Virus record (IMG/VR): IMGVR_UViG_3300032239_001223
Coordinates: 1-33,906 of that record
Reading direction: 5' to 3' (one strand)
Source: a virus
Taxonomy: Duplodnaviria; Caudoviricetes
Length of the DNA: 33,906 nucleotides
A program made the position numbers and the translations under genes. Below, piece after piece: positions 1 through 33,906 of the stretch; the stretch's first letter is position 1, and each line of letters begins with the position of its first letter. The notes under the pieces were generated by a model. It was not told the DNA's origin. It saw nothing but the letters and a program-made list of their open reading frames with translations, and did no database searches.

Positions 1-1
1 A

Positions 2-505
2 AATCTTGATGAACATGTTGCCAAGGAACAAGCACTCAAGGCAGAGATTGCTGATCTAACTGAACAGATGGGTGTGTATAAGGTTGCCTATGCAAAGCAA
101 CAGGCAGTACAGAAAGAAGTTCAGTGCCTTACTCAGAACATCTACTACGAAGCTGGCTCAGAACCAAACGCTGGTAAGATTGCTGTTGCTGAAGTGACAA
201 TGAATCGTGTCAAGAGCGGATATGCCAAGACAGTCTGTGGTGTTGTCACTCAAAAGAGTAACGGTATTTGTCAGTTCTCTTGGGTTTGCTCGCCGAAGAA
301 AGCAATCAACTCAATGAAGAATTGGGTTGAGTCAAAGAAGATTGCTGAGAATATTTTGATTTCTAAGAAGAAGTACGGTATAATAGGAAACGCGACGCAT
401 TTTCATGCTGACTATGTTGACCCTTCTTGGGCTGATAGCAAGAAGTATGTTTCTCAAATTGGTCGACACGTGTTTTATTCAGAGAGGTTAAAGGATGGCA
501 AGTAG
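2..505 (+). CDS. SleB/Hydrolase_2-family cell wall hydrolase with N-terminal coiled coil (5'-truncated)
   Basis: Motifs CLTQNIYYEAGSE, GKIAVAEVTMNRV, CQFSW, ATHFHADYVDPSW and IGRHVFY. The frame is open back to base 2 (NLDEHVAKEQALKAEIADLTEQM), so the true start lies upstream of the window. Confidence 0.9.
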   Translation, partial: NLDEHVAKEQALKAEIADLTEQMGVYKVAYAKQQAVQKEVQCLTQNIYYEAGSEPNAGKIAVAEVTMNRVKSGYAKTVCGVVTQKSNGICQFSWVCSPKKAINSMKNWVESKKIAENILISKKKYGIIGNATHFHADYVDPSWADSKKYVSQIGRHVFYSERLKDGK

Positions 506-716
506 AGAAGAAAAGAATCAGTTCTCAATGATGATCATGCAAGCAGCAATTAATCAAAAGACTGATCACATAAATGCTATTGCATCTTACTGTGAAAAGA
601 ATAATTTTGAGATCGAAATGGCTGCGGGATTGATTAATGAATGTTTAAGGAGTATCATTGAAGGTGAGGCAATGGAAATGCGTTATCTCCCAAGAGGCAG
701 TCGACTTCCTCTATGA
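495..716 (+). CDS. gp33: T4 gp33-like late transcription co-activator
   Basis: 73 aa with AIASYCEKNNFEIE, LINECLRSIIEGEA and YLPRGSRLPL; lies upstream of gp59-gp32 as in T4-like phages. Confidence 0.8.
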   Translation: MASREEKNQFSMMIMQAAINQKTDHINAIASYCEKNNFEIEMAAGLINECLRSIIEGEAMEMRYLPRGSRLPL

Positions 717-916
717 AGAACGTTCTGACTGAGTTCCCATTTTGCCTCGTTGGAATGACAGAAGAAGATGCAAGAAAACATTGCGTCGATAATGACCTTT
801 TGTTTAGATGCGTTGAAAGAAATGGGGATAAAGTTTCACATGGTCGTGATGCGCGTATTGATAGAATCAGCGCCGCTATTGAGAATAATATGATTGTAAG
901 AGCGTGGTTCGGATAA
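713..916 (+). CDS. Small protein resembling I13/I78 (potato inhibitor I-fold) protease inhibitors
   Basis: LVGMTEEDARK...FRCVERNG...GRDARIDRISAAIENNMIVRAWFG matches the pattern VGx4A...R...(T/x)xDxRxDR...G. ATGA overlap with gp33. Confidence 0.55.
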   Translation: MKNVLTEFPFCLVGMTEEDARKHCVDNDLLFRCVERNGDKVSHGRDARIDRISAAIENNMIVRAWFG

Positions 917-942
917 ATGGATATTATTTTTATAACTTTAAC

Positions 943-1539
943 ATGAACGGATATGAATTCTATAAGCTGTACAATGCAGTCAAGCTGCATTTCTCTAGCG
1001 AAGGCTATAACTTCTTCACCTTTGATGGGCATATTAGATCATCTCCTGATGCCTTTGAACGTCGTAAGGACAAGTACATCTTTCATAAACTTGCAAGAAT
1101 GTACAAGGAAGATGAGGCTGTAAGTTTTCTTGTTGCCAACTTTGTTGATGGTAATGCCAGCTGGTCTAGAAAACTTGTGTCTAGTGAAGCTGCTAAAGCC
1201 TACGCAGAATGGCAGCGTGTTACAGAATCAATGAGCGAGACGTTTAAGAATGATCTTGCTCGCGTTGTTCCAGTGCCAGCTGAGTTCAACAAGTTATTCG
1301 AAGTCAATGATGGGCAGTTACCCAAACTCATGGTGTGTCTCCAGCAGAAGGATGTAACCATTGAGACCATGGTAATTCTAAACAACATTCTTGGCTTCAT
1401 AAAGGTTTGGGATAAGAAGATAGAAGACGACATCATCTATCCCAAAGCGTCAATGAAGATCCGTAAATATGGATCATTTCTTAACGTAAACGTGGACAAG
1501 TATAAAAACTTGTTAAAGTCGCATTTGACTTCTGCTTGA
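943..1539 (+). CDS. gp59: gp59 helicase loader
   Basis: MNGYEFYKLYNAVKLHF...YNFFTFDG...FERRKDKYIFHKLA...FLVANF. ATG at 943 is preferred over the GTG at 904. Directly precedes gp32. Confidence 0.88.
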   Translation: MNGYEFYKLYNAVKLHFSSEGYNFFTFDGHIRSSPDAFERRKDKYIFHKLARMYKEDEAVSFLVANFVDGNASWSRKLVSSEAAKAYAEWQRVTESMSETFKNDLARVVPVPAEFNKLFEVNDGQLPKLMVCLQQKDVTIETMVILNNILGFIKVWDKKIEDDIIYPKASMKIRKYGSFLNVNVDKYKNLLKSHLTSA

Positions 1540-1553
1540 TTATACTATATAAT
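1525..1553 (+). promoter_or_regulatory. sigma70-type promoter for gene 32
   Basis: TTGACT (1525-1530), 17 bp spacer, TATAAT (1548-1553). Confidence 0.8.
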
Positions 1554-1586
1554 AATATGGTGATGAAGAAAGTGGATAAGTCGTTT

Positions 1587-1620
1587 ATACAATTAATACA
1601 AACATACGGAGTATACAAAC
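1587..1620 (+). promoter_or_regulatory. Gene 32 leader with ATAC repeats and Shine-Dalgarno; putative autoregulatory operator
   Basis: ATAC at 1587, 1596, 1604 and 1613; GGAG at 1608-1611. Confidence 0.5.
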
Positions 1621-2523
1621 ATGAGTTTAGCAAATCTTAAGAAGGGTTCTTCTCTTGACAAGTTGAAGCGTGCTGTTGAGCAATCACAGTCAGGTGGTGG
1701 CGGAGAGAAGAAGGGTGCCGATGATCGCATTTGGTCGCCCGATGTTGATAAGGCTGGTAATGGTTATGCTGTGATCCGATTCTTGGATACACCAGCAGTT
1801 GATGGTGAAGATGGGCTACCTTGGGTTCAGGTCTGGAACCATGGCTTTCAGGGTCCTGGTGGCTGGTACATCGAGAATAGTCTGACCACGCTCGGTAAGG
1901 CTGACCCTGTTTCTGAGCATAACACCGTTCTATGGAACTCTGGCATCGAAGCCAACAAGGAAATTGCACGTAAGCAAAAGCGTCGTCTTTCTTACATTGC
2001 TAATATTCTTGTGATCTCTGATGCAAAGCGTCCTGAGAATGAAGGTAAGGTGTTCCTTTACAAGTTCGGCAAGAAGATCTTTGACAAGATCAATGAGCAG
2101 CTGGCACCACAGTTCCAGGATGAGACTCCTCTTAATCCGTTTGACTTCTGGAAGGGTGCTAACTTCAAGATCAAGATTCGTCAGGTTGAAGGCTATCGCA
2201 ACTATGACAAGTCTGAGTTTGAATCACCTTCAGCATTGTTCGAAGGTGATGATAACAAGATCGAGAAGGTCTGGAAGAATGCGTATTCCCTCAAAGAATT
2301 CGTTGACCCAAAGAACTTCAAGTCTTATGATGAACTGAAGGCAAAGCTGAACAAGGTTCTTGGTGCTGGTGGCGCATCTGCTGCCTCTGCTAAGAAGATT
2401 GACGACGAGGAAGCATATAGTGCTCCTGTTCGTTCGGCTCCTGCCAAGAAGGTCACAGCTGAGGCGACAAGCCTATCGGATGACGACGACATGTCGTACT
2501 TCGAACAGCTGGCTGCTGAGTAA
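1621..2523 (+). CDS. gp32: Single-stranded DNA-binding protein gp32
   Basis: DKAGNGYAVIRFL, HGFQGPGGWYIENSLTT, NEGKVFLYKFGKKIFDKI, PFDFWKGANFKIKIR, and an acidic tail DDDDMSYFEQLAAE. Confidence 0.97.
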   Translation: MSLANLKKGSSLDKLKRAVEQSQSGGGGEKKGADDRIWSPDVDKAGNGYAVIRFLDTPAVDGEDGLPWVQVWNHGFQGPGGWYIENSLTTLGKADPVSEHNTVLWNSGIEANKEIARKQKRRLSYIANILVISDAKRPENEGKVFLYKFGKKIFDKINEQLAPQFQDETPLNPFDFWKGANFKIKIRQVEGYRNYDKSEFESPSALFEGDDNKIEKVWKNAYSLKEFVDPKNFKSYDELKAKLNKVLGAGGASAASAKKIDDEEAYSAPVRSAPAKKVTAEATSLSDDDDMSYFEQLAAE

Positions 2524-2565
2524 AACTTCTTCAATAAGCACAGAGTGCGTTTAAGTTGAAGTTTG

Positions 2566-2593
2566 AGGGGGACTAGAAATAGTCCCCCTTTTT
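2566..2593 (+). terminator. Rho-independent terminator after gene 32
   Basis: Stem AGGGGGACTA, GAAA loop, TAGTCCCCCT, then a T-run; lies between convergent genes. Confidence 0.9.
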
Positions 2594-2594
2594 A

Positions 2595-5093
2595 TTACAC
2601 CATTGATACTGTAGTGAATGCGCTTGGGTGTGAGAAGTCTTTTGCTAGTGCGCGAGTGAAGGTATCTTCTACTAATCTTGCACTTGCTTTCACTGAGTGA
2701 TCTGGGTTCGGTGGTTTTGGTGATGCCTGAGGTCTGGCTGGAACAGAAATTCGCGGTGCAGGGGAAACATTTGAAGCAACCATTTGTTCTTTCGCAGCAG
2801 TGACTTCGGTTGTATTCTCAGCAACTGCTTGAGCATACGTTGGTGGTGTCTCAACTGGAGAAGCTGTTGGATCAGTAGATGGTGTTGGTGGAACTGGAGA
2901 AGCTGTTGGAGGAGAAGCTGTTGGAGCAGAAGGTGCTGATATAGCAGCAGCGGCTGGACTACTATCTCCACCATTCCCTGCAATTGGAGCAGGTCCAGCC
3001 TGCGCGACTGCATCCGGAACATCCGGAACTTGTACAGATTGCCCAGTACTAAGATCAACATCCTTTCCATTTGCATCAGCTACAATAGGCTTTGATCCTG
3101 GTGTTGGATTGTCTGGTGTTGGAGGTGTTCCGCTCGCCTGAACGTGCCATGCTTCATTGTTTAATGGTCTAATCAATCCAAATAGAGCTAGGAATGAATC
3201 AGTAGTCATCTTCTGACCATTAACAACTGAACCGTCAATTGCATCAATACCAGCTGCGCCCTTTGAATTAATATCAACAGCAAGACCAGAATTATGCGCG
3301 CTGCCCTTGCCACCTAATGCTTGTGGTAATGCAACCCACTTTCTAGTTGCTGCTTTGAGTTTCGCATCATCCCAATCTGGGTGTTGCTTTTTTATTTCAG
3401 CATACTTTTTATTCCAAAGTTCAAGCTGTTTAGCATCACTTCTGACACCAGATGTGATCATTAAAGTTTTGCCAGTTGCATCTTTAAATGCTGCAGCCAT
3501 TTTAGCAACACGGTCTTCAAATCCGTCATCGAGACCTTTAATGTCTACACCAGAATTTTGTAGTGTTACTACTTTGCTTAGATCTGGAGCCTTACCGCCA
3601 GAAACTGTAATACTATCATTCGCTGCTTTTTTATCTGAAGATCCACTTGGTGGTGAACCTCCAGCCATGTTTGATCCTTGAGGTGTTGCTGTTGGTGTTG
3701 GTGCTGCTGCTGCTGGTGCTGCTGCTGCTGGTGCTGGTGGTGCTGCTGCTGCTTGTTCTGCTTCTGGTGCTGCTGCTGCTGGTTCTTTTGGTGGTGCTGC
3801 TTCTGGTGCTGCTGCTGGTTCTTTTGGTGGTGCTGCTTCTGGTGCTGCTGCTGGTTCTTTTGGTGGCGCTGCTCCTTCTTTTGGAGGAACAGGTGCTGCT
3901 GCATCGCTGCCTTTTAAGAATGAGAATGGAGCAAAATGAATAGGACCGCCGAACGCTTTCGGCAATGGTAGTGTAAAGTCGACTTTAAGGAGCATATCTT
4001 TGAGAAAGTCCCAAATAGCTGAACCTATTTTTTTATAAAGGTCTAATTCCGCGCTAAAAAACTTATATATAAGTTCACCAGCTTTAATAAGCAATGGAAA
4101 TGCTGCTCCAATAGCGCCACCGATGAGTCCATAGAATTTCTTTAGACTGAACATGTCTAAAATTTCTTCGACAAAATCAGAAACCTTTTTAACATTTTCA
4201 CCAATCTTATCAACACCTTCACCAACTTTTGCAACTTCTTCTTCAGTTGCTGGATTTGGTCCTTTAACAGTCTCGGCTTTGCCTTCCATAACCTTACTTG
4301 CTGTTGCTGTTCCGCCTGCTGCAGCGCCTGCAAGTGCTGCACCACTATTTCCAATACCTGCAACTTTTAGAGCAGATGGGCTTAGGTTCATTTTTTGTCT
4401 GGCAGTCTCAGCTCCAACCATTTTCTTGGTTTTAATGTCGTGATATCTACCAGTTTCTTTTGAATACTTGAGACCAGAATCTTTCTCGAGTTTTCTCATT
4501 GCTTTCTTGGTTGTTGGAACTTCCTTTGAAGGACTTGCACGAAGTTTATTGGCAATACCTTCTACAACAGAACGAATTTCTTTTACAATGTCAAAGATTT
4601 TACTAATATTATCAGTTAAATCTTTTTGAACAGTTTCCTTTTTCTCTGCTTCTTTCTTTTCTTTTTTGGGCTTTGCCTTTTCGTCTAGATTAAATTTCTC
4701 TCTGAGTTTTGTTAACTCTTTATCATCAACTTTCTTACCAAAAATTCTATCAATCATTGCAGCTGATTTTGGATCTGCACCAAATGCCTTGGCAATATTA
4801 CCATATCTGGACTTCACACCAGTCTTGGCTGTTTTAAATTCTTGTTGTAACTCAAATGATTTCTGAGCACCTTTGACGCCACCTTTGAGTCTTCCGATAA
4901 CACCAGTTTTGCCTTCTAGTTCTTTATTAAAGGCTTCTTCCTGAAGTTCTTTTAGCTTATCATTCTTTATACCATCATCTTTTTTAGAGCGTTTCTTTTT
5001 ACCAGAAGCTGTTGACTCAAGTAAATCCTCAAGTGTCATATCTGGATTTTTCTTTAAAAGATCAGCTAGTTTTGCTTTTTTATTAATCTTCAT
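2595..5093 (-). CDS. gp29/tape-measure-like virion protein with an M15 (VanY-like) Zn peptidase domain
   Basis: Lys/Glu-rich helical N-terminus, a hydrophobic segment (FYGLIGGAIGAAFPLLI) and Pro/Ala linkers. Peptidase motifs ITSGVRS..Q, SAHNSGLAVDI and EAWHVQ. Located downstream of the gp26/gp51-like genes. Confidence 0.7.
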   Translation of the reverse strand: MKINKKAKLADLLKKNPDMTLEDLLESTASGKKKRSKKDDGIKNDKLKELQEEAFNKELEGKTGVIGRLKGGVKGAQKSFELQQEFKTAKTGVKSRYGNIAKAFGADPKSAAMIDRIFGKKVDDKELTKLREKFNLDEKAKPKKEKKEAEKKETVQKDLTDNISKIFDIVKEIRSVVEGIANKLRASPSKEVPTTKKAMRKLEKDSGLKYSKETGRYHDIKTKKMVGAETARQKMNLSPSALKVAGIGNSGAALAGAAAGGTATASKVMEGKAETVKGPNPATEEEVAKVGEGVDKIGENVKKVSDFVEEILDMFSLKKFYGLIGGAIGAAFPLLIKAGELIYKFFSAELDLYKKIGSAIWDFLKDMLLKVDFTLPLPKAFGGPIHFAPFSFLKGSDAAAPVPPKEGAAPPKEPAAAPEAAPPKEPAAAPEAAPPKEPAAAAPEAEQAAAAPPAPAAAAPAAAAPTPTATPQGSNMAGGSPPSGSSDKKAANDSITVSGGKAPDLSKVVTLQNSGVDIKGLDDGFEDRVAKMAAAFKDATGKTLMITSGVRSDAKQLELWNKKYAEIKKQHPDWDDAKLKAATRKWVALPQALGGKGSAHNSGLAVDINSKGAAGIDAIDGSVVNGQKMTTDSFLALFGLIRPLNNEAWHVQASGTPPTPDNPTPGSKPIVADANGKDVDLSTGQSVQVPDVPDAVAQAGPAPIAGNGGDSSPAAAAISAPSAPTASPPTASPVPPTPSTDPTASPVETPPTYAQAVAENTTEVTAAKEQMVASNVSPAPRISVPARPQASPKPPNPDHSVKASARLVEDTFTRALAKDFSHPSAFTTVSMV
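3685..3880. repeat. 36-nt tandem repeat (PPKEPAAAPEAA) plus GCT/GGT low-complexity tract
   Basis: ggttcttttggtggtgctgcttctggtgctgctgct at 3781 and 3817, with a partial copy at 3853. Confidence 0.9.
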
Positions 5094-5308
5094 TATCTTC
5101 TTCTGCTCGATCTAACTGCGGATTTCTGCGCTAGTTGTTGCTGTTGAATACGTTCTTTTTCTTCCTTTAACCAATTCAAAAGCATAGTAACGTATGACTG
5201 CCTTTCCCAAGGAATCATATTTTCAATATCACTCAAAGACCACTTGTGATGCTGAATCAAACTAAAATTACAACTAAAGTAATTTTTCAAATTATCATAA
5301 CCAAACAT
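5093..5308 (-). CDS. gp51: gp51-like baseplate hub assembly protein / tail chaperone C-terminal part
   Basis: NYFSCNFSLIQHHKWSLSDIENMIPWERQSYVTMLL is typical of this small conserved T4-like gene. Confidence 0.8.
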   Translation of the reverse strand: MFGYDNLKNYFSCNFSLIQHHKWSLSDIENMIPWERQSYVTMLLNWLKEEKERIQQQQLAQKSAVRSSRRR

Positions 5309-6033
5309 TAGCCGAAAAAATCGTTGATTCCTTGCACCACAATCGTGTGCTCAAAGCCACACTTACCACATGTTACCTGTTTCTGAGTCTGAACATAGGG
5401 CATTGTATTGAAGAAATTAGTGAATAACTTGACCTGCTCAATACCAATAGACCCAAGGAACTCAAAAACTTCTTCTTTATCTAAAGTATCAGCCATATAT
5501 CTAGAATTTTCATCAAAGACATAATCTAGATGTTCGTAAATTAACTCAAGGATATTTTCTAGTTCTTCATTATCTGAAGCAATTGAATTTGCAATCTTAA
5601 TTGACGGGTACTTTAGTACCACACCAACATTATCAGAAAGCATTATTTTATTAGAATGCCCTTCAATTTCTTGGAATTTAACTTCGTTCAGTTCAACATC
5701 AAACTTCATATTTGCGCCACATGGATTTTCTTCAACCACGTTTTCGCACTTATATGTTAATTCAAGGGTTTCACCAACGGAGTTTAAACGCAGATGAATA
5801 AAGATCATCTCCAGATCAAACATCGGAAGATTCTCAATATCAACTTTTTCTTCTAGAACGCAGTTATTAATAATCTGCTTAACTGTACTTAGAAGCGTCT
5901 CAATATCTTCTGCTTGTTTTGCCATCAATAGTAATTTTTCTTCTTTTACTAAAAATGGTCTAAACTTTACCTTACGATTTAATGATTTTAAATATACATC
6001 AAATGTAGGATAATTAATCTTAGGTAATGCCAT
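5308..6033 (-). CDS. gp26: gp26-like baseplate hub subunit / assembly chaperone
   Basis: MALPKI..PTF, VKFRPFLVKEEKLLLMA, FDLEMIFIHLRLNSVGE, CGKCG and a C-terminal GINDFFG. Confidence 0.85.
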   Translation of the reverse strand: MALPKINYPTFDVYLKSLNRKVKFRPFLVKEEKLLLMAKQAEDIETLLSTVKQIINNCVLEEKVDIENLPMFDLEMIFIHLRLNSVGETLELTYKCENVVEENPCGANMKFDVELNEVKFQEIEGHSNKIMLSDNVGVVLKYPSIKIANSIASDNEELENILELIYEHLDYVFDENSRYMADTLDKEEVFEFLGSIGIEQVKLFTNFFNTMPYVQTQKQVTCGKCGFEHTIVVQGINDFFG

Positions 6034-6052
6034 AATCTACTCCATGTTTAAA

Positions 6053-6760
6053 TTACCGACCACCACTCGCGCCACCCCCACCAAATTTTCCGCCACCGCC
6101 AATGAAACCACCCGACGAGGAAACTGGAAGTTTTGGAGGAGTAACTCCACTATATTTTTGAACCTTGTCTAGAGGACCAGAACTTACTTTAATGTCTTGT
6201 TGTTCTTCGTTTTTCCATCGATCATATTTAAATGTTACTGCCAGGCGATGAATATCGTCGCCACTCCAATTCAGCTGTAGCGGAGCAACGGTAACTGGGT
6301 ATGCATTAAGAAGTTTGCAAGTAAAGATTTTAATTGGTATATCTTGTTGTCCAAACTCATCTTCACCCTTTGAATAATCTGCGAATTGAATAATATCAAT
6401 AGTTGTCTGATATTCTTCTTTATATCCTAAAAGGTATGATGTTTTAGGGATGATTGTTTCCATCCAAGAATCGAAAAACTTCTTTTCCCAGAAGTCACCT
6501 GCGCAAATAAAGTTTAAAGTGATATCACTATAGGAAGCACCAGCGGCAACGAAAGTCGACGCGCCGAAAATCTTAGACTCGACCGTGTTAATTGTATAGC
6601 CTGGAAGTTCCGTCGAATCACACTGTAAAGTTAAATCTTCGATATTTGCGCCTTGAATCTTGATCGGAGGCTGAGCAATTTTAACTTCGAATTTAGAAAC
6701 TCTAGCGTAACCAGAGTGTCTATCGAAATTGCTTATAAAGTCGTCTACTTTAAATGACAT
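6053..6760 (-). CDS. Tail-tube family protein (gp54/gp19-like)
   Basis: LQCDSTELPG, FFDSWMETI, CKLLNAYPVTVAPLQLNW and LAVTFKYDRW are tube-fold motifs. Confidence 0.75.
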   Translation of the reverse strand: MSFKVDDFISNFDRHSGYARVSKFEVKIAQPPIKIQGANIEDLTLQCDSTELPGYTINTVESKIFGASTFVAAGASYSDITLNFICAGDFWEKKFFDSWMETIIPKTSYLLGYKEEYQTTIDIIQFADYSKGEDEFGQQDIPIKIFTCKLLNAYPVTVAPLQLNWSGDDIHRLAVTFKYDRWKNEEQQDIKVSSGPLDKVQKYSGVTPPKLPVSSSGGFIGGGGKFGGGGASGGR

Positions 6761-7308
6761 TAGGTACGATACACCATTTTCTCGAATGGAAGGAAGATAG
6801 CTGTTTCCCAGTTATCTGGTTCGATATAAACAAGCGACGAGATAATGTGTTGAAACAGATATCGTTTAACACAAGGCTCGAACATTCTATAACGACGAGA
6901 TTTAGCCAACAAATTATATGATAATTGTAATTTCGTCGTATCATCGTATTTATCATTATTGGCGAAATCTAATAGCCTGTCCAACAGAGCCAATCGGCTG
7001 TATGGATCGAGATAGTGAAGATTCAACCCCAGAAACCCATCCTGATATACTTCCATCGGAATGACCAGCGGAAACTTATCCCACACTGGAAGGGTATCTT
7101 TAAACTTAGGATCATAGTGGTAAAGGTACATCTTGCCGATAAAGGCTCGACCTGCGATACGTTTTGCATCGTTTAGAACATTGGATCGGTTCGTAGGAAT
7201 TTTCATTGCAGCGATATTTGCACCGAGCCATGCTCTGGCTGCAGAACTTCGAGGTTTTATTCCAGCCGCAGTTAGCTGTTTGCTTACTTTATCGAATAGT
7301 GATGGCAT
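6760..7308 (-). CDS. gp2: gp2 DNA end protector protein
   Basis: GKMYLYHYDPKFKDTLPVWDKFPLVI, GFLGLNLHYL, CVKRYL and WETAIFLP. Confidence 0.93.
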   Translation of the reverse strand: MPSLFDKVSKQLTAAGIKPRSSAARAWLGANIAAMKIPTNRSNVLNDAKRIAGRAFIGKMYLYHYDPKFKDTLPVWDKFPLVIPMEVYQDGFLGLNLHYLDPYSRLALLDRLLDFANNDKYDDTTKLQLSYNLLAKSRRYRMFEPCVKRYLFQHIISSLVYIEPDNWETAIFLPFEKMVYRT

Positions 7309-7742
7309 TATTTGAATATCTCGTTTTCTGTTATAACCTTAAACTGCCAGTTGCGGTCTTTGCAGTACTCAACCGCAGCTTTCCATTTCGCCTCGTTCAC
7401 ACCCCAAGTCACCACCTCACGGATATATTGGCGAGTGATTTTAGACTTTTTCTCTGGTGCAACAGACTGACTGGCAGGTTTCACCTCAAGAATCATCGCC
7501 TCTTGAATACCATTTCTATTCTTTATTCTCACGAAGAAATCAGGGAAGTAACGATGCCAACGATTATCAATTGGTGATAAATAGGGTATGACGATCTCTT
7601 CATTCGACCATCCAATCACACTCGGATTATCATCCAAGTGCACCATAACTCGGCGTTCCCAAAGAGATCTGTAGAAGACCTTGGTGGGATCACCTAAATA
7701 TTTATTAGCGTTCTTAGGAACGAATTTACCAGAGTATGCCAT
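7308..7742 (-). CDS. gp4: gp4 head completion protein (TnsA-like nuclease fold)
   Basis: YSGKFVPKNANKYLGDP, YRSLWE, IPYLSPIDNRWHRYFPDF, EVKP and NEAKWKAA. Confidence 0.95.
   Translation of the reverse strand: MAYSGKFVPKNANKYLGDPTKVFYRSLWERRVMVHLDDNPSVIGWSNEEIVIPYLSPIDNRWHRYFPDFFVRIKNRNGIQEAMILEVKPASQSVAPEKKSKITRQYIREVVTWGVNEAKWKAAVEYCKDRNWQFKVITENEIFK
7694..7700 (+). promoter_or_regulatory. Putative T4-type late promoter for the baseplate operon
   Basis: CTAAATA, a variant of TATAAATA, about 66 nt upstream of gp48 and inside gp4 on the opposite strand. Confidence 0.5.
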
Positions 7743-7747
7743 GCAAC

Positions 7748-7754
7748 TATTTAG
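7748..7754 (-). promoter_or_regulatory. Putative T4-type late promoter for the gp4-gp2-tail operon
   Basis: CTAAATA on the minus strand, 5 nt before the gp4 ATG. Confidence 0.65.
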
Positions 7755-7766
7755 TAGGGAAAAATA

Positions 7767-8924
7767 ATGGCGTTAATTCCATCGCTTAACGTTACTAGGG
7801 ATTCTGAAAGTCAGAATCCAAGAGGTCCGCTTGCATCTCTAGAGTCAAATAAGTTTTCTTCTAAGGATTTAAGATATCCTTCTAATCTTGGTTCTGCTAA
7901 TTATAATGAAAATCTTCATTATATTACGTTTTATATAAATGTACAGGAACGCTCAAAGTACACCTTGAAAGAAGAATATACTGGTGGAGGGCCAACTATC
8001 AATTCAAACAGATCAGCTGACGCTGCAGCTGGAATAGGACAAATTGCAACTGAAGGTATCGGTACAGTCGGGGCAATGGTGGCAGGCGCCGCTATAGGGG
8101 CTGCTGCTGGTAGCTTTGCAGGGCAAATTGGTGATGCTGTTGGTGGACCTGTAGGTGGCCTCATAGGAGCCGCAGCGGGTGGTGCGCTCGGTGGTATAGC
8201 TGGAACTTACATAGCGAGCGTCGATCTTTCCAGAAAAACAAAAAGAATTAAATCAACTATTTCTTTATATATGCCTGAAATGCAGGCTGTTTCTATGTCC
8301 CATGGATATGGCGATCCCAGCATGACAGATGCTATGGGCTTGGCAGGTGCTCTTGGTCAGGGTGCTTCTGCTGTCGGTAACAGCATTGAAGGGTTTTTTA
8401 AAAGTGATGCAAATATGAAGAGTTCTGGTGCTGGTGCGCTCGCAGAACTTTCTGGAACAGTAGCTGCAAAAAGTGGTGTATTTGGGGATAATATAAAACA
8501 AGCTGTTTTATTTTCTTCAGGTCTAGCATTAAACCCGCAAGTTGAAATTCTTTATGAGCAAACTAGCCATCGAGAATTCCAGTTCGATTTCAAATTTATT
8601 CCCAGAAACAGAGATGAAGCCGAGCAGGTTAGAAAGATCATCAAAGATTTTAAATTTCATGCAGCTCCGGAATTATTGACTGGATCATCAGGGCGTTTCT
8701 TCATCCCTCCAGCTGAATTCGATATTAAGTTTTTCTTTAATGGTAGCGAGAACGAAAATATTAATAAAATCTCAACTTGTGTTCTTACTACAATTGATGT
8801 TAATTATTCAGCTGGTGGCAGTTGGACAACATTCCAAGATGGTATGCCAGTAGAAATTGGTATGATTTTGAAATTTAAAGAACTCGAACTTATGCACAAA
8901 GGCAGAATTCAGGACGGTTACTAA
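7767..8924 (+). CDS. gp48: gp48 baseplate tail tube cap
   Basis: LRYP, ISLYMP, NPQVEILYE..SHREFQFDFKFIPRN..EA and CVLTTIDVNYS...FKELE. Confidence 0.88.
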   Translation: MALIPSLNVTRDSESQNPRGPLASLESNKFSSKDLRYPSNLGSANYNENLHYITFYINVQERSKYTLKEEYTGGGPTINSNRSADAAAGIGQIATEGIGTVGAMVAGAAIGAAAGSFAGQIGDAVGGPVGGLIGAAAGGALGGIAGTYIASVDLSRKTKRIKSTISLYMPEMQAVSMSHGYGDPSMTDAMGLAGALGQGASAVGNSIEGFFKSDANMKSSGAGALAELSGTVAAKSGVFGDNIKQAVLFSSGLALNPQVEILYEQTSHREFQFDFKFIPRNRDEAEQVRKIIKDFKFHAAPELLTGSSGRFFIPPAEFDIKFFFNGSENENINKISTCVLTTIDVNYSAGGSWTTFQDGMPVEIGMILKFKELELMHKGRIQDGY

Positions 8925-9610
8925 TGGCTGGTTATTTCTCATATTTCCCTAAGATTGCATATAATCTTAATGATACTAGTATTGCTATGGATGCACAAGC
9001 AGTAACAAATATCCTTACAAGATCTAAATTCTTATCTGATATTGCTAATAATTCTTCTATATATTTTAAGTATAGCGTAAAAGACGGCGAAACTCCAGAA
9101 ATAATCGCAGATAAAATCTATGGAGATGTATACAGATCTTGGATTGTTCTTTTATTTAATAACTTTATAAATCCATTTTATGATTTTCCACTATCGAGTG
9201 ATGTTTTAAATACTTACATACAGAACAAATATTCACAGACTCTACAAGAGGCTCAAAGTGAAATTCATCATTACGAACAGGAAATAACTAAGGTTTTAAG
9301 TTCAGGCGGTTCTGTTGTATCCACAGTTGTTGATACAACTACCACCTCTACAAAAGAATACAATTTTGCAACTGACATTTTAACTGATAAAACACTGCCT
9401 TCTACGGCAGATACGTCATTGATAATTAGCACAGAAACTCTTTCTTTAACAGGAAATCAAACATTAACTATTACAACTAGATTGAGAGCTGTTTCCAATT
9501 ACACATATGAAGTTAATGAGAATGAAAATAGAAGAAAAATTGTTCTTCTTGATCCTGCATATATTTCGCAAGTTGAAACTGAATTTAAAAAGTTGATGAG
9601 CAATGGTTGA
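8924..9610 (+). CDS. gp53: gp53 baseplate wedge subunit (LysM-like)
   Basis: YFSYFPKIAY, YSVKDGETPEIIADKIYGD..WIVLLFN and YEVNENENRRKIVLL. Confidence 0.92.
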   Translation: MAGYFSYFPKIAYNLNDTSIAMDAQAVTNILTRSKFLSDIANNSSIYFKYSVKDGETPEIIADKIYGDVYRSWIVLLFNNFINPFYDFPLSSDVLNTYIQNKYSQTLQEAQSEIHHYEQEITKVLSSGGSVVSTVVDTTTTSTKEYNFATDILTDKTLPSTADTSLIISTETLSLTGNQTLTITTRLRAVSNYTYEVNENENRRKIVLLDPAYISQVETEFKKLMSNG

Positions 9611-10913
9611 TAATACAGACGTCGGCGTAACAGGCTCTAAGAATTATGATATTAAAACTTTGGAGTTGATTAATTCCGGAGGACTGACTGTTGATCTAAG
9701 AAAAGTATTCATTGAGCTTCAAATCTGCCAAGATCTGTTTTCTTCTGTAATGAGTGGAAATATCCTGATCGATGATGGTCATGATATTTTCAGTAACTTT
9801 TACTTTTGCGGAAATGAATATTTGAATATTTCTATTGATAAACCATCTCTCGGAAAACCTCTAGAAAAGATTTTTCGAGTTTATAGTTCAACTAAACGAA
9901 GGCCAACTGGTGAATCTGCGCAGATGTATCTGCTCAACTTCTGCTCGGAAGAAATGATTTTTTCTAACTCTAAGTTGGTAAGCAAGGCATATAAAAGCCA
10001 AAAAACAGTTGATATTATTCGCGATGTTCTTGTCAATGAACTCAAAGTAGATATCTCCAGAATTAAAACTCTGGAGCTGACTTCCGGAACTTATGATTAT
10101 GTGGTTCCGAATTATCGTCCACTAGAAGTTATTCAGTGGGCTGCAAGTAGATCATACGATGCAAGCAAAAAGTTTTGCTATTTCTTTTATGAAGATAGAG
10201 ACGGATTTCAGTTTAAATCGTATAATACTCTCATTAAACAAAAACCATATAAAACTTTAAAATACGAAATAAAGACTGTCGATCAAGATCCAGCGGTTAA
10301 TAAAGACTCTATTGATAAGTTTACAATTCTCAATGATTTTAATATTCTAACTTCTTTGTCGAATGGATCTTTTGCTTCTAAGTTATTGTCTGTTGACATT
10401 TTCAGCCAGCAGTTTAAGACCGACGTGTACTCTATTGATGTGGCAGAAGGCCAGCAAAATCTATTAAACAAATTTAAGCCAATCAATGGATTAAAGAATC
10501 AAGATAACCTTCCTATTACAACTTCATATGATGCTTTCTTTAGAACATATATTTCTATCAATGATACGGCGAGTGAAAAGAGTAATGATATTAAATTGTG
10601 GATGATGAACAGAGCATTACATATGTCGTTAATGCATAATTTCAGAATTGAAATTGTAATTCCTGGGGATATTTTGCTAAAGGCTGGAGAAGTTGTGAAG
10701 TACGAATTCCCAAGATTTGAAGGAGCAGATTCGAAGGGTAAAGTCACAGACGAATATAGAACGGGTAACTATCTTGTTTCTGCTATAAACCATAAGTTCA
10801 CTGGTGGTGATAAAGGCGATTTCGAAAGTATTGTAGAACTTGTTTCTGATTCTGTTTCAAAACAGATCCCTGGTGCTAAAGAAGGCATCAATAAAGTTGT
10901 GAAGAAGGTGTAG
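9603..10913 (+). CDS. gp27-like baseplate hub protein
   Basis: Lies between gp53 and gp5; motifs YFFYEDRDGFQFKS, IVIPGD..LKAGEVV and TGNYLVSAINHKF. Confidence 0.7.
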   Translation: MVDNTDVGVTGSKNYDIKTLELINSGGLTVDLRKVFIELQICQDLFSSVMSGNILIDDGHDIFSNFYFCGNEYLNISIDKPSLGKPLEKIFRVYSSTKRRPTGESAQMYLLNFCSEEMIFSNSKLVSKAYKSQKTVDIIRDVLVNELKVDISRIKTLELTSGTYDYVVPNYRPLEVIQWAASRSYDASKKFCYFFYEDRDGFQFKSYNTLIKQKPYKTLKYEIKTVDQDPAVNKDSIDKFTILNDFNILTSLSNGSFASKLLSVDIFSQQFKTDVYSIDVAEGQQNLLNKFKPINGLKNQDNLPITTSYDAFFRTYISINDTASEKSNDIKLWMMNRALHMSLMHNFRIEIVIPGDILLKAGEVVKYEFPRFEGADSKGKVTDEYRTGNYLVSAINHKFTGGDKGDFESIVELVSDSVSKQIPGAKEGINKVVKKV

Positions 10914-10915
10914 TA

Positions 10916-12499
10916 ATGCCAGGAGCAAAAAAGAATTTTATTGGACTCGAAGGGTTCATCTGGTGGGTTGGGGTCGTTGAAGACCGCAATGATCCAGAAC
11001 AGCTTGGTCGTGTCCGTGTTCGTTGCTTTGGTTGGCATACTGAAAAGAAAGAAAAGATCCCGACAGATTCTCTGCCTTGGGCGCATCCGATGACTCCAGT
11101 GAATAATCCAAATGCGTATACTCCTAAAGAGGGTGATATGGTTATGGGGTTCTTTATGGATGGAGAAAATGGTCAAAATCCAGTTATCATGGGCGTTCTT
11201 CCTGGAAAGCCAGAAAAGAAACCAGACTATGAAAAGGGATTCTCTGATCCAGGAAAAGACTTTTCTGGTCGCCCAAAAAAGCCAGATGATGCTTCTGAAG
11301 CCTATCCAAAAAATAAGTATCTGAAAGAAGCAACGACAAACAGATTATCTCGCGGTAAATCTGAGAGCACAGTCATTGCAACCAGAACGAAGAATCTAAA
11401 GAAAAGCATCGTTTCGGCTGGTGGTGTTACTTGGTCTGAGCCAAGCCCAGCCTTTAAGCCAAAGTATCCGTACAATAATGCTCTTGAGACTGAATCTGGA
11501 CATGCACTAGAATTCGATGATTCTCCTGGTCAAGAGCGTGTGCATCTCGCACACCGAAAAGGTTCATTCATTGAGATTGATAAAGACGGTAATCGCGTTG
11601 AGAAGGTTGTGAAAGATAATTACGAACTTGTAATGGGTTCGGATTATGTTTACATCAGCGGCAAGTGCTCAGTTACTGTCGGCGGTGATTGCAATCTCAA
11701 AGTCGGCGGGAATATGAACATCGAAGTCGCTGGCGGAATTAATATGGCTGCAGGCGGCGATATTCGTATGAAGGGTAAGAAAGTCATGATCGAGTCTTCA
11801 TCAGACTTTGACGCAAAGATCGGTGGTGCTGGTAAGATTACCTCGAAGAATAAACTCAATCTCAAAGGTGCAACTGCTGCTCTTCAGGGTGCAACAATTG
11901 ATCTACCAGCGGCTCAGATTAATATGCAATCTGGTTCTGCGGAGTCTGCCTCAGGTACTGGTCTAACTGGTGGAGGATCTGCACCTTCTGCTGATGAGGC
12001 GAATACTGCTGCCACAGAAACTGCTAACACGGCTGCTAATACAGATAAAACAGCTGCAACAACTAGCGCAAATGTAGTAACTTCAACTACAGTAACCACT
12101 GGTTCTTCAGTAGGTAAAGATATCGCTGGTGGGACTTCTACAGTCAGTAACGTGTACTCTGGATTATCTGCGGCTGCTGACGGTGTTATACAAAACCTAT
12201 CAAGCAACCTTCCAATCGGTGAGTTGACCAACAAGGTTCAGAACTTTGAGGGTGATATAAACGGTAATAGAGGATCTATTTTGAGCCTCAAGACTGATCT
12301 TAAGAATACTCTATTCGCCAAGATTGATGCGGTTGCTCAGGGTGCATCTGCTAAAAATATTCCGTTCACCGTTGACTCGGAGATTCAAAGCGGCATCACT
12401 GAAGTGGTAAACCCAGTTGCCCAGTATACGACTCAACTTGGTAAACACATTTATGCTAAAACAGAATCTGTGTTAATTCCATCTGCAAACTCGGCGTAA
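10916..12499 (+). CDS. gp5: gp5-like central spike (OB fold plus beta-helix, no lysozyme domain)
   Basis: WWVGVVEDRNDPEQLGRVRVRCFGWH, KYPYN..ETESGH..EFDDSPGQERVH, and VxGxxxxx beta-helix repeats. Confidence 0.92.
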   Translation: MPGAKKNFIGLEGFIWWVGVVEDRNDPEQLGRVRVRCFGWHTEKKEKIPTDSLPWAHPMTPVNNPNAYTPKEGDMVMGFFMDGENGQNPVIMGVLPGKPEKKPDYEKGFSDPGKDFSGRPKKPDDASEAYPKNKYLKEATTNRLSRGKSESTVIATRTKNLKKSIVSAGGVTWSEPSPAFKPKYPYNNALETESGHALEFDDSPGQERVHLAHRKGSFIEIDKDGNRVEKVVKDNYELVMGSDYVYISGKCSVTVGGDCNLKVGGNMNIEVAGGINMAAGGDIRMKGKKVMIESSSDFDAKIGGAGKITSKNKLNLKGATAALQGATIDLPAAQINMQSGSAESASGTGLTGGGSAPSADEANTAATETANTAANTDKTAATTSANVVTSTTVTTGSSVGKDIAGGTSTVSNVYSGLSAAADGVIQNLSSNLPIGELTNKVQNFEGDINGNRGSILSLKTDLKNTLFAKIDAVAQGASAKNIPFTVDSEIQSGITEVVNPVAQYTTQLGKHIYAKTESVLIPSANSA

Positions 12500-12500
12500 A

Positions 12501-13661
12501 ATGGTAACTTTTGCAATCCCATGTAATGCATCTTTACTGCCAACAAAGGCGGAACTGGTCGGCATTTTTAAACAGCTGGCAAATATCCCCTCGCTGCTTG
12601 TTGTTGAGATAGAGAATATTAAGAGAGAAGCTGAGTTTGCTGTCTCGGAAGAAATTCGCCAACAACTACTTGCTAGAATTGGTCCATTACTGGAGCAGAT
12701 TGAAAAGATTGTTGGAATCATAAAAGGCATTAAAGATATTCTTGGCGGATTTCCGATTTTCCCTAGCCTGAGCATCCCAGATATTGAGTGGGAAAAACGA
12801 ATCACGGAACTGATCCAAAACTTCCATGGCTATGTTATGGCGAAGATTATTGATCTAATTAACGCCATTCTACCAATCAATTTTGTTATTAATATTCTTG
12901 GGCTGAGTATCGATATCGTGAGAGTTTTTACAGACCCAGACTATAGATCGCAGCTAGTGGCGCAGGTTGTTTCTAAGATTTCTTCATTATTTGCGCTTCT
13001 GCCAGACATCTATCAGGTTTATGAAGGTATTAAGTATGGAGTCTACTCTCTAGAGATGCAGGCTCGTGCAGTCTGGTCTTATATTATGGGACAGCTTCAA
13101 AACGGTGCGGTGACTCTAATTTACAATGCACTCGCTGGATTAATTAAAAAATTCAAGACAATCTGGGATGCCTTACATCTACCAGCATTGATTGATTTAC
13201 TCACCCTAGATGTTCCAGGAATTATCCAGGGTTTAATCGGCGATCTCATTGAAAAAATTAAAAATGCCCCAGAAGCCCTCAAAAACGCGATCCGTAGAGA
13301 GATAATTGACAAACTAAAATCGATCAGCCTCGCTGGGTTTAATCTATTACAGATTATCGGGGGAGAAATTTCTAGTTTTGTTGATAGCATCGAGACTCAG
13401 ATAGAAAGGTTCATGGAGGCTCTTCGAGATTTCGGTGAACAGTGGCCAATGTATCTAATCAAACTGTGGATGAATAAGATTACTGCCTTCTTAAATGCTA
13501 TTGGGCTTGGAGCACTGCTAGAATGGATTACTTTCGACTTCTGTAAATTCTTAAAGTTAATCGGAATGCCAACTTCTATTTCTGTAGATGTCGGTATTGC
13601 TCTTGATTTTAGTACACCAATTCCCTCAGTCGGTGTAGAAACTTACTACGCAGAAGCCTAA
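12501..13661 (+). CDS. Hypothetical Ile/Leu-rich helical protein downstream of gp5
   Basis: 386-aa ORF tightly packed in the operon, with amphipathic or hydrophobic helices and no recognised family motif. Confidence 0.8.
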   Translation: MVTFAIPCNASLLPTKAELVGIFKQLANIPSLLVVEIENIKREAEFAVSEEIRQQLLARIGPLLEQIEKIVGIIKGIKDILGGFPIFPSLSIPDIEWEKRITELIQNFHGYVMAKIIDLINAILPINFVINILGLSIDIVRVFTDPDYRSQLVAQVVSKISSLFALLPDIYQVYEGIKYGVYSLEMQARAVWSYIMGQLQNGAVTLIYNALAGLIKKFKTIWDALHLPALIDLLTLDVPGIIQGLIGDLIEKIKNAPEALKNAIRREIIDKLKSISLAGFNLLQIIGGEISSFVDSIETQIERFMEALRDFGEQWPMYLIKLWMNKITAFLNAIGLGALLEWITFDFCKFLKLIGMPTSISVDVGIALDFSTPIPSVGVETYYAEA

Positions 13662-13664
13662 ATA
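13658..13664 (+). promoter_or_regulatory. Putative late promoter upstream of gp25
   Basis: CTAAATA overlapping the upstream stop codon, 25 nt before the gp25 ATG. Confidence 0.55.
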
Positions 13665-13689
13665 TTCTTGTTAATCTCACGGAACTTAA

Positions 13690-14082
13690 ATGAGTCTAAT
13701 CACTAGAAAATATTCGGACATAGATCTCGATTTTTTACCGAATCCGATCACAGGAGATGTGCTCAAAAAAGTCGATGATCACGCGATTGCTGCTTCGATT
13801 GCAAACTTGCTCCAAACATCTCATTATGAAAGACTATTCAATCCTGCGCTTGGATGCAATCTTAAGAGATATTTGTTCGAACAGATCGATGATATTACGA
13901 CTAATAGCATAAAAGAAGAAATTACAAGAACAATTAAAAATTTCGAGAGCAGAGTAGATTTATCCGACGTCACCGTAACACCTGATTTTGATAATAATGG
14001 GTATAACATTTCTATAAGATTCTTTATTAGAAATGAGGCTTCACCTATCGTTATTGACTTCTTCCTAGAACGAGTAAGATAA
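13690..14082 (+). CDS. gp25: gp25 baseplate wedge subunit
   Basis: YSDIDLDFLPNPITGDV, ERLFNPALGCNL and FLERVR. Confidence 0.93.
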   Translation: MSLITRKYSDIDLDFLPNPITGDVLKKVDDHAIAASIANLLQTSHYERLFNPALGCNLKRYLFEQIDDITTNSIKEEITRTIKNFESRVDLSDVTVTPDFDNNGYNISIRFFIRNEASPIVIDFFLERVR

Positions 14083-14083
14083 A

Positions 14084-16150
14084 ATGGCAAATGTTGATGC
14101 AAAGCTAAAAGTCGCTGAGTTAGATTTCGATACTATTAAGAATAATCTAAAAGAATTCTTAAAATCTCAGTCTGAATTTAGTGATTATAATTTCGAGGGA
14201 TCTGGCATGGCAGTTCTTCTCGATCTGCTCGCATATAACACCCACTATATGGGATATTATTTAAATATGGTGTCGAACGAAATGTTCATCGACACAGCGA
14301 TTACTCGCGGATCAGTAGTTTCCCATGCAAAACTTCTAGGATACACCCCCAATTCTCGTGTTGCTCCACAGGCATATGTTAATATCGCTATTACACCAGT
14401 TACTGGTGATGCCAATAGTTCTATAGCAATTCCTAGATTTACTCGATTCGTTTCAGAAACAAAAGACGGTGTGAATTATATTTTTGTAAATCCGTCCACA
14501 TATATTTCAACTAAAAACTCTTCCTCAGGTTTATTTGAGGTTAATAATCTATCGCTTAAAGAAGGTCAACCTGTGAATATGACCTTCACATATGACCAGC
14601 AAACTAATTTTAAACAAACATTTGAATTACCTGATTCTGGTATCGACACCTCAACGATTCAGGTTTATGTTCAAAATTCTTCTCAAAATTCCATTAGAAA
14701 AACTTATACTCTTTCTCAAGATGCAACAAATGTTGATGCAAATGCGGCAGTGTATTATCTTGAAGAAAATAAAAATGGCAAATATCAGATTTATTTTGGT
14801 GACGGAATCATCGGGAAAAAACTAGTTAATGGAAATATTGTAATTGTTTCTTACATTATAACAAGTGGAACTGCAGCAAATGGACTGAGTGTGTTTAAAT
14901 TACTTGATACTATTTTATCTGGATCAAGTACAACTATCACCACAGTCAGTGCATCAACTTCTGGTGCAATGGAAGAAACGATCGATCAGATCCGCTTCAC
15001 TGCACCGAAATCATATATCGCTCAAAACCGCGCTGTGACTAAGAACGATTATATCGCTTTGATCAATCGTGATTATCCATACTTCCAGGCAGTAAACGTC
15101 TGGGGTGGAGAAGAAAACGATCCACCTGTTTATGGAAAAGTATTCTTTACAGCCAAGCCATTAAGTGGAAGTGAGATCACGATAACAGAAATTGAATATG
15201 TTAAGAATAGCATTATCAAGCCATTCAGTGTTCTGACTGTTGAGCCAGAGTATGTTGCAGCAGACTATAACTACATGATGGTTCAAGCAACTGTAAACTT
15301 TGACCCCACTAAGACTAATAAGACTGCCTCTGAAATTAATGCTGGGGTAATTTCTACAATTCGTAGTTTTGCAAATACTTATTTAGATACATTTAATAAT
15401 ACATTCAAAGTTTCAAGACTTTCCCGCGCTATTGATGATTCGGACATATCGATAACTAATACTGATTTAAATATTACAATTGAAAAACGTTTTACAGTTG
15501 ATGTGACAAAGCCTCAAAACTATACATTGAATTTTGATACCGAGCTGCGCCAAGGAACAACAACCCAACGCATTTATTCCTCGCCGTCGTTCGGTTATTA
15601 TGATCTATCTGGCGGTGTGCGTAGTTGTTTTATTGAAGAAGTTTTACAGTCATTTACTGGCGTGGAAGCAATTGATGTCAAGACTCCAGGATATGGTTAC
15701 ACATCAACCCCGACTATTACTATCGAGGGCGATGGAACTGGTGCTACTGCAAGAGCATTGATTATAAATGGTTCTGTGGCTAAGATTGAGGTCGTTTCAA
15801 TCGGAACTGGGTATACCTCTGCTGTTGCTACGATCAGCGGCGGCGGTGGAACTGGAGCAACTCTAACAGTCAATCTTCAAGGTAGAAGCGGCGCATTGAG
15901 AATTTATTATTATGATGAAAACAGTATAAAGAAAACAATTACAGATACTGCTGGAACTATTGACTATAAAAATGGTATTATCAAATTGGCAAACTTCAAC
16001 CCAGTTTCTATCGTTGATCCATTTGGTACATTAACCCTTCGCGCAATTCCATTAAATACTATCTTTAGTTCGCAACGAAATAGAATCTTGGCACTAGACA
16101 TTACAGATCCTGGTGCTATATCAACAGTAATTAACGCCGTGATCGAATAA
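14084..16150 (+). CDS. gp6: gp6 baseplate wedge subunit
   Basis: ELDFDTIKNNLK, DYNFEGSG..VLLDLLAYNTHY, YFGDGIIGK, QNRAVT..DY and WGGEENDPPVYGKVF. Confidence 0.95.
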   Translation: MANVDAKLKVAELDFDTIKNNLKEFLKSQSEFSDYNFEGSGMAVLLDLLAYNTHYMGYYLNMVSNEMFIDTAITRGSVVSHAKLLGYTPNSRVAPQAYVNIAITPVTGDANSSIAIPRFTRFVSETKDGVNYIFVNPSTYISTKNSSSGLFEVNNLSLKEGQPVNMTFTYDQQTNFKQTFELPDSGIDTSTIQVYVQNSSQNSIRKTYTLSQDATNVDANAAVYYLEENKNGKYQIYFGDGIIGKKLVNGNIVIVSYIITSGTAANGLSVFKLLDTILSGSSTTITTVSASTSGAMEETIDQIRFTAPKSYIAQNRAVTKNDYIALINRDYPYFQAVNVWGGEENDPPVYGKVFFTAKPLSGSEITITEIEYVKNSIIKPFSVLTVEPEYVAADYNYMMVQATVNFDPTKTNKTASEINAGVISTIRSFANTYLDTFNNTFKVSRLSRAIDDSDISITNTDLNITIEKRFTVDVTKPQNYTLNFDTELRQGTTTQRIYSSPSFGYYDLSGGVRSCFIEEVLQSFTGVEAIDVKTPGYGYTSTPTITIEGDGTGATARALIINGSVAKIEVVSIGTGYTSAVATISGGGGTGATLTVNLQGRSGALRIYYYDENSIKKTITDTAGTIDYKNGIIKLANFNPVSIVDPFGTLTLRAIPLNTIFSSQRNRILALDITDPGAISTVINAVIE

Positions 16151-16151
16151 T

Positions 16152-19100
16152 ATGGCTGTAACAGAAAAAACAATCTCTGGGCTGATCCCGTCGCAATTAC
16201 CCGACTTTGTTAAAGCAGATCACCCGCAATTCAAGCGATTCGTAGAGTTATACTATACATGGCTTGAGTCGAATAATCCAGAAGGTGTTTCAAACACCGC
16301 TGGTAATACAATTTATCAAGCGATGAATATTGGAGACTATCGCGATGTCGATCAGACTCCAGATGAATTTATCACATATTTTAAACAAGAACTGATTCCA
16401 TATTTCCCAGAAAATACTGCGCTTGATTTGCGCAAGATTCTAAAGAGTGCTAGAGAATTCTATTCCAAGAAGGGAAGCGAAGAATCGCTCAAGTGGCTTT
16501 TCAAAGTGCTATTTAATGAAGATATTGAGATTAATTATCCAAAAGACCAGATTCTAAAGACATCTGATGGTAAATGGAAAAAACCAAAAGCGTTCAGAAT
16601 CACTGTCGGTGAAACTAATAAGAATATTGACGTTAATCTACTAGAGAAAAAGCTAGGAGTCGGCAGTGTTTCTGGTGCCACTTGCGTAATCGAATCTGCA
16701 GATAGAACTCTTGATACTGATACAGGTAGAGAGATTATTGAGATATACATCTCAAACATTAAGAGATATTTCAATAACGGCGAAAACATTGTAATCAACT
16801 ATACAGATGCTGACGGGGTAGCAAGAGTATTTTCTGAGAAGATTATCGGAACTATTTCGAATATTTACTTAGACTCTAACATTAAAACCGACCCGAAACA
16901 GAAACGTCGCGGACTTTTATATAACGTTGGAGACCCAATTGTAATTACTGGCGGTTTAGATTCAACTCCTGAAGCAAGACCAGGTGTTGCTATTGTTGGT
17001 AATGTTTCAACGGGTTCTATTGAAGCTGTTACAACTAATTTTCCTGGATATGGGTATCGTTTATACCCAGATACAGAAGTCCTCGTTTTACGTTCTGTTG
17101 GTGATGATCCTAATGCTAATGCAAACACGGACCTTCGTGTAGATGCTCTAAATCTAAAGTCAAGTCTTGTAAATAGTCAGATAAACTTTATAGAAACTAT
17201 CAGTTATGATAAAACCGTTATCGATTATCTCGGTGATGTTCTAATTTCATCATCAGATTATGCCGAATTTACGAGTAATAATATTAATGCTGTCCTCAAT
17301 GTAACTGAAGCAGATGCAGGTGATGGCTTTAATAACTTTGAAGAAGTTTGGGCTAATGGGACAAATTTCTATGATGCAAAGTTTACTGCAAAAATCGCAA
17401 CCTCAAATACTACAGGTCCTTTTGCTCAAGGTGGAATATTCTCAGCAACTGGTGGACTGCTAGTTTATGATGTTGCCAATACAGGTGCATTAGCAACTGT
17501 TCTCTCTGGCAACAATATCTATACAAAGAACACAGCAAAATCGTTCACGTTTAATTCTTTGACGACTTACAAAGTTTCTGCTAATGCTGATTCTAAAATT
17601 GCCCAGTGTCTTCATTTCGAATCGGTTGCGACTGGCGGGATTACGTTAATATCTGTTATTGACGGTGGTGCAGGATTCCGCTCTGCTCCAACACTAAGAG
17701 TATCATCGCAGTATGATACAATTCTTTCTGAAAATTATGATTATGGAACTACTGATAGAGCAGACGTTGTTCAGACATTTAAAGACCTCGGGCAAATCGC
17801 ACATATTTACATTAATAATGGTGGATCGGGTTACGCAGATGGTGATACTATTACATTCTCTGGTCGTGGTTATAGCGGTAGCGCATATGTGACGGTTGGT
17901 AGCGGTGGCGTGATTAAATCGATAACAATTACTGATCGCGGTGAGGGGCATCTTGTTCGTCCAACTTGTATTGTTAATTCTGCTGCTGGAACAGGTGCAG
18001 TTCTAACTGCCTATCTATTCGGCGACGGATACGATTACAAAGTTGAAACCAGCGCTATCGGTCGTATCAAAGATATTCGACTAATTTATCGCGGTTATGA
18101 TTATATCTCTCGTCCAAATGTATCTCTAAAAGTTATGGATACTGTGATTAAATCTATCTCTGAAGCCCAGGAATTAATTGAGCAGGAATATATCTACCAG
18201 GGTACAAGTCTTTCAACTTCGACGTTTAGAGCAAATGTTGCTTCGTATGATAGATCAACAAACCTTCTGAGACTATACGACTATTCCGGAATATTAGATA
18301 CAACTCTAGATTTAATTACAGCTAATGCAATACATTGCAGTGTTAATACTTCCGTGAATGTTGCCGCCCCTATTCAATACGATTCAATAACTATTGCATC
18401 TGGATTACCCAATCCGATGATTTATGGTAATGGGAAGGCTAAAGCCAATGCGCTATTCGCTAATGGTCTAATTGAATTCAATGGGTTCTATGTAAACACC
18501 GACGGATTTGTCAGCGCCGACAAGGTTCTTCAGGATGGAGAAATCTATCATAATTATTCATATGTGATTCAGTCTAATAAAGATCTAGCAGATTATAAGA
18601 GTTCATTAAAGAATATTGCGCATCCATCAGGCATGAAGCCGATTTCTAAGAGAATTATTGCTTCTGAGTTTGATTCTTCAGTTACTGATTTTCCATCTGT
18701 TAATTATATTAAGCCGATAAATTCATCATCTAATGTACAAGTTTTAAACCCATATTCGAACGTTGTTACTGGAAATGCAACAGCGTTTACAAATTCTACT
18801 CACAAAGCTAATGTAGGTGATTTATTCATTATCTCTGATCCAGGCAATCCGCTGAGAAGTCTATCTAAAATTATTACTTCGGTTGATTCAGACACGCAGC
18901 TTAAAATTGATGGCGATTTTATTTACGCAGGTCAGGGAAAGGTTTCAAGTAATAAAGAATATACCCGATTAACTGGAACCGTTAAAACAAATCCAGCGGT
19001 AACTGGAACATTTACGATTAATCCTCCTGTCACTGGAACTGTTAAAGTAAATGCACCAATTACAGGCTCTGCGAATGTCATCGGGTCAAATGCTGCAGTT

Positions 19101-20471
19101 ATAGGCACAGTTAATACTGCTAGTTTATCTAATGTTGTTAGAGGAAATATTAGTACTGGAACCTTGTTTACTGCATTAGGTGCAAACGACACTATTCGCG
19201 TTAACAATCAAATCCGTAAAATTGTTTCGATAACAAATAATTATCATTTAATTGTTAATGCAGTCTTCACATACGGCGGAACGGATAATTTGATGTATGC
19301 AACATCAAATACCGTTGTTGCTAATACAAGTAATGGAACGTCATTCACGACTAATCTAGTTGCCAATGATATAATTGTTGTAAATAATCAAATTCGTCAA
19401 GTTGTTTCTATACCAAACGCCAACTATTTGATTGTTAACACCCCATTTACATATAACGGTACAGACAATATTGTTTACGCAAAATCTAATACTGTCGTAG
19501 GTTCTGGAACAACGTTTACTACAAATATTGCTATTGGGGATATAATCACCATTAATGGCGAAATTCGAGAAGTTATCAGCGTTGGCTCTAATGGATTATT
19601 GAATGTCAACTCTCAGTTCAGTAATTATGCAACTGGCGCTTCTCTCTATAATAGAAGTAATGTTGTAGTCGGTGTAGGTGGAAATCTAGACCCAGAGGTT
19701 AATGTCGGCGATACAATCACCGTGAATAATCAGATTAGAAAAGTAACTGTTCGAGGAGCAGGCTCAGATAATTACTTGGAAGTAAATGCTATCTTTAGTT
19801 TTTACGGAACTGGGTTGCCTCTATACAAACAAAATACGATTGTTCTTGGAAGCGGAACTAATTTTAGTAGCACACTAGTTCCAAATAACTATATTTCTGT
19901 GAATAATCAGATTAGAGAAGTCGTCGCTGTGACAGATGGAACCCATTTTGTTGTCAATACACCATTTACATACTATGAATCGGGTAATAATATATCAAAA
20001 TTGTCAAATACCACTGTAGTGATATCTGGCGCAACAAATTCTATTAGCGACTTTATTCAAGTTGGAGACGGTATTTCTTTCAACATCGCTGTCGCAAATA
20101 TTGTAAAAGCGCAAACTGGAACTGTTCAGGTCTTTACACAAAATGCGAAGGTTGTCGGAACTTCGACTAACTTTACTGCTAATCTAAAACCTAATGATAT
20201 TGTTATGATTGCAAACCAGATGCGACGAGTAATAAATATCGCTAGTGCGACTGTCATGAATTTGAATACATCATTCGAGTCAGGGGTATCTGGTGAAATA
20301 CTATACAAACAAGCAACATATCAAAACGCTAATGTTGTTTCGATTTCAGGTTCTAATCTGACGTTAAATATTGCTTATAGTGCTAATGTTGTTAACCTAG
20401 TCTATCAAGTCGCGCCGAATTATAGTAGCGCAGACTACAGCTATAAAATTATAACGCTTACTGCGGATTGA
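16152..20471 (+). CDS. gp7: gp7-like baseplate wedge initiator with C-terminal repeat domains
   Basis: QLPDFV, REFYSKKGSEESLKWLFKVLFNE, SDGKW and LQDGEIYHNYSYVIQS...HPSGMK; lies between gp6 and gp8. Confidence 0.85.
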   Translation: MAVTEKTISGLIPSQLPDFVKADHPQFKRFVELYYTWLESNNPEGVSNTAGNTIYQAMNIGDYRDVDQTPDEFITYFKQELIPYFPENTALDLRKILKSAREFYSKKGSEESLKWLFKVLFNEDIEINYPKDQILKTSDGKWKKPKAFRITVGETNKNIDVNLLEKKLGVGSVSGATCVIESADRTLDTDTGREIIEIYISNIKRYFNNGENIVINYTDADGVARVFSEKIIGTISNIYLDSNIKTDPKQKRRGLLYNVGDPIVITGGLDSTPEARPGVAIVGNVSTGSIEAVTTNFPGYGYRLYPDTEVLVLRSVGDDPNANANTDLRVDALNLKSSLVNSQINFIETISYDKTVIDYLGDVLISSSDYAEFTSNNINAVLNVTEADAGDGFNNFEEVWANGTNFYDAKFTAKIATSNTTGPFAQGGIFSATGGLLVYDVANTGALATVLSGNNIYTKNTAKSFTFNSLTTYKVSANADSKIAQCLHFESVATGGITLISVIDGGAGFRSAPTLRVSSQYDTILSENYDYGTTDRADVVQTFKDLGQIAHIYINNGGSGYADGDTITFSGRGYSGSAYVTVGSGGVIKSITITDRGEGHLVRPTCIVNSAAGTGAVLTAYLFGDGYDYKVETSAIGRIKDIRLIYRGYDYISRPNVSLKVMDTVIKSISEAQELIEQEYIYQGTSLSTSTFRANVASYDRSTNLLRLYDYSGILDTTLDLITANAIHCSVNTSVNVAAPIQYDSITIASGLPNPMIYGNGKAKANALFANGLIEFNGFYVNTDGFVSADKVLQDGEIYHNYSYVIQSNKDLADYKSSLKNIAHPSGMKPISKRIIASEFDSSVTDFPSVNYIKPINSSSNVQVLNPYSNVVTGNATAFTNSTHKANVGDLFIISDPGNPLRSLSKIITSVDSDTQLKIDGDFIYAGQGKVSSNKEYTRLTGTVKTNPAVTGTFTINPPVTGTVKVNAPITGSANVIGSNAAVIGTVNTASLSNVVRGNISTGTLFTALGANDTIRVNNQIRKIVSITNNYHLIVNAVFTYGGTDNLMYATSNTVVANTSNGTSFTTNLVANDIIVVNNQIRQVVSIPNANYLIVNTPFTYNGTDNIVYAKSNTVVGSGTTFTTNIAIGDIITINGEIREVISVGSNGLLNVNSQFSNYATGASLYNRSNVVVGVGGNLDPEVNVGDTITVNNQIRKVTVRGAGSDNYLEVNAIFSFYGTGLPLYKQNTIVLGSGTNFSSTLVPNNYISVNNQIREVVAVTDGTHFVVNTPFTYYESGNNISKLSNTTVVISGATNSISDFIQVGDGISFNIAVANIVKAQTGTVQVFTQNAKVVGTSTNFTANLKPNDIVMIANQMRRVINIASATVMNLNTSFESGVSGEILYKQATYQNANVVSISGSNLTLNIAYSANVVNLVYQVAPNYSSADYSYKIITLTAD

Positions 20472-20478
20472 GGAATAC

Positions 20479-22494
20479 ATGAATAGTAAAAAGTCTATAC
20501 TCACTGAACCATTTAGCAATTTAATTGCGGCGCAGGTTAAGAAACTAACCACTAGCAGTTCAAATACATTTATTGGTATTGGTCGAATAATTGATTCCGG
20601 ATCAACTGAAAACAACATTGAAGATGCAATCTATACTACAGTTTATAGAAATCAAGTTTATAAGAATTTAGTTGCACTAAAGAAAATCGTTCCTTCAGAT
20701 ATTCAGCCAGTTATTCCTCGAGTAGACTGGACTTCTAATCGTATGTATGATGCCTATGATGATATGGTCCAGATCTATGATTATAGAGATTATTATAGTT
20801 TTGGCACAGTTAATGCTAATGCAAATACTACTCTTACGGGCACAGCTAATATTGCCGCCTCTAATGCGGTAATTGGAAATAACAGTACACAATTCCTAAC
20901 GTATATTTTTGCTGGCGATCGTATCAATGTTAATAATGAAATTAAAACAGTCGTTTCTGTAACAAATAATAAGCATTTAATAGTCAGCAGCAATTTCACC
21001 AACACAAATACAGACGGACCAATTGTTCTTTTGCAGAATAACACAATTATCGTTGCCAATTCAGCTAATTTTATTGGTAACGTTGATGTAGGAAATGTAA
21101 TCGTTATTGGCGAAGATACCAGAGAAGTCGTAGCATTAAGAAACAATAAAGTAATCGCAGTAAATACGTCTCTAACATATTCAAATTCAAACGTAACAAT
21201 TCGCAGACAAGATAATACTTTCACTCTCTTCGCCAATACTTTTTATGTTCGCAACACTCGCGATCAGGTCTTTAAGTGCCTGTTCAATAATTCTCAGACG
21301 AACTCAACTATTGAACCAACGATTGATATCGACGGTCAGCTCCCAGAAAATGCGTTTATTCTTACTTCCGACGGATATAAGTGGAAGTATATGTACACGA
21401 TTCCACCTGGACTGAAACAGAAGTTCTTCACACAGAACTGGATGCCAGTTGCAAACGATGCGGCTGTTCAAGTAGCCGCCGGAGATGGTCGCGTCGATAT
21501 TATTAATGTTCTCTGGGGTGGTTCTGGGCATTTGAGTGGCGGAAATAGTAACTCTGCTTCTATCCTTTCTATCACTAATACGGACGGTGCAGGTGCAAAT
21601 CTTGTTGCTAGGGTTGCAAACGGTGTAATTACATCGGTAGCAGTTCTAGATGGCGGAAACAGTTATACCTCCGGAACCGTTACAGTAAATGACTCAAGTA
21701 AACTAGGTATTAAAACATTGGCTGGAACTATTAATGTTTCATCGACTGTAATTACTGGAAACACTTCAAATTCGCCGTATTTCGTCGGAAACGTCTTTAC
21801 GAACGATATTTTAACAATTAATGGCGAGACTAGAAACGTTGTATCGGTTATAAGTGATACCAGTTTAACTGTAAATACTGCGTTCAATTATGCTGTAACA
21901 GATAGAATCGGTATAATCACTAGATCTGCCGCAGTATTCGATATTTCGTATCCACCAAAAGGTGGCCACGGCTCGGATCCAGCAAAAGAACTCGGTGCAA
22001 GAGATTTAATGATTTCAGTCGAACTAATTTCGGATGAAAATGAAACTCTTCCAATTTCAGATGCTGTTAATACTTATCATTTTAATCAGATTTCAGTTAT
22101 TTCAGACCCTCTGATTGCAAACGGTGCTTGGACAGCGAATAGCACAAACTATCGCTATTCAACCCGACTAACCATGAGCGATACTGGAATTACCAATTTT
22201 ACTGATGATGAAACAGTTTATATTGGATCAACGTTGAGTGGAGCGTCGATGGTTGCAAATGTTGTTCACTGGGACACAGACAATAACTATCTTTATATAA
22301 ATAACATAACTGGTCCTATTACTGGATCTCAGGTTTTAAAGAGCGTTAAATCTGGTGTTGTTTCGACGATTATTGAAGTGAAAACATCAGAAATTAAACC
22401 ATATACTGGGGACGTTCTTTATATCGAAAATCGCAAAAACGTTGTTCGAGATATTGATCAAATCGAACAAGTTAAAATCGTTCTTACATTCTAG
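20479..22494 (+). CDS. gp8: gp8 baseplate wedge subunit
   Basis: VIPRVDW, VFKCLFN, DGYKWKYMYTI, GGHGSDPAKELG and YTGDVLYIENR...EQVKIVLTF. Confidence 0.92.
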   Translation: MNSKKSILTEPFSNLIAAQVKKLTTSSSNTFIGIGRIIDSGSTENNIEDAIYTTVYRNQVYKNLVALKKIVPSDIQPVIPRVDWTSNRMYDAYDDMVQIYDYRDYYSFGTVNANANTTLTGTANIAASNAVIGNNSTQFLTYIFAGDRINVNNEIKTVVSVTNNKHLIVSSNFTNTNTDGPIVLLQNNTIIVANSANFIGNVDVGNVIVIGEDTREVVALRNNKVIAVNTSLTYSNSNVTIRRQDNTFTLFANTFYVRNTRDQVFKCLFNNSQTNSTIEPTIDIDGQLPENAFILTSDGYKWKYMYTIPPGLKQKFFTQNWMPVANDAAVQVAAGDGRVDIINVLWGGSGHLSGGNSNSASILSITNTDGAGANLVARVANGVITSVAVLDGGNSYTSGTVTVNDSSKLGIKTLAGTINVSSTVITGNTSNSPYFVGNVFTNDILTINGETRNVVSVISDTSLTVNTAFNYAVTDRIGIITRSAAVFDISYPPKGGHGSDPAKELGARDLMISVELISDENETLPISDAVNTYHFNQISVISDPLIANGAWTANSTNYRYSTRLTMSDTGITNFTDDETVYIGSTLSGASMVANVVHWDTDNNYLYINNITGPITGSQVLKSVKSGVVSTIIEVKTSEIKPYTGDVLYIENRKNVVRDIDQIEQVKIVLTF

Positions 22495-22504
22495 GTAGAA
22501 ACTC

Positions 22505-25500
22505 ATGGAATTTAATGTAGAGCCGTATCATGATGATTTTAAGCAAAATGCTTTAGATAATAATTATCTTCGCATTCTGTTTAAGCCAGGACAGGCAGTC
22601 CAGGCACGCGAACTAACTCAAATCCAGTCGATTCTACAGAATCAGATTAAGCAGTTCGGGGACCATATTTTTCAGAATGGTTCGCCAGTGATTGGCGGAA
22701 ATATGACCTTGGATAATAAGGTTAAATTTCTAAAATTAGAAGCCACATATAATAATCAAGACGTTGACGTTGATGAGTTTCTTGGAAAAGTCATCCGCAA
22801 CACAGATGGAAACATCCAAGCGAAAGTTTTAACGAATTATTCCGAGAGCGGAATACCAACTTTAATCATTAAATATATAACTGGTAACGAATTTACTGAT
22901 GGTGATATTATTACCATCGCTAGAACAACTACAAAGGCTCAATTGATCGGTTCTGGTTCTACTGGTCCAGCATTAATTTGTTCTATTAATGAGGGTGTGT
23001 TCTATGTCGATGGATTCTTTATCAAAGTCCAGGATCAGACAACACCTCTTAATGCATATGGAACTACAGCAAGTGTGAAGGTTGGTCTACAGATTTCAGA
23101 TGATATTGTCGATTATGTTGTTGATACCACGCTACTTGATCCAGCCCAAGGCTCGTTCAACTATCAGGCTCCAGGCGCTGATCGTTATCAGTTTAATTTA
23201 ACTTTATCGACACGCCCAATCGATACCATCATCGATGAATCTAGATTTTTCGAATTGATGCGTATTGAAGACGGTATTATTACAAAACAGATAAAATACC
23301 CTGTTTATGCTGAATTGGAGAAGTCTCTAGCTCGTCGCACATACGATCAGTCTGGTGACTTTACTGTAACTCCATTCCGTGCAACGTTGACCGAGGGTTC
23401 CGATGCAAATTACTATACAATTGCAATTGAGCCAGGAAAAGCATACGTCAAAGGTTTCGAGTTTGAAACGCTCGGCACTGTAAAGGTTGATGTTGAAAAG
23501 CCACGTTCAGCATCAGATGTTAAATCATATGTTGATATCGATGCAGATACCTCATATGGAAATTATATCTATGTAACCGGAATTCGCGGTTCAGCTAATG
23601 GATTTATTAATATCGCTGCTCTAGAAACAGTTGATATTCATACAGTTGACTCTTCAAACGTTGCTGTTGGTTTTGGAACAACAGCAAATGTTCAAATCTA
23701 TTCAAATACTAAAATTGGTACTGCTAGAGTTAAATCATTTGTTCGTGATAGTACAGATCAATTTGGAGTTAATTCCGCAAATACAGACTCTAATGGTGTT
23801 TACAAACTTTATCTGACAGATCTTGCAATTAAACCAAAAATCGTTAAAGTTAGCGGAAATTCAGGCACTTCATGTACTACAATTAATCTATCTAATAAAT
23901 TCTCAGCAGCAACAAACGCTTATGCTAATGTTAAATTGACTATTCTGCCGATTCGCTTAGATGCTGTTGCAAATATTAACGTTGCAAACGTTTTTATGAG
24001 CACTTATACTTTAAATGCTAACTCTGCAGTTGCTAATTCATGTAATGTATTTTCAATTGGTGATATTATTCGCGTCGGTGATATGGTGCGCAGAGTCGTT
24101 AGCGTTGTTAAAGATGGTAGCGGAAATGCAAATACTCTAACAGTTAATACTGCTTGGACGCAAACTATTATTGGGACTAATTCCACGACTAATCCTCTTG
24201 AAGTATTAAAACAAAATTCTTATTCACAGAGTATCAGTAATCAAACCCGCAAGATTATATCATCTTCACTGACCTCCGCAAATGTTGTATTAACTCTTGA
24301 TTCTGCGTTCGATAACAATGGTATTGCCGATAGTAATACAGTCATACAGTTAAACTATGGTATTGCGGATGCTGATTCGATTATTGCCGGAGTTATTGTC
24401 GGCGCAAATAACCTAGTAACTCCGAATGCAAATGTTACAATGAATGTCTCTTCAGTTGGAAGATTGACTGATGGGTCAACTTATATTACTGATCCAACAA
24501 ATTATAAGTTAATTTTTCCACTTCCTGGCAATTATGTAAGACGCGGTTCATTGAATAATGTAGACCATATCTACAATAAGTTAATACCTAATCGTTCAAA
24601 TACTGGAACTGTAAATCCTGGTCAGTTTATTCTCTCCCAAGGTTCTGGTCTTGAAACATTTGAAACAATTCCTTTCGCCGATTCAACTGGCAAGATTCAA
24701 GACAATCTAATCGTTGTGGTTAGAGATAATAACGGAGATCCCTTTTTCCCTAATGGTTCTATCGTTCAATTAACCGCTGCGAATATTAGTATTAGTGGAC
24801 TCGCAGACCAGATCACGATCAACACACCATGCGCTAATATTAAATCTGCTGATATCATCATTAATGTCAAAGAAAATGATGTTCAAACTAAAATCCGTAA
24901 AAAGATTTTGATGTCAACTACCACCCCAACAGTATCGCCATTTACCTATCCAGAAACTACATCAACAGCAAATGTAACTGTTTCGCTGCCAACTTTCGGA
25001 GAAGTTGCTAAAATTGACGTTGCCAATGGTTTTATTTGGTTAACGAATCCAACTTATAATGCTATACAGCAAGGTGATATTATTTCACTGTTCTGCCCAG
25101 ACGTGCTTAGAGTTCGTGCAGTCATTGCTGGTAATTCTACAATTGTTCCAAACAACACTGTGCATACAGATGTAACTCAAAGTTTCGGTCTTATTTCTGG
25201 AGTAAGCGACGATTCATACGATCATTCAAAACTTCAGTTACTCTCTGGATATGATACTGTAAATGCTAAACTTCTTGTTCATGTTGACATGTATCAGCAT
25301 ATTTACTCAGCTGGATCAAATGTTTCCTACTTCTCAGTAGATTCGTATGCTGAGTCAATTTATAATTCTGGACAAATTCCAATCTACAAGTCATCGGATA
25401 CAAATCAAACTTATTATCTAAGAGATTGTTTAGATTTTCGTCCAACTCGTCAAATTGGTGATGTGTCTAATGCATACCAGGTCCCAAATATTCCTAGTCC

Positions 25501-27130
25501 AGATAATAGAACAGAACTTTCATTTGACTATTATCTTCCAAGAATAGACAAATTGGTTTTGAGTAAAGATAAAGAATTCCGTGTGATCACAGGTAAGTCA
25601 GCATCTCTTCCGATTCCACCAAATGATGTTGACGATGCAATGACTCTATTTCAGATTAATTTACCCCCTTATGTTGCAGATGTGCGCGAGGCGCGTCTAA
25701 AGTATTTTGATAATCGTCGCTTCACAATGAAAGACATTTCTTCGATTAGCAAACAAGTAAGTCAATTATCATACTATGTTTCATTAAGTAATGCTGAAAA
25801 TCTAGCTCTTTCCGATTCCGCACGATATGAAGACGGAACTGATAAAGTAAAATATGGTATCGTCGGCGAAAACTTCACAAACTTTAACATCGCTGATTAT
25901 AAAAATCCAGATTTCAGCGTGGCGCTCGATAATGGTGTAATGACACCATCCATTCAATACTTTATGACTGGTTTAAAAGAAGTTAGTTCTTCTACTTCTA
26001 CTTCTCAAAATATGAAAACTATTTCATTGAGTTATACAGAAACTCCAGCTATCGTTCAAGGCGTGACTGCTGACAAGGCAGTCACGGTGCAGCCATTCTT
26101 GTTCGGTGCATTCAATGGCACAGTTGAATTATATCCAGATACTGATTACTGGGTATCTCAACAATTGAAACCAGAAGTAATTGCTCCACCAGAGACAATT
26201 ATTACTGAAAAGATTGTAATTAGAGAAATAATTGTTGAGCATCCATCACAACCTTCTGGTAATGTTAGCACTAATGCAAATACAGTAATCATCACAACAC
26301 CAGGAACATCTCCACGTGCAAATTCTGGTAGCAATGTTGTAATTGCGACGGGCAATACTGGGCCAATAGTTATAACTCCTGATCCAACGCCGCCGCTGGA
26401 TCCGCCGATGCCACCGCCAGAAACAAATCAATGCATTGAGTATTCATATATTGCAGATCCATGGCAAGACAATGGATGTTGGGATACAAATTATTGGGGA
26501 GGTTACTATGGAGTTTATCCGTCACTTCAATGCACCAAATTTGGAACTTTGACTGGAAGCAATTGGTTCCCAGTAGTAGATACTCCACCTCCACCTCCAC
26601 CAGTTGAGGTGACTCCAGCTGTAGTTTCACAGCCAATTTATGCAGGTAGTGGCGGTTGTCCAGATCCATCAATGCTCATATTGCTTGCTGATGGAACTTG
26701 GATTGCTGCTGGTGATCTGCAAATTGGTATGATGCTTCGCACTCAACACGAAAATACGTTTGAGTGGGGTGAATTCCAAGTAGTTTCTAAAGAAATTGTA
26801 ACTCAACCTAAACTTGAACTTACATTTGGTACTAAGACTGCAGTTGTTTCCAAGTCTCACAGATTCTGGGTCGACAGCAAGACTGCATGGATCAATTCAG
26901 AGCATCTTGAGATTGGTGATATAATCAACGGTTATATCTTAACTGAATCTAAGGATCTGATTGATGGCCCAGTTGTCAAAATCACGGTTGACGAAGCACA
27001 TACATACATCATGGAAGGTCTATTATCGCATAATGTTAAGGTCAATCCTGGCTATGAGGCTGATCTTCCTGCCGTTAATGGGGGTGGTTCAAGATACGGA
27101 TCAAATCAGAACTTCGATTTCTTATATTAA
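22505..27130 (+). CDS. VrlC/DUF4815-like virion protein, N-terminal half, ending in a Hint domain
   Basis: FNVEPYHDDF, ILFKPGQAVQARELTQIQSILQNQ, APGADR, LARRTYDQSGDF, YYLPRIDKL and NRRFTMKDI, followed by a C-terminal C...HN Hint domain. Confidence 0.85.
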   Translation: MEFNVEPYHDDFKQNALDNNYLRILFKPGQAVQARELTQIQSILQNQIKQFGDHIFQNGSPVIGGNMTLDNKVKFLKLEATYNNQDVDVDEFLGKVIRNTDGNIQAKVLTNYSESGIPTLIIKYITGNEFTDGDIITIARTTTKAQLIGSGSTGPALICSINEGVFYVDGFFIKVQDQTTPLNAYGTTASVKVGLQISDDIVDYVVDTTLLDPAQGSFNYQAPGADRYQFNLTLSTRPIDTIIDESRFFELMRIEDGIITKQIKYPVYAELEKSLARRTYDQSGDFTVTPFRATLTEGSDANYYTIAIEPGKAYVKGFEFETLGTVKVDVEKPRSASDVKSYVDIDADTSYGNYIYVTGIRGSANGFINIAALETVDIHTVDSSNVAVGFGTTANVQIYSNTKIGTARVKSFVRDSTDQFGVNSANTDSNGVYKLYLTDLAIKPKIVKVSGNSGTSCTTINLSNKFSAATNAYANVKLTILPIRLDAVANINVANVFMSTYTLNANSAVANSCNVFSIGDIIRVGDMVRRVVSVVKDGSGNANTLTVNTAWTQTIIGTNSTTNPLEVLKQNSYSQSISNQTRKIISSSLTSANVVLTLDSAFDNNGIADSNTVIQLNYGIADADSIIAGVIVGANNLVTPNANVTMNVSSVGRLTDGSTYITDPTNYKLIFPLPGNYVRRGSLNNVDHIYNKLIPNRSNTGTVNPGQFILSQGSGLETFETIPFADSTGKIQDNLIVVVRDNNGDPFFPNGSIVQLTAANISISGLADQITINTPCANIKSADIIINVKENDVQTKIRKKILMSTTTPTVSPFTYPETTSTANVTVSLPTFGEVAKIDVANGFIWLTNPTYNAIQQGDIISLFCPDVLRVRAVIAGNSTIVPNNTVHTDVTQSFGLISGVSDDSYDHSKLQLLSGYDTVNAKLLVHVDMYQHIYSAGSNVSYFSVDSYAESIYNSGQIPIYKSSDTNQTYYLRDCLDFRPTRQIGDVSNAYQVPNIPSPDNRTELSFDYYLPRIDKLVLSKDKEFRVITGKSASLPIPPNDVDDAMTLFQINLPPYVADVREARLKYFDNRRFTMKDISSISKQVSQLSYYVSLSNAENLALSDSARYEDGTDKVKYGIVGENFTNFNIADYKNPDFSVALDNGVMTPSIQYFMTGLKEVSSSTSTSQNMKTISLSYTETPAIVQGVTADKAVTVQPFLFGAFNGTVELYPDTDYWVSQQLKPEVIAPPETIITEKIVIREIIVEHPSQPSGNVSTNANTVIITTPGTSPRANSGSNVVIATGNTGPIVITPDPTPPLDPPMPPPETNQCIEYSYIADPWQDNGCWDTNYWGGYYGVYPSLQCTKFGTLTGSNWFPVVDTPPPPPPVEVTPAVVSQPIYAGSGGCPDPSMLILLADGTWIAAGDLQIGMMLRTQHENTFEWGEFQVVSKEIVTQPKLELTFGTKTAVVSKSHRFWVDSKTAWINSEHLEIGDIINGYILTESKDLIDGPVVKITVDEAHTYIMEGLLSHNVKVNPGYEADLPAVNGGGSRYGSNQNFDFLY
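26657..27034 (+). other. Hint (intein-like/BIL-type) autoprocessing domain, 126 aa, no endonuclease
   Basis: Starts GG|CPDPSMLILLADGTWIAAGDLQIG (block A), contains VSKSHRFW (block B His) and WINSEHLEIGD, and ends VKITVDEAHTYIMEGLLSHN (blocks F/G). The +1 residue is Val. Confidence 0.9.
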
Positions 27131-27157
27131 AGTTTAATTAGGATTTAGAGAACAAAT

Positions 27158-30100
27158 ATGGCAATATCAACAGAATATGGATCAGTAGTTGTAGACACAA
27201 GTCTAGTCCCTTATATTAGAGAAAAGGACGTAGATTTTGTTGCAAGAAACTTAAAACCATATAAAATTTCTACGTTATTTTTCGATGATATCGCAATTAA
27301 TGGTTTTTGCCAATGCGGCAATAAACTTAAAATTGATGCAAAAAAAGTCGTAGTTATCAGTTCAAATAATACTGGAACTATTAGCACCAATGATATTGCT
27401 TATCAAGGCACTTCAAACACGGTAAATACTTTCAGTGCTGTAGTTGCTGCTTGGTACACAGCAAACTCTACTGTTGTTTTTAAAGATATTATTGGCGATT
27501 TTGACGATATTGCTCAGCTGTATATTGAAGGTGTTGCTGGTGCAACTAACGGAATAACCTATGCAAATTGCAACGTTACAAGTGTAACTGATTATCAAAC
27601 TTCTGACATGTTCGATATGGACGAAGGGGTTATCGATAAACAGGCAGGTAATGCCTTCGCCAGAGTTATTTCAACTTCTGGTGAGAATATTCTTTATATC
27701 GACCACAATTTTATTAACATTAATGTTAATGCAGTCGGTGACATAGGCTCAATGATCTATGATTATAAAGCTGGTGATATTGTTTACCAGACCGTCGATG
27801 GAACTCAAGGGTTTGATGATACAAAAATTACCTTCAAGGGTTTTGTTAAATATTATAACGCACTCGGAACTCCAACAATTGCGATTTCGCCGATTAACGG
27901 AACTATTCTTGCAAATTCAACTTCTACAAGTTCAAATGCATATGTTCGTTTATGGAATGCTTCGAATGCTTCTTCGCAACCACTTTCTGCCAATGCATTT
28001 AATACAAATAATTTTTTAGTTTCGCACAATGTACAGAGCGCGACAGACAGCACTATGACTGTTAAGATTACATCCTACGAACATCGTTCTGGTATAATCG
28101 CTAATACAGCGATGCCGAATAATAAGACGATTATTTTCAATAATAAAAATGGTACTGAGAATCCAGCGAATGGTAATTTAGTTTACTTCACAGCCGGAAC
28201 TGGCGTTGGCCAGCTAAAAAGAATCGTTGCAGTTAGCAATGATATTGCCGTTCTTGATAGCGAATTGAGTTTCTCTGTGACTTCAAATACTCATTATAGT
28301 CTGGGAAATTTTATTGTTGACGATCATGGTACTATCGGTGGCATTTTCCACATTCCATCTAGTCCATATATTAAGTTTAAAACTGGTGAAAGATTATTCA
28401 CCATCACTGATACTGACCAGTATAATGATCCCAACTATGCAATGAGAGCAACTCATCGCTATTCTGCTTCCGCTGTTTTGAATACTAAACAGCGAATTCA
28501 GATGACACCAATCATTGCACCGATGCCGGAAACAGAGGCTGATACATTAGTTGCCCCTATTGATCCATCTAATAGAACTTTCAATTCAGACGCATCGAAG
28601 TCGCCAGTTACAGGCTCAACCACTTCAAATATTCCAAGAATTCCTCTCGGAGATGGTTTATCGCAGACATTCTTTACACCTAAGAAGGCTTCAAACAATC
28701 AAGACTATGGTATGTTTGTGTCGTCAATTGACCTATTCTTTAAAACTAAACCAAGCGTCGCCGCTGGTAGCATGCGATTGCCAATAACAATTAAAATTGC
28801 TGAGGTTTCAAATGGATATCCAACTAAAGTGTATCGCGCAGCTAAGACTATTCAGTGTAAAGATGTAAATATTTCTAATCTTCCTAATCCGTCAGATGCA
28901 AAAACATTAACAAAATTCACCTTTGACGATCCAGTATATTTGGAACCAAATCGCGAATACGCAATTGTAATTGGTTCAGATTCGCCAGATTATTCGGTTT
29001 ATACTGCAGTTATTGGTGAAAATGTTCTCGGCTCAAACCCAGTTCGTCGTATTTCCGAGCAACCATATGCAGGATCGTTCTTCCGTTCGCAGAATAGCTC
29101 AACTTGGACACCATATCAAAACGAAGATCTAATGTTTGTTATTAATAAAGCTGTATTCGCTGCCTCCGGAACAGCAGTATTCAATATGGAAAAAGCCCCA
29201 ATCGGAATGGGATTCGTTGATAAGACTTTCCTAATTTCTTCTGATCTCGCATTCCCAGGTGCTAATATAGCTTATCAATTGCAAGGTATTTACGCTAACA
29301 ATGTGACTTACGATGGAGGAAACTACATAACTCCATATAAAATGCTGGAATATGGATCACTTTTTGATAAGTCTAATAAAACTGGTCAAAATAAAAATAG
29401 AAGAATTATTCGTCCTGGTAATGCGAATAGTGTAATTTTAACAGTTGATATGTATACTCGCGATTCAGATATTTCACCAATTCTTAATACTGAGAGATTA
29501 GCTCTTAATGCAATCAAATATGAAATCAATAATGCGGGATTAACAAATAATATTATTTCTATTACCAGTGTTGGTTCTGGATATAATGCAGTCTCAACTA
29601 GCAGTGGTGGTAATGTAATATTAGGTTCATCTAATACTACAACTAATAATTATGCCCAATTCTATAGAGAAAAATTCTTAGGAAACAATTTTAATGTTGC
29701 TTTTTACAATATCAATATTACTAATAATCCAAATGATAGTGGTTCTGGTGCTTATGGTTTTGCTGTAGCAAACACTGACGGAAAAAATACTTTGAATTAT
29801 ATTATTTTAACTAATTCTGGTGAAGGGTATCTAGAAACACCAACGATTACTATTGCCGCAGGTAATGCTGTTTCTAACACTCAAGCAACAGCATTAATCT
29901 CTGGCGAAACTGATAAATCTGGTGGTAATATTCTATCTAAGTATATAACCCGCGAGATTATTCTTGAAGATGGATTTGAATCTGGGGATATCTCAGTATT
30001 CATGGATGTAATTCGCGTCACAAATACAGATATCCAAGTTTATTATAAAGTTGTTTCGACAGAGGACCCAGACCCGTTAGGTGATAAAAGTTGGAAAAGA

Positions 30101-30328
30101 ATGCAAAAAGTCAAAAATGTTTTCTCAAAAGACTATAATACAAAAATCACTTTACAATTTAAACCAGATTTAAATAAGAATCAAATCTCTTATACTGAGA
30201 ACGGTGTGAACTACCCAATCGGCGGAACATTCAAGTCTTTCGCAATTAAAGTATGTCTGTTAACAACTGATGGCGCTCTGGTACCAAAACTAGATAACCT
30301 TAGAATTAATGCTTTACCTGCAGGTTAA
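27158..30328 (+). CDS. VrlC/DUF4815-like virion protein, C-terminal half
   Basis: VVDTSLVPYIRE..FVARNLKP, FKTGERLF, DGLSQTF, FVSSIDLFFKTK, TKFTFDDPVYL, GSFFRSQNSSTW..Q.EDLMF and FKSFAIK. Confidence 0.85.
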   Translation: MAISTEYGSVVVDTSLVPYIREKDVDFVARNLKPYKISTLFFDDIAINGFCQCGNKLKIDAKKVVVISSNNTGTISTNDIAYQGTSNTVNTFSAVVAAWYTANSTVVFKDIIGDFDDIAQLYIEGVAGATNGITYANCNVTSVTDYQTSDMFDMDEGVIDKQAGNAFARVISTSGENILYIDHNFININVNAVGDIGSMIYDYKAGDIVYQTVDGTQGFDDTKITFKGFVKYYNALGTPTIAISPINGTILANSTSTSSNAYVRLWNASNASSQPLSANAFNTNNFLVSHNVQSATDSTMTVKITSYEHRSGIIANTAMPNNKTIIFNNKNGTENPANGNLVYFTAGTGVGQLKRIVAVSNDIAVLDSELSFSVTSNTHYSLGNFIVDDHGTIGGIFHIPSSPYIKFKTGERLFTITDTDQYNDPNYAMRATHRYSASAVLNTKQRIQMTPIIAPMPETEADTLVAPIDPSNRTFNSDASKSPVTGSTTSNIPRIPLGDGLSQTFFTPKKASNNQDYGMFVSSIDLFFKTKPSVAAGSMRLPITIKIAEVSNGYPTKVYRAAKTIQCKDVNISNLPNPSDAKTLTKFTFDDPVYLEPNREYAIVIGSDSPDYSVYTAVIGENVLGSNPVRRISEQPYAGSFFRSQNSSTWTPYQNEDLMFVINKAVFAASGTAVFNMEKAPIGMGFVDKTFLISSDLAFPGANIAYQLQGIYANNVTYDGGNYITPYKMLEYGSLFDKSNKTGQNKNRRIIRPGNANSVILTVDMYTRDSDISPILNTERLALNAIKYEINNAGLTNNIISITSVGSGYNAVSTSSGGNVILGSSNTTTNNYAQFYREKFLGNNFNVAFYNINITNNPNDSGSGAYGFAVANTDGKNTLNYIILTNSGEGYLETPTITIAAGNAVSNTQATALISGETDKSGGNILSKYITREIILEDGFESGDISVFMDVIRVTNTDIQVYYKVVSTEDPDPLGDKSWKRMQKVKNVFSKDYNTKITLQFKPDLNKNQISYTENGVNYPIGGTFKSFAIKVCLLTTDGALVPKLDNLRINALPAG

Positions 30329-30330
30329 TT

Positions 30331-30552
30331 ATGAAAGCACGAGTTAAAGAAAATATGAATTATGTGAAAGACCTCAATAACTTTGCTATTCTGAATACCA
30401 ATAAAGCAGTCGTTAAAGAACATGAAAAGAAAATGGCGGATTTAAAAAGAATTAAGTCCACAGAAAATGAAATAAATAGTTTAAAATCAGAAGTATCAGA
30501 AATTAAATCGATGCTTTCCCAGATTCTTAAGGCTGTAGGCGGCGAGAAATAA
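30331..30552 (+). CDS. Small coiled-coil hypothetical protein
   Basis: [14 protein letters not shown]...[20 protein letters not shown]; a similar gene commonly follows VrlC-like genes in T4-like phages. Confidence 0.8.
30472..30478 (+). promoter_or_regulatory. Possible late promoter for the fibre genes
   Basis: ATAAATA about 76 nt upstream of the fibre ATG. Confidence 0.35.
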
Positions 30553-30554
30553 AC

Positions 30555-33500
30555 ATGGCAAATACCGTAGATGTAGGGTTAACGACAACTTCTAATACGT
30601 TCAATCAATGGCGTATTTCGACCAATCTTTTGGCAAATGACGTCAATGAGATTGCTCGAGGTAATTTCATCAAGCCAAGAGGTAATGTGACGATCCAAGA
30701 TGGGTATCTACATATTGACAAGAGTTCTGGGACTAATCTTTTAGTTGCAGCTGATGCGCGTATTGCCGGAAAAGGTTTTATCCATTCAATTGAATCTGAT
30801 GCTGATGGTTACGTTTATCTGCCTTCTGGCGACATTACCATGGCCAATCGCGCTAGTGGTGCACTATTTCAAGCCAATATTAATACAGTTTTCACTTCAG
30901 CTAATGTAACAATCTCTAACACTACTGTTGGTGGTACGTTTAACGTTGCTTCAAATACCAGAATTACTGCATCTAACGTAACGATTTCGAATACTTTAGT
31001 CGGTGGTACGTTTAACGTTGCTTCAAATACTTTTATTACTGCATCTAACGTAACGATTTCGAATACTTTAGTCGGTGGTACGTTTAACGTTGCTTCAAAT
31101 ACCACGATTTCCGCTCAAATTGTTAGTGTGTCTAATACTGTTTCAGCTGCTCGATTTAACGTCTCACCAAATACTTTCTTCTTTGGCGGATCAGTTAATG
31201 TTGCAAATACAACTAGCGGCGCAACATTCAATGTCAGTCCAAACACGTTTATTTTTGCGAGTGCTAATGTCAGCTTGAATGTCAACATCGGTTCAATGCT
31301 AGAAGTCACTGGTAATGCAAATCTGTATTCTAACCTCGGTGTAACGTGGAATACATTTACTGGAAACGCTATAGTTTCTCAGAATACTTCAACAGGTAAT
31401 CTCGCTGTTACTCAGAACACTACCTCTGGAAACGCTGTAGTTTCTCAGAATACTTCAACAGGTAATCTGGCTGTTACTCAGAACACCTCAACAGGTAATC
31501 TGGCAGTCACTCAGAACACCTCGACGGGTAATCTTATTGTTTCGACTTTGGCTAATATTGCAACAGGTAATATCGTAACAGCTAACATCGCCACGCTTAA
31601 TGTTAATGCATCAGGTGCTTCTGCGAATATTGCTAATGCCAATATTGCAAATGTTGCGATAACAAACACACAAATATCTGTAGCGAATGTTTACACCCAG
31701 TTAAACTCTTTGTCTTCAAATCTAACAACTGCTAATGTCGCAACGTTAAATGTGTTCGCTGTTGGTGCAATCGCTAATATCGCAAATGCAAATATTGCGA
31801 ATGTAGCAGCTACAAACACGCAAATTTCTGTAGCAAATGTTTACACCCAGTTAAACTCCTTGTCTTCAAATATCATCACCGCGAATATCGCCACTCTTAA
31901 TGTTAATGCTGTAGGTGCTATTGCCAATATTGCGAATGTTTCTATTGCAAATAGTTCAACTACAAATGCAACTGTAAGCCTCTTCACGGTTACAACTCGC
32001 GCAAACGTTGTACTTGCTAATATTACAACTGCGAATATCGCTACTCTTAATGTTAATGCATCAGGTGCTTCTGCGAATATTGCTAACGCCAATATTTCAA
32101 ATGTTGCGATAACAAACACGCAGATATCTGTGGTAAACGTTTACACCCAGTTAAACTCTTTTTCTTCAAATATCATCACTGCGAATATCGCCACCCTTAA
32201 TGTTACCACTGTTAATGTTACAAATCAGACTGTGAGTGGAACTCTAAACGCTTCTACGGCAAATATTACAAGTCTTGCGATGAATGTTTCTGGAACCAGT
32301 GCAGCATTAAACATAGGTTCTATTTACAATCTTACTGTTTATGATTTATTTGTTAAAAATACTCAGACTAACGAAGGAACAACTATTTCATCTTCTGACG
32401 TTTTTCAACTCAGAAGTGCTGTTAATAGTAGAGCACCTGGATACATCGGCGTTCAGCTAGGAACTGCTGCTAATGGTAATGCTTGGATTACATTCGATAC
32501 AGTAGCGGGTAATATTTGGCGCGTAACCGAGAATAGTACAGCTGGAATTTATAAGACTCTTCTAACAACTTCGAATGTGGTCGATTCAGTCACGTCTACA
32601 AGTACTGTTGATGCTGCGGCTCCTAAATCGGTCAAAACGACTTATGATGCATTAACTTCAACCGTAGCAACATTAAATACAACCTTCGGCACTGTTAATA
32701 CTACGTTCGGAACTATTAACACCAATGCGACTAATATTAATTCCAATGGGTTGAATGCATATGCTGTAGCAAATTCTGCGGCGAATACCGTTCGAGTTTC
32801 TGCTAATAGCGGATCAAGTCTAAGCAGCAAACAGCTAAACTTTGTTAATACGTCAACTGTTCTTGTGTCTGTTGCTCAGCATGGTGGCGATGCATCAAAT
32901 GCGAATGTATCGTTTACAATTACTAATGCAGCGACTGGTGCTCAAGGTCCTCAAGGTCCTCAAGGTCCACAAGGTCCATCTGGTGCTTCGGTCACAGGTC
33001 CTCAAGGTCCACAAGGTCCACAAGGTCCACAAGGTCCACAAGGTCCATCTGGTGCTTCGGTCACAGGTCCACAAGGTCCACAAGGTCCACAAGGTCCATC
33101 TGGTGCTTCTGTCACAGGTCCACAAGGTCCACAAGGTCCACAAGGTCCATCTGGTGCTTCTGTCACAGGTCCACAAGGTCCATCTGGTGCTTCGGTCACA
33201 GGTCCTCAAGGTCCACAAGGTCCACAAGGTCCATCTGGTGCTTCTGTCACAGGTCCTCAAGGTCCTCAAGGTGTCACAGGTGCTCAGGGTCCACAGGGTC
33301 CACAGGGTCCATCTGGTGCTTCTGTCACAGGTCCTCAAGGTCCTCAAGGTGTCACAGGTGCTCAGGGTCCTCAAGGTGTCACAGGTGCTCAGGGTCCACA
33401 AGGTCCACAAGGTCCACAAGGTCCATCTGGTGCTTCTGTCACAGGTCCTCAGGGACCAACTGGTCCAGTTGGAGCCAATTATCTTCGTAATGTAACCAGC

Positions 33501-33584
33501 GGATATACTAGCGGCGGTCAAGTTTTTGTTTCCTCGAGTACACCGACTGCAAGTGCTGCTGGTGATATCTGGTTGCAGATCTAA
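30555..33584 (+). CDS. Tail fibre with Asn/Ala/Thr-rich repeats and a collagen-like segment
   Basis: N-terminal [11 protein letters not shown] anchor motif, several repeat families, (GPQ)n, and a C-terminal [10 protein letters not shown]. Confidence 0.85.
30900..31103 (+). repeat. 72-nt (24-aa) tandem repeat, 3 copies
   Basis: ggtggtacgtttaacgttgcttcaaatac at about 30930, 31002 and 31074. Confidence 0.9.
31360..31545 (+). repeat. 33-nt (11-aa, [11 protein letters not shown]) tandem repeat, about 5 copies
   Basis: Seen in both the translation and the DNA (cagaa(t/c)ac...ggtaat). Confidence 0.85.
31581..32205 (+). repeat. 150-nt (50-aa) repeat, 4 copies
   Basis: ttacacccagttaaactc at 31691, 31841 and 32141; the third copy is diverged. 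Confidence 0.85.
32937..33473 (+). repeat. Collagen-like repeat (ggtccacaa)n interrupted by 8 GPSGASVT units
   Basis: Read directly from the sequence and its translation. Confidence 0.95.
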
Positions 33585-33593
33585 GGAAATTTT

Positions 33594-33906
33594 ATGGCTG
33601 CTGGTGGATTAAAAGTTTGGAACGGTTCTAGTTGGGTGGGCACTACACCAAAAGTGTGGAATGGAAGTTCTTGGGCTCCTGTGACAAATGGTTATGTTTG
33701 GAGTGGAAGTGCTTGGACTCAATTTTATACTGCACATACGCCAACCTTATACACATATACAACTCCAGGAACATATACATTTACTGCGCCTGCAACGGGA
33801 TCGTTTGCGATTGCTTATGTAGGTGGTGGCGGTAATGGTGGCAATGCGTATAATTTTACAACTAATAGATTTTCTGCCGCAGGTGGTGGCGGTGGTGGTC
33901 AAGTTG
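33594..33906 (+). CDS. Gly-rich adhesin / fibre-tip protein (3'-truncated, absent from the ORF track)
   Basis: TAAGGA Shine-Dalgarno, then MAAGGLKVWNGSSWVGTTPKVWNGSSWAPVTNGYVWSGSAWTQFY...YTTPGTYTFTAP...VGGGGNGG...AGGGGGGQV, open to the end of the window. Confidence 0.85.
   Translation, partial: MAAGGLKVWNGSSWVGTTPKVWNGSSWAPVTNGYVWSGSAWTQFYTAHTPTLYTYTTPGTYTFTAPATGSFAIAYVGGGGNGGNAYNFTTNRFSAAGGGGGGQV

Follow-up and report, generated by a model that had tools for sequence, protein, structure and literature searches.

The locus described here raises the question of what an intein-like (Hint) domain does at the carboxyl end of a phage baseplate protein, when the residue that follows its His-Asn end is a valine and not Cys, Ser or Thr. 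The stretch of DNA analyzed (i.e., the window) is 33,906 nt long, coincides entirely with its IMG/VR record and represents the tail and baseplate region of a T4-like phage, with homologues of gp32, gp59, the tail tube protein, gp5, gp25, gp6 and gp8. The window also contains a Hydrolase_2 (cell wall hydrolase) gene (68-505) upstream of gp59 and gp32, a minus-strand gene (2595-5093) among the tail genes for an 832-aa protein with a VanY-like peptidase stretch (E = 8e-7) and, directly 3' of the VrlC genes described below, a gene (30555-33584) for a fibre-like protein (1009 aa) that contains Asn/Ala/Thr repeats as well as an extended collagen-like region. No second Hint domain was found elsewhere in the window.

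The Hint domain is carried by ORF1 (22505-27130, + strand; 1541 aa), which together with ORF2 (27158-30328, + strand; 1056 aa) encodes a VrlC/DUF4815 baseplate protein that is split into an N-terminal and a C-terminal half. Membership in this family is based on homology to PF16075 (E = 1e-55 for ORF1) and phrog_358 and on the location of the genes after that for the baseplate wedge protein gp8. ORF1 and then ORF2 match successive parts of phrog_358 (positions 6-1115 and, as the best stretch of ORF2, 1320-1589), and both align in the same order with the DUF4815 protein of phage 812 (PDB 9euf; E = 3.5e-23 for ORF1, 792-969 for ORF2), which we take from its PDB label and our own reading to be the tripod protein gp119. 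In alignments with VrlC of Pelagibacter phage Mosig, a single chain of 2045 aa, ORF1 matches up to residue 1276 and ORF2 from residue 1373 onward; the gap between the two alignments corresponds to residues 612-671 of the 812 protein, and the split point is an internal linker in single-chain VrlC. Thus, VrlC is a single chain in Mosig, the cultured phage examined, and in phage 812 (1152 aa), whereas in the window it is split, with a tether and the Hint domain on the first chain. VrlC is reported to be an abundant baseplate protein (PMC4621102, PMC7029224), and trimers of the DUF4815 family are reported to form the baseplate "tripods" of phage 812, which are rearranged upon infection (PMC13433997). 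The carrier, originally described as a major virion protein, is only the first half of this split baseplate protein.

Among the 14 loci found with ORF2, 13 also held ORF1, and the halves were split at all 13. Because 6 of the 10 distinct split loci were without a Hint domain, the gene split is independent of the Hint. The amino ends of ORF2 vary, with a Met-Pro start in two Hint carriers, and no promoter or terminator signal above shuffles was found at the ORF1/ORF2 split.

The Hint domain comprises 126 residues (1385-1510 of ORF1; 26657-27034, + strand), as delimited from the sequence, the family profile, an AlphaFold2 model and PDB matches. In ORF1, GSGG is followed by CPDPSM at residue 1385, SKSH at residues 1449-1452, SHN at residues 1508-1510 and a 31-aa tail that leads to the stop codon. 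The Hint positions, all on the + strand, are occupied by Cys1 (26657-59), Ser B7 (26849-51), His B10 (26858-60), Lys at F4 (26978-80), His G6 (27029-31) and Asn G7 (27032-34); within 126 aa there is no room for a homing endonuclease. By itself, the domain scores below the cut-offs of existing families (PT-HINT, PF07591: E = 6e-4 and 20-21 bits vs. a Pfam cut-off of 27.7; TIGR01443: 15.3 bits vs. a cut-off of 15.6). Within the 106-sequence alignment of its family, 76 members match PT-HINT and 56 match Intein_splicing at E ≤ 0.01, and the family profile matches the gp41-1 intein (E = 4e-9) and the Clostridium thermocellum BIL (CthBIL, 2lwy; E = 1.7e-6). The AlphaFold2 model built from this alignment, which covers the Hint without the tail, has a mean pLDDT of 97.2, and its best PDB matches are BIL2 of Tetrahymena (6y75; TM 0.87-0.89), the C. 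thermocellum BIL (0.85) and gp41-1 (0.81); there were 64 PDB matches at E ≤ 0.001, and those listed were inteins, BILs, Hedgehog and Vint. These results supersede a single-sequence fold of the Hint (pLDDT 31) and a single-sequence PDB search, which returned nothing relevant. The predicted fold of residues 1385-1510 is more than a chance resemblance, and on this model the domain belongs to the HINT superfamily. The original prediction had read a Hint domain at these residues from the Cys after GSGG, the SKSH and the His-Asn end, with no endonuclease, a Val at +1 and a 31-aa tail before the stop, and had asked for a Hint profile or structure search; the ORF1 sequence and both searches bear this reading out.

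The stretch recurs uninterrupted, on one contig, in a second run from the same study, and positions 26623-27545 are present on a contig assembled in another study. Among the indels listed for matching contigs, none lies inside the Hint or tail, and no contig joints skipping the Hint were found in four runs (contigs cannot show absence). No RNA data set was listed as a source of matching sequence. PHROGs holds no family for the domain, and 1 of 50,697 INPHARED phage records, unannotated, matches it. An Atlas search with the domain returned only Hint-type clusters, mostly viral, and some uncultured phage proteins in UniProt are already labelled "Hint domain."

The family comprises 591 representatives at 50% clustering, the best 150 of which were examined. 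Before filtering, Cys1 was found in 173 of 184 domains (in the other 11, nothing aligned with that position) and the His-Asn end in 183 of 184. In a pool of 279 unique full-length domains, selected in part by Cys1 and His-Asn and leaving out four rows of one tandem array without His-Asn, His B10 is invariant (279/279) and B7 is Ser or Thr in 277/279. Position F4, which aligns with Asp107 of gp41-1 and is usually Asp, is Lys, Arg or His in 217/279.

Compared with characterized systems, the domain is one that would work like a type A BIL or BIL2. It shares with type A BILs (2lwy; PT-HINT) the Hint fold (TM 0.85), Cys1, the block B His, a His-Asn end without an endonuclease or Cys, Ser or Thr at +1, which corresponds to the reported definition of this type (PMC4031507, PMC7765530), and location in a hypervariable host region, as the tether and tail vary and empty alleles are common; the host is a phage protein and not a bacterial one. 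Unlike type A BILs, the family resides in phage virion proteins, has a near-invariant Lys at +1 or +2 and a basic F4, scores below the PT-HINT cut-off and is not followed by a toxin domain. The best structural match, at 18% identity, is BIL2 (6y75, 6tmm), which belongs to the Tetrahymena BUBL1 locus. Splicing by BIL2 reportedly yields an isopeptide on a Lys (PMC8616854), whereas in the window there is a conserved Lys from which such chemistry may be inferred. BIL2 is flanked by ubiquitin-like domains and reported to be zinc-regulated, whereas the window's Hint lies between a Pro/Gly tether and a short tail, with the Lys at the junction itself. No ubiquitin-like Pfam match was found in ORF1, where the flanks of the Hint are of low complexity, and the domain is not of the BUBL type. 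It resembles class 1 mini-inteins, such as gp41-1 (6qaz), in being the best sequence-profile match of these and an in-frame insert with empty alleles, with Cys1, B7, B10 and a His-Asn end; it is not one of them, as it lacks Cys, Ser or Thr at +1 and the F4 Asp and occupies the most variable part of a structural protein and not a conserved enzyme site. Neither is it a pretoxin-HINT, which has a toxin domain where ORF1 has 31 aa and a stop, nor a Hedgehog Hog domain, in which a sterol-recognition region takes the place of the His-Asn end and variable tail (11-35 aa in close relatives).

We noticed that Val+1 is followed by a lysine (Lys+2, residue 1512; the two codons at 27035-27040, + strand), which is the sole Lys of the tail. 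The original prediction correctly gave Val at +1 and overlooked this Lys. In this family, Lys occupies +1 or +2 in 272 of the 279 pooled domains. In the sample collected by protein search, 178 of 183 domains have Lys at one of these positions (114 at +1, 64 at +2), whereas Lys accounts for 97 of 2848 residues (3.4%) at +3 to +20 of the same domains; Ser or Thr is at +1 in 9/183 and Cys in 0/183. Because the protein query included the tail, a second sample was drawn with a DNA motif that ends at His-Asn and is blind to the residues downstream. From about 240 viral stretches, 120 were taken, together with 27 from genomes; duplicates, matches weaker than 1e-10 and domains whose ends were not located (including two archaeal inteins with Cys+1) were then removed. 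In this sample, Lys is at +1 or +2 in 126/130. In the pool (n = 279), Lys is at +1 in 160 domains, at +2 in 112, at +3 in 4 and at +4 in 2, and a contig end cuts the remaining one. The register switches between +1 and +2 at least 24 times on the Hint tree (shuffled mean, 86). Among tails of 5 aa or fewer, Lys is kept in 20/21, including two that consist of Lys alone, and the remaining tail is truncated by the end of its contig. One protein carries four family members in an array (L052:2049-5513, L047, L061 and L078), in which one copy lacks His-Asn (decayed; 4 contigs) and one has Arg-Arg instead of Lys behind it.

As a control, 26 rows of PT-HINT matches were evaluated, drawn from 30 loci in the genomes (n = 151) of one bacterial phylum and from a further match set. 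Lys is at +1 or +2 in only 1 of 17 long-tailed domains and in 4 of 4 with tails of 7-18 aa, while 5 more ends were not located; His-Asn cleavage elsewhere thus comes without the Lys. The four short-tailed domains end bacterial proteins (L174:1003-1929, L178:1480-3378 on the minus strand, L181:1-1926 and L197:463-1920) with a pilin-type leader, DUF4215 and MopE-type repeats in three of them, so the design is not confined to phages. His-Asn-x-Cys is found in 8 of the 17 long-tailed PT-HINTs (L172, L173, L176, L186, L190, L191, L196 and L198), where Cys+2 is in the x-Lys register.

The Hint is an optional part of its host. Among the best 120 of 497 ORF1 homologues, 66 have no Hint, 31 carry the window's family and 23 carry a second Hint family that is distantly related to it; a survey of DUF4815 relatives had been proposed originally, and this is its outcome. 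The window's family occupies the terminal poly-Gly site in 12 homologues, an internal site of the tether in 18 and both sites in one. A FastTree phylogeny of the cores requires at least 16 changes in the presence of a Hint, a count that does not distinguish gain from loss, and sister pairs differ by an in-frame insert directly after the Gly run. At the internal site, Lys+1 is found in 19/19 carriers and no Lys is found there in the six empty alleles inspected, indicating that the Lys travels with the domain. Similarity to empty alleles is 47% behind the internal inserts vs. 51% before them, as expected if the downstream segment stays attached. A profile of 39 empty-allele ends scored 12 of 18 internal-insert carriers above all 50 shuffles and 11 of 12 terminal tails no better than shuffles; the idea that the 31-aa tail is the conserved terminal motif of the host is therefore unsupported.

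The second Hint family (profile-profile probability 93%, E = 3.5e-7 against the window's family) occupies the terminal site in 23 homologues (e.g., P0230 and P0248) and is also represented by L006:6492-6980 and L012:6483-6971. It lacks the block B His, has tails of 9-19 aa and gave no Pfam match for the two members checked. Its Lys is penultimate in 22/23 and at +1 in the other, vs. 6/66 empty alleles, a count that is not phylogenetically independent (12 changes on the tree). A third Hint-like type, which starts with Cys-Cys-Phe and ends at the stop without His-Asn or a tail, terminates small genes (~330 aa) downstream of the VrlC region in relatives (L009:4595-5578 and L010:12664-13656).

The domain is flanked by the most variable parts of ORF1. 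The tether (residues 1233-1384; 26201-26656, + strand) is a hypervariable Pro/Thr/Gly-rich segment (16% Pro, 2 Lys in 152 aa) that ends in GSGG, with Gly-1 at 26654-26656; it has a dN/dS of ~0.4-0.5 and is probably disordered, judging from its composition. Comparison of relatives shows that the tail (27035-27127, + strand) is hypervariable beyond x-Lys, with only 10-32% identity in 7 of 12 close relatives. Against a relative (L001), the Hint has core-like values (dS 1.38, dN 0.16; dN/dS ~0.12), compared with 1.16 and 0.57 for the tether, and by this measure the Hint is kept by purifying selection. Given intact catalytic residues and purifying selection, autoprocessing is likely, as originally predicted for this non-canonical Hint. 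That it is a domesticated module for maturation of the virion protein is not supported: it is absent from more than half of the best homologues, comes and goes on the tree and has been swapped between lineages. Release of the tail as a peptide, also proposed, is unlikely because the tail is so poorly conserved.

Evidence of such swapping comes from a phage (L165) whose core is diverged from that of the window (dS 0.83-1.25), whereas the dS of its Hint is 0.05. A 489-bp tract (26623-27111) has 5 mismatches between the two and fits the Hint cassette closely, and the contig from another study begins matching at the same base (26623). The Hint cassette was probably exchanged recently between diverged phages. 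Three other near-identical tracts of 275, 246 and 165 bp were found in the ~9.6 kb compared with L165, and the swap may thus be part of ordinary mosaicism. They lie at 21310-21584, 22411-22656 and 30376-30540 of the window, in DNA otherwise 60-85% identical, two of them at gene junctions. Protein identities also differ between core and Hint, with 82-83% and 97-99%, respectively, for P0002 and P0003, and 94% and 73% for P0005. In the window's own clade the Hint is retained to near-saturated dS, and this retention also fits a useful role.

Hosts beyond VrlC were surveyed in 49 frames selected from the motif loci, among them an archaeal intein host and a carrier of a different type of Hint. No PHROG match was obtained for about half; the named best families are tail, tail-fibre, tail-assembly or virion proteins and one VrlC, and in two frames the Hint itself also matches a short part of a helicase profile. 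Several carriers lie in genomes of cultured Sphingomonas and Corallococcus strains, presumably as prophages.

We give about even credence to the proposal that the Hint is a mobile, self-removing insert of the BIL type in which the Lys side chain serves as the splice nucleophile and leaves an isopeptide link. In this reaction, Cys1 would form a thioester with Gly1384, the side-chain amine of Lys1512 would attack it to give a stable isopeptide branch, and cyclization of Asn1510 would free the Hint. The product would be a baseplate chain joined by an isopeptide bond to its own short tail, whose Val would keep a free amino group. A kink of this sort could be accommodated only where the chain is disordered, in linkers or at its ends, and these are the places in which the family sits; the Hint would spread by recombination without an endonuclease of its own. 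The predicted fold, catalytic residues, Lys conservation, patchy presence and cassette exchange were computed here, whereas we infer the chemistry wholly, the attack by Lys+2 on the Cys1 thioester following from the Lys conservation combined with the literature on BILs and BIL2. Lysine-dependent splicing would explain why the Lys travels with the domain and persists in one-residue tails, and why the family is restricted to flexible segments. Reports that Tetrahymena BIL2 splices into an isopeptide with the Lys epsilon-amine (PMC8616854) count in its favor, whereas those that type A BILs mostly cleave, with ligation possible through the freed alpha-amine (PMC4031507, PMC7664689, PMC7765530), count against it. 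The replacement of the F4 Asp points to an unusual active site, and the Lys could have another role. Covalent coupling of the C-terminal Gly had been suggested originally; an amide coupling is also our best guess, with the protein's own Lys+2 as the likely nucleophile instead of an external partner or small molecule.

The strongest competing explanation is an ordinary type A BIL, cleaving at both ends through thioester hydrolysis and Asn cyclization with at most minor ligation to the Val alpha-amine, so that the chain end is trimmed and the Lys assists catalysis or folding. Every hallmark tested is present (Cys1, His-Asn, no +1 nucleophile and a hypervariable host region), 2lwy is among the top structural matches and the tail sequence is dispensable. 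We nevertheless consider this explanation rather unlikely, as it gives no reason for a Lys at two registers, in one-residue tails and, in the second family, 10-18 residues away, while long-tailed PT-HINTs do without the Lys and the segments downstream of internal inserts are conserved.

It is improbable that the Hint is a domesticated cross-linker, whose thioester would be captured in trans by the tail Lys of a neighboring trimer subunit, another baseplate protein or a host-surface amine to staple the baseplate or anchor the phage. The named hosts are mostly tail and baseplate proteins, the 812 tripods are trimers, retention under purifying selection is long, BIL2 is reported to conjugate to other substrates (PMC8616854) and Gly-1 occurs in 47 of 61 x-Lys domains, as at the end of ubiquitin. 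Against this explanation stand the 66 Hint-free homologues, the close sister pairs that differ, the two insertion sites and the tandem arrays; moreover, outside amines should lose the competition to a Lys in cis that is two residues away from the active site.

More improbable still is a Hint that stays unprocessed in the virion, where it would remain on the tether as a folded module for decoration or binding: the F4 Asp is replaced and the second family is missing the block B His, but the near-invariance of B10, B7 and His-Asn and the conserved adjacent Lys argue otherwise. Rejoining of the halves by ligation of ORF1 to the amino end of ORF2, or release of the 31-aa tail as a bioactive peptide, is barely credible even though the Hint is located where the gene is split and where single-chain VrlC has an internal linker, since the split also occurs without a Hint, ORF2 begins variably and with Met-Pro in two carriers, and the tail is hypervariable in sequence and length.

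In the literature searched, with subscription papers and bioRxiv supplements outside its scope, no description of Lys-tailed Hints in virion proteins or of a split VrlC was found. With slightly less than even credence, we tentatively propose that these domains are phage "lysine inteins," i.e., widespread mobile Hints of virion proteins that splice with a Lys side chain as nucleophile in place of the Cys, Ser or Thr at +1 and leave an isopeptide branch, and that at least two families have converged at this baseplate tail. One small construct suffices for a direct test, and relatives are available in phage-tail genes within the genomes of cultured environmental bacteria. Should cleavage be its sole activity, the domain would be of moderate interest, as a BIL family borne by phages. 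With the Lys as nucleophile, isopeptide bonds would form naturally without ATP or a separate enzyme, by means of a domain of 126 aa that exists in hundreds of natural variants, and such a Lys-dependent Hint could also serve as a compact ligation tool. Protein splicing would then extend beyond Cys, Ser and Thr, and many environmental phage particles would carry branched proteins.
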